A stretch of 64,000 bases of DNA from an uncultured delta proteobacterium (lineage in GTDB: Bacteria; Desulfobacterota; Binatia; UBA9968), in assembly GCA_963755715.1 (NCBI GenBank), contig CAVWLW010000025.1:1-64000 (forward strand). Direction: 5' to 3'. Position numbers and translations under genes: made by a program. Within the stretch, counting starts at the first letter, position 1. Every line of letters begins with the position of its first letter. This document shows, piece after piece, positions 1 through 64,000 of the stretch. Under the pieces are notes generated by a model, which ran no database searches, was not told where the DNA came from, and was given only the letters and a program-made list of their open reading frames with translations.

Positions 1-740
1 AAAGAGCCGTTCTCCCGGCGTGGTTGGAAAAGAACGGGTGATTGTCCTCGGGCCGGGCGTCAGGAGCTGCTCGACCGTGATTTCGCCGCCGGCTTTCAAT
101 TTTTCGTTCTATCTCGCAAATGTCTTCACGAGGGCATGAGGGATCAACAATACTAATGTCGGGCGATCTTGTTTGAGCCGCAATGTGTATGGCGTTGGAT
201 TCCCGTCTAACGTGTACGCAGGAGAAACCGATCCCGTCCAACTCATCGACTGTTGCTGCTGCGCCCCGCTGTATTGCAGCGAGATTGCCGATTGCTGCAC
301 GCGAGCACATCGAGACCCTCTAGGTGGGGCCTAAGGAAATCGGCAGCGCAAATGCGCCATTTCCTGATCCTTATTAGTCATTCCGGAATAAAAAATTAAT
401 TTGACATTTTTCCAAGAGAGCGGATAAGGTCTCCGCTGTAAATTCTCAGCAGTGCTCGTGGCTACTGCGCGTGCACTGAAGTGAGAGGAGCATGCAGATG
501 AAGCCGTCGAGAATCTTCCTCTCCTGCAGATTTTCCACCGCGCCGCATTTTTTCCATTTCCGCGTAATTCTGCAACTGGTAGTTCACGACATATCCCCAC
601 CCGCAAATTAGACCCGCTTTCTCTCAGGCGGCAGCAATCTAATTGCTAGGTCCTGTTCTAGTGGAGAAAGGCGTCAGGTATGAATCGTGCCAAATCTACC
701 TTCAACAATACCGAAAAGGCGAGGCCATAATGAAGCAGCA

Positions 741-1172
741 ATGAAGCACGCAACCCATTGTTGGTTCACGAGAGTTCAGTACCTCGTATTAACCCTCTTC
801 CTGAGTGTTGGTCTATCTCTCATTGCCGGCACGGTGATGGCTCAGGAGCCTAAGGTCACGTCTCTCATGTCGAAAGATCTTCCGGAGAATCCCGGCAAGG
901 AACTTCTGATGATCACAGTGGAGCATGCGCCCGGCGGGTCGAGCCCTATCCACCGACACAATGCACATGCGATGGTTTACGTACTGGAGGGCTCCGTCGT
1001 GATGCAGGTGAAGGGCGGAAAAGAAGTTACGCTGACGCCAGGACAGACCTTCTATGAAGGCCCCAACGATATTCATGTCGTTGACCGGAACGCAAGCAAA
1101 ACCCAGCCGGCAAAATTCGTGGTGTTCTTGATCAAGGACAAGGGCGCTCCGGCGCTCGTGCCAGTGAAGTGA
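741..1172 (+). CDS. Exported cupin-2 domain protein
   Basis: Hydrophobic N-terminus followed by cupin motifs PGGSSPIHRHNAHAMVYVLEG and PGQTFYEGPNDIH; start codon uncertain (687 or 741). Confidence 0.85.
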   Translation: MKHATHCWFTRVQYLVLTLFLSVGLSLIAGTVMAQEPKVTSLMSKDLPENPGKELLMITVEHAPGGSSPIHRHNAHAMVYVLEGSVVMQVKGGKEVTLTPGQTFYEGPNDIHVVDRNASKTQPAKFVVFLIKDKGAPALVPVK

Positions 1173-1363
1173 CTGGGGAGCGTCTTTCCCGCTTGCTCCG
1201 AATTATCGTCGACGGAGCACTGGAAACACAGAGGAGAAACGAGCTGTTATGGTTCAATAAACATTGGCAACGTTCTCACACGGATGCGCCTTAAACGTAA
1301 TGCGAATCCGAAGTGAACTTAAACACTCGTCCGATTGCGGGCGACTACAGAAGGAGAGCGCAT

Positions 1364-2107
1364 ATGAAGATCGTAGTCATCGGCGGCACCGGCCTGATCG
1401 GCTCGAAGACCGTCCCCATTCTGCGCCAGGGCGGCCACGAGGTCCTCGCCGCCTCGCCCAATACCGGCGTCAACACCATCACTGGTGAGGGGTTGGCGAA
1501 AGCGCTTGCCGGCGCTCAGGTTGTCGTCGACTTGGCGAATGCGCCTTCGTGGGAGGACAAGGCGGTGTTGGAATTCTTCGAGACCTCCGGCCGCAACCTT
1601 CTCGCGGCGGAGGCCGCAGCCGGCGTCCGGCACCATGTCGCGCTCTCCATCGTCGGAACCGACCGGTCGCCCGACAATGGCTATTTCCGCGCCAAGGTCG
1701 CCCAAGAGAAACTGATCGAGACCTCCGGCATCCCCTACACCATCATCCGCTCGACCCAGTTCATGGAATTCCTCGCCGGCATCGCCGCTTCAAGTACGGA
1801 TGGAAACATGGTCAGGCTTTCGCCCGGCCTGTTCCAGCCCATCGCTGCGGACGACGTTGCTGCCATCGTTGCCGATGTGGCGCTCGCGGCGCCGCGAAAC
1901 GGCATCGTCGAGATCGCCGGCCCGGAACGAGCGCCGTTCAACGAAATCGTCGCCCGCTATCTGAAGGCGGTCGGCGACCCGCGTAAGGTCGTGAGTGACC
2001 CCGAGGCCCGATACTACGGCGGCCGGGTCGAGGAGCGCTCGCTCGTGCCGTTGGGCGAAGCGCGCCTCGGCCGCATCGGTCTCGACGAATGGCTCCGCCG
2101 CTCCTAG
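1364..2107 (+). CDS. NmrA-like / atypical SDR NAD(P)-binding protein
   Basis: AGGAGA RBS before ATG 1364; MKIVVIGGTGLIG Rossmann motif; YFRAK motif. Confidence 0.9.
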   Translation: MKIVVIGGTGLIGSKTVPILRQGGHEVLAASPNTGVNTITGEGLAKALAGAQVVVDLANAPSWEDKAVLEFFETSGRNLLAAEAAAGVRHHVALSIVGTDRSPDNGYFRAKVAQEKLIETSGIPYTIIRSTQFMEFLAGIAASSTDGNMVRLSPGLFQPIAADDVAAIVADVALAAPRNGIVEIAGPERAPFNEIVARYLKAVGDPRKVVSDPEARYYGGRVEERSLVPLGEARLGRIGLDEWLRRS

Positions 2108-2371
2108 CCAAACGGCAAGTGACCCTCGTCTAAGCTAGGCGAGCGGGCAACGCAGAACCGTGAGGAGTTCCCGTCATCGCCAACCTTTACCGCGGAGTTC
2201 GCTTCGATCCGCAACGGCCGATGTGGACCGGATGCTCGGTCGGCATCTTTCTCTCGTCGAAGCATGAAACTTCAGGTCAGTTGATGATGATGTGAACTGC
2301 CCGGTGATGTTTCGTAGGGTGATGTGGTTCCTTTCCATGTTCGTAGCCTCCAAACAAGGTCTGGAGCAGTA

Positions 2372-3379
2372 CTACAGTACGATATTGTTTCTGGGTTCCA
2401 ATGGCGGCGGCAAGTCGGTTTCGCCAAGCATCTCCCGCAAATCTATTTCCGCGGTCCGGCACATTTGTGAGATCGGGACGTCATTCGCATTCCCTTCAAA
2501 CGGGTTTTCGGTGCTCTCTCCGACTCGCTCCAGCGAGGTGTACATCCAGGAAATCAATACACTGAAAGGGATGACCAGCCAGACCATGTTTCCCTTGATC
2601 ACCCCCTCGACGCTGTCATTGAGCTTGTCGAATTCCCTGAGCAACCCGAAGGGAAGCAGAAGGCAGAACAATTTGATGAAAAAGGAATTGATGGTTGCAT
2701 ATTGCCTTGGATACGGGAAATCCTTGATGCATTCACATCTGCCTTGTTGCAAGAGGAAATCCTTGATTGACCTTTGCATGTCGAGGAACTGCGCCACGTC
2801 AATCGCCTGGCTGGCGAAAAGCCCTTTTATCGTTTTGCTTTGAAGGCTCATGATCTGGGTTGCCTTGCTGCCCGTGGCAAGAATCTGTTTTCGCTCCGCA
2901 TCAGGAAGGTATTTCGCCAGCTCCGTTTCCAATGCCGTTTGCATTTCAGGGATGGAGTAATACTTCAAATACTCTGCATTGTGTGCCTTGCTTGTGGTTT
3001 CCCATGCCCTGTTCTCCCGCAGCTGATAGCGCAATGCAGTCAACCAGGCGAGGTGGCGATAGACAAGCTCTGTTGATTTTTCGGCATTGTCAAAAAAGTC
3101 CCTGCTCATTGTTCCCCAGGCCCGACTGCTGCTTATGATGTCGCCCCATATTTGTCGAGCTTCCCAGGTACGGTTATAGGTTTGCAAGTTTTTGAAACCA
3201 ACGATAAACGCGGTGGCTGTTCCCAGGAGCGCCACTACCGTCGAGGGAATGCCCAGCCATTTGATGTTCCCGATCTGGTATGCAGCAACAGGTACGACTC
3301 CCAGAACGATCAGGACGTAGATATCCCTTCGTGTCCAATTGAGGAACTCCGAAAGTTTGTATGATTTGCCAGTGTGCAT
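2372..3379 (-). CDS. Bestrophin-family ion channel
   Basis: FKNLQTYNRTWEARQIWG, PYPRQY and ENPFEGNANDVP motifs typical of bacterial bestrophins. Confidence 0.88.
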   Translation of the reverse strand: MHTGKSYKLSEFLNWTRRDIYVLIVLGVVPVAAYQIGNIKWLGIPSTVVALLGTATAFIVGFKNLQTYNRTWEARQIWGDIISSSRAWGTMSRDFFDNAEKSTELVYRHLAWLTALRYQLRENRAWETTSKAHNAEYLKYYSIPEMQTALETELAKYLPDAERKQILATGSKATQIMSLQSKTIKGLFASQAIDVAQFLDMQRSIKDFLLQQGRCECIKDFPYPRQYATINSFFIKLFCLLLPFGLLREFDKLNDSVEGVIKGNMVWLVIPFSVLISWMYTSLERVGESTENPFEGNANDVPISQMCRTAEIDLREMLGETDLPPPLEPRNNIVL

Positions 3380-3513
3380 GGTTGCTTGTCCTTACCAAAG
3401 CAGGGCGAGCCACGCGGGTCAGGTCTTGCATTGCCACAAAGGATTTTATTTGATCGTCTGACAACGCTTTGTTGATCTCACCGGGCACTTTCACGCCCCG
3501 GGCGTGCCCTTCA

Positions 3514-4500
3514 TTATTTTCCCCATAGCGAGGTGAAAAAGCCCTCATTGATCAACTCCTGCACCAAGCTGTTGTCATAGAACTGCTCCAGCTTTGCTTG
3601 CCTGGCCTTGGGATTTTTCTTACCGATCTCGTCCGCGGTGACCTGAAAGGCCTCGCGCTTGACCAGCGGGATCTTCTCGACGAAGTCGTAGGCGTATTGC
3701 ATGGTGCCCTCGAGCATGGCCGGATCCGTGACCTTGGTGTAACGGGAAACGATCGTCTTCGACTCCTCTTTGCGGGTATGCATGAAATGAACGGCCTTGC
3801 CGTAAGCGCGTACGAATGCCTTGGCCTGAGCCCTGCGTTCGCGCAGGAATTTACCCGTTGTCGTCAGGCCTTGATGCACAAAGGGGATCTCCTCCTTGGC
3901 TAAATTGGCCAGCATCTTCATCCCGGCCTGTTGCGCCACCAAGCCCATGGGATAGGACATCGCCGCGGCATAAATGGATTTATTCGATAAGCCAGCGGCC
4001 AACTCCGGCAATCCGCCGATCTGGATGATCGGCACGTCGCGGACCGGCTCCAGACCGTATTTTTTCAGAAACATCTGCATAGCGAAATCCGTAGTCGCGC
4101 CAAAGCGGGTAACTCCCACAGGCTTGCCTCTCAAGTCTTGAACACTCTTGATCTCCGGTGCTGCGATCACGTACAGCGCGACGAAATTGACGATCGCGCC
4201 GACCGCCACGAGATCGCCGCCCTGAAGGCCGGTGTCTACTATCGCTTGACTGTTCGCCGTCGAGATCGCTACTTCCCCTGCCATCATCGCTTGCGCCATA
4301 GTCGATGAGGCGGCGATATAAACGAGATTCGCGTCCAATCCCTCCTGCTTAAAGAAGCCAGCGTCCTTGATGATCCAGAAGGGGGCTTGTATCGCGGTGA
4401 TTCCAGAATAGCCGACCACGAGCTTTTGCGCCTGAGACACGTCAGGAAGACCAATCAGGGCAAGGCCAAGAGCAATAACTCTGCAAGCCACTGCTTTCAT
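3514..4500 (-). CDS. ABC transporter substrate-binding protein (NMT1/SsuA-like)
   Basis: Signal peptide; GFFKQEGLD and IKSVQDLRGKPVGVTRFG motifs. Confidence 0.88.
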   Translation of the reverse strand: MKAVACRVIALGLALIGLPDVSQAQKLVVGYSGITAIQAPFWIIKDAGFFKQEGLDANLVYIAASSTMAQAMMAGEVAISTANSQAIVDTGLQGGDLVAVGAIVNFVALYVIAAPEIKSVQDLRGKPVGVTRFGATTDFAMQMFLKKYGLEPVRDVPIIQIGGLPELAAGLSNKSIYAAAMSYPMGLVAQQAGMKMLANLAKEEIPFVHQGLTTTGKFLRERRAQAKAFVRAYGKAVHFMHTRKEESKTIVSRYTKVTDPAMLEGTMQYAYDFVEKIPLVKREAFQVTADEIGKKNPKARQAKLEQFYDNSLVQELINEGFFTSLWGK

Positions 4501-4539
4501 AATCGCCTCCGGGTCAGTGAATAGAGTCCGCTATCAAGG

Positions 4540-4617
4540 GTTCAAAGTTCAAAGCTCAACGTGCAAAGTCGAGAGATCGGAATTCCGTCCTTGAACCTGG
4601 AACATTGAACCTTGAAC
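4540..4617. repeat. Inverted array of 7-mer repeats (GTTCAAA-type x4, then CTTGAAC-type x4)
   Basis: GTTCAAA GTTCAAA GCTCAAC GTGCAAA, a central GGAATTCC palindrome, then CTTGAAC CTGGAAC ATTGAAC CTTGAAC; forms a long imperfect hairpin. Confidence 0.75.
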
Positions 4618-4684
4618 GAACCATGCTGTTGAGCTTCATGCCTTCTGCATACCCGACGAGATCCGATTCCAGGTCGCTATAAAC

Positions 4685-5485
4685 TCAGCCGACGTTGAGT
4701 GCGCCGCCACCGTCGACGAGAAGCGCCACTCCGGTGATGAAGTTGGCCTCATCGGAGGCGAGGAACAGCGCCGCATTGGCCACGTCCCAAGCCGTACCCA
4801 TTTTGCGGCGTAGCGGTACGCGGGCATCGCGCTCCGCCGCGACCTCGGCGCGGCTCTTGCCGCTCACGCGGGCGCGCGTGTCGACCGCCATCGGCGTGTC
4901 GATCAGGCCGGGCAGGATCACGTTGGCGCGAATGCCAAACTCGGCGTTCTGGATGGCGACCTGCTTGGTAAATGCGATCAGTGCCGCCTTGGTCGCCTTG
5001 TAGGCGACCAAGGGATAGTTCTCCAGTGCGGCAAGCGAAGAGATCATCGTGATGGCGCCCGCGCGCTGCTGTCGCATGATCGGAATGCAGTGCTTGCATG
5101 CCATGATCGCGCCGCGCAGATTGATGGCGCTGATGCGGTCGAAGGCCTCCTCAGTGAACTCGAGCAGCGGCGCATCGCCACCGGCAATGCTGACACCGAC
5201 ATTGTAATGCAGAATGTCGATGTGGCCCCAGCGTTGCTGCGCAGCCGCTATGGCGGCGGCAAGCGTCGATTCCTTGGTGACGTCGGCCTCGAAGGCGACG
5301 CATTCGCCACCGCTCTGCTTGACCATCGACACGGTCTCCTCGGCGGATCGGAGCACACGATCGACAGCCATAACTTTGGCGCCTTCCTGTGCAAAGCGCA
5401 GCACCGTGGCACGCCCGTTGCCCATCCCTTCGCCTGGGCCCTGACCGGCGCCGATAACAACGGCGGTCTTTCCTCCTAGACGCAT
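4685..5485 (-). CDS. Short-chain dehydrogenase/reductase
   Basis: GAGQGPGEGMG nucleotide-binding loop, YKATK catalytic motif, NVILPG, VDGG C-terminus. Confidence 0.92.
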   Translation of the reverse strand: MRLGGKTAVVIGAGQGPGEGMGNGRATVLRFAQEGAKVMAVDRVLRSAEETVSMVKQSGGECVAFEADVTKESTLAAAIAAAQQRWGHIDILHYNVGVSIAGGDAPLLEFTEEAFDRISAINLRGAIMACKHCIPIMRQQRAGAITMISSLAALENYPLVAYKATKAALIAFTKQVAIQNAEFGIRANVILPGLIDTPMAVDTRARVSGKSRAEVAAERDARVPLRRKMGTAWDVANAALFLASDEANFITGVALLVDGGGALNVG

Positions 5486-5655
5486 TGTGGAATCAGAGGA
5501 TACTCGGTCGCCAAATCGCCGGTTGATCCATTCCCTTGACTTACGCTCCTGTGGTCGTTCGCTCTCCTTGCCTTTTAGAGCCTGACTCCTCGATCGTCAA
5601 CCCGGGAGAGGACTGCCACTGGAAATATCACAGGCAGAATTCCGTCGAGAGAGGA

Positions 5656-5690
5656 AATGGAGAATGGAAAATTGAGAATGGAGAATTGGG
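5656..5690 (+). repeat. Tandem heptamer repeat AATGGAG-like x5
   Basis: AATGGAG AATGGAA AATTGAG AATGGAG AATTGGG. Confidence 0.75.
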
Positions 5691-5764
5691 CGGATTGTCG
5701 GGCGTGGGTTGGTGCCACGGCTGAGACGCTCCTGTTGTTTAGGTGATTTCGCGCGTGGTAGGAG

Positions 5765-5792
5765 GTAGGGGCGATTCGTGAATCGCCCCTAC
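5765..5792. repeat. REP palindrome copy 1
   Basis: GTAGGGGCGATTCGTGAATCGCCCCTAC, GTAG-capped palindrome with one central mismatch. Confidence 0.92.
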
Positions 5793-5864
5793 GGATCACG
5801 GCATTCGGATGCTGACAAAACCGGCGCCGTAATCGGTGACGGGCGAAGCCCAGCAGTAGGCGAG

Positions 5865-6475
5865 ATGGAAATCAAATCCTGTAACGGAGCGTGCGTGACG
5901 GCAATCGCGAAGAATCCAATCGACCAGAAACGGAAACGTCGATCGATTCGTTTGCAGGGTTATGATTATTCGCAGGCTGGGGCATATTACATCACGATGT
6001 GCACACGGAATCGGGAATGTTTGTTCGGTAACGTGGTCGATGGTCAGATACAATTGAACGAGATCGGTCAGATCGTTCAGACCGTGTGGAATGGGTTGCC
6101 GCAATTTTATGAGGGCGTTGAATTAGATGCGTTCGTTGTCATGCCCAATCACGTGCATGGGGTTATCGTCATCCACGCGGCGTAGGGGCGATTCATGAAT
6201 CGCCCCTACCATCGAAATCATTCGCGTCGGCGCGTATTGCGGATCGCCGCGGCATGTTGTTATCGAAGATCATTGGGCGGTTTAAAATGGTTACGGCCAA
6301 ACAGATCAATGCTCTCCGCAAAACATCGGGCCTGACGGTCTGGCAACGCAATTATTACGAACACGTCGTCCGTGACGAGGTATCCCTCAACCGTATTCGA
6401 CAGTACATCGCAGACAACCCAGCGCAATGGGAATTTGATCGGGAGAATCCGGCGGCAGGTACAATCGAACGGTAG
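5865..6475 (+). mobile_element. REP-associated tyrosine transposase (RAYT, Y1 HUH), split by a frameshift at about 6180
   Basis: RRSIRLQGYDYSQAGAYYITMCT, HUH motif MPNHVH, WQRNYYEHVVR, YIADNP; the second half is in frame with the internal REP (VGAIHESPL); start codon approximate. Confidence 0.9.
6182..6209. repeat. REP palindrome copy 2, inside the transposase gene
   Basis: Perfect 28-bp palindrome GTAGGGGCGATTCATGAATCGCCCCTAC. Confidence 0.95.
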
Positions 6476-6499
6476 GGGCGATTCATGAATCGCCCCTAC
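6472..6499. repeat. REP palindrome copy 3; supplies the transposase stop codon
   Basis: Identical to copy 2; TAG 6473-6475 ends the transposase ORF. Confidence 0.95.
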
Positions 6500-6514
6500 G
6501 GGGAAATCAATCCA

Positions 6515-7961
6515 ATGCCCAAATCCCTCCGCACCTTTATCGACGACATGCGCCGCGCGTATCCGAGTGAGGTGGTGTCGATCGCCAAGACCGTCAATCC
6601 GTTGACCTATGACGTCACGGCGATCGTCAAGCAGCTCGGCGCGCTGAAGAAATTTCCCATTCTGATTTTCGAGCAACCGCTCAACGCGCATGGTCACGCT
6701 AATGACATGAAGCTCGTCATGAGCGCGGAGAATTCGCAAAAGAAGATTCAGGTGGCGCTCGGTGTTCCCGCTGAAACGGATCGCGCCGAGATGGCGCGCG
6801 AGTGTTTGCGGCGCGAAGCGGCCAAGATCGGGCCGGTGCTCGTCAGCAAGGACTCAGCGCCGGTCAAAGAGATTATCCAGACGGGCGATCGAGTCGATCT
6901 TTACGAGCTGCCGCTTTTGCGCCATCACGAAATGGACGGCGGGCCTTATATCGATATGTCGAGCGTTGCGCGGGACCGCGGCAGCGGCGTTTACAATTGC
7001 TCGTATCACCGGATGGAAATCAAAGATCGAAACCATACCGGCTTCCTGATGACCTTGCAGCATATGTGGCGGATTTTTCGCGGCTACGAAGAAGCCAATG
7101 AAGAATGTCCGATCGCCACGGTGATCGGTCATCATCCTGCCTATCAAATGGGCGCTTGCTACGGTGGGCCGTTCGAAATCAGCGAATATGAAATCATCGG
7201 CGGCTACTTGCAGGAGCCGCTGCGGCTGACGCCGTCGGAAACATGGGGCGAACGATTGCTCGTGCCGGCTGACGCCGAGATCGTGATCGAAGGCGCGCTG
7301 CTTGCCCGGCAAGCGCATGGTCGAAGGACCGTTCGGCGAAGTAAACGGCTATTTGGGCGTGCAAGGTTTTCAACAATCGGCGCACTATGAAGTGCGCGCG
7401 ATCACGCGCCGGCGCGGCGCGATGCACACCTCGATCCTCACGCCGGAGGGCGACAAGCCGTGGATGGATCTGGCGCGCGAAGGCGCATATTTGCGGCGCT
7501 GCCGCGAAGCGGTGCCGAACGTGCAAGCGGTGTGCGCCAGCGGCCGACACGCGCTGCTCAATGTTTTTATCTCGATGAAAAAAATGTCCGAAGGCGATCC
7601 GGGCCGCGCGGCGGCCGCGGCGTTGACCTGGGATTGGGCCAAGAATGTTTTCGTCTTCGACGAAGACATCGACGTTTACAACCCGACGGAAATTCTCTGG
7701 GCGCTGGCGACGCGGGTGCAGCCGCACCTGCAGATTTCAATTATTCCGGAAATCATGCGCGGCAGCCTGATCGATCCATCGATGATCGATGCGCGCAAGA
7801 CTTCCGTGATGATCGTCGACGCGACCAAACCGCTGGATCGGCCGTTCTCGCCGGTATCGAAGTGTCCCGACGAGGCGCTCACGAGGATCAAGCTGGAAGA
7901 ATTTGTTCCAGGAGAAATCCTGCAGCACATACCGGTGGATCGAACCACTTATTGGGCGTGA
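6515..7961 (+). CDS. UbiD-family prFMN-dependent (de)carboxylase (frameshift at about 7305)
   Basis: DGGPY, NCSYHRME, VPADAEIVIEG, then after one extra base EGPFGEVNGY and DEDIDVYNPTEILWALATR. Confidence 0.9.
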
Positions 7962-7975
7962 CAGGAGGCGTGCCA

Positions 7976-9052
7976 ATGAAAGTATTTATGCTTGCTCTCA
8001 TCAGCCTATTTGTCGTCGGCTCTGCGCGCGACGCCGGCGCGGCCGCACCGCGTGAGCCCGAGGAAATCTGGCAGGAGCTGCTCAAATTGCCCAGCGATGA
8101 AAGGCAAAAACGCTTGGTCGCCGGCGCCAAAGCGGAAGGGAAGGCGATTGTTTACGGCAACATTAGCGCCGATCATCTGGAAAAGCTGCGCATCGACTTC
8201 GACAAGCGCTACGGCGTGAAGCTCGACGGCTACCGCGCTTCTGGCGAACGGGTCGCCAACCGTTTACTGACTGAAGCGCGCAGCGGCAAGCTCGACGCCG
8301 ACGTGATGGCGCCGAGCAACGAGCATATGCCGGCGCTGATCAAAGCGGGTGTCGCCGGTCGATATAATTCGCCCGAGCGCGCGGCGTATCCCGATTCGCA
8401 TAAAGATCGTCTAGGCTACTGGGCGGCGTACGACTACAACGTCGCGGTGATCGCGTATAACACGCGGCTGGTGCCGGCCGCCGAGGCGCCGAAGAAATAC
8501 GACGATTTTTTAGATCCCAAATGGAAAGGCAATTTTGCGCTCGACATGGACCCGGACAAATCGATCATGGGCTGGTTCAAAACCTGGGGGCCGGAGCGGA
8601 CGAGAAAATATCTCCAAGCGATCAGCAAGAACGACGTGGTGGTACGCAAGGGCCATACGCTCATGGCGCAATTGTTATGCGCCGGCGAATTCAAAGCCGC
8701 GATCGATCTTTATGCCTATCGTCTGGCGGATCTCAAGCACACGCGCGGCTGTCCGGTGGAGATATCTTATCCCGACCCGGCGCCGGCGACGCCGAGCCCG
8801 GTCGGCGTGATCAAAAAAACGCCGCGGCCTTACGCGGCGGCGCTGCTGCTCGATTATATTCTCTCCGAGGCGGCGCAGAAGATCTTTGCCGACTTCGGCC
8901 GGATTTCAGCGCGCCGCGGCGTGCGGCCGCGCTATCCGGATATCGATATCGAGGCGAAGGGCGTCAAAATATTGCTGCTGACGCCTGACGACGCCGTGCA
9001 GTTCGATAAACCTTATCAGCAATTGCGCGAAGAATTTTTACTGAATCGTTAG
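7976..9052 (+). CDS. ABC extracellular solute-binding protein (Fe3+/thiamine-like SBP family)
   Basis: AGGAGG RBS, signal peptide, GAKAEG, AYNTRLV, DFLDPKWKG, AAALLLDYILSEAAQ. Confidence 0.88.
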   Translation: MKVFMLALISLFVVGSARDAGAAAPREPEEIWQELLKLPSDERQKRLVAGAKAEGKAIVYGNISADHLEKLRIDFDKRYGVKLDGYRASGERVANRLLTEARSGKLDADVMAPSNEHMPALIKAGVAGRYNSPERAAYPDSHKDRLGYWAAYDYNVAVIAYNTRLVPAAEAPKKYDDFLDPKWKGNFALDMDPDKSIMGWFKTWGPERTRKYLQAISKNDVVVRKGHTLMAQLLCAGEFKAAIDLYAYRLADLKHTRGCPVEISYPDPAPATPSPVGVIKKTPRPYAAALLLDYILSEAAQKIFADFGRISARRGVRPRYPDIDIEAKGVKILLLTPDDAVQFDKPYQQLREEFLLNR

Positions 9053-9068
9053 AAAGGTAGAGATTCTG

Positions 9069-9926
9069 ATGGCATCAGATCATAAGACAAAAATTTTCGT
9101 CGTCGCTCTGCTCCTTGCTTTGGTGTTTTCATCTCCCTCCAACGGCGCGGAGGTGACGCAACGAACCGTCATCCTTTCGACCACCACGAGCACGCAGGAC
9201 TCCGGCTTGCTCGACGTCTTGATTCCGCTTTTTGAAAAGCAAACCGGCTATTCCATCAAGACGATTTCGGTTGGTACCGGGCAGGCCTTGGCGCTAGCAG
9301 CGAAAGGGGACGCGGACGTGGCTCTCGTGCATGCGCCGAGCCTGGAAAAGCAATACGTCGCCGAGGGCAAGCTGCTGAATCGTCGCCTGGTGATGTACAA
9401 CGATTTCGTCATCATCGGACCGAAAGAAGATCCGGCTAAAGCGCGTTTGGCGAAAAGCGCGGTCGGCGCGCTCAAGGCGATCGAGCAAGCCAAAGCCAGT
9501 TTCGTTTCGCGCGGCGACAACTCGGGCACGCATGTGTTGGAAAAGGCGCTTTGGAAATCGGCCGGCGTTGAGCCGAAGGGCGCCTGGTATATCGAGGCTG
9601 GACAGGGCATGGGCGCCACGCTCGGCATCGCCAACGAGCGCAACGCCTATACGATCACGGATCGGGGAACCTATTTGGCGCTCGGGAAACGCGTCAGCTT
9701 GCCGATTTTGATCGAAGGCGACAAAGCGCTCTTGAATATTTACTCCGTCATGGAAGTGAATCCCGCCAACGGACCGCGCATCAACTCGGCGGGCGGCAAG
9801 GCTTTCGCCGATTTCATGGTCGCGCCACAAACCCAGAATGTGATTCGCAGTTTCGGCGTCGAGAAATTCGGCCAATCGCTTTTCGTTCCTGTCGCCGGCA
9901 AGAAAGAGGACGAGCTCGGAGTTTAA
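9069..9926 (+). CDS. tupA: Tungstate ABC transporter substrate-binding protein
   Basis: TTTSTQDSGLLD signature, VGTGQAL, SRGDNSGTH. Confidence 0.92.
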   Translation: MASDHKTKIFVVALLLALVFSSPSNGAEVTQRTVILSTTTSTQDSGLLDVLIPLFEKQTGYSIKTISVGTGQALALAAKGDADVALVHAPSLEKQYVAEGKLLNRRLVMYNDFVIIGPKEDPAKARLAKSAVGALKAIEQAKASFVSRGDNSGTHVLEKALWKSAGVEPKGAWYIEAGQGMGATLGIANERNAYTITDRGTYLALGKRVSLPILIEGDKALLNIYSVMEVNPANGPRINSAGGKAFADFMVAPQTQNVIRSFGVEKFGQSLFVPVAGKKEDELGV

Positions 9927-9927
9927 C

Positions 9928-10641
9928 GTGGAGCTGATCTGGCAAGGTATTCTAAAAGCTGTCGAGTTGGTCTTCGGTTTCGATGCCGAGGTCTGGGCGA
10001 TCACCTGGCTATCGCTCAAAATCTCCGGGGCGGCGACCCTGATTTCTCTCTTGCTCGGCATTCCTCTCGGCATCGCGCTCGCTCTCGCTCGTTTTCCCGG
10101 CCGATCTCTCATCGCCGCTCTGGTCAATACCGGCATGGGTTTGCCGCCGGTAGTCGTGGGTTTGTTCGTGTCGATCTTTCTTTGGCGCAGCGGACCCTTG
10201 GGTTTTCTCGAACTGATCTATTCGCCGTCGGCCATGGTGCTTGCCCAAGTGATCATCGCGTTGCCGATCGTCGCCGGTTTGACCATGGCGAGCTTTCAGA
10301 GTCTCGACCCAAAATTGAGCTTGCAGTTACTCGGCATCGGCGCGTCGCGAGCGCAGCTACTCTGGCTGTTATGCAGAGAAGCGCGTCTGCCGCTGCTCGC
10401 CGCGGTGATGGCCGGCTTCGGCGGCGTGATTTCAGAGGTCGGCGCTTCGATGATGGTCGGCGGTAATATTCGCGGTCAAACCCGCGTGCTGACGACCGCG
10501 ACGGTGCTCGAAACGGGCAGAGGCAATTTCGACGTCGCGATCGCCTTGAGCTTGATCTTGTTGACGTTGACCTTTGCGATCAATTTTTTCTTGACCCGCA
10601 TTCAGCAGCGAGAGCACCTTCGGTGGCCAAGACTCTCCTGA
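9928..10641 (+). CDS. tupB: Tungstate ABC transporter permease
   Basis: GMGLPPVVVGL, EVGASMMVGGNIRGQTRVLTTA. Confidence 0.92.
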   Translation: MELIWQGILKAVELVFGFDAEVWAITWLSLKISGAATLISLLLGIPLGIALALARFPGRSLIAALVNTGMGLPPVVVGLFVSIFLWRSGPLGFLELIYSPSAMVLAQVIIALPIVAGLTMASFQSLDPKLSLQLLGIGASRAQLLWLLCREARLPLLAAVMAGFGGVISEVGASMMVGGNIRGQTRVLTTATVLETGRGNFDVAIALSLILLTLTFAINFFLTRIQQREHLRWPRLS

Positions 10642-11729
10642 CACTGCGCGAGATCGTCGTGCGCTACGACGAGCGCGTGGCGCTGCGGGTCCCATCCCTC
10701 GATATCGACCCCGGGGACGTGTTGGCGATTATCGGCCCGAACGGCGCCGGCAAATCGACGCTGCTGCGGGTGATGGGCTTGCTTCAACGTCCGAGCGAAG
10801 GTCGGGTTCTGCTGCGCGGTGAGAACGGCCGAGGAAGAAATTCGCTTCTGCTCCGGCGCCGGATCGCAACAGTGTTCCAGGAACCGCTGCTACTCAACGC
10901 GACGGTTTATGAGAACGCCGCACTCGGACTGAAGCTTCGGGGGCTTTCCGGTGGCGCGATCGACGCGCGCCTTCGGCCGTGGTTGAAGCGTCTCGGGATC
11001 GTCGAACTGGCGCACCGACCCGCGCGTACTCTCTCCGGCGGCGAAGCCCAGCGCACGAGCCTAGCCCGCGCCCTGGCGCTCGAACCGGAGCTCTTGCTTC
11101 TCGACGAACCTTTCGCCGCCTTGGATGCCGCCAGCCGGGAAGAACTGTTGCGCGATTTTCAGCGTATCGTCAAAGAAACCAAAATTACGACGGTCTTTGT
11201 CACCCATGACAGAGGAGAAGCGTTCGCACTCGCCGACAAAGTTGTCGTGTTAAAGGACGGATTGCCGCTGCAGTTCGGTCGCTACGATGAAGTTTTCTTT
11301 CGACCGAACAGCGCGGCGAGCGCCGAGATCTGCGGTATTGCGAATCGCCTGGCAGGAACAATCGAAGCACACGACGGCGAGTTCGCCGTGGCGCGGGTCG
11401 ATCAACAACGACTGCGCACGACGGTTAAATTTCCTGCCGGCGCTAAAGTGATTCTTTGCATTCGACCCGAAAACGTTTTGCTGAGCCGCGACCATTGTTC
11501 AGCGCGAAACTTCAATCAGCTGGCAGGGCAGATCATCAGCATATCTGCCCGGCATTGCGCATTACCGGATTACCCTCGACTGCGGCGCCATCCAGTTGGT
11601 TGCGCTGGTGGAGCGACGATCTTTCTTGAAGCCGGCCATCGCGAAGGCGACATGGTGACGGCCGTGTTCAGCCCGTCGTCGGTGCATGTGGTCGAAGATG
11701 ATTCGACGGTTACTGAGGAGTCAGCCTGA
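10623..11729 (+). CDS. tupC: Tungstate ABC transporter ATPase with TOBE-like tail (compensating frameshifts at about 11547 and 11626)
   Basis: GPNGAGKST, LSGGEAQR, LLLDEP; the tail reads PGIAHYRITLDCG in the shifted frame. Confidence 0.85.
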   Translation: MAKTLLTLREIVVRYDERVALRVPSLDIDPGDVLAIIGPNGAGKSTLLRVMGLLQRPSEGRVLLRGENGRGRNSLLLRRRIATVFQEPLLLNATVYENAALGLKLRGLSGGAIDARLRPWLKRLGIVELAHRPARTLSGGEAQRTSLARALALEPELLLLDEPFAALDAASREELLRDFQRIVKETKITTVFVTHDRGEAFALADKVVVLKDGLPLQFGRYDEVFFRPNSAASAEICGIANRLAGTIEAHDGEFAVARVDQQRLRTTVKFPAGAKVILCIRPENVLLSRDHCSARNFNQLAGQIISISARHCALPDYPRLRRHPVGCAGGATIFLEAGHREGDMVTAVFSPSSVHVVEDDSTVTEESA

Positions 11730-11825
11730 CCTGAGCGACGTGAAGAAGCAATCAACGAAGGTTTCGCATTGCTGGGAAATTGCGCCCTTAAAAGGGATTT
11801 GAGCATTTCCAGGCTTGGTGACGCA

Positions 11826-12923
11826 TCAGGTTCCAGGCCAAGAAGTCGGCTCGCGCGCCGGCTCCGCGCCGCGGTTTAGCATCCATGCAGTCCAAACGTA
11901 GATGTACTGCGTGCCCATATTAACCACGACCACGCGAAAAAGGTGAAAGGCGACGACGAGCGGCACGCTGATCTGCAGTGCCTGGGCGGTGATCGTCATT
12001 TCGGCCAGGCCGCCGGGCGACGTGGCGATGATCATGGTTGCGACCGGCAGGCCAAAAGCCCACGCAAGGGCGGCGCCGGCTGCCACGGATGCGATCAAGA
12101 TAAAAAACGAGTTGAGCAAGGCGAACGGGATAAACAATCTGTAACGAGCGAAGAAGGCGCGTTCATAGCGCGCGCCGAGAACCAGACCGAACATCAGCTG
12201 CGCGAAATCCGTCAAGCCATGGGGCACGGCCGAAAGCTGCACACCGCCCATAGTCAACGCCGCGCCGAAAAAAATCGGCACGAGCAGACAGCCGTTGTGA
12301 AAGCTAAACTTTTCGGAGATCTCGCCCAACAGCCAACTGATCGCCAACCAGATCGCGAGAATCGAAAGATTGAGCGGCACCGTCGGCCGATACGCCGACG
12401 TCTCGAGCGGAAAACCGCCATAGGTCAGCGCCAGCGGAATCAGGATGACGACGACGGACACGCGCAGGCTGTGGGCGACTGCCACCGGCGCAATCTGCGC
12501 GCCGTAACGATCGGCAAGCACGGCCATGGCCATCGCGCCGCCCGGGATCGAAGCGAAGAAAGTCGACTTTGCATCCACGCCGGATGCCTTGCTCAAAGTG
12601 AGCGCGCCGAATATGCCGACTATAAACACCGAAATGGTCGCCGCGATGATAGCGGGCAAGTTGCCGGCTAACGCGGCCACCACCGGCGGCGTGAAATAGA
12701 GCGATACCGCTGAACCGAGAATCACCTGGCCCATTTGCCGAGCGTAGGGTGGCGAGTGCATTTTCACGCCCAGCAAATTGAGCGTTGCGACGCCGACCAT
12801 CGGCCCGATCATCCACGGGATCGGTGTGTGCAGGTAGTCAAACAAGAAACCCGCCGGGATGCCGACAACGAGGGCCCTGAGCATGGCTGGCATCCGAGCG
12901 CGAAAATTCTTGAATTCGTGCAT
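11826..12923 (-). CDS. AbrB-family duplicated membrane protein
   Basis: PIPWMIGPM, two PGG-xxxM repeats (IPGGAMAM, SPGGLAEM), HSLRV/HLFRV. Confidence 0.88.
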   Translation of the reverse strand: MHEFKNFRARMPAMLRALVVGIPAGFLFDYLHTPIPWMIGPMVGVATLNLLGVKMHSPPYARQMGQVILGSAVSLYFTPPVVAALAGNLPAIIAATISVFIVGIFGALTLSKASGVDAKSTFFASIPGGAMAMAVLADRYGAQIAPVAVAHSLRVSVVVILIPLALTYGGFPLETSAYRPTVPLNLSILAIWLAISWLLGEISEKFSFHNGCLLVPIFFGAALTMGGVQLSAVPHGLTDFAQLMFGLVLGARYERAFFARYRLFIPFALLNSFFILIASVAAGAALAWAFGLPVATMIIATSPGGLAEMTITAQALQISVPLVVAFHLFRVVVVNMGTQYIYVWTAWMLNRGAEPAREPTSWPGT

Positions 12924-13192
12924 TGAGATTGGCTTGCGCTCTGTTGCGTTAAATTGGCAGCGAGAGCCCGCTCGGCAAAGGCAAATTTTCTTATAGCTTG
13001 TAGGTCGAAGGAATACGACTGGCGCAAGTAAAGTAAAATCACTTGATTGGGAGCCCGGCCCGCGTAGCGATCCGGTTTTTCGATTGCAGAATCATAAAAA
13101 GCAAAACACCTCTTGGATAAGGCCGTGGCGGGTTGTAAAAATTAAGAGAGGCGAAAGAGGATTCGTGGCGATCCAAAAACAAGGAGGTCATC

Positions 13193-13483
13193 ATGGCGAT
13201 CGTTAGACTCATATTCGTGACCGTCAAGCCGGATCAGGTTAATGACGCAATTAGCCTGTGGAAAAATCACTGCGCGCCGCTCATGATCCAACAACCTGGC
13301 TGCCTTTCGGAGGAGCTTTTGGAATGCACCGATGCGCCGGGCGAATTCATTTCCTACTCGGAGTGGGAAAGTCAGGCGAGCATCGACAAGTATCGCAAAA
13401 GCGACGCTCACGCCGAAATCCAGAAACATGCGCGCTCCTTGCACGGGGGGCAGGCGAGCGTGAAGCGCTACGAAGTGAAGTGA
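13193..13483 (+). CDS. Antibiotic biosynthesis monooxygenase (ABM) domain protein
   Basis: AAGGAGG RBS; QQPGCLS, YSEWESQASIDKYRKSDAH. Confidence 0.85.
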   Translation: MAIVRLIFVTVKPDQVNDAISLWKNHCAPLMIQQPGCLSEELLECTDAPGEFISYSEWESQASIDKYRKSDAHAEIQKHARSLHGGQASVKRYEVK

Positions 13484-13563
13484 CGGACAGGTAAGTTTGC
13501 CTAATTGCGGCAGCGCAGCAGAAAATTTGCGCCCGCAAAACTTCCCCAGCATAGTATTAGCAA

Positions 13564-13612
13564 GAGCCACGAAGGGCGAGAGTAAGTATAATAGCTCGAC
13601 CCTTCGTGGCTC
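13564..13612. repeat. 13-bp perfect inverted repeat (hairpin)
   Basis: GAGCCACGAAGGG ... CCCTTCGTGGCTC downstream of the ABM gene. Confidence 0.65.
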
Positions 13613-13778
13613 GCCCGCGCTATTGCAATCTCTCCCGCAGATTCAGAGTTTTTCCTCATTCGTGTAGTGAAATAACAAACATCAGTAGTAAAGTTCGTAT
13701 CTTTTACCGGCTGGCTGTTTCGCTATTAGGAATCCCTAACTAGCGAACATCCCAGCAAAATGATTCTGCATGGCGAAC

Positions 13779-13794
13779 TGGCATATCAGTTGCT
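13779..13794 (+). promoter_or_regulatory. Sigma54 (-24/-12) promoter
   Basis: TGGCAT-ATCAG-TTGCT matches TGGCAY-N5-TTGCW, about 50 nt before the next ATG. Confidence 0.8.
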
Positions 13795-13845
13795 CATTTA
13801 ATCATACGTGAGCCGCACTGTTCCGGAGAAAGGAGGAAAAATCTC

Positions 13846-14010
13846 ATGCTGAGTTGGTCGATGACATTTCTTATTATCGGGTTGATCGCGGCAGTCCTGG
13901 GGATGAGCGGTATTGCCGGGGTGGCAACTCAGATTGCATGGATTTTGTTCGTGCTGTTCATTGTTCTTTTCCTAATTAGCCTGGTGACCGGGAGCCGGCG
14001 AACAGGTTAG
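13846..14010 (+). CDS. DUF1328/UPF0391 small membrane protein (absent from the ORF track)
   Basis: AAGGAGG RBS; [54 protein letters not shown] (54 aa). Confidence 0.9.
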
Positions 14011-14067
14011 CTTCGCGTTCGTTACTTAAATTGAAAAAACTAATTAAACCTATCAGGAGGCAGAGTC

Positions 14068-14814
14068 ATGAAATTGCAAAAAATATTCTTAAGTATCGTG
14101 GTCGGCGGCATGTTGGTGTCTGTTCCTATGATCGTTCCTGCCGGAGCAGCGGACGATAACTCCAAGTATAGCGATCGGGATCGCATGAAATCGTCTAAGA
14201 ACGAAAAGGACCAACTCGAACAAACGCTAAAAACCGGCGAGGAGAAAGCGTTTTATCGGCGTGAGCTGGAAAAGGCCGGTTGGTCGATTACTTCGGTCAA
14301 TTATGACAAGCCGGATTACGTGGAATACGAGATCGTGAAGGGTGACCAAAGCTACGAAGTGCAGATCGACATCGATAAGAATAGTCACAAAGCAACCAAG
14401 GTCGACGTGGCGACAAACGTTTGGAAGACCGACGCGACGAAACAGGCTCTCAAGAACGGCAAGAAAGTGGACTACCCGAGCCGGACAACCTCGAATCCAA
14501 CCCAGTACAGCGAAAGAGACCGCATGAAGTCGTCGAAAAACCAAAAAGAGCGCCTCGAACAAGCGCTGAAAACCGGCGAGGAGAAAGCCTTCTATCGACG
14601 CGAGCTAGAAAAGGCGGGTTGGAAAATTACTTCCGTCAACTACGATAAACCGGACTATGTCGAATACGAGGTCGTCAAAAACGACTCCACCTATGAAGTT
14701 CAAATCGATTTCGACAAGAATAGTCACAAAGCAACCAAGGTGGACGTTGCGACCAACGCTTGGAAAGCTGAAGCGACGGAAAACGCTTTAAAACAGAGCC
14801 ACGCGAGCCGTTAG
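14068..14814 (+). CDS. Secreted protein with two tandem PepSY-like repeats
   Basis: AGGAGG RBS, signal peptide, internal duplication with a 339-nt period (YRRELEKAGW..YDKPDYVEYE..YEVQID). Confidence 0.8.
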   Translation: MKLQKIFLSIVVGGMLVSVPMIVPAGAADDNSKYSDRDRMKSSKNEKDQLEQTLKTGEEKAFYRRELEKAGWSITSVNYDKPDYVEYEIVKGDQSYEVQIDIDKNSHKATKVDVATNVWKTDATKQALKNGKKVDYPSRTTSNPTQYSERDRMKSSKNQKERLEQALKTGEEKAFYRRELEKAGWKITSVNYDKPDYVEYEVVKNDSTYEVQIDFDKNSHKATKVDVATNAWKAEATENALKQSHASR

Positions 14815-14832
14815 CTGGAATGCAAGTCAATC

Positions 14833-14863
14833 CCCCGGCGTCCCCACTAACCGGACGCCGGGG
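14833..14863. terminator. GC-rich hairpin, possible terminator
   Basis: CCCCGGCGTCC / GGACGCCGGGG 11-bp stem; no clear U-tract. Confidence 0.45.
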
Positions 14864-15044
14864 CGGCCTGCGACGATGCGCGTTTATCGAATTTTCTTTC
14901 GGGATTTTTCAGACGAAACGTACCGCTGGCAGCAAAGCAGTAAGCGACTAAAAAAATTCAGGTTTCTCCCACCTATTCTTGACAAGACCGATCATCGTAC
15001 TTAGCTTTTTGGTAAAACCAGGCAAAGGAGTCGGACTAAAACGG

Positions 15045-15476
15045 ATGGCTTCAGGTGATTGGGATATTTTGGTCTGGCGGCGCGCCGACGATTTGCGCCG
15101 GCAAGCCGAGCGCATTCAGAGAAACTTTTTACAGATGGCGGTGGCCGCACGTTACCGCGTTCAGCAAGGTCGAAATTCGCGTTGGGAGCCGCCGGTCAAC
15201 GTCGTCGAGACGCAAAGCAGTCTTTGGGTCATGTCCGCGCTCCCTGGGGTCACGGCCGAGAATGTGAAAGTCGAATTGGACGGCAATGAATTGGTTATAG
15301 CGGGAAGACGACCACTGCCAGATTGTTGCCACGACGGTGAACTCAAGATTTGGGAGATACCGCTCGGGCAATTCGAGCGGCGCTTAACCGTTGTCGACGC
15401 TGAAAAAACCTTGTCCGTCGGCGACGTGGTCCTTCGGGATGGGTTGCTACTGATCGAGCTGAGGAAAAATTCATGA
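15045..15476 (+). CDS. Hsp20/alpha-crystallin small heat-shock protein
   Basis: [37 protein letters not shown]. Confidence 0.9.
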
Positions 15477-17900
15477 CAGCCGAAGAAAAAGAAAACACAC
15501 AAACAAAACCGCGCATTACCATTCCGCCCGGCGCATTGGCTATTTTGCCGTTGCGCAACACGGTGCTGTTTCCTTCGACCATTATGCCGCTGGTGGTTGG
15601 GCGGCGAAACAGCCTACAAGTCATGGAAGAGGCGGTACGCCAGGAGCTGGCCGTCGGTTTCGTTACGCAGATCGATGCCAGTGTCGACAAGCCGCAAGCC
15701 GCTGATTTGTACCCTGTCGGTACATCGGCCAGCGTGTTGAGAATGTTCGGTTTGCCGGATGGTCAACGGCAGGTGATTATTCAGGGGCAGCAGCGCTTCG
15801 AGATCAAGGAATTCATTCAAACGGATCCTTTCTTGGTCGCCCGTGTTTCGATGATCGAAGAAGTCGTGCCGCACACAAAAGACTTCGATGCGCGAGTGCT
15901 CCACTTGCGTCAGGAAGCGCTCAAAGCCCTGTCGTTGTTGCCGGCGCCGTTGCAAGAGCTGCGACCGACGATCGAACGGATCGAAAATCCGCTCGTGCTG
16001 ATCGATACCATCGCCTCAATTTTAGATTTGCCGGTCCAAGAAAAACAAGAGCTGTTGGCGATCCTCGATCCGGTCATTCGGGCGCAGAAGGTTTCAGAAA
16101 AACTGTCGGCGCAGATCGAGCTTCTCGAATTGAGTAAAAAGATCGGCGAAGAGACCAAGGAAGCGATGGATAAGACGCAGCGGGAATATTTCCTGCGCGA
16201 ACAACTGAAAGCGATCCAGAAAGAGCTCGGCGAAGAAAGCGGCCAGTCGGTCGAGGCCGGCGAGCTGCGGAAAAAGATCGCCGATGCGAAGATGCCGCCG
16301 GAGGTCGAGAAGGAAGCGCTCCGCGAATTGTCTCGGTTCGAGCGCATGCCGGAGATGGCCGCCGAACACTCGACCATCCGCACTTATCTCGACTGGATGA
16401 CCGAGCTGCCATGGAGCGTTTCGAGCGAAGAGCGGATCGATTTGCAGCAAGCGCGCAAGATCCTCGACGAGGATCACTACGGTCTCGACAAGGTGAAGAA
16501 GCGAATCATCGAATTTCTCGCCGTGCGCAAGTTGAAACCCGAGGGCAAGAGCCCGATTCTGTGTTTCGTCGGACCTCCTGGCGTCGGGAAAACTTCTCTC
16601 GGCCAAAGTATCGCTCGGGCGATGAACCGTAAGTTTGTCCGCCAGAGCCTGGGCGGCGTTCATGACGAGGCCGATATCCGCGGTCATCGACGCACTTACG
16701 TCGGATCGCTGCCGGGAAATATCATTCAGGGAATCCGCAAGGCGGGCACGAACAATCCCGTCTTCATGCTCGATGAGATCGATAAGCTCAATGCCAGTTT
16801 TCAGGGCGACCCGTCGGCGGCTTTGCTCGAGGTGCTCGACCCGGCGCAAAACTCGACATTTCAGGATCACTATCTGGCGGTGCCCTTTGATCTCAGCCAA
16901 GTCATGTTTATCGCGACCGCGAACGTGCTCGATACCATCCCGGCGCCGCTCCGAGACCGGATGGAAATCATTCAGCTCTCAGGGTACATCGAAGAAGAAA
17001 AGCTGGCGATCGCCAAGAATTACCTGATTCCACGGCAAACCGCGCAGAATGGTCTGGACCAAGGTGAAATCGGTTTTACCGACGAGGCGATTCGTGAGGT
17101 GATAAACTCCTATACGCGGGAGGCGGGGGTGCGCCAACTGGAACGGGAGCTAGGCGCGATTTGCCGAGGCGTGGCCACCCGGATTGCCGAAGGTCGCAAG
17201 GAACCGATCACGATCGAACGCGGCGCGGTCAGAGACTATCTCGGCCCGCAAAAGTTTTTCAACGAAGTCGCGCTACGAACCAGCCTGCCGGGCGTCGCCA
17301 CCGGGCTGGCGTGGACACCGGTCGGCGGCGATATATTGTTTGTCGAAGCGACCAAGATGCCCGGCAACGGTAAGCTCCAACTCACCGGCCAGTTGGGTGA
17401 TGTCATGAAGGAGAGCGCTCAAGCGGCGTTCAGCCTGATCAAGTCGCGCGCCGACTCCCTTGGCATCGAAGCTGAAGTTTTTCGCCAGCAAGATCTCCAC
17501 GTGCACATCCCGGCGGGGGCGATTCCCAAGGACGGACCGAGCGCGGGTGTTACCTTGTTCGTCGCGCTTGTTTCGCTGTTGCTCGATCGCCGCGTCAGCA
17601 ACGGACGTTGCAATGACCGGCGAGATCAGCTTGCGCGGTCTGGTGCTTCCGGTGGGTGGCATCAAGGAAAAGGTGCTGGCGGCCAAAAGGGCCGGACTTT
17701 CGCGAGTACTGCTGCCGGATCTGAACCAGCGGGATCTCGAAGACATCCCGCCCGCCGCGCTGGAAGGCATGCAGTTCGAATTCTTAAAGACCGTGGACGA
17801 AGCGCTCGCGCATGCTCTCGAACCCAGCGAGGATTCGAGTGCTATTCCAAGCAGCCGCAGCCGGGCGCGCGGCGAAGCGCAGCACGGACATCAGCGCTAA
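15473..17900 (+). CDS. lon: ATP-dependent Lon protease (frameshift at about 17603)
   Basis: LON N-domain, [17 protein letters not shown]; shifted frame continues [23 protein letters not shown] to TAA 17900. Confidence 0.95.
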
Positions 17901-18002
17901 TCTCGATCTTCGTCGCCGCTAGTTTTCAGTCTGTCCACAACAACCGCCCGCGCCGCGGCAGTCGGCGCGGGCGAAATCAACTACCCCGCAAAAAACTCAA
18001 GA

Positions 18003-18485
18003 TTACAGTAAGATGCTCCAAGCCAAGAGGCCGACGGCGGCTAGGCAGGACATCGCAGCCATCGGGCTGGTCACGACCTGCCACGCGAGGATCAGTGGCG
18101 CGGACCGCTTGATCTGGGAGAACGGAATCAATTTTTCGAGGCCCCAGCGCGCGATCATGTAACGTTCGTTGCCGATAACACCCACCGCGATGGGGTCCTT
18201 CTCGATCTCGTGCTTGCGCCAGACTTCGACCCTATCGAAAAAGCGGTTGGCCTTGTGGATCTCGTCTGTGACCGAATAAGGAATTGCGTAAAGCGAATAC
18301 ATCATCCCGTGCCTCGATTTAGCGACGGCGGCTTGATCGAGGTTGAGGGATCGGACCGGCAGGAACAGATTCCACACGCGCCAATCCTCATCAGAAATTT
18401 TTGGGTAGGGGATCGGATTCAGGGTCGACGGGCTACCGCCCATAATCGATTCCGTGTTCTCGCGACGATAATTCTCCACAAACAT
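18003..18485 (-). CDS. Hypothetical protein with C-terminal hydrophobic segment
   Basis: AAGGAGG RBS, 160 aa; no family recognised. Confidence 0.7.
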
Positions 18486-18944
18486 GACGTGTCCCTCCTT
18501 TTTATTTTATTATTTTGTTTTTCTGCCGTGATTACTTTGGAACCCCACTGACAAAATGAACTTGGCGCGGACTAGTTTGGGTGACCTGTGAAATTAGCGA
18601 ACAGGCAAAAATAGGGCCGCGATGATTGCATTATTTGACCGCGGAATCCTTAACAATTTCGCAAAGCTGATTTTGACTGGTGTACGGATTTTCGGACGAA
18701 GTGAGAGTGAAGTATGAAAAACTCTACAGCACTATTCCGATAATTCGAATAGGTTTGCTGCTGGGACTAAGCGGCCGATCTACACCGTCGAACAAATCGT
18801 AGAGATCACGCGCATTAAATCAAAGACGTTGCTTTGGAATCTGGGAGCGTGCTATCGAAAACCATCTTGTTTATCTTGTTTACGCCGATGGACCGGACGA
18901 CAAGCGAGATATTTATTAGGCGTAGGTTTTGGAGGCACGGACAG

Positions 18945-20030
18945 ATGATATCGTACGCGTTTCTTTTTGTTTTAATCGGATGTTTTTTCGGTATGTTCAC
19001 GGCTGGCTCCGGCGCTGCTGCGACGGTCGGCGATGTTCTGAAAAAGATCCAGAATTTGCCGGCGGCGCAGCGGCGCGCGACTCTGGAAGAGGGCGCTAAG
19101 AGTGAAGGTCAAGTCGTTTTCTATACATCGGTGAGTCTAACCGACTATCCAAAAATTTTGGCAGCCTTCGAGCAAGCGTATCCGACCATCAAAACTAATG
19201 CGTTTCGTTCGACGCCGTCCGGGGTCGTCAGGCGGGCCGACACCGAAGCCAAAGCCGGCCGCCATGCCGTCGACGTCATTGGCTCGGCTCCCGTCGAGAC
19301 GTCTCAGCTGCGTCAACTGCAACTCGCAACGTCGTATCTTTCACCGGAACGGAACGCCCTATTCAAGGGCGCCTTTGATCCCGAGGGTTATTGGACGGCA
19401 TTCGACGTCACGCCGATCGTGCTCGCGTTCAACACCAAGCTGGTCTCGCAGCAGGAAGCGCCCAAGACCTATCAGGACCTCCTCCAGCCCAAATGGAAGG
19501 GCAAGATGAGTCTCGGCACCGAAGATTACGAGTGGTTCGGCGCGGTATTGGATTCGATGGGCAAAGATAAAGGGCTCGAGTATATGAAGGCGCTGGCGAA
19601 ACAGGATCTGCACATGCCTGGGTCGAGCAGCGTCATGCGCGTGCAGCTTTTGCTCGGCGGCGAGTCGGCGATTGCGGTCGCGGCGCGCGGCCGCCGGGTC
19701 GCCGAGTTCAAGTCGAAAGGCGCGCCCATCGATTTTCGCCTGTTCGACCCGTATTCAGCCGAGCCCGACATGCTCGCGCTGATGCAACATGCTTCCCACC
19801 CGCACGCGGCGATTCTCTTTTACGATTGGTTGCTGTCGCAAGAAGGGCAGAGCAAAATGTCCGACTTGACCGGCCGTATCGCCGTGCGAAAAGGGGTGAA
19901 GCACCTGCCGTGGTTGCAGGAGCTGTTGCAAAAGGACTTTATTTTTCTTACGCCGGGTGCCAAGACGCTGAGCCCCAAAGAGCTCACGAGTCTTTACTAC
20001 CAGGTTTTTGGCCTCTATCGGGCGAAGTAA
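18945..20030 (+). CDS. ABC extracellular solute-binding protein
   Basis: Signal peptide, EGAKSEG, AFNTKLV, DLLQPKWKG, HPHAAILFYDWLLSQEGQ; resembles 7976..9052. Confidence 0.88.
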   Translation: MISYAFLFVLIGCFFGMFTAGSGAAATVGDVLKKIQNLPAAQRRATLEEGAKSEGQVVFYTSVSLTDYPKILAAFEQAYPTIKTNAFRSTPSGVVRRADTEAKAGRHAVDVIGSAPVETSQLRQLQLATSYLSPERNALFKGAFDPEGYWTAFDVTPIVLAFNTKLVSQQEAPKTYQDLLQPKWKGKMSLGTEDYEWFGAVLDSMGKDKGLEYMKALAKQDLHMPGSSSVMRVQLLLGGESAIAVAARGRRVAEFKSKGAPIDFRLFDPYSAEPDMLALMQHASHPHAAILFYDWLLSQEGQSKMSDLTGRIAVRKGVKHLPWLQELLQKDFIFLTPGAKTLSPKELTSLYYQVFGLYRAK

Positions 20031-20087
20031 ATCGCATCGCGTCGACTCATTCTTTCTTTACTGAAAAGGTCGGCGTTACCTTTTAGA

Positions 20088-21392
20088 TTAGAATATCTTG
20101 GGCTCCTCTAGCCGAGCTTCCAAAGAGGCGAGGGCCTTTTCGATGAGAGCGACGCGCCAGCGCAGTTCCTCCGGCGCGGGTAGGTCCGGTTGCCCGACCG
20201 GATAGTGAAACTTGCTGCCGCTCATAATCCTGCCGACGCCGACTTGAGCGGCGACATTGGCAAGGCAGGTGATCACCACCACCGGGATGCCCTTCTTTTC
20301 GATCTCTTTGGCGATCGTAGCGCCGCTACGAGTGCCGGTTCCTCACGTGGCGGTTAAAATTACGGCGTCGATACCGGCGCCGGCGATCTCCGCCGCGATG
20401 CCGGCGCCGAGCTCCGCCATCTTGCTCGGCATGGCGCCGGTGCCGGTGGTGACGAAATACTGGTCGTGAACCTTTTTAATCCGCTGACCGCTTTCCAATA
20501 CGCGCATGGCATCGAGCGGAACAAGTCGATCGGGATCTCGATCGACCGTGGAGGTGTCGTAGCCGGTATGCATGGCTTCGAATTCACCGTGTTTGAGATC
20601 GTTGCGCCCCTGGACTGAATATTTGAAATAGCGCGAGCCGCGCGAGCTTTCCAAGCGATCGGGATTGCCCTTCGGCACCAGGCCGCCTTCGGTGACCAGC
20701 GCCACGGTGGCGTCCGCCAAAGAAACAGTCAAATTTGGAATCGCGTGCGCTTGGGTCTCGATGCGCGGAATCTCGCTCTCGTACGATTGGCCGCTCAGCC
20801 TGGCCAGTAAAAGATCCGCGGCGCGGACATAATCCGGCTTGTCGGTTCTTATCGTAAAACGGCGCGGAATCGCTAAACAGTATTCCGCGCGAAAGTCTTC
20901 GATGGCCTTTTGGTCTTGCGCTATTAACCTTTCGACCAGCAGCGAATAACGTTTCAAGGTGTCCTGCATGGACGCCGCCGAGGCGCCGGTTTGAAGAACA
21001 AAAACGTGGCGGCCGATTTCTCGAGTGCCCGGGTTGTCTTCGTGCATGGCGGTGATCGCCGGGATGCGCCAGTTGTCGCGCACCCAACTGCATACTTTGG
21101 CGCAGGCGATGCCGTATCGACCGGCGTTAAAGGCCGGGCCGGCGAGAAATATGTCGGGGTGAAACTGATCGATCGCGGCGCCCATCGCTCGCAGCGCGTT
21201 TTCCTCGGCCTCATGAAAGTAGTTATCGCCGCAGGCAATTGTCGCGTATTCGACGCCGTGAGCTTTGAGAGCGTTTTCGAGCACGCTGCCGATGCCGACC
21301 GGCTGGGACAGAAAAAGGACTTCCTGACCGGCTTTTTCCTCGCCGCCGATGCCGGCAAAGAACTGGTTCAAATAGTGCAGCACCTTGATCAT
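20088..21392 (-). CDS. Glycine/sarcosine/betaine reductase selenoprotein B-like protein (Sec at UGA 20343-20345)
   Basis: HYLNQFFAGIGGEEKA, CGDNYF, GPAFNAGRYG, ALVTEGGLVPKGNPD, HTGYD; the frame continues through UGA: ILTAT-U-GTGTRSGATIAKEIEKKGIPVV. Confidence 0.9.
20310..20336 (-). promoter_or_regulatory. Bacterial SECIS-like hairpin
   Basis: GGC-AC-TCGTAGC-GGC-GCTACGA-TC-GCC; apical G-containing loop begins 18 nt after the UGA. Confidence 0.75.
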
Positions 21393-21404
21393 GCGAGTGT
21401 CTCC

Positions 21405-22691
21405 TTAGTTCTCATACTCGGCGCGAAAACCGCTGCGACCCATCTGGCTGTAGGAGGCGAAAAAGATCGTCGGATCAAAAAGGAACGGCAGATGGGGATC
21501 GTGGGTTGCTTTCAAATGAAGATCGATCTCCGCGCCGCCGATCACCGTCTCGAGCGGCGGAATATAGATCTTTTCCGAAACATTGCCCCGGCTGATCATG
21601 CCGCCGGCCTCTTTGGGATGATCGACCAGCGGACGCTCATAACCTTTCGGCCCATTGGACTCGTGCAACACGGCGGCAGTTTTTATGCCCTCGTCTTCGC
21701 AAGCCTTCAGCGTTTGCATGAAGTCGACGGTGCCGTTGCCGGTTCCCTCCATTAGGGCAACCGCGCCTTCGGCGCCGAGATTGCGCGCCAGTCGCGCCAC
21801 CCATAACCCCATCTTTTTTTTCTGCTCGAAGCTATCGTTGTAGCCGCGCGACAGGATCACGCCGAGGAAGTTGATGCTTTGACCGTGACGCGCGAGCAAC
21901 TCGGCGATAAACGGGTTGTCGCAGTGCAAAGCGGTCGGAATCTTCCGTTCGCTTTTATAGTTGCCGCTGACAATCGCGCCGTCGAAGAATTCCGCGGGAT
22001 GCACGAAAGTGGGCAAGGTTTTCGACACCTCTTCGCCGTAATAAAAAGTGCGCGCGCAAGTAAGCTGGCTCTGCACTTGATAAATCAGCACCACTTTGGG
22101 CAAAGCCGAATTGACTGGCGGCAAAGAAATGAGCCGTTTTTCCGCCTCGGCGCCGGATCGCTCGGCCGGTGCCAGAAAGCGGGCGCAGCGTAAGGCCATA
22201 ATCCTCAGCGTTTGGTCGAAAGCAACGTTGGAGACCGACGACTCCGGCGTTAGCGAGAGCACGAGATGAAAGCAATCCGAGCCATAAGAATAGGGCGCGC
22301 CGATGCCTGACATGTCGACGATGCCTTCGCGCGGTTTCTCGATCGGTGTCAGCGAGTCGAAGTGAGGGAAGCGGCCGGTCACGGTAACAAGAAGATTTTT
22401 GAAGCGCACGGTTTTGCCCGTGCCGACCAATTCTGCGGCGCCCTCAAAGCCGGGGAAGGTCGAACCGGGTCCGGCTGGTTTGGCGATCGGCATGACCGCG
22501 TCCAAAACGTGAACGATACGTTTTGGCTCGCCGGGACGGGCGATTTGAAAATCGACGTGAACGCCAGGGCTTAAATCTTTCAACAGTTCATGGAAATCGT
22601 TCACGCACAGCGACAGGGTTTTGCCGTCGAAACCGGTGCGCTCATCCCACTGAACTTGTTCGAGCCGATAATCAAAGAGCTGCAGTTCCAT
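21405..22691 (-). CDS. GrdE/GrdI-like reductase component B partner subunit
   Basis: IARPGEPKRIVHVLD, REGIVDMSGIGAPYS, HPAEFFDGAIVSGN, HCDNPFIAEL; co-oriented 12 nt upstream of the selenoprotein gene. Confidence 0.85.
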   Translation of the reverse strand: MELQLFDYRLEQVQWDERTGFDGKTLSLCVNDFHELLKDLSPGVHVDFQIARPGEPKRIVHVLDAVMPIAKPAGPGSTFPGFEGAAELVGTGKTVRFKNLLVTVTGRFPHFDSLTPIEKPREGIVDMSGIGAPYSYGSDCFHLVLSLTPESSVSNVAFDQTLRIMALRCARFLAPAERSGAEAEKRLISLPPVNSALPKVVLIYQVQSQLTCARTFYYGEEVSKTLPTFVHPAEFFDGAIVSGNYKSERKIPTALHCDNPFIAELLARHGQSINFLGVILSRGYNDSFEQKKKMGLWVARLARNLGAEGAVALMEGTGNGTVDFMQTLKACEDEGIKTAAVLHESNGPKGYERPLVDHPKEAGGMISRGNVSEKIYIPPLETVIGGAEIDLHLKATHDPHLPFLFDPTIFFASYSQMGRSGFRAEYEN

Positions 22692-22928
22692 CGGAAAGTT
22701 CTTCAACGAACAGGCTCGGTTTATCGTGCCGCCGTTGCGGGTGTCAAGCAAAGACGTTGGGCGGATTTGTCGGTCAACGGCGCGAGGACTGACCGAATCT
22801 CCATCTAGGCCTGGATCATTTTCTTTCTCAGCGAACCATTGGGTGAAATCTATGGGTCAGTTTGTAATTCTGTGGCCGATGCATTAGAAAGATTTTTCTA
22901 TGCGTGCTTCTCAGTAGGCCGACTCTCG

Positions 22929-23586
22929 ATGTCCAGCTTAAACTCGTCGAATGTTAGAATCCTGCGTTTGACGCTCGTCATTCTAATTTTATTCGGCACT
23001 TCTTGCTCGCCATTTATAACGCGGATCCCGACGGTTGCCGATGAAAAATTGGCGCGTTATGTTAGCCGCCATCGGGCTTGAGATTGTCGCGGTTTCCGAG
23101 GCGCATGACAAACGGGCGGATTATCAATTTAGCCTCGCCCAGTTCGCCCGGCCCGATATTTTAGGATTGAGCACAGGCAACCATCAGATTTACATCAGTT
23201 ACGAATTGGTCCGGCGGGCCTATGACAGCAGCGGTTATCGATGGTTGCTGCGCCATACTTTGGCGCACGAAATTGCCCATGATGTTCTCGGCCGAGATGG
23301 CGGCGGCGAGGATAACGGCGTGGACCACAGCGGTCTCGCCAACCGGATAACCAGTCGGGACCTGGGTCTGTCCGGTCGGATTACCTTTCGTCCTTATTCT
23401 CGCTCGGCGGAGCTGGCCGCTGACCGTAAGGCCATGGAGTATTGGCGCAAGCTCGACTGGAATTGCACTCATTGGGTAGCGCTATTTTCGAATTTCCTGG
23501 CCCAGGGCTATGAAGGCGATGTCGATCATCCGACCAAGGAACGTTTAGAGCAAGCCATGCAAATTTGTTCTGCGCCCTCGACCTAG
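22929..23586 (+). CDS. M48-like Zn metallopeptidase, probable lipoprotein (frameshift at about 23062)
   Basis: Signal peptide with FGTSC lipobox in the first frame; LAHEIAHD, YSRSAELAAD and HPTKERL in the second. Confidence 0.78.
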
Positions 23587-23690
23587 CCTAAACGTCTTTA
23601 GCCATTCGTCGCTCCGTTAAGAAACTTTCCCACTGTAAGTTTTATCTTTTCCAGTTCACCTGTGCCGGCAAAGCCAGAGATCTCCGAGTC

Positions 23691-24764
23691 TTAGGTCTTG
23701 CGCGCTGTTCTTCGCTCCAAAGCCTGGCTGTAGCGCGACATCGGAAAACAAAAAACGAAATAACCGAGCGCCGCGAACAAGTATGCTTCGACGCCAAAGC
23801 CATTCCAAGCCGGCTCGGCGAGCGCCACTTTGATGGTCGTCAAAAAATCAAGCAGCCCGATGATCACGACCAGGGAGGTGTCTTTGAAAAATCCGATGAA
23901 CGTATTGACCAAAGGGGGGATGGCGATGTGCAGAGCTTGCGGCAGGATAATGAACCTCGTGCGCTGCCAGTAGCTATGTCCGAGCGCTTGGGCGGCCTCT
24001 TCTTGCTGGCGCGGTATCGCCTGGAGACCGCCGCGGATGACCTCGGCGAGATAGGCGGCGGCGAAGAGGATCAGCGCCAGTTGCGCGCGCAGCAGCTTGT
24101 CGATCGATACGCCGGCGGGCAAAAAGAGCGGCAGCATCACCGAAGCCATGAAGAGAACTGAAATCAGCGGCACGCCGCGGATCAACTCGATGTAAGCGAC
24201 CGTGAGCCAGCGCACCAGGGGCATTTGCGATCGCCTGCCCAGGGCGAGAAGAATCGAAAGCGGGAACGCGAACACAATGCCGAACGTGCTAAGCAGGAGC
24301 GTCAATGTCAGCCCGCCCCAGCGCTGATTCTCGACATAGGGCAAACCGAACACACCGCCCCACATGAGCACGGCGATTGCCGCGAACCCTGCGAGCCAGA
24401 GAGCGGCGAGGCTCGATCGTCTGACGACACCGACGGCGCTTAGCGCATAAAGCCCCAGGAGAATGGCGATAGCCAATGCCGGTCGCCAGTGCTGGTCGAC
24501 GGGAAAGGTACCGAAGAGAATGAATCGGTACTTATCTAATACGAAAGCCCAACAAGCGCCGTGACCGATTGCCACGCGGCAGAGGTTTGGATTCTCCGGC
24601 GCCCAAACTGCATTGAAAAACGCCCAATCGATAAACGGCGGGACGATTTTCCATGCGATTAGAAGAATGGCAAACGTTACAAGAACACTGGACCAAGTGG
24701 AAAAAAACCGAACACGTAGAATAGCCGCCGCGTGCTTTATTGCCGAATTGACTGCGCCGGTCAT
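23691..24764 (-). CDS. General L-amino acid ABC permease (AapM/BztC-like)
   Basis: GACWAF, WGGLTLT, RGVPLISVLF, FKDTSLV; ATGA overlap with the upstream permease. Confidence 0.9.
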   Translation of the reverse strand: MTGAVNSAIKHAAAILRVRFFSTWSSVLVTFAILLIAWKIVPPFIDWAFFNAVWAPENPNLCRVAIGHGACWAFVLDKYRFILFGTFPVDQHWRPALAIAILLGLYALSAVGVVRRSSLAALWLAGFAAIAVLMWGGVFGLPYVENQRWGGLTLTLLLSTFGIVFAFPLSILLALGRRSQMPLVRWLTVAYIELIRGVPLISVLFMASVMLPLFLPAGVSIDKLLRAQLALILFAAAYLAEVIRGGLQAIPRQQEEAAQALGHSYWQRTRFIILPQALHIAIPPLVNTFIGFFKDTSLVVIIGLLDFLTTIKVALAEPAWNGFGVEAYLFAALGYFVFCFPMSRYSQALERRTARKT

Positions 24765-25747
24765 AACTCGGCTCCCTTGAGCGCGAAGCGCCGATTGTAC
24801 CAGTTCATGAAACCGGCGATGGCCAAGCTGATCGTCAGATACACGAGCATAATAATGGCGATGCCTTCGATGGCCTGGCCGGTTTGGTTGATGATCGTAT
24901 TGGCGATCGACACCAAATCGGGATAACCGATTGCCACAGCGAGGGAGCTGTTTTTGATCGTGTTTAAATATTGGCTGGTCAGCGGCGGGACGATGACGCG
25001 CAGCGCTTGGGGCAGAATGATAAAGCGCCGGACTTGCCATTGGCTGTGTCCGAGTGAAGACGCGGCCTCGAACTGGCCGCGCGCCACCGCGAGGATTCCT
25101 GCGCGGACGATTTCCGCGATGAATGCCGCCGTGTAAAGCGTTAGGCCGAAGAAGAGCGCGACAAACTCGGGCGACAGCAATGCTCCGCCGGAAAAATTAA
25201 AACCATCGAGAACTGGGTAATCCAACGCCAAGGGCGTTGCGGCAACGAGGGAGGGGAAAGCGAAACCGCGGTTGCTCAAGAAAACACCGGGCAGAGGGTT
25301 CAGCGCCTCGGCCGGCGCGGGAAGTCTTTCGGTGATCACGGCGTACCAAAAAAACAGTTGGACCACCAACGGCAAATTGCGAATGACCTCGACGTAACCT
25401 GCGGCCAGCTTGGCAAGCAGCCAGTTGGGCGACAATCGCGCCAAACCGATTAGTGTGCCGAGCAAGGTCGAAAAAACAATCGCCAAAGCGGCGACCCGAA
25501 AGGTATTGAGAAAGCCGACCGCGATCGCTCTCAGGTACGTGTCCGCGGCATTGTAGGAAAGAAAGGTGCTCTCGCCGATTTCGAAACCGGATTCACGGGC
25601 GAGAAAAGCAAAACCGCTGGCGATGCGTCGCTGCCCAAGATTTTCCACGGCATTGGCAATCAAGTACCAAGCAGCGAGGACGAGGGCGGCGGCCAGCAAA
25701 GCTTGATAAACGATCGAGCGAAGGCGAATCGACTTCAACGAGCCCAT
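24761..25747 (-). CDS. General L-amino acid ABC permease (AapQ/BztB-like)
   Basis: SGFAFL, ARLSPNWL, AFIAEIVRAGI, KNSSLAVAIGYPDL. Confidence 0.9.
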   Translation of the reverse strand: MGSLKSIRLRSIVYQALLAAALVLAAWYLIANAVENLGQRRIASGFAFLARESGFEIGESTFLSYNAADTYLRAIAVGFLNTFRVAALAIVFSTLLGTLIGLARLSPNWLLAKLAAGYVEVIRNLPLVVQLFFWYAVITERLPAPAEALNPLPGVFLSNRGFAFPSLVAATPLALDYPVLDGFNFSGGALLSPEFVALFFGLTLYTAAFIAEIVRAGILAVARGQFEAASSLGHSQWQVRRFIILPQALRVIVPPLTSQYLNTIKNSSLAVAIGYPDLVSIANTIINQTGQAIEGIAIIMLVYLTISLAIAGFMNWYNRRFALKGAEL

Positions 25748-25825
25748 GACTTTGCTTTCACCGACGTCGGCTGCATGACGAAATTGGCTTACGAATACTG
25801 AAAGGCTTTGCGGCAGTCGCCGCGT

Positions 25826-26843
25826 TTAACGGATCGGCGGCGCGTACAGGAGTCCGCCGCGATTCCAAAGCTTGTTCATGCCGCGGTCCAGGCCCAGAGG
25901 GGTCAGGTGACGATCGAAGCTCTCGCCATAGTTGCCCACCTGCTTGATGATGTTGTAAGCCCAACGATTGTCGAGGCCGAGGCTTTTGCCGAGCTCGCCT
26001 TTGGCGCCGATGAAGCGCTGGATGACGGGATTGGTGCTGTTCGCTTGCTGATCGATGTTTTTTGACGTGAGCCCAAGCTCCTCCGCTTCAATCGTTGCAA
26101 ATAAGGACCACTTCACCACGTCGAACCAATGATCGTCGCCATGCCGCACCGCAGGGCCGAATGGCTCTTTGGAAATGACTTCCGGAAGGATCACGTGATC
26201 GGCGGGATTGGCTGCGCGCGAAGCCCGCGCCACGATGAGCCCGGAAACATCCGTCGTGTAGACGTCGCAGCGCCCGGCAAAATAGGCATTGAGCACTTCT
26301 TCGATTTTTTCCACCACCACCGGCTTGAGCTTCAGGTTATTAGCGCGGAAATAATCGGCCAGATTGAGTTCCGTGGTCGTGCCGGGCTGCACGCATACGG
26401 TCGCGCCGCTCAGTTGTTTCGCGCTCTTCACCTGACGCTTTTTCGCGACCATGAAACCCTGGCCGTCGTAAAAATTGATGCCGACGAAGTTGAGCCCGAG
26501 ACCGGTGTCGCGCGACATCGTCCAGGTGGTATTGCGTGAAAGGATGTCGACTTCTCCGGACTGCAAAGCGGTGAATCGTTGTTGTGCCGTCAACGGCGTA
26601 TAGCGAGCCTTTCGTGCGTCGCCGAACAGCGCGGCCGCGACCGCGCGGCAAAAATCCACGTCGATGCCGCGCCATTCGCCGTGGCTATCCGGCTGGGAGA
26701 AGCCGGCAATGCCGGTGTTCACGCCGCATTGGATGAAGCCTCGTTTAAGGGCCGCATCCGATATCGCTCCGCCGTCGACGTTGGCGACTCGTAGGAGCAC
26801 CAGCGCAAAAACTGCCGCGGTACAGAGTTGTTTTTATCATCAT
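25826..26843 (-). CDS. General L-amino acid-binding periplasmic protein (AapJ/BztA-like); signal peptide split by an extra A at about 26833
   Basis: CGVNTG, GIDVDFCRA, RFTALQSGEVD, YDGQGFMV, VGNYGE, LYAPPIR. Confidence 0.92.
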
Positions 26844-26994
26844 AGACGTTTTACCTACGCTTTGTGTGGCATGCATGTCCGATTATTCCAACGAGTATAT
26901 GCAGGTATGAATGCGGCGGCAAACCGCAGGGGCATCATGTGGCTGCGCGGCGCTTCCGTAAGGGTCCCAGTGAGATGATTGAGAAATAGAATAT

Positions 26995-27864
26995 TTATTT
27001 CGCCAGCAACCGGCGCAGCGCGCCGAGTTCTTTGCGCTGCTTTTCACTGACCGTCGGATATTTCATTTTCAAGCCGCGCAGCGTGTCGAGAATGATCCGC
27101 GAAATGATCAGCCGGGCATTCCCCTTGTCATCGGCCGGGACCACGTACCAGGGCGAATCGCGCATGCTGGTGGCGTTCAGGCAAGCTTCATAGGCGTCCA
27201 TGTAATCGTCCCAATATTTCCTTTCTTCGACGTCCGCGCGGCTAAACTTCCAGTTCTTATCCGGCTCTTCGAGACGGGCGAGAAAGCGTTTGCGCTGCTC
27301 GTCTTTGGAAAGGTGGAGAAAAAACTTGACGATGCGCGTGCCGTTGCGGTGCAGATGCGCCTCGAAGTGACGGATCGATCGGTAGCGATCGCGCCAGATC
27401 GTTTTGTCGTCGAGCGCTTCGTCCGGAAGACCTTCGGCGCGTAGGAGTTCATGATGAACCCGAACGATAAGAACTTCCTCATAGTGAGAGCGGTTGAAAA
27501 TACCGATACGGCCGCGCTCGGGCAGGGCGCGCGCGGTGCGCCACAAAAAATCATGGTCCAACTCCTCCAGGCTCGGATGCTTGAAACTGAAGACCTGGCA
27601 ACCTTGCGGATTGACACCGGACATGACGTGTTTGATCGCGCTGTCCTTGCCGGCGGCATCCATCGCTTGAAAGATCAGCAGCACGGCGTAACGGTTGGAA
27701 GCGTAGAGCAGATTTTGCAGTTCGCTCATTTCTTTAACGTGGGCGCGCAGCATTTTTTTTAGTTGCTTCTTCGATGAGTAATAAGGTTTTACCTCGGTGG
27801 GCCATTTTTTGAGGTTGAGTTTATCCCCTTCGCGAACGCGAAAATCCTTGGAGTCGATTTTCAT
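26995..27864 (-). CDS. ppk2: Polyphosphate kinase 2 family protein (class III-like)
   Basis: [42 protein letters not shown]. Confidence 0.93.
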
Positions 27865-28070
27865 AAATGACCTTTCGTCTTCGAGTTGCCGCGCTGGCTG
27901 CAATAGGTTATCTCGTTTTCGCCGCTAAACAAAAGCAGCCGTCGCTGGATGTCACCGGGGGTGGAGTTTCTTCAGACATCGCGAGTAACGGCGGTCGCCG
28001 CGCTTCGGTATTGGTGGAGCGGATTTGACTTGGCGGCGTCTTTGAACCAATAATGCGACAAAAAATTAAG

Positions 28071-28124
28071 GGCGATGGGGTTCGCCAGTTAAACCATTCG
28101 CAGTCGCGAGTTGATGACCCCTAC
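28071..28124 (+). ncRNA. Fluoride riboswitch (crcB motif)
   Basis: GGCGATGGGGTTCGCC...AAACC...GTTGATGACCCCTAC consensus directly upstream of crcB. Confidence 0.93.
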
Positions 28125-28155
28125 TTCGATCGATTTGAAGTAGGGGTTTTTATTT
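28117..28155 (+). terminator. Riboswitch-controlled intrinsic terminator
   Basis: ACCCCTACTTC-loop-GAAGTAGGGGT followed by TTTTATTT, overlapping the aptamer 3' end. Confidence 0.9.
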
Positions 28156-28175
28156 GATGGTGGGATGAGACAACC

Positions 28176-28560
28176 ATGATCCGAATCGTCTTGGTGGGCG
28201 TGGGTAGTTTGGTCGGCGGGGTGCTGCGCTATGGACTGAGTACCTGGGTGCATCGAGTTCTCGACAATCCGTGGTTTCCCTACGGTACCTTGGCGGTCAA
28301 CGTGCTTGGGCTGCCTGGTTATCGGTTTTTTGGCGGGACTGGCGGAGACGCGGACGGCCTTTACCTCTGAGGCGCGGCTTTTTCTCTTTGTCGGGATCCT
28401 CGGTGGATTCACGACGTTTTCGTCTTTCGCTTTGGAAACTTTTTCGTTGGCGCGGGACACGCAGAATGTTGCCGCGCTGATGAATATCGGTCTGCAATTG
28501 ATTCTTGGTTTGCTGGCGGTGTGGATCGGTAACGTATTAGCCCATGCTATGGGAGGTTAA
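28176..28560 (+). CDS. crcB: Fluoride efflux channel Fluc/CrcB (extra G at about 28309)
   Basis: GGVLRY, FPYGTLAVNVLG(C), GILGGFTTFSSF. Confidence 0.93.
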
Positions 28561-28562
28561 TT

Positions 28563-28904
28563 ATGACGACGCTTCCTGGCGAAGGCTCCTTGTTGCGTAT
28601 TTTTATCGGCGAGAGCGATCGGCATGCCGGTATGCTGCTCTATGAGTGGATCGTGCGCACGGCGCGGGAACATGGCTTGGCGGGGGCCACAGTGCTGCGC
28701 GGCGTCGAGGGATTTGGCGCGCGCAGTCGGGTGCGCACGGCGAAAATCTTGGAGCTCTCGACCGATTTGCCGATCATTGTCGAGATCGTCGATAGGGCGG
28801 AAAAGATCGAAGCCTTTCTGCCGGTCATCGACGGCGCGATTGCCGACGGGCTGGCGACGGTGGAGAGGGTGCAGATCAAGTTTTATCGAAGCGGGCCGGC
28901 GTGA
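28563..28904 (+). CDS. DUF190 PII-like protein
   Basis: LLRIFIGESD, GLAGATVLRGVEGFG, LSTDLPIIVEIVD; usual crcB neighbour. Confidence 0.9.
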   Translation: MTTLPGEGSLLRIFIGESDRHAGMLLYEWIVRTAREHGLAGATVLRGVEGFGARSRVRTAKILELSTDLPIIVEIVDRAEKIEAFLPVIDGAIADGLATVERVQIKFYRSGPA

Positions 28905-28998
28905 CGAACCGCCGTATCGGAGTCCGAATATCAAGTTGTCCCGCGCAGTGGTTGTTTCCAATCGGGTGTGATATTTACCGCCATTAAGGAGAATTACG

Positions 28999-29286
28999 AT
29001 GGACGAGGGGACGAAGCGACTGTTCGTGGGCATAAAAATCACCAAGACGTTGCAGGACGATTTGGCGAGCCCGGCGCCGGGAACGAAGCAGTACTTCGAA
29101 GGCACCAACGACGATTATCTACAGATCATAAATCTGGGCGAAGATAAGTTCATTGGCAGATATCTGAAGGATGGCTTTCCTGTGGCGAATATCGGCGACG
29201 TGAGCCGAAACGTATGTAGTTTGCTCAAATTGATCACGCGCGGCCGCCGCATCGAAGAAAACGAAGTTCATATCTACTCCTGCTAG
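28999..29286 (+). CDS. Hypothetical protein
   Basis: AAGGAG RBS, 95 aa; no family recognised. Confidence 0.7.
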   Translation: MDEGTKRLFVGIKITKTLQDDLASPAPGTKQYFEGTNDDYLQIINLGEDKFIGRYLKDGFPVANIGDVSRNVCSLLKLITRGRRIEENEVHIYSC

Positions 29287-29323
29287 ACCGACGATAGTGC
29301 AGTCGTGCCGGCGCGCCGCGTTA

Positions 29324-30310
29324 TTATTGCAACCCCGCTGCCTTTAAATACCGCAGGTCGATAAAACGCTCCGCCGGTGGGAGGGGCGGCTTCAGCTCGC
29401 CGGCCTCTCCCATGACCCGAATCACTTCGTTGAATCCTTTGATGTCGATCTCGCCCTGTTTCGGCACCACGCCCCGGTCAGGATCGAAGTAAAGCGAAAG
29501 GGTTTGGCGCGCGATGTCCTCGGATGAGCCGGTCGTGTCGACGATGATGCGCACGACTTCGTCACGATTGGCCGGCTCGCGCATGTAGCGAAACGATGCG
29601 CCGAGGGCACGAGCATAGCGCACCAAAGCGTCGCTGTTTTGCGTGGCCCACGAACGCCTTGCCGCGCTCACGATGAATTGAAAATTGGCCATGGCATCGG
29701 TGGACACGCCGAGGCGACGGAACCCGTCTTTCAATAACACAAAATCTTCCGGCTGACCGAGTGGGACGGCGTCGCATTCGTTCTTCCTCAGGCAATCGGC
29801 GCGCGCCGGCGTGCCGACCAGCTCTTTGACTTTGAAGTCGCCTTCTTGCACGCCGTTTAACGCCAGCAGCTTGCGGGTAGAGATCGAAATGGTATCGATC
29901 GCGAGCGAAAGTCCGACGACCTTTCCCTTCAAGTCGGCAAAAGTTTTGATTTCAGGTTTTGCGATCAAACTGTAGATCGGCGTGGCTGTTTCGCCGAGGA
30001 TGGCGACGTTATCCGAACCCTTGAGCACGTCCTGAACCAAGTAAGGCGTGGCGGTACGGGTGATGTCGACGACGCCTTTGCTGAGCGCGATCACCATATT
30101 CGCGGCGCCGCCCTCGATCGGCAGCATTTCGAGGGTGATTCCTTCGCGCGAGAAAAAACCTTTGCGCTGCGCGATGTAGAAATGCAGGGCCGACACGGTT
30201 TTGATCGTCGAAGGAATCTGCCCGTAGCGCAGTGTGATGTTTTGCGCGGACACCACTGGTACGGGCGCAAACAAGAGAAGAGCGGCGAGAGCAAGCGCGG
30301 ATTTTTTCAT
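29324..30310 (-). CDS. ABC transporter substrate-binding protein (NMT1/SsuA-like)
   Basis: Signal peptide, KGFFSREGI, EIKTFADLKGKVVG. Confidence 0.88.
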   Translation of the reverse strand: MKKSALALAALLLFAPVPVVSAQNITLRYGQIPSTIKTVSALHFYIAQRKGFFSREGITLEMLPIEGGAANMVIALSKGVVDITRTATPYLVQDVLKGSDNVAILGETATPIYSLIAKPEIKTFADLKGKVVGLSLAIDTISISTRKLLALNGVQEGDFKVKELVGTPARADCLRKNECDAVPLGQPEDFVLLKDGFRRLGVSTDAMANFQFIVSAARRSWATQNSDALVRYARALGASFRYMREPANRDEVVRIIVDTTGSSEDIARQTLSLYFDPDRGVVPKQGEIDIKGFNEVIRVMGEAGELKPPLPPAERFIDLRYLKAAGLQ

Positions 30311-30450
30311 GAGCGAATCTCCAACCTCGATTAACGCCTCGTTAGTTTGCAGGCTTATAGCCTAGCCGTCCTCATTTGTCTATGAAGTTGTCCGCCGATT
30401 TTTGCGGTTTGAGCGCTGCATCGGCGGTACGCATCTGCTATAAGTATGCG

Positions 30451-31176
30451 ATGCAAATACTCCAGGTGACGCTCTGGATCTATGCCACGGCGCTCATGCG
30501 CGCCTTCGATTGTGTGCGTAAAAACCTGGTCGTAAGCTTGGCGCCCTTGGCTTATAGCCTGGTGTTGTCGGCAGCGGCCATGATCGCGCTGCCATTGGGA
30601 ATTCTCGGCGGGTTTCTGCTCGGTCTTGTGAGCCAGGCGTGCATCAGCTCGGGGCTTTATCTGGTCAAAAATATGATCGATAGCGGTAAGACGGATTTCA
30701 ACGACTTCGCGCGTGGCTTTACGGTTTACCTATGGGACCTGATCACGATTTCTTTCATCCTGTGGATCCCGATGAGGCTCGCCGGCATGGCGTTGGCGAC
30801 GGTTCCCAACGGCCTACTCATTTATTTCTGCATTCAAATCGCGCTCTATATCTTGCTCAATCCGGTGCCAGAATTAATTTATCAATCCCGCACCTCGGGC
30901 CTCGAGTTGCTAGGCGCAAGCTACAATTTCATCGTCGAGAATTGGATCGAGTGGCTCATACCCAATATCCTCCTCGCCATCGGTGGTTACGCGTTGTTGC
31001 GGCTGTTTGAATCGTTGCTTTTCGGTTTGCCGGCATTTATCCAACTGTTTCTCTACTCATTCGGTCTCGGGCTCTTTCTCACTTATATGATGACCTTCCG
31101 CGGGTTCCTATTTGCCGAACTGCATGGGACGACGCGGCGCAGCCGAATCTATCGCTACAAGGCGCGCAGCAATTAA
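30451..31176 (+). CDS. Hypothetical multi-pass membrane protein
   Basis: Several hydrophobic segments; LNPVPELIYQ, FIVENWIEW, FRGFLF. Confidence 0.75.
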   Translation: MQILQVTLWIYATALMRAFDCVRKNLVVSLAPLAYSLVLSAAAMIALPLGILGGFLLGLVSQACISSGLYLVKNMIDSGKTDFNDFARGFTVYLWDLITISFILWIPMRLAGMALATVPNGLLIYFCIQIALYILLNPVPELIYQSRTSGLELLGASYNFIVENWIEWLIPNILLAIGGYALLRLFESLLFGLPAFIQLFLYSFGLGLFLTYMMTFRGFLFAELHGTTRRSRIYRYKARSN

Positions 31177-31360
31177 CGTTGTCAATTGTGCGTTATCATA
31201 AGACCCTTCGCTTCGCGGTCAGGATGATTCGCATATTATGGCGAAAGGGAACCCGGTTGTGATAGCCGTCCGGGATCTCCGCTAGATTGAAGCTGAAAGC
31301 GAGTCAACTTGACCTGTGGGATTTCTTATGGTGTCTTGTTAAACTCACCCGACAACGCAG

Positions 31361-32644
31361 ATGAAGATCACCAGCATTAAGGGATTCGCAGATATCCTGC
31401 CCGAAGAGGTCGGCGCATGGCAGAGAGTAGAAGCGGCGGCGCGGCGGATCTTTGACGCCTATCATTTCGCCGAGATCCGCATTCCCATCGTCGAAAAGAC
31501 CGAGCTTTTCAGCCGCTCCATCGGCGAGACCACGGACATCGTCGAAAAGGAGATGTATACCTTTGAAGATCGCGACAGCCGCAGTAATGAGGCGACCGAT
31601 GCGACGAAGCTCACACTGAGACCCGAGGGCACCGCCGGTGTCGTGCGCGCTTACGTGGAAGCGGAAATGTATAAAGTCGAGCCGGTGCGCAAGCTCTATT
31701 ACATGGGGCCGATGTTTCGTCGCGAGCGGCCGCAGAAAGGTCGCATGCGCCAGTTTCATCAAATCGGCGCCGAAGCGTTGGGGCGTGGCGATCCGTTTAT
31801 CGACGCGGAGATCTTGCTGCTGCTCAATGACTTTTTTGGTGCGGTGGGTTTGACTGAACTCACTCTGCAGATTAATTCCCTCGGCGATTCGGAATGCCGG
31901 CCGCAGTATCGTGAAAAGCTTTTGGCCTTTCTTAAAGCGCGCGAGGAATCCTTGTGCGCCAATTGCCGGCGTCGCATCGATCGCAATCCGCTGCGCGCGC
32001 TCGACTGCAAGGAGCCGGGCTGCATCGCGGCGACCCAAGATGCGCCGTCGATTCTCGATTCGCTGTGCGTCAATTGTCGGGAGCATTTCGCCACCGTGCA
32101 ACGGCTGCTGCGCGAAACCAATGTCGAGTATACGCTCAATCCGCGCATGGTGCGCGGGCTGGATTACTACTGCCGGACGACGTTCGAATGGACGACCACG
32201 CAATTAGGCTCGCAAAGCGCGGTTGCCGCGGGCGGGCGCTACGACGGGTTGGTCGAGCAACTCGGCGGACCGGCGATTCCCGGTGTGGGTTTTGCGCTGG
32301 GCGTCGAGCGGCTGACGATGTTGCTCAAGATGCAAGAGAGCGCGGCGGCGAGCGGCCCGAGCCTTTATATCGTTTGGGTCGGCGAGAAGGCGCGCGATTG
32401 GGCGTTTCCGCTGGTTCATCGTTTGCGCCAAAAAAATATCGCCGTCGAGATGGAAGGCGAAGCGCGCAGCTTAAAAAGCCAAATGCGCCGCGCCGATAAA
32501 TTCAAAGCACGTTCGGTTTTGATCGTCGGCGAAGATGAGCTGGCGAAGGGCAAAGCGGTGCTGCGCGATATGGCGAGCAAGCGCCAGGATGAAATCAGCT
32601 TGGATAGAATCGAGGCGGAGTTGACGGCGAGGAAGGCGAGTTAA
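31361..32644 (+). CDS. hisS: Histidine--tRNA ligase
   Basis: TDIVEKEMYTF, LRPEGTA, RPQKGR, RGLDYY, GGRYDGL. Confidence 0.98.
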   Translation: MKITSIKGFADILPEEVGAWQRVEAAARRIFDAYHFAEIRIPIVEKTELFSRSIGETTDIVEKEMYTFEDRDSRSNEATDATKLTLRPEGTAGVVRAYVEAEMYKVEPVRKLYYMGPMFRRERPQKGRMRQFHQIGAEALGRGDPFIDAEILLLLNDFFGAVGLTELTLQINSLGDSECRPQYREKLLAFLKAREESLCANCRRRIDRNPLRALDCKEPGCIAATQDAPSILDSLCVNCREHFATVQRLLRETNVEYTLNPRMVRGLDYYCRTTFEWTTTQLGSQSAVAAGGRYDGLVEQLGGPAIPGVGFALGVERLTMLLKMQESAAASGPSLYIVWVGEKARDWAFPLVHRLRQKNIAVEMEGEARSLKSQMRRADKFKARSVLIVGEDELAKGKAVLRDMASKRQDEISLDRIEAELTARKAS

Positions 32645-34450
32645 TGGCAACGGAACGAGTGTTCAACGATCAGTGGGGCGATTGGAAGCGCAGTTGTTAC
32701 TGCGGCGAGCCGCGCGCGGCCGCGGTCGGCAAAGAAATGACCTTGGTCGGTTGGGTGCACAGCCGGCGCGATCACGGCGGGGTTATCTTCGTCGATCTGC
32801 GCGATCGCAGCGGCATCTGTCAAATCGTTTTTCGACCGGAAGTCGATCCGGTGGGTCATGAGAAAGCCAAGCAGATTCGCTCCGAAGATGTGATCGCGGT
32901 GCGCGGCACTTTGTCGAAACGATCCGCGGAAACGATCAACGCCGATCTCGCCACCGGCGAAGTCGAGCTGGTTTGCCAAGAGCTGCGCTTGCTCAACGCC
33001 TCGGCCGTGCCGCCGTTCATCATCGAAGATGAAACCGACGCCAATGAAAATACCCGGCTGAAATACCGCTATCTCGATCTGCGCCGGCCGCAGAGCTTGA
33101 GCCCTTTACTGCTGCGCTATCGCATGACGAAATTGATTCGGGATTATCTCGACGGTTTAGGATTCATCGACGTAGAAACGCCGGTGTTGACCAAAAGCAC
33201 GCCGGAGGGCGCGCGCGATTATTTAGTGCCGAGCCGGATCTACCACGGCAAGTTTTATGCGCTGCCGCAGTCGCCGCAGTTGTTCAAGCAGATTCTTATG
33301 GTCGGCGGCCTCGATCGCTATTTTCAGATCGTCAAGTGTTTTCGCGACGAGGATCTGCGCGCCGACCGCCAGCCGGAATTCACTCAACTCGACATGGAGA
33401 TGTCGTTCGTTCAACGCGAAGACGTGATGCAGGTGGTCGAGGGCATGATCTCGCTCCTATTCAAAGAATTGAAAGGCATCGAGCTCAAGCGGCCGTTCAC
33501 GAGCTTGACTTATGAGGAAGCGATGAGCCGTTTCGGCTCGGATAAGCCCGATATGCGCTTCGGTTTGGAGCTCAGGGATTTTACCGATGCGCTGCGCCAG
33601 TGCCAGGCGCGAGTTTTTGCCGCGGCGATTCAAAACGGCGGCGTGGTGAAAGGCATTCGCATTCCCAAGGGCGGGGAGCTTTCGCGCAAGGACTTGGATG
33701 ACATGACGCCCGTACGTGGCGACCTTCGGCGCCAAGGGCATCGCTTGGACTAAAATCACCGCGGAGGGTTGGCAGTCGCCTATCGCCAAGTTTTTGTCGG
33801 CAGCCGAACAAAAAGCGATCGAGCAAATCGCCGGAGCCGAGATCGGCGACGTGGTGTTGTTTTCCGCCGACAGCGCCAAGATCGTGCACGACGCGCTCGG
33901 CAATCTGCGCCTGTACCTGGGCGAAAAGCTGGCTTTGATTCCGGCAAAGGAATACGCCCTCGTTTGGGTGGTCGATTTTCCGCTGATGGAGTTCGATGCC
34001 GAAGAAAAGCGCTACGTGGCGCTGCATCATCCGTTCACAGCGCCGCTGGATGAGGACTTACCGTTGCTTGAAAGCGAGCCGGCAAAGAGCCGCTCCAAGG
34101 CCTATGACCTGGCGCTCAACGGCATCGAGATCGGCGGCGGCAGCATCCGAATCCATCACGTCGAGCTGCAAAAAAAAATTCTCGGTCTCATGGGCATCGG
34201 CGCTGAAGAAGCCGAAGCAAAGTTCGGTTTTTTTCTCGAAGCTTTGAGCTTCGGTGCGCCGCCGCACGGCGGCATCGCTTTTGGAATCGATCGGTTGGCG
34301 ATGCTCTTGAGCGGCGCCAAGTCGCTGCGCGACGTGATCGCGTTTCCCAAGAGCCAACGCGCCGTGTGCATGCTGACGGACGCGCCGTCGAGCGTTGAAA
34401 CACGCCAACTGCGCGAGCTGGGGATCCGCGTCACTGGGGTAGAAAAATAG
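32644..34450 (+). CDS. aspS: Aspartate--tRNA ligase, possibly non-discriminating (frameshift at about 33712)
   Basis: [37 protein letters not shown]. Confidence 0.97.
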
Positions 34451-34598
34451 TCAATTGTTAAAATTTGCTGTTAGTCACCAGGACTGACAATGACATTTTT
34501 TGATCAATTTCCGATTTACTAGCGCCGGCCAACCGGCAACTTGGCGCAGTTTTCGTCTTGAGGGGCACAGTCCATTCTGGTATTTCTGGATCGTTTCC

Positions 34599-35252
34599 AT
34601 GTCAAAGCTCATTCCATTACTCATTTTTCTGCTCGCCGGCTGCTTCGGCCCGGGCAATCTGCAGAGCAGGCATTCGACCGATTTGGAATCGCGCCGCATC
34701 CGGCGCATCGTCATCTTGCCGGCTTTGGAGACGGCCGGGTCGCAGGTAAAGGTCGCCCCCACGCCTGGCGAGCCCAAGAGTCCGGAGCGGGATCCTAACG
34801 ATACCTTGGCGCGGCTCATCTACCAGGTGATGAGCGGCCTGCCCAATTGGCAGATCGTTTCTGAGAGCGAAGCGCGGGAAGTCAGTCAAACGATTACGGC
34901 GTCGAATGAAGCGGCGCGCTTGCGCGAGCTCGGCGAGGCGGTTTATGCCGATGCGGTTCTCATCGGCCGGGTGCGGCGCTTCCGCGAGAGAGTCGGCGAC
35001 GAGTGGGGCGTCAAGAGTCCCGCTTCGGTGGCTTTCGTGTTGGAGCTCGTCGATGTGCGGCGCGGCGACGTGATTTGGTCGGCCAGCTTCGATGAAACAC
35101 AAAAATCATTGAGCGAAAATATTTTTGCCATCGGCGATATTATCAGCGAGCGCGGCGTGAGATGGCTGACCGCGGAGCAACTCGCTCACGAAGGCGTCAA
35201 AAAAGGCGTCGCGCAATTGCATCAGTTGATCGCCCGCGCCGCGATTTCTTAA
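34599..35252 (+). CDS. Hypothetical lipoprotein
   Basis: LLAGC lipobox; DAVLIGRV and PASVAF segments. Confidence 0.75.
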   Translation: MSKLIPLLIFLLAGCFGPGNLQSRHSTDLESRRIRRIVILPALETAGSQVKVAPTPGEPKSPERDPNDTLARLIYQVMSGLPNWQIVSESEAREVSQTITASNEAARLRELGEAVYADAVLIGRVRRFRERVGDEWGVKSPASVAFVLELVDVRRGDVIWSASFDETQKSLSENIFAIGDIISERGVRWLTAEQLAHEGVKKGVAQLHQLIARAAIS

Positions 35253-35887
35253 ACGACTTCTGTTCCTGCACTCAGCTGCGTAACGATGCGCGCATCGGTT
35301 TGCAATTCCGAATCGATCGCCAAAGGCTTCGCGACACCCGCACTGATAATTTTCCCCAGTTCGGTCAGCTTGCGAGCGCTGCCGCGATCGAGAAGCAAGG
35401 TCTCGCCGCTGCTGAGCTCGAGCCGCAGCGCCGGCACTGGAAAGCGCTCCGCGGCGGTCGAGCCACCCAGCGCAAAACCGCTGTAGACGCGATCGATACC
35501 GAGGGTGACTCCAGCGATCTCGCTGCCCGTCGCCGTAAAGCCGACAGACCGATAGAGGCTTTGACGGCGCAGGCTGAGCCGCCCGGCGCCGGGGTCGATT
35601 TCGATCGTACGCCGCTGCGTCAGCAGAAAAAACGCAATGCCGAACAGAATCAGATTCATCAGCGGAAAATACCAAAGCGATCCCGCCGGGCCAACGAAAC
35701 CACGAATGCGAATGGCTTCGACGATCGGCACCGAGATAAACAGCAACAGCAGCGCGATACCTAAACAGAGAAACGCGGGGAAACGCGGACCTCGCCACAA
35801 CAGGCGGATGCTATCGGGGGTTTGCTCGACGACACGAAAACCGAGGCGAGTGCCGATGGCTTCAAACTGCGCGGGGTTCGCGTTCAT
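35249..35887 (-). CDS. Hypothetical protein with two transmembrane segments
   Basis: 212-aa ORF following the cofH-like gene; two hydrophobic helices. Confidence 0.7.
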   Translation of the reverse strand: MNANPAQFEAIGTRLGFRVVEQTPDSIRLLWRGPRFPAFLCLGIALLLLFISVPIVEAIRIRGFVGPAGSLWYFPLMNLILFGIAFFLLTQRRTIEIDPGAGRLSLRRQSLYRSVGFTATGSEIAGVTLGIDRVYSGFALGGSTAAERFPVPALRLELSSGETLLLDRGSARKLTELGKIISAGVAKPLAIDSELQTDARIVTQLSAGTEVV

Positions 35888-35913
35888 AATTCGACGCCAA
35901 ATTGAGCGCGGAC

Positions 35914-37216
35914 TTACGCCTGATGCTTTGGCTCTTTCTGTTCGCGGTAAAAATCGCGGAAACGGTACGCTTTCAGGTGGATGAGATTTTGATAGGAGCC
36001 GAAGCGCTGCGCCGGGTCATTGACCTCGTCGAGGAGGTCGCGGTGCTGCGCTTCAGATTCAAACACGCGGACTTTTTGGTAAGTCGTCGATCGTTCGGCC
36101 GGAATGCGGCCCATCTCGCGGATCATGCCGCGGAACTGCGACGGCTTCATGAGTTGTCCGTAGGACGCGCCCGCGGCGGTCGATATGCTCTCGTTGATCA
36201 ACGTGCCGCCGAAATCGTTGGCGCCGGCGAGCAGCGCGATCTGCGACAGTTTGGGCCCTTCTTTCACCCACGAAACTTGCAGATTGGGAATATAATTATT
36301 CAACATTAGGCGCGACACCGCGTACATCTTCATGACTTCCGCGCCGCTGGCGCCGCGGCGCAAGCCGGCGGGGGGCTTGCGGTGAAACATCGGCGCTTCC
36401 TCGTAAACAAAGCTCAGCGGCACGAACTCGGTGATCCCGCCGGTGCGTTTTTGAATTTCCCGGAGAATATCCAAGTGAACCGCTTTGTCGCGCGCGCTTT
36501 CGATATAGCCGTACATGATCGTCGAGGTAGTTGGAATGCCGATCTCGTGCGCGGTTTGGATCAGCTCGATCCATTGCGCAACGCCGATCCGGCCCGGTGA
36601 AACCTGCTGGCGGATTGCATCGACTAAAACTTCCGCCGAAGTTCCGGGCAGACTGCCGACCCCCGCTTCCTTCAGCGCGAGGAGATAGTCGCGAACGGTG
36701 ACACCGGTCAGAGCTCGAACCGTAGAGCACTTCCTCGGGCGAAAAGCCGTGAATATGAATATCCGGCAGCGCTTCTTTTAGAGCGCGGCAGAGATTGACG
36801 TAATGCCAGCCATCGATGCCCGGCGCGAGGCCCGCTTGCACGCAGACTTCTGTCGCGCCCAGCTCCTGCGCTTCTTTGGCGCGCCGGATGACTTCTTCAA
36901 CGGGCAGGAAGTAGCCTTCTTCCGCTAGATGACCGCGGCTGAAGGCGCAAAAGCCGCAGGCCTTGACGCAGACGTTGGTGAAATTGATGTTGCGGTTGAT
37001 CACGTAGGTGACGACATCGCCGACGGTGCGCGCACGCAGGGCATCGGCAGCAGCGATGATGGCGAAAAGATCCGAGCCGTCGGCGTCGAAAAGACGGGCG
37101 GCCTCGTCGACGGTGATGTCATGACCGGAAAGAGCGCGATCTAAAATCTCGGCGGTGGGCTGCGAGACGGTTGTAAACAAGCGTTCGAGCGATGATTCGA
37201 GCTGGGGGCAATTCAT
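35914..37216 (-). CDS. cofH: CofH-like radical SAM protein (FO synthase subunit 2), frameshift at about 36712
   Basis: NRNINFTNVCVKACGFCAFS (CxxxCxxC), SLPGTSAE, EFVPLSF, NLQVSWVKEG, GGTLINESIS. Confidence 0.8.
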
Positions 37217-37274
37217 GAGGCGACTGTAACTTTTCAGGACGGTAAACTCAACGACGGGTCGGAAAGAGATCTCT

Positions 37275-37807
37275 CTACGGCCGCAGCCAATAGCGGGCAA
37301 ATTCCTGAAGAAATGTCAGCGTCGTAAGATCGCGCATGCGGTCGAGATACACTTTGCCGTTCAAGTGATCGAACTCATGCTGAATCACGCGGGCGTGAAA
37401 GTCATTGGCGATAAAGTCGAGCGTGTTACCGCTACGGTCGAGGGCCTGAACGTGAATAGTTTTGTAGCGCGGCACCGACCCCGTAGATCGGGAATGCTGA
37501 GACAACCTTCCCAGTCTTCCTCCATTTCGTCGGACAGCGGCGTGATCTGTGGATTTACCAGAACCGTCAGCGGCACTTTCGCCTTATCGGGATAGCGGGG
37601 GTTGTCGGCGACCTCGAGTACGGCGACTTGCTTGGATTCGTGCACCTGGTCGGCGGCGAGACCGACGCCGTCGTATTCTTTCATGGTCTCGATCATATCG
37701 TCGATAAATTTTTGAATCTCCGGCGACTGTAGCTCCTGCGTGGAAATATTTTCCGTGACCTTGCGCAAAACAGGATGACCGAGACGCGAGACTTTCAGGA
37801 TCGCCAT
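37275..37807 (-). CDS. def: Peptide deformylase (one base missing at about 37477)
   Basis: GVGLAA, EGCLSIP, QHEFDHLNG. Confidence 0.95.
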
Positions 37808-38270
37808 GAAACGTTTCTTAACATAGGGGCAGGGGAGGAGAAAGAGCTCGTGTCGAGGATGGCTGCGTCAGTATTTCGATCATCCTAAAAAGATCCGTTA
37901 GCCTTCTCAAAAGGCGTGATTGCAAGACCCGACCCTCGGTTTTGCTCTGCTCCTTAAACTGGTCCATCGGTATGCCCGCTGAGCCTAAAACCCTGGCGAG
38001 CCTTGTCTCATAATCACCGTCAACCTCTAAAGTTGCAAGGTTTCGAAGCAACAAACAAATCGACATACATATCTGGTGAGACGTCGGCTCATTTCAATGA
38101 GGGTAATGTCTTTTCCAGATTCGGCCCAGTTCCTGCGATTTCATAACGGGGCACACCGTGGCAGACATCAAGGAAAGCTGCATGGCTATCCCGTTAAATT
38201 AGTGTGACAAGCGCTTGGCTCAGGTTGCATTGCGTTGCGGTGGCTAGACAAATTTGTTTGACTTCATACG

Positions 38271-38489
38271 ATGGCTGATAAACGGGTTGTGGACGCTGTC
38301 AGGGTAACGGCCGACCACGCGACCTGTCCGTGCGGCGAGGTGATCGCCTTGGCGGATCCCGATGATTCTCCCCCTGCCCTCCGTGGCGGGAAAACAGTTT
38401 ATCTACCGCAGTTGGTTGGTATCGAGTGCCCCAAGTGCGGCGCCGAAGTGCGGTTGGATCGGAGAGATTTCACGCTGCGGGAGAATTGA
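38271..38489 (+). CDS. Small Zn-ribbon-like protein
   Basis: TCPCG...ECPKCG cysteine pairs. Confidence 0.6.
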   Translation: MADKRVVDAVRVTADHATCPCGEVIALADPDDSPPALRGGKTVYLPQLVGIECPKCGAEVRLDRRDFTLREN

Positions 38490-38536
38490 ACTAGCGCAGT
38501 GATGCCGGAAAATATCGAAGGCGATAACTAGATATT

Positions 38537-38845
38537 ATGGCGAAGGACAAACCCAACAAACCAAGCCTTGCGGCACTCAAAGCTCGAATGGACTCGCTAC
38601 AGGAGCTCATTGCGTTCGAACGCGATGCTCCACGCCGTTTCGATCTAATACAGGAGCTACTCCTGACCAATGAATTGGTAGCGGAGATAGAAAAGGCGCA
38701 CAAGAATAAAATCGAAGATGCGAGCGGTGATTTGATGACCGCACGGCTGGTCAATCTAACGACTGAGATCGGTCAGCTCATTGTAAAAAGCAAACCGGTG
38801 CTCAATGCGGCTCTTTATCTGTTTTTGTTTACCACGCTGAACTGA
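38537..38845 (+). CDS. Hypothetical helical protein
   Basis: 102-aa ORF; no family recognised. Confidence 0.45.
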   Translation: MAKDKPNKPSLAALKARMDSLQELIAFERDAPRRFDLIQELLLTNELVAEIEKAHKNKIEDASGDLMTARLVNLTTEIGQLIVKSKPVLNAALYLFLFTTLN

Positions 38846-38913
38846 ATTGGACGTTGGTCGAGATTGCGTGTGCGATTAGCGCCCGTCTTCCAGGTGGTCG
38901 ATATGACCCTGAA

Positions 38914-39048
38914 CTATATTTCGATCATGTCGGCAATCCGATAACCAAGATCTGTAATCACGAGAATTTGCCCCTTTGAGTCGCGTTGATCTACGAGGTA
39001 GCTGTCAAGCAGTTCCTTAAGAGCTGACTCCCATTTGGCCACGTCCCT
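38914..39048 (-). pseudogene. C-terminal fragment of a truncated gene
   Basis: RDVAKWESALKELLDSYLVDQRDSKGQILVITDLGYRIAD resembles, from memory, C-termini of DUF4062-type proteins; no credible start. Confidence 0.4.
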
Positions 39049-39448
39049 GTGGTCTATCACGTTATCTGTCGAGGCAATAACCGCCAAGCGATAGTGGACG
39101 ACGACGAGTCGGTCCGCGACGCTCTTAGAGGATTTATCCAATCCGTCGGCTACGGAGCTGAAAATGTTCGCATCGGCTGAGGATTTCCTCGGCTCGGATA
39201 TTCTCGACAAGACAACCTGTTTGATCGTTGATCTTCATATGCCGGTCATGACCGGCTTGGAGCTCCAATGCCAATTATGCAACCGTCAATATCGGATTCC
39301 GATGATCTTCATCACCGCCCACGACGACCCGACGGCGCGAGCCAAGGCATTGAAATCCGGCGCAGTAGATTTACTGAGAAAGCCGTTCGCCGCAGAGGCT
39401 TTGTTAAACGCGATACAGGAGGCTGTCGATAGAAGAGTAAGTACTTAG
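39049..39448 (+). CDS. Stand-alone response-regulator receiver with a foreign N-terminus (extra A at about 39163)
   Basis: IVDDDESVRDAL, CLIVDLHMPVMTG, FITAH, LRKPF. Confidence 0.75.
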
Positions 39449-39616
39449 CGGGTTCTTTAGTGGCATGTCCTCGGCTGGCAAATTCGCCTTGCGCTTGTGC
39501 CGCAATGCAGACATGAGACGGCATGTTGACACAAACTTTCATCACGATTCAAAAACAATTCCGCCGCATGTTGCCACAAGTCACTGAACTCAGTTAGTTG
39601 CGCTCGTCAACAACGC

Positions 39617-39632
39617 TGGCACAGTCATTGCC
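39617..39632 (+). promoter_or_regulatory. Sigma54 (-24/-12) promoter
   Basis: TGGCAC-AGTCA-TTGCC. Confidence 0.8.
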
Positions 39633-39702
39633 CTATCATTCTGTGAGGATGCGATCCGACTTCGACTTCCTTTGTTTGGAAGGTGAAAAGTGAAAGGACA
39701 CT

Positions 39703-39846
39703 ATGCGTAGCAGTATATCCTTATTGGCAATGTTGTTTCTCATCTCTGTTCTGATGACGGGATGCGGATGTCTGGCTGCCGATAGTCACGACAAATCCGA
39801 GTGCCGGAAATATCACACCGAATGGGGACATTACCACGGCGATTAA
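39703..39846 (+). CDS. 47-aa putative lipoprotein (absent from the ORF track)
   Basis: AAAGGA RBS; MRSSISLLAMLFLISVLMTGC signal/lipobox, mature CGCLAADSHDKSECRKYHTEWGHYHGD. Confidence 0.7.
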   Translation: MRSSISLLAMLFLISVLMTGCGCLAADSHDKSECRKYHTEWGHYHGD

Positions 39847-39947
39847 AGCAGGCGGAAGGCCGCGCTTGCCGTCGAAGGTCAAAGGCACGAAGTCGCCCAA
39901 TGCGGCAAGCGTTGTAGATTTGAACGCAGAATTTCAGAGGGTAGGTT

Positions 39948-40742
39948 ATGGATTTGCAACTGATAAACAAAGTCGCATTGGTTACGGGCTCGACGGCGGG
40001 CATCGGTTTCGCCATTGGCGCAGGGTTGGCCGCCGAGGGAGCGAAGGTCATTATCAACGGCCGATCAGAGAAACGCGTTGACGAAGCGATCGCAATGATT
40101 CGGCAAAAACATCCTCAAGCCAGGCTTGCGGCATGCGCGGGCGATCTGAGCGACGCCGAGGTCGCACAGCGTGTCACCACCGACTTCCCCCAGGTCGACA
40201 TTTTGGTCAACAACCTTGGCGTTTACGACATCAAGCCTTTCGAAGCGATCTCGGATCACGAATGGCACGAAATTATTGAAACCAATTTCATGAGCGGCGT
40301 GCGCTTGAGCCGCCATTACCTGCCGGAAATGAAGGCGAGGAACTGGGGCAGGATCATTTTCATATCGAGCGAATCGGCGATCAACATTCCGGTGGAGATG
40401 ATCCATTACGGGGTGACCAAGACCATGCAGCTCGCCCTGGCGCGCGGACTTGCCGAGACGACGGCGGGGACAGCAGTGACCGTGAATTCGGTTTTGGCAG
40501 GTCCGACTCGCTCCGAGGGTGTGGAAAAGTTCGTCGATCAAATCGCACACTCCAGAGGCATCGAACAGTCGCATTTCGAGAAAGAGTTTTTCGCCACTGT
40601 TCGCCCTAGCTCGTTGCTCAAACGCTTCGCTAGCACCGACGAAGTAGCTTCATTGGTAATTTTCCTGGCTAGCCCGCTATCCTCCGCGATCAACGGAACG
40701 GCGCTGCGCGTGGATGGCGGCGTCGTGCGCTCGATCATTTGA
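39948..40742 (+). CDS. Short-chain dehydrogenase/reductase
   Basis: TGSTAGIG, NNLG, YGVTK, VDGG. Confidence 0.93.
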   Translation: MDLQLINKVALVTGSTAGIGFAIGAGLAAEGAKVIINGRSEKRVDEAIAMIRQKHPQARLAACAGDLSDAEVAQRVTTDFPQVDILVNNLGVYDIKPFEAISDHEWHEIIETNFMSGVRLSRHYLPEMKARNWGRIIFISSESAINIPVEMIHYGVTKTMQLALARGLAETTAGTAVTVNSVLAGPTRSEGVEKFVDQIAHSRGIEQSHFEKEFFATVRPSSLLKRFASTDEVASLVIFLASPLSSAINGTALRVDGGVVRSII

Positions 40743-41123
40743 TAGTTGATTTTCCAGGGGGTCAAATTCATCGCGGCGGCAAAAGCTCGCTGCTGATCGC
40801 TGCACCCTCGGTCGCCTATTTGTTTCCATAAGAGTCGTCGTAAACAGACTTCTCCTGCATGTGACGAATTTGATCGGCTCTCCTGCCGTCTTGCCACGCA
40901 GTTGATTATGACGAAGGAGCGTTAGGCTCTTTCAGTCGCGCAATTCTCCGCAGGCGGTCCGAGCCGACCGGCCGGCATCGCGTCGCCCTATCGGCTTTCA
41001 CTCGGCACGACGGTCATCCCTTGCCGGACGCCGGCGATTCTTTCGCCGTCACAAACGCAGGCATTTCGTGCACGTCGCTCTGGATCTCGGCGTTTAACTC
41101 GCGGCAACGGCAGATTTTTTTCA

Positions 41124-41139
41124 TGGCATGAATTTGGCG
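41124..41139 (+). promoter_or_regulatory. Possible sigma54 promoter
   Basis: TGGCATGAATTTGGCG keeps GG-N10-GC spacing; -12 element imperfect. Confidence 0.45.
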
Positions 41140-41204
41140 CTTAGTTGAATTGGGATCAATCGATGACGCCGCCATCCTTGTCGGCGTCTTTCGAGGTGAA
41201 ATAA

Positions 41205-41580
41205 ATGTTGTCCCGGGTGATCGGGCGAATAAAGAAAATATGGCAGCGCCGACGTTCGTTATCGATGGCTTTGGCCGGCGGCGCTCTGTTGAACGGCTGC
41301 GCCGCGCTGGGAACCGATTCGGTCAAGGCGCCGGTAACGATCAGCGAAGTGATCCAAATGGGCAAGGAGAACGTTCCCGCCGATACCATCGTAAATAGGA
41401 TGCGCGAGAGCAAAGCCGTCTATCGCCTGAACGCAACAGGGTTGGTCCGATTGCACGATCAAGGAGTCCCCGATCCCGTCCTCAACTACATGCAACAGAC
41501 TTACCTCGACGCCGTCCGGCGTGAACAAGTTCAGGCCGATTGGAACACTTCGGGAAATGTGGCGCGATCACTTTTGGTAA
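41205..41580 (+). CDS. Hypothetical lipoprotein (probable frameshift at about 41553; true end WRDHFW-stop)
   Basis: LLNGC lipobox; VTISEVIQM..LVRLHDQGVPDPVLNYMQ. Confidence 0.65.
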
Positions 41581-41655
41581 ACAAGGAGAACGAGAAACGA
41601 TCAGCCGGCGCGGAGCATTCAAGAGAATCCGCTGGCCGGCAAGGAGAGAGTTATC

Positions 41656-42821
41656 ATGTTATTCAAACGGTTTTTGGCATCGGCTTTCGCATGCGCGCTT
41701 ATCTTTGTAACCAGCAGCATGCGGAGCGGTGGCGACTCAAGAGGCTCAAGCAGCTACGGCGTCGGGAATCCAACCGGCGCAGGTGAATCCGGAACAGCTG
41801 CAGCAACTCGTGGCGCCGATCGCATTGTATCCCGACGAACTGGTCGCGGAAGTTCTGGCCGCGTCCACTTATCCCACTGAAGTCGTCCAAGCGAACCGCT
41901 GGCTGCAACAAAACTCCACCCTGAAGGACGAACAATTGGCCACCGAGGTGGACAAACAACCCTGGGATGCGAGCGTCAAAGCGCTCACGGAATTTCCTTC
42001 AGTGCTGGCCAATATGGATAAAAATCTTTCCTGGACATCGTCTCTGGGAGACGCCTATTACAATCACCCGCAGGAGGTTATGGCCGCCGTCCAGGTTATG
42101 CGCAAGCGCGCGGAAAACGCCGGCACCCTGAAAACCACGCAACAGCAAACGGTGACGACCCAGGGCCAGACGATCATCATCGAGCCGACGAATCCTCAAG
42201 TCGTCTATCTTCCCACCTACGACCCATGGGTGGTGTACGGAGCGCCGTTGGTGGTGTACCCGGGCTATGTCGATTTCTTCGTTGGCCCGTTTGTTTGGTT
42301 CGGTGGTTTTCCCATCGGCCATTTTCATCATCACTTTCCCTGGGGCTGGGGTTTCTGGGGCTGCAACTGGGGCGGTCGTTTCGTGGTTTTTAACCACGCT
42401 CGGTTTATTTCCAGAAGCCATGTCTTTTTTAACCATGGCCACGGCTTCGCCGGCGGTGATTTTCATGGTCACGACTTTCACGGCTTTCACAGCGGTGAAT
42501 TTCACGGTCAGGCCTTTCATAATTTTCATGGCGCAGGGTCGGGGTTTGACCATCGGGACTTCCGCGGCTTTGCTGCGCCGCACGTGGCACCGAACGGCCA
42601 TCCCGGCGCGTTTAGCAGATTCGACCATGGCGGCCGGACAAACAACTTTTCCGGCCGTGGCCAATCCAGTTTCGGCGGCGGCTTTCATGGCGGCGGCGGC
42701 TTCAATGGCGCACCGCACGGCGGTTTTGGCGGCATGCATGGCGGCGGCTTCAACGGCGCGCCGCTTCGGCGGCTTTGGCGGCGGCGGTTTTCATGGCGGC
42801 GGTGGCGGCGGCCACAGATAA
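41656..42821 (+). CDS. DUF3300 protein with Gly/His/Phe-rich tail (frameshifts at about 41722 and 42768)
   Basis: AAGGAG RBS, signal peptide, LVAPIALYPDELVA, WDASVKAL, LGDAY, YLPTYDPWVVYG. Confidence 0.85.
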
Positions 42822-43457
42822 TCGGCTGTCTGCGCCGCTCGATTGCTATCTAAGAGACGAACTGGAGACAAGCAGTCATGGTGAGCTAGCCCCGATTTCA
42901 CGGACAGGTAAATTAGGCAACAGCCTTCGACCGTTCATAGTCAAACTGAACCACTTCCGAGGTGGCGGACCACTGCCGTCTCATAATGACTCGGTTTTGC
43001 TTCCTCTTTTCTTCGGCAACAGAATTCTGTGTTGAGGTGGGGGCAACGCCGAAACCGCCCGCTCCATTAAGGACCGCCGCCGGCTCAGTCTCAGTATTTC
43101 CCTGGCGGTTCTCTTCTCGGCGCGGATCGTTTGCTGCCATGGCAAAATAATCCCTGGCGATGTCAATGGCATACGCATTTAGTTCACGAAGGTTGTCGAA
43201 CTCTGTCATCGCGATGGTAACGTTGCTCTGGGATTTGTGCATTTGGTGGATCAATCCCCCTTTTTCCGAAGCTTGTAATGTATATCGGTCAGTCTCGCCA
43301 ACTTCTTTATAAATTTCTCCTTACAAGGGTCGCCATCGGGCAACCTTCTTGGCCACTGCCTCGCTCCGCTTCAATTCAATACCACGCTTTAGCCCGGCGA
43401 GCGCTGCGTCGAGCATATCGCCTTCGTCGATGTATGACACAGCTAAGATATTTTTCC

Positions 43458-43473
43458 TGGCACGCGTAATGCA
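43458..43473 (+). promoter_or_regulatory. Possible sigma54 promoter
   Basis: TGGCAC-GCGTA-ATGCA upstream of AAGGAG and the 66-aa ORF 43515..43715. Confidence 0.5.
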
Positions 43474-45048
43474 TTTACATTATGGCAAGATATTCAAGGA
43501 GCGTATAAATCCCCATGACCCCCAAATGGACTGGCTACCTGGTTAGAGCTCTAAACGAGTTTGCTTCGCTTACTGCTGCGTGCGGGACTATTGACGCAAG
43601 CGATCGGATTCCGATACCAGCGAAAGCTTCGATAGACGCCGATAGGGAGCATCAATCGAAGCAAAAGAAATCTTCCGGGAAACCCAGGCGGCGAAAATAT
43701 AACCGCAAAGGGTAGTTTCCGCCGGCTAATTAATCATCGCAAGAGTTGTCGTGCGCACCGGTCCCGCACAGATTTTTTCAGGGTAGTGGCCTGCCGATGA
43801 AATCTTTTTGCCCATAATGTCAGACAGCGTTGACAAGCTTGACGCCGAATGGCGCAGGGAAGAGAATCGCAAGCTCATGAACGCGCTGCTCATACCAACC
43901 GAATGTTTGTGATCTACAGCAGATAGACGGCCAGTAGTGCCGCGACCCTGAGCGCGATTAATTGCTCAATCACGCCCGGTGAGAGCGAATGGAAGGCCAC
44001 GATATTTCGATGCTGCTGGTTGACTCTCCGGAGTGCCTTCAACTAGTTGTCGAACGAGGGCGGCGCTGACCCGAGGTAAAGGATTAGCAGACGAACGGTG
44101 ACAGTTAGACGTGCATAGGTCCTAATTATCGCGACGAAAGAGCACCAAAATCCTGCAGAGATACCGTTAAAGGCTCGTTCAAATTAGGGCGTAGCCGATA
44201 CTCAATATTAAACCGATATACATGATCCAGAAAGTAAGAAACTGCCAGTTTATCTTTCTGAACCAAGAAGAAGGTGTATCGCGCAACATCCCCGTTGTTT
44301 CCATGTAGCTCTCCTTCCGTCATACAGAGGTAGACAGCAACAGGAATGCCAGAGCCGAAAATTGTCGGTAAGTACCTGTACTTGTGACGTTAACCGCGAT
44401 GATGTGAATAGGTCATGTAGTGCGGGGCGGGAGGAAAAACCACATACTTATTACCGAGTCGTACTGTTTTTCATCCAGTGGCTACTTAATTGGCTTGTAC
44501 AAACACCCCGGCCTGAGCTGATGAAAGAGTAGTATTGACGTTTCGAGTCTGGTTAACTCGATAAACGACAGCCCCAGACATTCGGTCGGGCCAATTCAGC
44601 ACCGATTCCGATTCCTCCGGAATATGGGCTGTCGCGGATCGAACACGAACGCCAGGAGCAAGTCCATCCTCCTCTTCATGGATCTTGTCACCGTGCGCCC
44701 CTTCGATCAGCATGAATGTTCGATATCCCTGACTGGTGTCTCATCTTCGGCGATTTTGCGGCGCCTCGCATGATGGCGTCGATCTGTTCTGGTTGTCGCT
44801 TGGCTTCCTCAAGATCTTGATAGTCACCCCGCAGATCGGCCCGACGATTCCACCGGTTGTCGTGCCTTGACCAGTGCCAATAATCTCTCGCCCAAACCTG
44901 AAGCCGGAAAGTCGGCAAAAATCCGACGAGTCGAAGGAAAAATAATTCCAGGAAACTATTTCGGATACGTACGTTTTTGACTCATCATCGCGACCAGCGC
45001 CATCATGCTCACAATCGCATGGAAACCAAGCCTATGGCAGCAGTCGTC

Positions 45049-45078
45049 TTGACAATAAAGACCTAAGGAGTCTATATT
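45049..45078 (+). promoter_or_regulatory. Sigma70 promoter overlapped by a palindromic operator
   Basis: TTGACA-N18-TATATT with ATAAAGAC-N7-GTCTATAT between them. Confidence 0.7.
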
Positions 45079-45133
45079 CAATTGTGAGGAAAATGTGAAA
45101 CGCGCGAGGGTCAAAAGCGAGCGCAGTTCGCTG

Positions 45134-45586
45134 ATGAATGTCGGGCGGCGCGTCGATTATGCGGTGCGCGCGCTTTCTTATCTCGCCGGACAACCCGAAG
45201 GTAAGATCGTGAGCCGGGCGGATATCGAAAAGAGCCAGGACATCCCGTCATTTTATCTTTCAAAGATCATGAAAGACATGGTTGCCGGCGGTTTGGTGCA
45301 ATCGCACATCGGCTCGAAGGGTGGTTTTACCCTAGCCAAGCGGGCGGCGGCGATATCTATTAAAGACGTTTATGAAACTGTCGAGCGGCCGCTGGTGTTG
45401 ATGGAGTGTCTCGAGCAGGGCGCCAATTATTGTTCTTTCTGCGCGGTTTGCTCGCAAAAGTCGGTGTGGGAGAAGGCGCAGATCGTGCTCGCAGAATTTC
45501 TCGCCGGCGTGTCGGTCGCGGAGATCGCCGATCGGCAGGGGCTTAAAGGGCGGTTGACCCGATTGCCGCTGCAAAAGGCGGTTTGA
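45134..45586 (+). CDS. Rrf2-family (IscR-like) transcriptional regulator
   Basis: DYAVRAL, YLSKIM, GSKGGFTLAK, Cys cluster CLEQGANYCSFCAVC. Confidence 0.92.
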   Translation: MNVGRRVDYAVRALSYLAGQPEGKIVSRADIEKSQDIPSFYLSKIMKDMVAGGLVQSHIGSKGGFTLAKRAAAISIKDVYETVERPLVLMECLEQGANYCSFCAVCSQKSVWEKAQIVLAEFLAGVSVAEIADRQGLKGRLTRLPLQKAV

Positions 45587-45611
45587 ACCGAGTGTTTTGA
45601 GAGGCATCAGC

Positions 45612-46370
45612 ATGTTGGATATTCGCGGGCTCAGGGCAAAGGCTGGAAATAAGGAAATTTTGCGCGGCATCGATCTGCACGTCGGCGCCGGCGAAGTGCA
45701 CGCCATCATGGGTCCGAACGGTTCGGGTAAAAGCACGCTGGCGCATGTTTTGTCGGGCCGGGAAAATTATGAAGTGACCGGCGGTGAAGTCATTTATCGC
45801 GGCAAAGATCTTCTGGCCATGAGCCCCGAGATGCGCGCGCGCGAAGGAATTTTTCTCGCGTTTCAATATCCCGTCGAGATTCCCGGCATCAGCACGACGT
45901 ATTTTCTCAAAGCGGCGTTGAATGCGGTGCGCAAGCACAATGGCTTGGAAGAACTGGACGCAATGGAATTCCTGGCGCTGATTAAAGAAAAACTGAAGTT
46001 GGTGGAAATGGATCAGGTGCTGATCAATCGGCCGCTCAACGAAGGTTTTTCCGGCGGCGAAAAAAAACGCAATGAGATTTTACAGATGGCTGTCCTGGAC
46101 CCGGTGCTCGCACTACTCGACGAAACCGATTCGGGTCTCGACATCGATGCCTTGCGCGTGGTCGCCAGCGGCGTCAATGCCTTGCGCCGACCCGATCGTG
46201 CGATGATCGTGATTACTCATTATCAGCGTTTGCTCAATTACATCGTGCCCGATTTCATCCATGTTTTGTTCGAGGGGCGAATCATAAAATCAGGCACGAA
46301 AGAATTGGCACTGGAGCTCGAGAGCCGGGGATATGATTGGCTCAAAGGCGCCGTCGCCGCCGTTCATTAG
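45612..46370 (+). CDS. sufC: Fe-S cluster assembly ATPase
   Basis: GPNGSGKST, FLAFQYPVEIPG, FSGGEKKRNE, DETDSGLDID. Confidence 0.97.
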   Translation: MLDIRGLRAKAGNKEILRGIDLHVGAGEVHAIMGPNGSGKSTLAHVLSGRENYEVTGGEVIYRGKDLLAMSPEMRAREGIFLAFQYPVEIPGISTTYFLKAALNAVRKHNGLEELDAMEFLALIKEKLKLVEMDQVLINRPLNEGFSGGEKKRNEILQMAVLDPVLALLDETDSGLDIDALRVVASGVNALRRPDRAMIVITHYQRLLNYIVPDFIHVLFEGRIIKSGTKELALELESRGYDWLKGAVAAVH

Positions 46371-46396
46371 TCCCGCTTGTTGTACTCGGAAAGAAT

Positions 46397-47716
46397 ATGA
46401 TTGCCGCGGAAAGTAAAGAGCGCTATCTCGCCGCCTTCGAGCAGTCGCAGTCAAACGGAAATGGCGCGGCTCCGGCGTGGCTCAAAGAACTGCGCAGAGA
46501 CGGAATCGCGAGCTTTGCGGCGCAGGGATTTCCGACGACAAAAAATGAAGAGTGGAAGTACACCAGTGTCGAGCCAATCGCCTCATTGCCCTTGGCGCAG
46601 ACCCAAGGATCTGAGCGCCGCGTCGATACCGACGAAATCCTGGCACGGAGTTTTGCTGATACCGCCTGTCCACGCTTGGTCTTTATCAATGGCGTCTGGG
46701 CGCGGGAATTTTCCTTTGTGCAGGATCTGCCTCGCGGCGTTCGCCTCGCCAGCTTGGCGGAGCTTATAAAGCAAGACGCGCCGCTTTTGTCAGAGCAGCT
46801 TGGGCGTCATGCGAATTATCGGCGCCAGGCTTTCGTGGCGCTCAACACGGCTTTTATGGGCGACGGTGCGGTGGTGGTTATTCCTCCAGGGTGCTGTTTG
46901 GCGCAGCCGATTTATCTGATTTACGCATCGAGCCCCGGCGCCGGACAATTGGTGTCGCATCCGCGCACGCTTATTTTTCTCGGCGCGGGGAGCCAGGCTA
47001 AAATCATTGAGAGCTACGTCGGCGTGGAAGAGGGCGCTTATTTCTGTAACGCGGTCACGGAACTGATCGGCGAAGCGGATTCGCTGGCCGATTATTATCG
47101 CTTGCAGCGCGAAGGTCGTGCCGCGTTTCACACGGGCACCTTCGACGCCGACTTGGATCGCGGCGCCCGTTTAACGGCGCACGCGGTGATCCTCGGCGGA
47201 TCTTTGATTCGAAACAACGTTCACGTGGCGCTCAACGGCGAAGGTGCTGAATGCGTACTCAACGGTCTTTATCTGGCCGGCGATAAGCAGCACGTCGATA
47301 ATTTCACCGAGATCGATCATCTCAAGCCGCGCGCAACCAGCTTCGAGCTTTATAAAGGCATCTTGAACGGCGCGGCGCATGGCGTTTTCAACGGTAAAAT
47401 CGTCGTTCACAAAGACGCGCAAAAATCCAATGCGCGCCAGGTCAATAAGAATTTGCTCCTATCCGAAAACGCTGTGGTGAATACCAAACCGCAATTGGAA
47501 ATCTACGCCGATGACGTCAAATGCAGCCACGGCTCGACCATCGGTCAATTGGATGCCGACGCTTTGTTTTATCTTCGCACGCGCGGCCTGGGCGCGGCGG
47601 AAGCTCGGAGTCTTTTGAGCTTCGCCTTTGCCGGCGACGTCGTGGGACGAATTAAAGTCGATTCTTTACGGCGCCAACTGGACGATTATTTGGCGGCGCA
47701 GTTTCGGAGAGTTTGA
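46397..47716 (+). CDS. sufD: Fe-S cluster assembly protein SufD
   Basis: [36 protein letters not shown]. Confidence 0.93.
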
Positions 47717-47724
47717 GTATTACC

Positions 47725-48987
47725 ATGAAGGCGATGTCTCACTTGGCTGAATCGCGCGCTCCCTCCGGCAGCTTCGATGTCATGCGCTTGCGCGAGGATT
47801 TTCCGATTTTGAAGTTGAAAGTTCATGGCAAGCCGCTGGTCTATCTCGACAACGGCGCGACCAGTCAAAAGCCGCAGGCGGTCATCGATGCGCTCAATCG
47901 CTATTACAGCGCGGAGAACTCCAATATTCATCGTGGGGTTCATTACCTAAGCGAGCATGCCACCACGGTTTACGAAGCGGCGCGGGGGAAAATACGGCAA
48001 TTTATCAACGCGCGATCGGATAAGGAGATCATTTTCGTGCGCGGCACGACGGAAGCGATCAACTTGGTGGCGCAGTGTTACGGGCGCAGTTTTCTCAAAG
48101 CCGGCGATGAAATCATCGTCTCAGCGATGGAACATCACTCCAATATCGTGCCGTGGCAGATACTTTGTGAACAGACTGGGGCAAAGCTGCGGGTCATTCC
48201 GATCAATCACGAGGGCGAGCTGGTGATGGAAGAGTTTCGCCGGCTGTTAAACGATAAGACCAAGTTTGTTTCGATAACCCACGTGTCCAATGCGCTCGGC
48301 ACAATCGTGCCGGTCAAAGAGATTGTCGCATTGGCTCATGAGCGCGGCGTGCCGGTCATGCTCGACGGCGCCCAGGCGGTGCCTCATTTGAGAGTCGACG
48401 TACAGGATCTCGGCTGCGATTTTTACGCCTTTTCCGGTCATAAGTTGTTCGGGCCCACGGGCGTGGGGGTGCTTTACGGGAGCGCCGAGCTGCTCGAAAA
48501 AATGCCGCCGTACCAGGGCGGCGGCGACATGATCAGTTTGGTGACGTTCGAAAAGACTCATTACAATGTGTTGCCCTACAAGTTCGAAGCAGGCACGCCC
48601 AATATTGCCGGCGGCATTGGACTCGGCGTCGCCATCGACTATTTGCTGCCATTGGATTGGTGCCAGCTCGCGGCGCACGAGCACAAGCTGCTGAGCTACG
48701 CCACGGCTGCGCTCTCAAGCATCGACGGCTTGCGCATTATCGGCACCGCTAAGGAAAAAGCCGGTGTGTTGTCGTTTGTCTTGGATCACGTGCACGCGCA
48801 CGATGTCGGCACGATTCTAGACCAAGAAGGGGTGGCGGTGCGCGCCGGGCATCATTGCGCGATGCCCGTGATGCAACGCTTCGGCGTGCCAGCAACGACG
48901 CGCGCGTCGTTCGCTTTTTACAATACCATCGAGGAGATCGATGTGCTGGTGCGAGCCATCCATCGGGTCCGGAAAGTTTTTGGCTGA
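47725..48987 (+). CDS. sufS: Cysteine desulfurase
   Basis: [31 protein letters not shown]. Confidence 0.97.
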
Positions 48988-49439
48988 TGTCGGATTTAGA
49001 CGAGCTCTATCAGGAAGTCATTCTCGACCATAACAAGAGTCCGAGAAATTATCGCGTGATGTCCGATGCTAACCGCAAAGCGGAAGGCTACAATCCGCTG
49101 TGCGGCGATCACGTCACGGTGTATCTGCATCTTGAAGACGGCGTGATTCGCGACGTGAGCTTTCAAGGCTCGGGTTGCGCGATTTCCAAGGCTTCGGCGT
49201 CGATGATGACCGCCGAGCTGAAAGGCAAGTCCGAGGCCGCGGCCCATGAGCTGTTTGAAAACGTGCACAAAATGTTGACTGGCGATGGCGGCGGTGAAAG
49301 CGGTGACGAGAAGGTCGGCAAGCTGAAAATTCTTTCCGGCGTATGTAAATTTCCGGCGCGGGTTAAATGCGCCAGCTTGGCCTGGCATACAGTCAACGCG
49401 GCGCTACAGGGCGAAACTAAGCCGGCCACGACGGAGTAG
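48987..49439 (+). CDS. sufU: SUF system NifU-like protein
   Basis: LYQEVILDH, NPLCGD, GCAISKAS, RVKCASLAWH. Confidence 0.95.
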   Translation: MSDLDELYQEVILDHNKSPRNYRVMSDANRKAEGYNPLCGDHVTVYLHLEDGVIRDVSFQGSGCAISKASASMMTAELKGKSEAAAHELFENVHKMLTGDGGGESGDEKVGKLKILSGVCKFPARVKCASLAWHTVNAALQGETKPATTE

Positions 49440-49465
49440 TTGGCGGAGCACGCTGAAAGGAGTCC

Positions 49466-50029
49466 ATGCGGATGAACACCGAAAAACCGATTAAGCTGCA
49501 ACGCGACTGCGACGCGGTTATGGTTCCGAGCGGCGAGCATGCCTCCTTGCTTGCCGGCAGCATCGTTTGGTTGACTCAAGCATTGGGCGGGACTTATACG
49601 GTGATGACGGAGCGCGGCTATAGCGTGCGGATCGACGGTCAAGACGGCGACGCTCTCGGCTTTGCGCCGGGAGCGGAAGAAAATTGGCCGCAAGCGCGCG
49701 AAGAAATGCCGGCGGGTTCGATCGACGAGCTGGTCTGGAATGAGCTGCGTTCCTGCTTTGATCCGGAAATACCCGTCAACATCGTCGACCTCGGTTTGAT
49801 CTACGACTGCGCTGCGCAGCCTTTGCCGGAAGGCGGATATAAAGCCATCGTCCGGTTCACGTTGACGGCGCAAGGGTGCGGCATGGGACAGTTTCTCAAG
49901 GCCGACATCAAGAAGAGATTGCTCTCCGTGCCCGGCGTGCGCGAAACCGATGTCGAGTTGGTGTGGGATCCGCCCTGGAATCAGAGCATGATTTCCGTGT
50001 GCGCCAAACAGCAATTGGGCATTGAATAA
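49466..50029 (+). CDS. sufT: Putative Fe-S assembly protein SufT (DUF59)
   Basis: TQALGG, RIDGQDGDALG, CFDPEIPVNIVDLGL, TLTAQGCGMG. Confidence 0.88.
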   Translation: MRMNTEKPIKLQRDCDAVMVPSGEHASLLAGSIVWLTQALGGTYTVMTERGYSVRIDGQDGDALGFAPGAEENWPQAREEMPAGSIDELVWNELRSCFDPEIPVNIVDLGLIYDCAAQPLPEGGYKAIVRFTLTAQGCGMGQFLKADIKKRLLSVPGVRETDVELVWDPPWNQSMISVCAKQQLGIE

Positions 50030-50059
50030 GCGGCCTTAAAGAGTCAGGTTGGTAGAAAA

Positions 50060-50380
50060 ATGGCAAGCATCAACGAAACTATCATCGAAGCGCAGGTGAT
50101 TGAAAGTTTGCGCTCCTGCTTCGACCCCGAAATCCCAGTCAATATCTACGAGCTGGGATTGGTCTACGAGGTGAAGGTGAGTGCCGAAGGCGCGGTGACG
50201 ATCCAAATGACGCTCACTTCGCCGCACTGTCCGGCGGTGCAGTCGTTGCCGGCCGAGATCGAAAGTAAAGTAAAGACCGTGGACGGCGTCACGGACGTAA
50301 AGATCGATCTGGTGTGGGACCCGCCCTGGGAGCCGAGCAAGATGTCGGAAGCCGCCCGCCTGCAGCTCGGCATGATGTAA
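50060..50380 (+). CDS. Second DUF59/MIP18-family Fe-S assembly protein
   Basis: FDPEIPVNIYELGLVY, MTLTSPHCP, VWDPPW. Confidence 0.9.
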   Translation: MASINETIIEAQVIESLRSCFDPEIPVNIYELGLVYEVKVSAEGAVTIQMTLTSPHCPAVQSLPAEIESKVKTVDGVTDVKIDLVWDPPWEPSKMSEAARLQLGMM

Positions 50381-50414
50381 TCGATTGAAAACGCATTTCT
50401 TAGGACCGTTCTCG

Positions 50415-50825
50415 ATGGCTGAGAGTCTGTTCGAAAAACTCGGCGGCGAAAGCGGATTGCGCGCGATCGTCAACGCGTTTATCGATCGCGTTTTCGAAGA
50501 TCGCATGATCGGCTTTTTCTTTCGAAATGCGGACCGAGCGCGTATCAAGGAAATGGAGTATCAGCTTGCTGCCAGTTTTCTCGGCGCCGATATTAAGTAC
50601 ACCGGCAGGCCGCTCGGTAAAGCGCATGTAAATCACCCGATCATGGGTGGGCACTTCGCGCGCCGTCGCCAGATTCTCAAAGAAACGTTGGAAGCTTATC
50701 AGGTCCCGGAAGAAATCCAGGCGGCGTGGCTTCAACACACCGATTCTCTGCGACCGCTTATCACTCCTGAAACGGGTTCGGATTGCGATCCGATCGCTGC
50801 GCGAGCGCGAGTTAAGCGGCGATAA
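50415..50825 (+). CDS. Group I-like truncated hemoglobin
   Basis: SLFEKLGG, D-xxIGFFF, YTGRPLGKAH (proximal His). Confidence 0.82.
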   Translation: MAESLFEKLGGESGLRAIVNAFIDRVFEDRMIGFFFRNADRARIKEMEYQLAASFLGADIKYTGRPLGKAHVNHPIMGGHFARRRQILKETLEAYQVPEEIQAAWLQHTDSLRPLITPETGSDCDPIAARARVKRR

Positions 50826-50926
50826 CTACAGATAAAATCTTTCATTTCTCGTTTTGCGCCAATTGTTCATCGCATAACATTGTGTTATTAATACCGCTAC
50901 GCCGAAGGTAGTCATCAAGGAACTGT

Positions 50927-51790
50927 GTGAAGTTAGCCGACCTGTATGCCCGGCCCGGCTTGACCCTATCGGTCGAGTTCTTTCCTCCGAAGACGGAAAA
51001 AGGCGAGGAAAACCTCTTTAGCGAAATAGAGATCATCAAGAGGCTCAATCCTGGCTTTTGTTCCGTTACGTACGGGGCTGGCGGAAGCACGCGCGAAAAA
51101 ACCCTCGACCTGGTCGAGGCCATTCATGACCACTACGGACTGGAGGTCATGTGTCACTTGACCGTGGTCGGACAGTCCAAAGACGATGCGCGCGCGATCC
51201 TGAGCCGGCTCAAAAGCAAAAGGATTGAAAACGTCCTTGCGCTGGGCGGCGATCCGCCCCAGGGCACGGAGAATTGGCGCCCCCATCCCGATGGTTTTCA
51301 CTACGCCATCGAGCTGGTTCGAGAGGCCGCGGCGCTTGGCTGCTTTTCGATCGGCGTGGCCGGTTTCCCGGAAATCCATCCTCGCGCGGTGGACCGGATG
51401 TCGGATTTAAAATTCTTAAAGGAAAAAGTGGATGCCGGCGCCACAACTGTAATTACCCAACTATTTTTTGATAACGATGACTACTATCGCTTCGCCGAAG
51501 ATCTGCGAAAACTTGGCTTGAGGGTTCCGATCGTGCCTGGCGTCTTGCCGATATTGTCGGCGTCGCAAGTACGCCGCTTTACCGCGTTATGCTGCGCCAA
51601 GATCCCGGCGAAATTAGAGAGTCAACTGGCCAAGGTGGAAACCGACGACGAAGCGGCGGTCGAGGTCGGGATCGAATATGCCACCCGCCAGTGCGAGGAA
51701 TTGATCAAGTTCGGCATCAAGGGACTTCACTTCTATTCGCTGAACAAATCCTATTCCGTCAGCGCGATCTGCAAAAACTTGGGCCTGTGA
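50927..51790 (+). CDS. metF: 5,10-methylenetetrahydrofolate reductase
   Basis: [30 protein letters not shown]. Confidence 0.95.
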
Positions 51791-51858
51791 TCCATTGCGC
51801 CTGCTCCGCCGATTTTCACAGGCAGGAGCGCAGCGCTTTATACGAACGCGAGAGCAAA

Positions 51859-53365
51859 ATGGCTGAGAACGATTCCAATCCCAGCGAAACTTCCGTCGAG
51901 CAGGTCGAAGTGCGCAAGCAAAAGCTCGCCAAGCTCAAGGCGGCGGGCTCGGTGGTGTATCCGAACGATTTCAAACCGACACACACCGCTTCGGAAATTA
52001 TCGATAAATTTACCGGCGCCAGCGATGAAGAGCTGGCCGGCGCGCCAAAGAATTTGCACATCGCGGGACGGATCATGGCGCTGCGGCGCATGGGCAAAGC
52101 TTCTTTTTTTCATCTGCAGGATCGCCGCGGGCGTCTGCAGATTTATATCCAGCAGAATAGCGTGGGCGAAGAAGTCTACGGGTTGTTTCGCACCGTGGAC
52201 GTGGGCGATATCGTCGGCGTCTCCGGCCACTTATTTCGTACCCGAACCAAGGAACTGACGCTGGACGCGACAAGCTTGCGACTCCTGGCGAAATGCTTGC
52301 GACCGCTGCCGGAGAAGTGGCACGGCTTGGCCGATGTCGAAGCGCGCTATCGCCAGCGCTATCTCGATCTAATGGTCAATCCCGAAGTGCGCCAGGTTTT
52401 CGAGAAGCGTTCGCGAATTATCGGGCTGCTGCGGCGTTTTTTCGAAGCGCGCGACTTTCTCGAAGTCGAAACGCCGATGATGCAGCCGATCCCGGGCGGC
52501 GCGGCGGCGCGGCCGTTCATTACGCACCATAACGCTCTCGATATGGAGCTCTACCTGCGGGTGGCGCCGGAACTTTTTTTAAAGCGTTTGCTCGTCGGCG
52601 GCTTCGAGCGCGTCTTCGAGCTGAACCGGAATTTTCGCAACGAGGGAATTTCCGTGCGCCACAATCCGGAATTTACCATGGTCGAGTTCTATCAGGCCTA
52701 CGCAAGCTTCGAAGACCTGATGCAGTTGACCGAAGAACTTTTCGTGAACCTTGGCCCAAGAAGTGGTCGGTTCGCTGCAACTAACGTATGGGGATCATGT
52801 GATCGATCTGGCGACGCCGTGGCGCCGGCTGACTCTCGCCGAAGCGATCATGGCGCACGGCGGCGCAGAAAAGGACAATGTCGCTACTCTCGACGGGCTG
52901 CAGCGGTTCGCCAAGAAAAAGGAAGTGCATCTTGATTTAAGCGCGTCCTATGGCCATGCGTTAGTGGAAGTCTTTGAAGCCGTCGCCGAGGCGCAGTTGA
53001 TTCAACCGACGTTTATCACCGGCTATCCGATCGAGGTGTCGCCTTTGGCGCGGAAAAACGATGCGAACCCGGCGATGGTCGATCGCTTCGAGCTCTATAT
53101 CGGCGGCCGCGAGTTGGCTAACGCCTTCTCGGAGCTCAATGATCCAGCCGATCAACGCGAACGCTTTCTCGAACAGATGGCCGCGCGCGAGTCGGGCGAC
53201 GACACGGCGAATCCGATCGACGATGATTACGTGCGCGCGCTCGAATACGGCATGCCGCCGGCTGCCGGCGAAGGCATCGGCATCGATCGGCTGGTGATGC
53301 TGCTTACCAACTCGGCTTCGATCCGCGACGTTATCCTATTTCCGTTGCTTCGCCCGCAGCGCTAG
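51859..53365 (+). CDS. lysS: Lysine--tRNA ligase class II (frameshift at about 52753)
   Basis: [28 protein letters not shown]. Confidence 0.97.
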
Positions 53366-53382
53366 GCCGGACCTTCACTCAC

Positions 53383-54630
53383 ATGAAATATGAGCTATTT
53401 ATAGGCTTGCGCTATTTGCAGGCGCGTCGGCAAGAAACTTTCATTTCACTCATCACGGTGATTTCGGTGCTCGGCGTCATGATCGGTGTGATGACGCTCA
53501 ACGTCGTGATGGCGGTCATGACCGGCTTCGAAGAAACCTTGCGCGACCGTCTGCTCGGAATCAATGCTCACATAGCCTTGGTAAAGTCGGGAGATTCATT
53601 GCGCGACTATGAGAGATTGCTCCAGCAAGTGGCCAAGGAAGACGGCGTGGTGGCGGCTACGCCGACGATTTACGGTCAAGTGATGCTCACCTCCGGTTCG
53701 CGCGTCTCCGGGGTTGTGGTGCGCGGCGTCGATCCCAATCGGGTCAATAGCGTTGTCAATCTACAAAGCTTTGTCCGCGAGGGAAGCCTCGTCGGATTGA
53801 CGACCCCACAGCCGGTCCAAGTGGAAGATCGGACCGTTTTATTGCCTGGGATTATTTTAGGCGAGCGGTTGGCCAATCAGTTGGGCGCCTTTCTCGGCAG
53901 TCCCGTTCAGGTGGTCTCGCCCTTGGGTAGCCCAACCGCTATCGGTGTAATACCCAAGGTGCGCCGCTTCGCCGTCACCGGAATCCTTCGAACGGGCATG
54001 AGCGAAATCGATTCGACCTTGGTGCTCATGTCGCTCGCCGATGCGCAGAAATTCTTTGAGCTGGAGGGGGCGGTGACCAATATCGAGATCCGGATCAAAG
54101 ACGTCAATCGATCCCGGGAGGTAGCAGATCAGATTCAACGGCATTTCGGCTTTCCTTACTTTGCCGAGGATTGGACGCGGCTCTGGCCCAACCTTTTTTC
54201 CGCCCTCAAGCTCGAAAAGACGGTTTATTTTTTGGTGCTTTTGCTGATGGTTTTGATCGGCGCATTTAACATCATCTCGACCCTAGTCATGGTCGTGATG
54301 GAAAAGAAAAAGGACATCGCGATACTGCGCTCCATGGGCGCCACGCAAAAAAGCATCCGCAAAATATTTTTGTTAAAAGGCTGCATTATTGGCGTCGTCG
54401 GAACGACCCTCGGTGTGGTCCTCGGCCTGCTCGTGTGCGCGCTCATTTCTGAGTACGGCTTTCAATTGCCGGACGGTGTATTTCTGATATCGACGGTGCC
54501 CGTGCGAATTTATGTCAGCAACTTTGTCCTGGTCGCGTGCACGTCTTTCGCGGTCTCCTTATTGGCCAGCCTCTACCCGGCGCGCCAAGCCGCGAAATTG
54601 GATCCGGTAGAAATTATCCGCTATGAGTAA
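53383..54630 (+). CDS. lolE: Lipoprotein-releasing system permease LolC/E
   Basis: IGLRYL, VMTGFE, GAFNIISTLVMVV, YPARQAAKLDP. Confidence 0.9.
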   Translation: MKYELFIGLRYLQARRQETFISLITVISVLGVMIGVMTLNVVMAVMTGFEETLRDRLLGINAHIALVKSGDSLRDYERLLQQVAKEDGVVAATPTIYGQVMLTSGSRVSGVVVRGVDPNRVNSVVNLQSFVREGSLVGLTTPQPVQVEDRTVLLPGIILGERLANQLGAFLGSPVQVVSPLGSPTAIGVIPKVRRFAVTGILRTGMSEIDSTLVLMSLADAQKFFELEGAVTNIEIRIKDVNRSREVADQIQRHFGFPYFAEDWTRLWPNLFSALKLEKTVYFLVLLLMVLIGAFNIISTLVMVVMEKKKDIAILRSMGATQKSIRKIFLLKGCIIGVVGTTLGVVLGLLVCALISEYGFQLPDGVFLISTVPVRIYVSNFVLVACTSFAVSLLASLYPARQAAKLDPVEIIRYE

Positions 54631-55300
54631 CCTCCTGTCGGTCAAGGAGCTGCAAAAATCATTTTCCGAAGGCGGCAATGAGATCCATGTTTTGCAGGGT
54701 GTCAATTTTGATTTGGCCGAAGGCGAGCGTCTGGCGGTGGTTGGTGAGTCAGGCGTTGGTAAGAGCACCTTGCTGCATATTCTCGGCACCCTCGACCGGC
54801 CGACGGGGGGCAAAATACTTTTTGGCGGCAAGCAGCTGCCGCTCGACGATGAGGCCGCACTGTGCGAGTTTCGCAACCGGCAAATCGGCTTTGTCTTTCA
54901 GTTTCATTATCTCCTACCTGATTTCTCAGCCCTGGAAAACGTTATGTTTCCGGCACTGATCCAAGGAATAGAACCGGCACAGGCCAAGCGCGAGGCCGTA
55001 CAATTGTTGGATTTAGTCGGCTTGACCGATAGGCTAAGTCACCGTCCGGGCAAGCTTTCTGGAGGTGAACAGCAGCGGGTCGCGGTGGCGCGCGCGGTAA
55101 TTCTGAAGCCGAAGCTGGTCTTGGCGGATGAGCCAACCGGATCGCTTGATTTGCGCATCGGCGAGGAAGTTCAAGATTTGCTGTTCCGGCTTAACGAAGA
55201 GCATGGGATCGGCTTGATAGTTGCCACTCACAACCGGCAATTTGCCAAAAAAATCGGCCGCTGCGTCGAGCTGAGAGAGGGGCGGTTGGCGGGCACTTAG
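54623..55300 (+). CDS. lolD: Lipoprotein-releasing system ATPase
   Basis: [27 protein letters not shown]. Confidence 0.93.
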
Positions 55301-55422
55301 GGTGCTATTTTTAGGACGTTCCCTTGCTAGGCACATTAAAAACACCTTTACAAAAGTACTGGTATTTGCTAAAAATTCAAAAGTATTCACCCGTTTTTTG
55401 ATGTTCGGTTCGTCCATTCCCG

Positions 55423-57828
55423 ATGGAATTTTTTAAAACCGCTGGAGCGCTCGCTGTCGTTTTTTTTCTATACCTGTCGTTGTTCGTTACCAACGTGGTT
55501 TCAGCCCAAGCGCAAACTCGAGAAAAAGTCGTCCTCAAAAATATCCAAATTAGTGGCAACGTAAGAGTCGAAGATGACGGCATCCGCTTGCACGTGAAAA
55601 GCCGGGCCGGCGAGGTGTTCGATCCAGCGACCGTCGATCAAGACGTCAAAGCCATCTACAGGATGGGATTTTTCGACGACGTTCAAGCCGAGCTTTCGCC
55701 TGATGGAGTCTTGACCTACGCAGTCACAGAGAAACCATATATTCGCGAAGTCAAAATCCAAGGTGCCTCGCAGGTTTCCAAAGAAAAGATCGAGTCGGCG
55801 TTGGGCGTAGGCGCGCGCACGATTTTGGATCGAAGCAAAGTCGCCGAAGGCGTCGATAAAGTGCGAAAACTCTATAACGAGCAAGGCTACGTCAACGCCG
55901 CAATCGATCACGCTGTGACGGTGGAGTCGAACAATCAAGCGGTGATTACTCTCGACATTAACGAGGGCAATCGGCTGCTGATCAAAAGGATCGAGTTCGA
56001 GGGCAACAAGGCCTTTTCGGATGGTGAGCTTAAAGGGCTGATCGCGACGAAGGAAGAGTGGATTTTCTCGTTTATTACCAACCGTGGCGTTCTTGATCGC
56101 GACATGCTGACCAACGATGTGGCGATTTTATCGAATTACTATAACGATAACGGCTATGTCGAACATAAAATCGATGATCCGGTGATCTTGCGCGGGCGCG
56201 ACGGTTTGGAGGTCGTTTTTCGCATCAGCGAAGGCCCGCAGTATCGCGTCGGCAAGGTTGAGATTGGCGGTGAACTGATTCAGGATGGCCGTCAGATGCT
56301 CAAATCGGTCAAGCTTACCACCGGGCAGATCTTTCGCGGCAGTCGCTTACGCGACGATGTCACAAGCCTAACGGATATGTACTCGAACAAAGGCTTTGCT
56401 TTTGTTCAAGTCGATCCGATTACAAGGGTGAACGCGACGGACAAGAAGGTCGACGTGGCGTTGGTGATTACCAAAGGCCCGCCAGTGTATTTTAATCGAG
56501 TATTGGTCGCCGGCAATACGAAAACACGCGACAAGGTCGTGCGGCGCGAATTACTCACAAACGAACAGGAGCTTTTTTCGGGCGCAAAAATCACGCAGAG
56601 CCGCAACGCGTTGCAACGAACCGGCTACTTCGAGGACGTACAGCTCACCACGAAAAAAACTGATCAGTCGGATACCGTCGATTTGATGGTGGACGTGAAG
56701 GAAGGACCCACGGGGACCTTTCAAGTGGGCGCCGGCTATAGCAGCGGCGATGGCTTTCTTTTCAATACCAATGTTTCGGAAAAGAATCTGCTGGGAAGAG
56801 GACAAGGAGTTACCGGTAATTTCAGCATCGGCTCGCGCCGACAAGACTATATCCTCAACTTTACCGAGCCCTATTTTAGGGACACCAAGGCTTCCCTAGG
56901 CCTTGCTTTATTCAATACCACACGTGATTACGACGATTTCAACGAGCATAAATTGGGTTTTGGCGTCAATACGAGTTACCCTCTGAACGACTTTCGCATG
57001 CCATTTTTTGGCCGGAGCGAAAAAGAAAAAGGCTCCGACGTACTGGCCAGTAACCCGGCGACGAGTATGTGGGACTACATGCGCGCCGGCGTTGCCTACG
57101 ATTTGACTCGTGAAGATATCAATGGCGTTTCGGCCAACGCCGCTGAATCGATCAAAAGTGAGGCGGGACAGTCGCTGACGAGCGCTGTGACTCCCGGCAT
57201 GACTTACGACAGTCGCGATCATTTTTTTGCTCCCACCGAGGGCACCAAGTCCGCGTTCGCGGTAAAAATGGCCGGCTTGGGCGGTGATAGTCGTTTTATC
57301 AAATCCGATGTGAGTGGGCGGTGGCATTATCCGTTGCTCAAAGATCCAAACTGGGGCGGTGCTTACGTGTTGGCGTTAGGCGGTTCGCTCGGTTACGGCA
57401 TCGGATACGGTCAAGGAAGCAATGGCCAACACGACTTGCCGCTTTTCGAGCGGTACTTTCTCGGCGGAATCAATTCAGTGCGCGGTTTCCAGGAAAGAAG
57501 CATAGCGCCGCGCGCGCCCTCCGAGTGCGATCCCAACGGCCAGAACTGCACATCGACGGAGGTGGTCGGCGGCGACAAGGCGGTGGTTGTAAACACCGAG
57601 CTGCTATTTCCGATCATGGAGTCCTACGGCGTGCGCGGCGTGGCATTTTTCGATATGGGGAATGCCTTTACGGACTCGCTTAATTTCAATGATTTCAGAC
57701 GCTCGGTCGGCGCTGGAGTGCGCTGGATGTCTCCATTCGGCCCGTTGCGCGTCGAGCTCGGCTTCCCGATCAACAAGAAGCCGCACGATGAAACCTCGGT
57801 GCTCGGTTTCTCCATCGGCAGTCAGTAG
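55423..57828 (+). CDS. bamA: Outer membrane protein assembly factor BamA
   Basis: POTRA repeats (GNTKTRDKVVRRE), VRGF motif, WMSPFGPLR. Confidence 0.96.
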   Translation: MEFFKTAGALAVVFFLYLSLFVTNVVSAQAQTREKVVLKNIQISGNVRVEDDGIRLHVKSRAGEVFDPATVDQDVKAIYRMGFFDDVQAELSPDGVLTYAVTEKPYIREVKIQGASQVSKEKIESALGVGARTILDRSKVAEGVDKVRKLYNEQGYVNAAIDHAVTVESNNQAVITLDINEGNRLLIKRIEFEGNKAFSDGELKGLIATKEEWIFSFITNRGVLDRDMLTNDVAILSNYYNDNGYVEHKIDDPVILRGRDGLEVVFRISEGPQYRVGKVEIGGELIQDGRQMLKSVKLTTGQIFRGSRLRDDVTSLTDMYSNKGFAFVQVDPITRVNATDKKVDVALVITKGPPVYFNRVLVAGNTKTRDKVVRRELLTNEQELFSGAKITQSRNALQRTGYFEDVQLTTKKTDQSDTVDLMVDVKEGPTGTFQVGAGYSSGDGFLFNTNVSEKNLLGRGQGVTGNFSIGSRRQDYILNFTEPYFRDTKASLGLALFNTTRDYDDFNEHKLGFGVNTSYPLNDFRMPFFGRSEKEKGSDVLASNPATSMWDYMRAGVAYDLTREDINGVSANAAESIKSEAGQSLTSAVTPGMTYDSRDHFFAPTEGTKSAFAVKMAGLGGDSRFIKSDVSGRWHYPLLKDPNWGGAYVLALGGSLGYGIGYGQGSNGQHDLPLFERYFLGGINSVRGFQERSIAPRAPSECDPNGQNCTSTEVVGGDKAVVVNTELLFPIMESYGVRGVAFFDMGNAFTDSLNFNDFRRSVGAGVRWMSPFGPLRVELGFPINKKPHDETSVLGFSIGSQ

Positions 57829-57872
57829 CGACTGCCGCTCAACAATTTGTACCCTATTTACCGGAGGTCTTA

Positions 57873-58382
57873 GTGAAGTATTGGCTGGCGGTGGGATTGC
57901 TGGTTCTTTCGTGCGCGCCATCGTTCGCGCAGGAAAGGATAAAGATTGGCTTTATCGATATCCAACGCGTGGTTCAAGAGTCGCAGGCGGGAAAAAGAGC
58001 CAAGGAACGATTTCAAGCCCAGGTCAAAAAAGCCGAGGCCGATATCGTGAAGGAGCGCCAAGAACTGGATCGAATGAAGAGCGACCTCGAGAAAAAAGGC
58101 CCGCTTTTGAAAGAAGAAGAGCGACGTAATCTTGAGGCCGAGTTCCAAAAGCGCTCCGTGACTTTGCAAAGAACCATGACCGATTATCAGCAAGAGCTGC
58201 AGGCGAAAAATAATCAGTTGATGTCGGATATTCTCAAAGAATTGGAAGCGATCGTCAACGAAGTCGGCAAAGCCGATAAATTTACCTTGATTCTGGAGCG
58301 CTCGCAGATCCTTTATAGCGATCAGGGAATCGATATCACCAGTAAAGTGATCGAAACTTACAATAATCGGAATAAGAAGTAA
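57873..58382 (+). CDS. skp: OmpH/Skp chaperone
   Basis: KIGFIDIQRV, coiled coil, DITSKVI; position after bamA. Confidence 0.92.
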   Translation: MKYWLAVGLLVLSCAPSFAQERIKIGFIDIQRVVQESQAGKRAKERFQAQVKKAEADIVKERQELDRMKSDLEKKGPLLKEEERRNLEAEFQKRSVTLQRTMTDYQQELQAKNNQLMSDILKELEAIVNEVGKADKFTLILERSQILYSDQGIDITSKVIETYNNRNKK

Positions 58383-59463
58383 GTGGCGACAGGGAGAAGC
58401 CTCAGTGAACTTGCCGTTCTCGTCGGTGGCAAGCTCATTGGAGAGGGCGCTACGATCATCGGCAAAGTAGCGTCGATCGACGAAGCCGGCCCGGGCGATA
58501 TCACTTTTCTCAGCAATCCGCGCTATCGGCGTTTTTTGCCGCGGTGTCGAGCGAGCGCTGTCATCGTCGGTCCCGGCATTATCGATGAAGGTCAACGAGA
58601 AACGAAGTTAAGCTTTATCGAAGCGGCCGATCCGTACATTGCCTTTGCAAAGATTTTCCAGCTCTTCTGCCCGGCGCCGCAATTCAGCGGGCGAAGTAAG
58701 CCCTGGAGCTTTTGTCGATGCCAGCGCCATTATTGCCGAAAAGGTAACCATTTTCGCCGGTGCTTTTGTCGGCAAACGCGTTCGGATTGGCACGGGCACG
58801 GTGCTTTTTCCCGGCGTCTTTGTCGGTGACGATGCTCAAGTGGGCGGCGATTGCATCCTTCATCCGAATGTTGTGGTGCGCGAAGCCTGCCGGTTGGGCG
58901 AGCGCGTGATACTGCACGCCGGCGTCGTGATCGGCAGCGATGGGTTCGGGTATGCGGGCAGCGGCGCTCAACGGGTCAAGATTCCCCAGGCTGGAATCGT
59001 CGTTCTGGAAGACGACGTTGAAATCGGTGCGAACACTACGGTAGATCGCGCCACGATCGGACGAACCGTGATTGAGCGCGGCGTCAAAATCGACAATCTG
59101 GTGCAAATCGCCCACAATGTGGCGGTGGGCGAGTATTCGGTGATCGCGGCGCAGGCCGGAGTTGCGGGCAGCTCGCGTTTGGGGCGAAACGTGACCTTGG
59201 CTGGACAAGTAGGCGTGGTCAATCATATTGAAATCGGCGATGGCGCGATGATCGGTCCGCAATCCGGAATCGCCCAGTCCGTGCCTTCCGGCGCCGTGCT
59301 TTCCAGCGGTATCGCGGCGGCGCCGCATCACGAATGGTTAAAGGTCATGGCTTTGCTTCCCCAACTTCCCAAGCTGTGGAATGCGGTGCGGCGCTTGGAG
59401 AAGCAGTGTGCGGGCATGCTCAAAGGGAAGGAAAAGGAGTTGGATCGCGATGCTGAGCGTTAA
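58383..59463 (+). CDS. lpxD: UDP-3-O-acylglucosamine N-acyltransferase (frameshift at about 58690)
   Basis: [28 protein letters not shown]. Confidence 0.95.
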
Positions 59464-59887
59464 CGACATCTTCAAATATATTCCGCACCGTTATCCGTTC
59501 TTGCTCGTCGACCGCATTTTGGAAATCCAGGGTGAGGAGAAGATTATCGGGATCAAGAACGTCACCATCAATGAACACTTCTTTCTCGGCCATTTTCCGC
59601 ACCGGCCGGTGATGCCAGGAGTGTTGATCTGTGAAGCGATGGCGCAAGTGGGCGCTATTTTTGCCCACAACGCGCGCGGCGGCATGGCGGACAATCGAGT
59701 TTTTGTGCTTACCGGCTTGGACAACGTAAAGTTTAAACGGCCGGTGGAGCCCGGCGATCAATTGCGCATGGAGCTTACCTGTTTGAAGCGGCGCGGCTCG
59801 TTTTGGAAAATGCAGGGAGTCGCCACAGTGGACGGCAATCTCGTGGCGCAGGCGGAAATCTCCGCGATGGAAATCGAATTGGCCTGA
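59450..59887 (+). CDS. fabZ: 3-hydroxyacyl-ACP dehydratase
   Basis: [27 protein letters not shown]. Confidence 0.97.
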
Positions 59888-59902
59888 AGAGCGTTTGGTG
59901 AA

Positions 59903-60679
59903 ATGAGCCGAGTGCACCCAACGGCGATTGTCGATGCGCGCGCCGAGATCGACGGCGATGTTCAGATCGGTCCTTATTGCGTCATCGGCGCCGGCGTGAG
60001 GATCGGCAAAGGGTGTCGAGTTCATTCTCACGCGGTCATTACCGGGCGCACCACGCTCGGCGAAGGCAACGTGGTATTTCCTTTCGCGACTATCGGTGAC
60101 ACGCCGCAGGATCTCAAATATAAGGGCGAACCGAGCGAGCTTTTGATCGGCAATCGTAACACGATACGCGAGTATGTTTCGCTCAATCCAGGGACCACAG
60201 GCGGCGGCATGGTGACCCGGGTGGGCGATCAGAATCTCTTGATGATGCAGTGCCACATCGCCCATGATTGCCTCCTCGGCGATCGTAACGTTGTCGCCAA
60301 CGGCGCCACGCTCGGCGGCCACGTCGTGATCGAGGACTTCGTGATCGTGGGTGGGCTGGTCGGAATCCATCAATTCGTGCGCATTGGCACGGGAGCTATC
60401 CTCGGCGCCGGCTCGATGGTTTCCAAGGACGTGCCACCGTACTGTAACGCCACGGGCGACCGCGCCAAGCTGCACGGGCTAAACCTCGAAGGTCTCAAGC
60501 GGCGGGGTTTCGACAAGACCGTGATCGCCTTGCTGCGCAAAGCCTATCGCATTGTCTTTCAATCGGCCCTCAGAACCGAGGATGCCCTGAAAAAAATCCG
60601 CGAAGAATTGCCAGCGATTCCCGAAATTGAAAAATTTGCTTCCTTCATTGCACAGTCCGGGCGCGGGGTTTGCCGCTGA
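59903..60679 (+). CDS. lpxA: Acyl-ACP--UDP-GlcNAc acyltransferase
   Basis: PQDLKY, HIAHDC, HQF, DVPPY. Confidence 0.97.
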   Translation: MSRVHPTAIVDARAEIDGDVQIGPYCVIGAGVRIGKGCRVHSHAVITGRTTLGEGNVVFPFATIGDTPQDLKYKGEPSELLIGNRNTIREYVSLNPGTTGGGMVTRVGDQNLLMMQCHIAHDCLLGDRNVVANGATLGGHVVIEDFVIVGGLVGIHQFVRIGTGAILGAGSMVSKDVPPYCNATGDRAKLHGLNLEGLKRRGFDKTVIALLRKAYRIVFQSALRTEDALKKIREELPAIPEIEKFASFIAQSGRGVCR

Positions 60680-60724
60680 GTCAGCGCTTTTAACTGCTTC
60701 GACGCAGAGCAATTATCTTTCCTT

Positions 60725-61537
60725 GTGAAGAAGTTGGGATTAATTGCGGGCAATGGCAAGTTCCCTCTGCTTTTCGCCGAGGAGGCGAAACGCGAAGGCT
60801 ATCGCGTTGTCGCCGCTGCCCATTATGGCGAGACCGAGAAGACAATCGGTGAAGCTGCCGACGAGGTCACCTGGGTCTATGTCGGCCAGCTTGGCAAAAT
60901 TATCGGCGTCTTTCAGCGCGCCGGCGTAACCGAAGCTGTAATGGCGGGTGGCATTCGCAAAGTGAAATTGTTCGGCAATTTTCGTCCCGATTTGCGCGGC
61001 GCGCGATTTCTGGCCAAGCTCAAAAGCCGGGAAGACGACGCTTTGCTCCGCGGCATTGCTGAAGAGCTCGCGGCCGACGGTATTCGGGTCTTGGAATCGA
61101 CGCTTTGCCTGCCGCATATCATTGCCACGGCCGGCGTGCTGACCAGGCGGGCGCCGCGCCGGGAGGAGTGGAACGATATCAAGTTGGGTTTTCGCACCGC
61201 AAAGGAAGTAGGCCGCTTGGGCATTGGTCAAACAGTCGTAGTCAAGCATCAAATCGTGGTCGCCGTCGAGGCGGTGGAAGGCACCGATGCGGCGATTGAG
61301 CGCGGCGGACGACTGGCCAAGCCCGGCTGTGTGGTGGTGAAAGTGAGCAAACCGCAGCAAGATCTGCGCTTCGATGTGCCCGCGGTCGGCGTCGACACCG
61401 TGTATCGTCTGCATGAAATCGGCGGAACGGTTCTGGCGGTCGAAGCGGGCAAGACAATTTTATTGGAGAAAGAAAGTTTGTTGAGCCAAGCCGACGCCTA
61501 TGGGATTTCCGTCGTCGGGGTCAGCGGTGAGGAATAG
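60725..61537 (+). CDS. lpxI: UDP-2,3-diacylglucosamine diphosphatase LpxI
   Basis: GLIAGNG, IGQTVVV, EAVEGTD, KPQQDLRFDVPAVG. Confidence 0.93.
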   Translation: MKKLGLIAGNGKFPLLFAEEAKREGYRVVAAAHYGETEKTIGEAADEVTWVYVGQLGKIIGVFQRAGVTEAVMAGGIRKVKLFGNFRPDLRGARFLAKLKSREDDALLRGIAEELAADGIRVLESTLCLPHIIATAGVLTRRAPRREEWNDIKLGFRTAKEVGRLGIGQTVVVKHQIVVAVEAVEGTDAAIERGGRLAKPGCVVVKVSKPQQDLRFDVPAVGVDTVYRLHEIGGTVLAVEAGKTILLEKESLLSQADAYGISVVGVSGEE

Positions 61538-62473
61538 ATGGCTATGGCGGAGAACGGAATCGCAAGCGGTGTCGTCGGCGTCGGCTACCTTGGCAAATTT
61601 CACGCCGAAAAATACGTCGCATCGACTAAGGCGAAGCTTGTCGCCGTGGCCGATATTGATGCGGCGCGCGCGGCGGCGGTCGGCGCGACGGTTCGCGCCG
61701 CAGCGCTGACGGACTATCGGGAAATGTTTGGCCGGGTGCGTTGCGTCAGCATCGCCGTGCCGACGCGCCTGCATTTTCAGGTGGCGCGCGATTTTATCGA
61801 AGCCGGCATCGACGTACTGGTTGAAAAACCGCTTACGGCGGATATCGCCGAGGCACGCGAGCTTGTGCAATTGGCGCAGGCAAAAAACGTCATTCTTCAG
61901 GTCGGTCATCTCGAGCGCTTCAATCCGGCGATCCGCCGTCTCGAAGGAGTAATTCGTGAGCCCAAGTTTGTCGAGTGCCACCGGCTGGCGCCATTCATTG
62001 AGCGCGGCACTGATGTCGACGTGGTCCTGGACCTGATGATTCACGATATCGACGTGATCGCGAGTTTGGTCCGTGCCCCGGTCGAACGGGTCGAGGCGGT
62101 CGGGGTCCCGGTCTTGACCGATAAACCGGATATCGCCAATGCGCGGATCAATTTTACCAATGGTTGTATTGCCAATGTGACCTCGAGCCGGGTTTCGCTC
62201 AAACGCGAGCGCAAGATTCGCTTTTTTCAGCCCGATGCCTATATCTCGATCGATTATGATCAGCGCCGCGCGCAGATTTTCTACAAGCCCGCGCCAGGCG
62301 CGGGATGGCTCGACATCCGCACGGAATCCATCGAAATCAAAGAAGGTGACGCGCTTGCGGACGAAGTCGACTCTTTTCTGGATTGCGTGGCCAGCAGGAA
62401 TCTCCCTTTGGTCGGCGGCGCGGAGGGTTTGCGCGCTCTCGAGATCGCCTCGCTGATCAGCGCGCAGCTGTGA
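61538..62473 (+). CDS. Gfo/Idh/MocA oxidoreductase, GnnA-like
   Basis: GVGYLG, EKP, VGHLERFNP, DLMIHDID; located between lpxI and lpxB. Confidence 0.85.
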   Translation: MAMAENGIASGVVGVGYLGKFHAEKYVASTKAKLVAVADIDAARAAAVGATVRAAALTDYREMFGRVRCVSIAVPTRLHFQVARDFIEAGIDVLVEKPLTADIAEARELVQLAQAKNVILQVGHLERFNPAIRRLEGVIREPKFVECHRLAPFIERGTDVDVVLDLMIHDIDVIASLVRAPVERVEAVGVPVLTDKPDIANARINFTNGCIANVTSSRVSLKRERKIRFFQPDAYISIDYDQRRAQIFYKPAPGAGWLDIRTESIEIKEGDALADEVDSFLDCVASRNLPLVGGAEGLRALEIASLISAQL

Positions 62474-62492
62474 CCGTCCGTTCTGGTAACTC

Positions 62493-63632
62493 ATGGCGTC
62501 ACAGCGCAGAGAAATCATGTTGGTAGTCGGCGAAGCCTCCGGCGACGCGCACGGCGCCCAATTGGTCGACGCCTTGCACGAAAAAGAGCCCGCGCTGAAA
62601 GTCTACGGGGTCGGCGGTGAACAATTGCAACGAACCCGGTTCGAGACGCTTTTCAGCGTCGCCAAATTGACCGGCATGGGTCTCGTCGAACTGGCCGGCA
62701 ACTTGAAAAACCTCTGGCGCGCTTACTCGATCCTCAAACAGGCGCTGCGAGAGCGGCGGCCCAACTTGTTGGTGCTGATCGACTTCCCTGAATTCAATTT
62801 GCGCTTGGCCCGTTATGCCAAGTCGTTGCGCATTCCAGTTCTCTATTACGTGAGCCCGCAAATCTGGGCGTGGCGTAAAGGACGGGTACGCCAAATCGCC
62901 CGTTGGGTTGATCGCATGGCGGTGATCTTTCCGTTCGAGGCACCCTTTTACCAACGCCACGGCATCAATGCAACGTTCGTCGGCCATCCGCTTTTGGAAA
63001 CCGTCAAAGCCGACAAAAGCCGGGAGGAAACTCTGGCTAAACTTGGGCTCGATCCCCAACAACCGGTCATCGCCTTGTTGCCGGGCAGCCGGCTTGCCGA
63101 GATCAGTCAGCATTTGCCGGTCATGCGCGACGCGGCGGTGCGGCTCCGCCGCGAACGGCGGGTACAATTTTTTTGCGTGCGCGCGACCACGATCGCTGCG
63201 GCGGAGGTCCTCTCGATACTCGACGGGTCGGCGCCGTCCATTTCCGTTGTTGACAGCGATCGCTACAATGCCGTGCACGCCGCCGACTTGGTCTGGACGG
63301 CTTCGGGGACGGCCACGCTGGAAACGGCTTTGCTCGGCCGGCCGATGATTATTGTTTATCGTGTATCCTGGTTAACTTATTGGATCGCGCGCTGGCTCGT
63401 GCGCGTCGACCACATCGGCATGGTCAATTTGATCGCCGAGGAACGGCTGATGCCGGAACTCATCCAAAGCGATATGAATTCAGAGCGGCTCGCCGCGGAG
63501 ACGCGCCTCTTGCTCGACGACACCAAGGCACGCACCGGCATGGTTGAAAAGCTGGCCAAGCTGCGCGAGCGCTTGGGCACGCCGGGAGCGGCGCAACGGG
63601 TGGCGGACCTTGCTCTTGGGATGATGCGCTAA
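62493..63632 (+). CDS. lpxB: Lipid-A-disaccharide synthase
   Basis: GEASGD, IDFPEFN, SPQIWAWR, LPGSR, SGTATLE. Confidence 0.97.
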   Translation: MASQRREIMLVVGEASGDAHGAQLVDALHEKEPALKVYGVGGEQLQRTRFETLFSVAKLTGMGLVELAGNLKNLWRAYSILKQALRERRPNLLVLIDFPEFNLRLARYAKSLRIPVLYYVSPQIWAWRKGRVRQIARWVDRMAVIFPFEAPFYQRHGINATFVGHPLLETVKADKSREETLAKLGLDPQQPVIALLPGSRLAEISQHLPVMRDAAVRLRRERRVQFFCVRATTIAAAEVLSILDGSAPSISVVDSDRYNAVHAADLVWTASGTATLETALLGRPMIIVYRVSWLTYWIARWLVRVDHIGMVNLIAEERLMPELIQSDMNSERLAAETRLLLDDTKARTGMVEKLAKLRERLGTPGAAQRVADLALGMMR

Positions 63633-63648
63633 AAAAGGCGGTACGTGA

Positions 63649-64000
63649 GTGAAGTATTACATTCGACTCTTGGGTTATTTGAAGCCCTATGTTTGGCCCT
63701 ATTTCATTTTGGGAATGGTCTGCATGCTCGCCTTCGGCGCCACCGATGGCGCGATCCCATTTTTGGTCCAGCACATCATGGACGATGTTTTTGCGCGCAA
63801 GGATCAGACGGTTTTATCCTATTTGCCGCTGGTGGTGATCGGTATCTTTGCCTTCCGCGGTTTCATGAACTTCGGTCAAAGCTATCTCAACGATTATGTG
63901 GGACTGCGCATCATCAACGACGCCAGAAATCAGCTCAATCGCCATTTTCAATCCCTGTCGTTGTCGTTTTTTCTCAGAAATCCGACCGGCACACTACTCA
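63649..64000 (+). CDS. msbA: Lipid A exporter MsbA (5' part, runs off the window)
   Basis: GTG start, MKYYIRLLGYLKPY..MDDVF..FRGFMNF..LSLSFF..TGTLL ABC transmembrane domain; follows lpxB. Confidence 0.85.
   Translation, partial: MKYYIRLLGYLKPYVWPYFILGMVCMLAFGATDGAIPFLVQHIMDDVFARKDQTVLSYLPLVVIGIFAFRGFMNFGQSYLNDYVGLRIINDARNQLNRHFQSLSLSFFLRNPTGTLL

Follow-up and report, generated by a model that had tools for sequence, protein, structure and literature searches.

The window, which is the whole 64,000-nt stretch of DNA that was analysed, carries on its minus strand a GrdB-like reading frame that is interrupted by a TGA codon, and an inverted repeat lies directly 3′ of the TGA. The locus raises the question of whether the inverted repeat is a SECIS that allows the TGA to be read as selenocysteine (Sec), and whether altered residues in the active-site motif next to the TGA are matched by changes in the stem. 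As had been noted originally, the gene is split at the TGA when open reading frames are called. The upstream open reading frame, 20343–21392, consists of 349 aa and ends at the TGA, and translation of the minus strand shows 84 further sense codons after it and a stop at 20088–20090. The codons 3′ of the TGA are GGA ACC GGC ACT CGT AGC GGC GCT ACG ATC GCC, and the peptide read through the TGA is U-G-T-G-T-R-S-G-A-T-I-A. The canonical motif of GrdB, GrdF and GrdH is UxxCxxC, as given in the passages of PMC6778437 and PMC13188914 that deal with these proteins. The sequence UGTGTRS is found here in place of UxxCxxC, so that Gly stands at the site of the first Cys and Ser at that of the second.

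The translated sequence matches PF07355 (Pfam GRDB) with 353.4 bits against a curated cut-off of 22. It also matches TIGR01918, the NCBIfam glycine/betaine/sarcosine/D-proline reductase selenoprotein B subfamily, with 371.8 bits against a cut-off of 65.45, and this match covers residues 3–434. Because the TIGR01918 match runs across the TGA, 20088–21392 is treated as one gene. Orthologues align over residues 1–434 with 62–80% identity and have one TGA inside the alignment. The more narrowly defined equivalog models all score under their cut-offs: GrdH gives 362.7 bits (cut-off 775), GrdF 354.8 (800) and GrdB 330.9 (602.2). Read in this way, 20088–21392 is predicted to encode a GrdB-family selenoprotein B with a true Sec codon. 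The features of the locus are listed in Table 1.

Table 1. Features of the putative selenoprotein B locus; positions are counted from the first nucleotide of the window.
Feature	Position	Strand	Remarks
GrdB-family selenoprotein B gene (predicted)	20088..21392	minus	434 codons plus stop, one UGA read through (U350)
Sec codon UGA (U350, predicted)	20343..20345	minus	from translation; TGA kept at the site in 112/112 homologue loci
SECIS hairpin, conserved core (predicted)	20316..20330	minus	6-bp CGUAGC/GCUACG, loop GGC at 20322–20324
Ser356 codon AGC	20325..20327	minus	site of second Cys of UxxCxxC; first base pairs with third base of Ala codon
Ala358 codon GCT	20319..20321	minus	synonymous third base, site of the compensating change
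Gly353 codon GGC	20334..20336	minus	site of first Cys of UxxCxxC; pairs with GCC 20310–20312 in the MFE fold
Rfam RF01990 SECIS_4 alignment	20305..20342	minus	model positions 1–38, 35.7 bits
GrdE-like partner subunit	21405..22751	minus	PF09338 314.8 bits, residues 21–408; directly upstream, same strand

Conservation and compensation in the hairpin stem

A total of 114 loci was assembled for comparison: five from the source genome, 29 from 40 relatives and 80 from reference genomes. The last were the best 80 of the 590 matches, among 597 found in a pattern scan of reference genomes, that encoded relatives. A match is found in 37 of 41 genomes, a tally that includes the source genome and a relative (G005) that gave no sequence, and genomes with any match have from 1 to 10 of them. 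The Sec site is reached by 112 of the 114 genes (two end earlier), and all 112 have TGA there, in a set that includes the best 80 of 590. For the alignment of the hairpin, 111 stretches of 66 nt were usable and 96 of these are distinct. Rows with Ser or Cys at the site of the second Cys are referred to as Ser-type and Cys-type.

In the copy under study, the hairpin that had been predicted is present within the MFE fold, as a 7-bp stem TCGTAGC/GCTACGA at 20315–20331 with a GGC loop, and the Ser codon AGC does pair over all three bases with the Ala codon GCT. The stem starts 12 nt and the loop 18 nt from the UGA. The 17-nt hairpin alone gives −7.9 kcal/mol. The fold energy of a 76-nt segment is not unusual (z = −0.83), with 31 of 200 shuffled sequences folding at least as well. 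The 48 nt from the UGA give −14.4 kcal/mol compared with −10.4 ± 2.7 for shuffled sequences, 8.7% of which are as low, and in 16 of the 96 homologue rows the MFE fold of the UGA plus 45 nt is without the stem. Folding energy was set aside as evidence because it is not significant against the shuffled sequences. It is conservation that places the hairpin beyond chance; folding energy alone does not.

The original prediction had put forward covariation over a homologue nucleotide alignment as a check, and when this is carried out with the 96 rows, pairing in a 6-bp core is found to be conserved, with 98.8% of cells paired and three pairs changing on both sides. The pair between the first base of the Ser/Cys codon and the third base of the Ala codon (columns 25 and 33) is A-U in 65 rows and U-A in 31, and is unpaired in none. 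The neighbouring pair, which joins the third base of the Arg codon to the first base of codon 9 (columns 24 and 34), is U-A in 49 rows, C-G in 45 and U-G in one, with a mismatch in one. Columns 27 and 31 show C-G 95 times and U-A once, the latter where TGT occurs together with ACA. Columns 26 and 32 are G-C in all 96 rows, columns 23 and 35 are G-C in 89 and G-U in seven, and columns 22 and 36 are C-G in 90 and unpaired in six. The covariation score of the core is 0.270 compared with a mean of 0.115 for shuffled alignments, none of 500 being as high, and controls with slid partners reach at most 0.092. RNAalifold independently predicts five of the six core pairs.

The statement that a Cys codon TGC would need GCA opposite it agrees with every row. 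All 31 Cys-type rows have the U-A pair (TGC with GCA, and once TGT with ACA), and all 65 Ser-type rows have AGC with GCT. A Cys-type paralogue in the same genome, on contig C14, reads CGC TGC GGC GCA GCG. At the third base of the Ala codon, a synonymous position, all 76 Ser-type rows have T and all 31 Cys-type rows have A. The first loci had been found through protein, and for this reason a DNA-pattern scan of a metagenome collection was added. The pattern was taken from the invariant columns, and the first base of the Ser/Cys codon and the third base of the Ala codon were each left open as A or T. There are at least 121 matches (101 distinct among the matches listed), and 121 of 121 lie in open GrdB-like frames. 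Among the matches listed, the combination A..T occurs 22 times and T..A 99 times; A..A and T..T do not occur. The neighbouring pair among the matches listed is T..A in 89, C..G in 29, A..T in two and T..G in one, with no mismatch. Compensation between the Cys/Ser codon and the Ala codon is thus real.

The inverted repeat might be a by-product of the codons for a conserved R-[C/S]-G-A-[T/A] peptide and have no function in the RNA. The stem does lie wholly inside conserved codons, and its folding energy is unexceptional. This reading is very unlikely, however, in view of pairing that is kept through synonymous sites on which the protein places no constraint. The choice of GCT or GCA follows A or U in codon 6 with no exception in 96 distinct sequences of the alignment and in the 101 distinct sequences among the metagenome matches listed, and the choice of CGT or CGC for Arg follows codon 9. 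Four-fold sites on the flanks are free to vary: next to the UGA, the Gly codon ends in A in 19, G in 18, C in 35 and T in 4 of the Ser-type rows. Codon preference cannot explain the fixation of GCT, GCA and CGT, because these are minor codons in the 15 long open reading frames of the window, where GCT makes up 13.5% and GCA 8.5% of Ala codons and the figure for CGT is 11.6%.

Outside of the 6-bp core the stem is not maintained. The seventh pair, between the T of ACT and the A of ATC, is found in 59 of the 96 rows; within the source clade, 9 of the 24 distinct rows have it. Pairing of the Gly codon GGC with GCC had also been claimed. It is seen in the MFE fold of this copy but is not conserved among homologues: of the 96 rows, 22, 80 and 47 have its first, second and third pair, and 7 of the 24 source-clade rows have the complete set. 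The seventh pair and the GGC/GCC lower stem are thus particular to this copy. The idea that GGC/GCC pairing compensates the Cys-to-Gly change is therefore not supported; the site of the first Cys falls outside of the conserved helix, and no compensation of the change is visible.

The number of times that the Cys/Ser pair has flipped was estimated from a tree built with FastTree on 107 proteins, in which the ten motif residues were masked; the short rows L005, L023, L067, L073 and L115 were left out. Ser-type copies form three separate clades, each beside Cys-type copies, which in this unrooted tree gives a minimum of three changes. In a 41-row subset (IQ-TREE, LG+G4), holding the 21 Ser-type rows together costs 55.5 log-likelihood units. 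A single Ser-type clade is rejected at p-AU 0.0076, a value that is somewhat optimistic because the tested group was named after the first tree had been seen. The trees are unrooted and leave the changes undirected, from Cys to Ser or the reverse. With independent contrasts numbering only two or three, a sign test has no power. The case for compensation therefore rests on two or three flips together with the long-term invariance of the silent site.

Identity of the element as a SECIS

The consensus model of a bacterial SECIS given in the review PMC13188914 (legend to Fig. 2) has a loop of 3–9 nt on an upper stem of 4–16 bp, a G as the first or second loop nucleotide or both, a distance of 16–37 nt from the UGA to the loop and an MFE of −7.5 kcal/mol or lower. 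The element at this locus displays a 3-nt loop, GGC, on a stem of 6 conserved bp (7 bp in this copy). The loop has the form GGN, with G in columns 28 and 29 in 96 of 96 rows. The 18 nt between the UGA and the loop lie within the range of the model, as do the energies of −7.9 kcal/mol for the hairpin alone and −14.4 kcal/mol for the UGA plus 45 nt.

In Rfam, the element aligns with RF01990 SECIS_4, the SECIS of GrdB-type selenoprotein B. The alignment extends over all 38 model positions, the E-value is 6.5e-7 for 221 nt searched, and the score of 35.7 bits is just under the gathering score of 38. In both, the stem has 6 bp, the loop is a GGN triplet and the structure begins immediately 3′ of UGA-GGN-ACN. 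They differ in the fourth stem pair, which is A-U here (Ser) and U-A in the model consensus (Cys). The 2-bp lower helix of the model also sets them apart, in that only 35.9% of its cells are paired in the homologue set. An Rfam scan of 23 kb around the four paralogues, grdA and selD gave nothing at E ≤ 0.01. When small windows were scanned, the C14 paralogue gave a SECIS_4 match of 20.6 bits and the paralogue on contig C56 no match at E ≤ 1. The locus thus carries a SECIS of a known kind, which SECIS_4 at its curated cut-off misses in the three copies tested, namely this copy and both tested paralogues.

A functional RNA hairpin could serve some other purpose, such as ribosome pausing or mRNA stability, and the Rfam score under the cut-off would agree with that. 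We consider this highly improbable, as the hairpin agrees exactly with the SECIS model in position, loop sequence and size, the Rfam family that aligns is itself a SECIS, and the hairpin is met only directly after a Sec-UGA in all copies examined. The hairpin is very likely a bacterial SECIS of a GrdB-family selenoprotein B gene.

As a SECIS, the hairpin on the mRNA would be bound by SelB carrying Sec-tRNA(Sec), and SelB would bring this tRNA to the ribosomal A site when the UGA is there, making residue 350 a selenocysteine. The stem is made of the codons for R-[C/S]-G-A-[T/A/V] and therefore overlaps the active-site motif. A change of the second Cys codon UGC to the Ser codon AGC flips one pair from U-A to A-U and is tolerated only together with the synonymous change of Ala GCA to GCU. 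Likewise, the synonymous Arg codon, CGU or CGC, follows the first base of codon 9 (ACG, or GCG/GUG). The locus offers a single-base view of how a SECIS within a coding sequence couples RNA structure to the evolution of an active site: no Cys/Ser exchange is seen without a silent change in the Ala codon, and which of the synonymous Arg codons is used goes with the amino acid at codon 9.

The Sec codon, motif classes and Sec machinery

The motif UGTGTRSGAT characterizes the clade of the source copy, which consists of 30 rows at 62–97% identity from many assemblies, and UGTGTRS is kept in 30 of 30 of them. UGTGTRSGAT is also present in one Rokubacteria copy at 42% identity. A second motif, UGTSTRSGAA, is found in 41 rows. 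Other classes are UGTCSRSGAV, UGSSTRCGAA, the canonical UGTCTRCGAT, UGTCNRCGAT and UGSCNRCGAT, along with a few single cases. Because it recurs in 30 rows, the altered motif is a conserved character of the clade and not a read error.

The locus was also compared with contigs from four public runs, each belonging to a different outside study; three are of DNA and one is a metatranscriptome contig spanning 20199–20537. No difference from the source copy is found at the TGA or inside of the hairpin. The same contigs differ nearby, e.g. at 20340 and 20346, the third positions of the codons on either side of the TGA. Assembled contigs were used, and the comparison represents agreement of other assemblies, not read-level depth. 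Recurrence of UGTGTRSGAT in 30 rows and agreement of the contigs of four studies uphold the earlier view that the Cys-to-Ser change is real and not a read error.

The genome appears equipped for Sec incorporation. A tRNA-Sec is present (76.7 bits), and contig C3 carries a selA-selB-selD cluster in which SelA scores 617.3 bits and SelB 416.1. In this assembly selD is found in two frames, an apparent single-base indel. GrdA, with CxxU and a TGA of its own, scores 180.8 bits, and the adjoining GrdC reaches 507.2 bits, where the cut-off is 450. For GrdD (NF040747) the source genome, which is 93.6% complete, gave no match. GrdA is present in 34 of the 41 genomes, in the tally that includes the source genome and G005; every full-length match carries a TGA, and besides these there is only one fragmentary match, at the end of a contig. 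TGA is the ordinary stop of 5 of the 15 long open reading frames in the window, and because it also ends ordinary open reading frames the genetic code is taken as standard.

That the TGA is a true stop, a sequencing error or a pseudogene lesion, with the 84 downstream codons not co-translated, agrees with the splitting of the gene by gene callers and with the apparent single-base frameshifts that the assembly shows in selD and in the C14 paralogue, but it is scarcely credible beside a TGA at the family Sec position in 112 of 112 loci, a family profile that spans the TGA, the agreement of contigs from four studies (one a metatranscriptome) at the TGA and hairpin, and the full Sec machinery. Read as a Sec codon, the TGA also fits the further claim that Sec insertion is still under selection, which is supported by its presence in all 112 loci, by the fixation of the rare Ala codon GCT and by the machinery in the genome.

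The partner subunit and the predicted reductase

The source genome of 7.4 Mb contains five GrdB-family genes, each with one in-frame TGA, and the full UxxCxxC motif is absent from all five. The gene directly upstream of the copy under study is GrdE-like. Its translation probably starts from the ATG at 22691, which coincides with the beginning of the Pfam match. In a tblastn alignment of partners from 105 loci, the partners at canonical loci display DGAIVSGNCVS, whereas the partner of the source copy has SGNY in place of SGNC and is without the pyruvoyl-precursor Cys. Other partners in this clade show SGNY, SGNF or SGTY, and those of the other four paralogues in the genome are also without a Cys at this position. 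The pyruvoyl group of GrdE derives from Cys, as described in the section of PMC9908766 on this subunit.

Compared with protein B of Clostridia (GrdB/GrdE, GrdF/GrdG and GrdH/GrdI), the locus has the same two-gene order and the same Sec position, and GrdA and GrdC are likewise found in the genome. In contrast, it has UGTGTRS and not UxxCxxC, the partner has SGNY and not SGNC, the equivalog scores are far under their cut-offs, and GrdD did not turn up in the genome. The closest parallel described is the fluoroacetate reductase FarB/FarE of Cloacibacillus porcorum, which shares the Sec residue, the lack of CxxC and a partner without pyruvoyl cysteines. According to the account of these proteins in PMC10838667, FarB is without the CxxC cysteines, and FarE and the betaine reductase GrdI are without pyruvoyl-forming cysteines. 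Similarity to FarE itself is distant (model NF053623, 100.8 bits against a cut-off of 675), and both phylum and gene neighbourhood differ.

The GrdB-like protein and its GrdE-like partner would form a substrate-specific reductase of the "protein B" type, which probably hands its product to the GrdA and GrdC of the genome. Because both UxxCxxC cysteines are absent and the partner is without the pyruvoyl-forming Cys, the substrate most likely needs no Schiff base, by analogy with those of betaine and fluoroacetate reductases. The clade represents an undescribed cysteine-less, non-pyruvoyl protein B; the hairpin itself is an ordinary, known type of SECIS. Within the openly accessible main texts covered, nothing was found on glycine reductase in Binatota.

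In one genome paper (PMC6778437), a B-component copy without UxxCxxC was assumed to be a pseudogene. The copies described here show instead that B components without UxxCxxC are conserved selenoproteins and not pseudogenes. A wider proposal, which we offer tentatively and hold to be possible rather than probable, is that several families of Sec-dependent protein-B-type reductases, so far undescribed and without the UxxCxxC cysteines and the pyruvoyl group, exist in Binatia and in other lineages of soil and groundwater. The second Cys would have been lost independently at least twice, and probably three times, and a matching change would have restored the SECIS stem on every occasion. The enzymes would be active and would supply one common GrdA/GrdC, and the compounds that they cleave would not be glycine but, e.g., quaternary amines or other alpha-substituted acids. 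Were this true, it would mean an unrecognised selenium-dependent metabolism in soil bacteria. The clades, which occur commonly in soil Binatia, would reasonably merit biochemical study.

Among the neighbourhoods of six orthologues, only the GrdE-like/GrdB-like pair is common to all, and for that reason no substrate is inferred from gene context. The neighbours that vary from one orthologue to another include an ABC transporter, solute-binding proteins, an EutA-like and a cupin protein, and a B12-binding radical-SAM protein.

Loss of the motif cysteines

The full UxxCxxC motif is absent from all five protein-B gene pairs of the window's own genome (the window gene and its paralogues L002, L003, L004 and L005), and their five GrdE-like partners all lack the Cys of SGNC. 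Among the five GrdB paralogues, Cys at the second site is found solely in L005, which reads UGSSTRCGAA. Further combinations occur among the metagenome matches listed (L130–L250). UGTGTRCGAT, with Gly for the first Cys and the second Cys retained, is found 6 times, while UGSCTRSGAA and UGTCTRSGAA are found once each. The existence of these combinations indicates that the two cysteines were lost separately, in different lineages.

The 34-nt stretch with the TGA and hairpin is the sole matching piece of several unrelated contigs from three soil DNA runs, and these contigs diverge from the window on either side of it. They are probably derived from other GrdB-family genes, in which case this stretch would be the most conserved nucleotide sequence of the family.

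Coordinates of features in the window and in related loci
Feature	Location	Strand
TGA and hairpin stretch	window 20319-20352	
183-codon ORF, between transporter genes and GrdE-like gene	window 23035-23586	+
Polar-amino-acid-type ABC transporter	window 23691-26800	
Genes upstream of orthologue	L253:6341-9115	
Genes upstream of orthologue	L254:5637-8426	
Genes upstream of orthologue	L255:6899-8740	
HAD-hydrolase ORF, 215 codons	L129:6966-8042	-
grdC and grdA region	L129:9257-11139	
Apparent frame change in fifth GrdB paralogue	L005:2115-2147 (contig C14, ~73940-73972)	
Apparent frame change in selD	L018:2063-2082 (contig C3, ~71648-71667)	

Gene neighborhoods

The polar-amino-acid-type ABC transporter is the upstream neighbor in the window and also at the orthologue locus L251. 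Upstream genes differ between the orthologue loci L253, L254 and L255: a EutA-like protein and a cupin protein are neighbors at two of the three, and a B12-binding radical-SAM protein at one. The 183-codon ORF of the window gives no match in Pfam or NCBIfam and may not be a gene.

In the grdC/grdA locus (L129) of the window's genome, grdC (reduct_C_beta, 507 bits) is situated immediately upstream of grdA. grdD (NF040747) has no match anywhere in this genome, which is 93.6% complete. The HAD-hydrolase ORF of the same locus would gain ~143 open codons by read-through of its TGA, an open frame that is probably due to chance.

Apparent single-base indels

Within an A/T run, an apparent indel of one base divides the fifth GrdB paralogue (L005) over two frames. 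This copy is a pseudogene, or else the assembly is in error here. The selD gene of this assembly (L018) also displays an apparent single-base indel, the family-model match being in two pieces in different frames. This selD carries a Sec-UGA of its own.

Follow-up and report, generated by a model that had tools for sequence, protein, structure and literature searches.

A GrdE/GrdB-family selenoenzyme pair of Ca. Binatia as a probable module of a scattered glycine-reductase-type system

Overview

The stretch of DNA analysed here (64,000 nucleotides, the window) carries a grdE/grdB-family gene pair that is quite probably one of five substrate-binding modules sharing GrdA and GrdC proteins encoded elsewhere in the host genome. 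On balance, we read the pair as one substrate-specific protein B unit within a modular system of the glycine-reductase type, the parts of which are encoded at separate places in the genome. The more unusual feature is the lineage-wide lack of grdD, which lies beyond what the window shows.

The gene pair

The features of the pair are as follows.

21405-22691, minus strand: gene of the grdE/grdG/grdI family encoding the alpha subunit of protein B, 428 aa, which is no proprotein (PF09338, E=7.5e-94)
21942-21968, minus strand: loop SGNYKSERK, residues 242-250, at the pyruvoyl-forming cysteine site (alignment with GrdG, GrdE and GrdI references)
21401-21407, minus strand: Shine-Dalgarno-like TAAGGAG overlapped by the E-gene stop codon, 8 bases ahead of the B-gene ATG (sequence)
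20088-21392, minus strand: selenoprotein gene of the grdB/grdF/grdH family encoding the beta subunit of protein B, 434 aa including Sec350 (PF07355, E=1.9e-105)
20343-20345, minus strand: in-frame TGA at codon 350, the sole one, predicted to be read as selenocysteine (conservation and Sec machinery)
20325-20345, minus strand: motif U-G-T-G-T-R-S (canonical U-G-T-C-T-R-C), with TAT replacing TST upstream (orthologs and references)
20310-20336, minus strand: SECIS-like hairpin 3' of the TGA, upper stem TCGTAGC-GGC-GCTACGA (folding and conservation)
20265-20267, minus strand: Cys376, invariant in the clade, proposed as a candidate stand-in thiol near Sec350

The original prediction had described a two-gene unit of reductase component B, and both genes indeed match the family models, adjacent to one another on the minus strand and above the family cut-offs (PF07355 and PF09338, and TIGR01918, for which the beta subunit scores 371.8 bits against 65). 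At the level of specific types, the beta subunit is under the NCBIfam cut-offs of GrdB, GrdF, GrdH and PrdB. Its best specific model is GrdH (betaine reductase, NF040795; 362.7 bits vs 354.8 and 330.9), whose cut-off of 775 is not reached; the glycine-reductase equivalog TIGR01917 gives 330.9 bits (cut-off 602) and the D-proline reductase model PrdB, TIGR04483, 89 bits (cut-off 300). Scores for GrdG and GrdF membership fall below the NF040793/NF040794 cut-offs (GrdG 195 vs 780 bits, GrdF 355 vs 800), and the alpha subunit scores 100.8 bits with the FarE model NF053623, under its cut-off of 675. Identities to the references are 37.6% (GrdH) and 36.4% (GrdF) for the beta subunit and 32.5% (GrdI) and 30.5% (GrdG) for the alpha subunit. 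PDB sequence searches found no solved relative of either protein B subunit: matches were insignificant for the E protein and for B, whose best had E=0.56; a fold search with the B model returned generic Rossmann/receiver-like matches only (residues 1-175, best Z 11.5).

The beta subunit was predicted to be a selenoprotein, and comparative sequence evidence supports the prediction. The pattern is not one of chance: the TGA stands at codon 350 in 24/24 colinear sequences (window included), codons 351-428 contain no stop in any of them, and the average amino-acid identity with the window protein, 0.72 ahead of the TGA, rises to 0.78 past it. The 45 bases from the TGA fold at -14.4 kcal/mol; hairpin codons 355-359 are identical in all 24 sequences, and paralogs alter both sides of stem pairs. 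A search for sel genes, proposed as a check, found selA, selB, selD and tRNA-Sec in the host genome. For most members of the beta-subunit family the database entry stops at the TGA, with a length of about 349 aa. Automatic annotation labels many of the 120 nearest homologues 'glycine reductase' or 'sarcosine reductase'.

The predicted U-G-T-G-T-R-S motif is borne out by the read-through product, TAT-U-GTGTRS, which departs from UxxCxxC. This form, and with it the proposed UxxGxxS, is kept in all 21 readable close orthologs (22 loci, one cut by a contig end); the 7 loci that come from neither Binatia nor Chloroflexi, P. acidaminophilum GrdF and E. gilvus GrdH among them, all read U-GTCTRC. Beyond the motif, Cys376 lies within a TCL triplet present in 30/30 clade members and directly follows strand 371-375 in a structure model. 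The strand that it ends probably adjoins the Sec strand, and Cys376 may act as an internal resolving thiol.

In the alpha subunit, Tyr245 aligns with the pyruvoyl precursor Cys242 of GrdG, and GN[YF]KxERK is found in 118 of 120 close homologues, the other two falling outside the pattern. The proprotein cysteine, which PMC9908766 gives as the pyruvoyl-forming site of the glycine-reductase alpha subunit, is thus absent, as in betaine-type GrdI. The claim that both motif cysteines and the partner's cleavage cysteine are lost was therefore correct. Published precedents for the losses exist: FarB lacks CxxC, and both FarE and betaine reductase GrdI are uncleaved (PMC10838667).

The clade of the window pair is supported at 1.0 in the B tree and 0.94 in the E tree, and deep branches are not resolved. 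Placement relative to the known reductases, a check suggested by the original prediction, gave a divided answer: the B clade is well supported and weakly sister to GrdH (FastTree 0.91), and the E tree shows no pairing with GrdI. The E partner adjoins the B gene in 33/38 loci. As a clue to substrate the neighbourhood is silent, since, once the E partner is set aside, any true gene recurs in at most 9 of the 38 loci (ORF clustering), and gene picking in 28 loci found nothing else conserved. A promoter and terminator scan gave no excess over shuffles. Short contigs in four soil or rhizosphere RNA libraries match parts of both genes and their neighbours. One of these contigs, 240 bases long, spans the TGA together with the hairpin and shows 3 differences; all of them may stem from DNA carry-over.

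The genome-wide system

The host had been described as non-clostridial, and it belongs to Ca. Binatia; its genome contains heme-copper oxidases. Searches (tblastn) for GrdA, GrdC, GrdD, TrxA and TrxB gave no match on the window's contig (C25), in agreement with the stated absence of grdA, grdC, grdD and thioredoxin genes from the window. Genome-wide, grdA and grdC were found and grdD was not. A grdC gene (507 bits, cut-off 450) is followed by grdA(Sec), with the CxxU motif TECFV-U-TAAG, on another contig, C69:65241-67096. At genome scale the pair is not an orphan, as it had been called, because of this locus and because grdA was found in 20 of 23 genomes carrying the window clade; the other three are 65%, 84% and 93% complete and fragmented. 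Thioredoxin and thioredoxin reductase homologues are also present in the host genome, as are four more grdE/grdB pairs, none with an intact UxxCxxC, making five pairs in all. In the host's grdC the reading frame shifts close to the 3' end, and the gene may be decaying; it is intact in most relatives, and the assembly has other indels.

Of 61 genomes, 53 have a B gene, and grdA is present in 47 of these; of the 8 without B, 6 lack it. The six B-carrying genomes in which grdA was not detected include G009, G022 and G044, at 93-95% completeness. Where grdA occurs it is a single match in 48/49 carriers, with 1-10 B matches per genome, and an E-family gene directly follows grdC-grdA in 7 of 42 grdC loci.

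Absence of grdD

No grdD was found in the host genome, where the sole match to the GrdD model is plsX, or in any of 31 genus genomes (grdC in 27). Among 201 class genomes, grdD was found in none and grdC in 21, including six single-contig genomes 97-99% complete. The same model detects grdD in 5/301 phylum genomes and 2/5 other genomes. The GrdD-less genomes mostly belong to one order and so are not independent.

GrdC itself differs between the two situations. Its tail past the last strand is 37-43 aa long in 9/9 loci with a separate GrdD, is missing in a natural C-D fusion, and measures 6-17 aa in 42/42 readable GrdD-less loci. A complex prediction for a 35-aa GrdC tail with GrdD scored 0.02 against a mark of 0.32 and is uninformative either way. 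The model of a relative's GrdC resembles thiolase, OleA and FabH structures, PDB sequence matches are to distant FabH only, and in sequence alignment the catalytic cysteine of FabH has a counterpart in GrdC; as this cysteine also occurs in GrdC of GrdD-containing organisms, it is no marker of a CoA route. A His-for-Gln exchange in GrdC (ELHN vs EMQN) was considered as a marker of GrdD loss and rejected because 3 of 10 GrdD-containing loci have it too.

The window genome has no pta, and its ackA is a 100-residue piece only. Absence of ackA was rejected as a lineage-wide sign, since 38 of 61 relatives have matches. In paper searches we found no description of a GrdD-less system in print, also within literature on Binatota and selenocysteine, and nothing joining Binatia with glycine reductase.

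Comparison with known systems

A close likeness is to FarE/FarB of Cloacibacillus porcorum MFA1, a GrdE/GrdB-family pair with a CxxC-less selenoprotein B and an E subunit without processing cysteines. FarEB is encoded apart from grdA, and its proposed partners are A and C proteins used in common (PMC10838667); the window pair, too, sits apart from grdA, with a shared A and C proposed. The window E is nevertheless no ortholog of FarE (101 vs 675 bits); no conserved antiporter or radical-SAM gene lies next to the window pair. According to a 2025 review, C. porcorum MFA1 is an anaerobe with grdABCDEX, whereas the window host lacks grdD and has heme-copper oxidases.

GrdI/GrdH shares the uncleaved alpha subunit and the Sec attack without a Schiff base that is proposed for the window pair, and is, with weak support, its closest characterised neighbour in the B tree. 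GrdH differs in that the reference keeps STUGTCTRC; the Enterococcus gilvus genes form an operon, trxB-trxA-grdA-C-D-I-H-BCCT, and the alpha loop is unlike that of the window. GrdE/GrdB and GrdG/GrdF (Peptoclostridium acidaminophilum, C. difficile) belong to the same families, have the same Sec and hairpin positions, and work with GrdA (CxxU) and GrdC, homologues of which are in the window genome. The window system differs in lacking the pyruvoyl cysteine, the STUG serine, CxxC and grdD, and in its tail-less GrdC, scattered genes and five B modules. The finH/finI pair of Clostridium scindens (bioRxiv 10.64898/2026.02.13.705874), compared by description, is another glycine/betaine/sarcosine-reductase-family pair in a non-amino-acid context, riboflavin breakdown; none of the genes of its riboflavin-induced neighbourhood recurs at the window pair. 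PrdA/PrdB carries out Sec-dependent C-N cleavage by a homologous domain and forms no acetyl phosphate, but PrdB is short, keeps UxxC and partners with pyruvoyl-PrdA.

Proposed mechanism and alternatives

In the proposed mechanism, the Sec350 selenolate would attack C2 of a substituted acetate, X-CH2-COO-, with a pre-activated leaving group and without a Schiff base. That Schiff-base activation would not be needed follows from the loss of two residues, the pyruvoyl cysteine and the STUG serine; such an attack has precedents in GrdHI, acting on betaine, and in FarEB, acting on fluoroacetate. The carboxymethyl group would be handed to the Sec of the shared GrdA, as no cysteine remains in the motif; this loss raises, and does not lower, the likelihood that the pair relies on GrdA. 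GrdC, with its thiolase/FabH fold and retained FabH catalytic cysteine, would cleave the selenoether and accept the acetyl group, and a housekeeping thioredoxin would re-reduce GrdA. Since GrdD is absent, the most likely form in which the acetyl group would leave is acetyl-CoA, not acetyl phosphate; as a claim in itself, an acetyl-CoA product has somewhat short of an even chance. Of the two options in the original prediction, another substrate or other chemistry, the first survives: a substrate other than glycine and sarcosine is very likely, and nothing requires the B subunit to work by different chemistry. The clade has a basic loop (K246, R249) where that of GrdI is rich in aromatic residues, which is a weak pointer to a second anionic group on X; we still regard such a substrate as rather unlikely. 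Examples would possibly be iminodiacetate-type, S-carboxymethyl, sulfoacetate or phosphoglycolate-type substrates.

The same modular system might instead release acetyl phosphate (or else acetyl-ACP or free acetate); the part of GrdD would then fall to housekeeping PlsX, to some other protein or to water. The acetyl-accepting thiol of the clostridial enzyme sits on GrdD, plsX is present as the only GrdD-model match in the genome, and ackA is intact in 35/61 genomes, all in line with such an exit. We nevertheless think it unlikely: every readable GrdD-less locus lacks the GrdC tail, the window genome has no pta, and several grdC carriers have no ackA match, among them the single-contig genomes G037, G038, G040, G050 and G053. 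Less probable again is a stand-alone pair like D-proline reductase, the 'other chemistry' of the original prediction, in which Sec would attack, Cys376 or an outside thiol would resolve, and a reduced product would form without GrdA or GrdC. It would suit a two-gene cassette without conserved neighbours, the invariant Cys376 and its putative position next to the Sec strand, the 3/23 carrier genomes without detected grdA, and the induction of the same-family finHI in anaerobic riboflavin breakdown (bioRxiv 2026.02.13.705874). Those three genomes are incomplete and fragmented, however, B and A co-occur strongly over the 61 genomes, the beta subunit is as long as a two-domain GrdB, unlike the short PrdB, whose model it matches at 89 bits against a cut-off of 300, and FarEB, also encoded away from grdA, is proposed to use its product (PMC10838667).

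A diverged betaine-type reductase, acting on glycine betaine or an onium analogue such as dimethylsulfonioacetate, seems very unlikely. GrdH is the top specific model (362.7 bits) and a weak sister in the B tree (FastTree 0.91), and GrdI is likewise uncleaved; yet the score is far under 775, identity to GrdH (37.6%) is close to that to GrdF (36.4%), and the E tree does not join the clade with GrdI. UGTCTRC is retained in both GrdH-type references, the basic loop stands where GrdI has SGSFMPCSSKW, and clustering and inspection of the loci showed no recurrent BCCT-type transporter nearby. That the TGA is a true stop, or the pair a decaying relic, is scarcely credible: most database entries are about 349 aa and related genes of the assembly have frameshifts, but TGA, hairpin and downstream coding are kept in 24/24 sequences, the genome has the Sec machinery, and natural full-length Cys-containing homologues exist (P0016, P0103, P0151).

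Implications

Glycine-reductase chemistry, with its Se-C bond cleavage, is regarded as an ATP-making tool of anaerobic fermenters. If our reading of a modular system is right, oxygen-respiring soil bacteria also use it, as a plug-in for cleaving C-N, C-S, C-O or C-halogen bonds, and its purpose here is likely carbon scavenging rather than Stickland ATP gain. We tentatively suggest, with more doubt than confidence, an undescribed modular Se-dependent carboxymethyl-cleaving pathway, in which Cys-less, pyruvoyl-free B modules with their own loops would deliver through one GrdA and a GrdD-free GrdC to CoA, the window pair acting on an acetate new to the family. Automatic labels and B genes cut at the TGA mean that metagenome studies will misassign pairs of the window type. 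A natural A, B and C system without GrdD makes testable both the role of GrdC itself and the first site of the acetyl thioester. The substituted acetates cleaved could include natural osmolytes, chelators and pollutants, and soil would have a new route from X-CH2-COO- to acetyl-CoA.

The window pair

Both genes of the original prediction are present at the positions claimed:

21405-22691, minus strand: GrdE-family gene, 428 aa (PF09338, E=7.5e-94)
20088-21392, minus strand: GrdB-family selenoprotein gene, 434 aa, codon 350 being its single in-frame TGA (PF07355, E=1.9e-105; TIGR01918, 371.8 bits)

A TAAGGAG overlaps the stop of the E gene, and the ATG of the B gene lies 8 bases further on. The B protein scores far below the cut-offs of the GrdB (331 bits, cut-off 602), GrdF (355, 800), GrdH (363, 775) and PrdB (89, 300) models, as does the E protein for GrdG (195, 780) and FarE (101, 675). 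Phylogeny, proposed earlier as a check, gave a distinct B clade but only uncertain neighbors: in a tree of 96 B sequences the window clade is a long branch with full support, placed weakly beside GrdH; in the E tree it does not group with GrdI. Both genes belong to a known family, in an uncharacterised clade.

A B gene 97% identical to the window's was found in a Ca. Binatia sequence, and 40 related loci come mostly from Binatia or Deltaproteobacteria MAGs. The clade (identity at least 62%) occurs in 23 of the 61 genomes searched. No gene next to the E/B cassette is conserved across loci; the pair travels bare. In a 63%-identity subclade (loci L113, L115, L116, L117), a 560–610 aa ORF, presumably a B12-binding radical SAM protein, lies just upstream on the opposite strand, oriented divergently from the E gene. 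Elsewhere in the window, 15473-17900 (plus strand), a Lon protease gene by its motifs, is interrupted near 17460-17550 by what looks like a frameshift, and an indel in the assembly is the probable cause.

Selenocysteine and active site

Judged from sequence conservation, TGA350 is a predicted selenocysteine codon. We compared 24 colinear sequences (the window gene and 23 orthologs chosen as gap-free). All have TGA at codon 350 and are stop-free thereafter to codon 428, with identity to the window protein of 0.72 upstream of the TGA and 0.78 downstream. Synonymous differences per conserved codon are 0.19 over the eight codons that follow the TGA and 0.45 upstream. Codons 355-359, unchanged in all 24, fold as the hairpin TCGTAGC-GGC-GCTACGA; in same-genome paralogs both sides of stem pairs are altered, including the pair with the Ser/Cys356 codon. 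The genome also has the Sec machinery sought (tRNA-Sec, selA, selB and selD, the last itself containing a TGA and split by an apparent frameshift), and the selenoprotein claim stands.

TAT-U-GTGTRS is found in 21 of 22 close ortholog loci, the other ending at a contig edge, so the UxxGxxS form is conserved in the clade. Of the 47 different full-length B sequences, 29 have this motif, eight TST-U-GTSTRS, two TGT-U-GTGTRC and one VAT-U-GTCSRS; U-GTCTRC is retained in seven, among them GrdF of P. acidaminophilum, GrdH of E. gilvus and one locus from Photobacterium. The window clade also lacks the STUG serine, a candidate carbonyl source according to the available part of PMC10838667. As predicted, the partner lacks the cleavage cysteine: Tyr245 of the E protein aligns with Cys242 of GrdG, and the pyruvoyl of C. 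difficile GrdE forms from residue Cys242 (available part of PMC9908766). The cysteine losses behind the proposed ‘rewired active site’ are thus real but have precedent in Cloacibacillus, where, in the accessible text, FarB has no CxxC and neither FarE nor GrdI is made as a proprotein (PMC10838667).

The loop GN[YF]KxERK was matched in 118 of the 120 best E homologues. Loop sequence differs by paralog clade, with one type per clade, which suggests that it may help set the substrate; its basic character is a weak hint, because Lys250 is common to the references too. In an AlphaFold model of the B protein (pLDDT 95, pTM 0.69), residue 350 begins helix 351-365, past strand 343-347. Homologs P0021, P0050, P0066 and P0078 are apparent GrdE–GrdB fusions of 774–798 aa up to the TGA.

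Other Grd genes in the genome

References for GrdA, GrdC, GrdD, TrxA and TrxB have no match on the window's contig, in agreement with the original prediction for the window. The original interpretation was right in part, but the pair is not an orphan: contig C69 of the same genome carries grdC (507 bits, cut-off 450) followed by grdA with TECFV-U-TAAG, and other contigs carry four further E/B pairs and two related genes:

C64: E/B pair, motif UGTCSRS
C56: E/B pair, motif UGTSTRS
C57: E/B pair, motif UGTSTRS
C14: E/B pair, motif UGSSTRC
C63, 75206-76510 (L014:7207-8511), plus strand: solitary GrdE-family gene, C64 type, no adjoining B
C26, about 98570-99470 (L015:5573-6475), minus strand: short PrdB-like selenoprotein gene, TGA read as FPF-U-PACHRS

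Two NMT1-type binding-protein genes lie upstream of the lone E gene. The PrdB-like gene has a strong hairpin and no PrdA-like neighbor among the ORFs scanned.

Across the 61 genomes, grdA is nearly always a single match, present in 47 of 53 genomes with a B gene and absent from six of eight without. It occurs in 20 of the 23 genomes carrying the window clade; the three where it was not detected are 65%, 84% and 93% complete. The layout matches that described for Cloacibacillus (PMC10838667), in which a common A and C serve several protein B pairs. The accessible part of bioRxiv 2026.02.13.705874 gives riboflavin breakdown (finHI) as a second non-amino-acid context. An E-family gene directly follows grdC-grdA in 7 of 42 grdC loci. 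In 21 of the 42 (e.g. L009:5596-7164), grdA faces a convergent gene for an NMT1/SsuA-type binding protein, whose ligand could hint at a substrate.

Absence of GrdD

The final acetyl-accepting thiol is carried by GrdD. The genome search that found grdA and grdC did not find grdD; the GrdD model and reference gave only weak PlsX matches. Within the genus grdD is found in 0/31 genomes versus 27/31 for grdC, and within the class in 0/201 versus 21/201; six of the grdC carriers are single contigs, 97–99% complete. The model itself works, since it exceeds its cut-off in 5 of 301 phylum genomes and two of five others.

GrdC extends 37–43 residues past its last strand in all nine loci with a separate GrdD but 6–17 in all 42 readable GrdD-less loci (44 examined, two unreadable, some from one genome). 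We infer that the tail is a GrdD docking element. The GrdD-less cases are not many independent events, being mostly from one order plus one Chloroflexi genome. In that genome grdD was not found, and its cluster (L120) has two E, two B (TGT-U-GTGTRC), grdC, a thioredoxin-like gene and grdA. A Photobacterium sp. DA100 replicon (L127, gammaproteobacterium) has a complete canonical cluster: trxB, trxA, two grdA, C, D, E and B (UGTCTRC). A Bacillota MAG (G063, L130/L156) encodes a natural 851 aa GrdC–GrdD fusion that has neither the GrdC tail nor the N-terminal segment of GrdD. The window genome's own grdC has a frameshift close to its 3' end, likely an assembly error because similar indels affect selD, the C14 pair and the window's lon.

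Mechanism and alternatives

In known enzymes, a carboxymethyl selenoether forms at the B selenolate; the C2 unit is finally found on protein C, as a thioester-bound acetyl group (available parts of PMC10298544 and PMC13188914). Here, Sec of the window B protein would attack X-CH2-COO- with a ready leaving group, the C2 unit would pass from B to the shared GrdA, and GrdC would cleave it for release to CoA. Housekeeping thioredoxin would be the reductant; the genome has thioredoxin homologues. A cysteine retained in GrdC lines up with FabH's catalytic cysteine. Modelled, the GrdC of a relative (pLDDT 89) resembles structures of thiolase, OleA and FabH. The genome lacks pta and has only a 100-residue piece of ackA, but ackA matches occur in 38 of 61 relatives.

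The FabH-aligned cysteine is also kept by GrdD-containing organisms. Replacement of GrdD by a substitute is unlikely. A stand-alone reductase resolved by Cys376, which is invariant within the clade, seems less probable still, beside the co-occurrence with grdA. It is quite improbable that this long-branched clade, weakly beside GrdH, is a diverged betaine reductase, and scarcely credible that the pair, with its TGA and downstream frame kept, is a relic.

A GrdD-less, multi-module Grd system in an oxygen-respiring lineage appears to be new; the window genome has heme-copper oxidase genes, and our search, outside which most subscription papers lay, found no published account of such a system in Binatia/Binatota. 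Tentatively, the system may give soil aerobes a new, selenium-dependent way of turning substituted acetates into acetyl-CoA.
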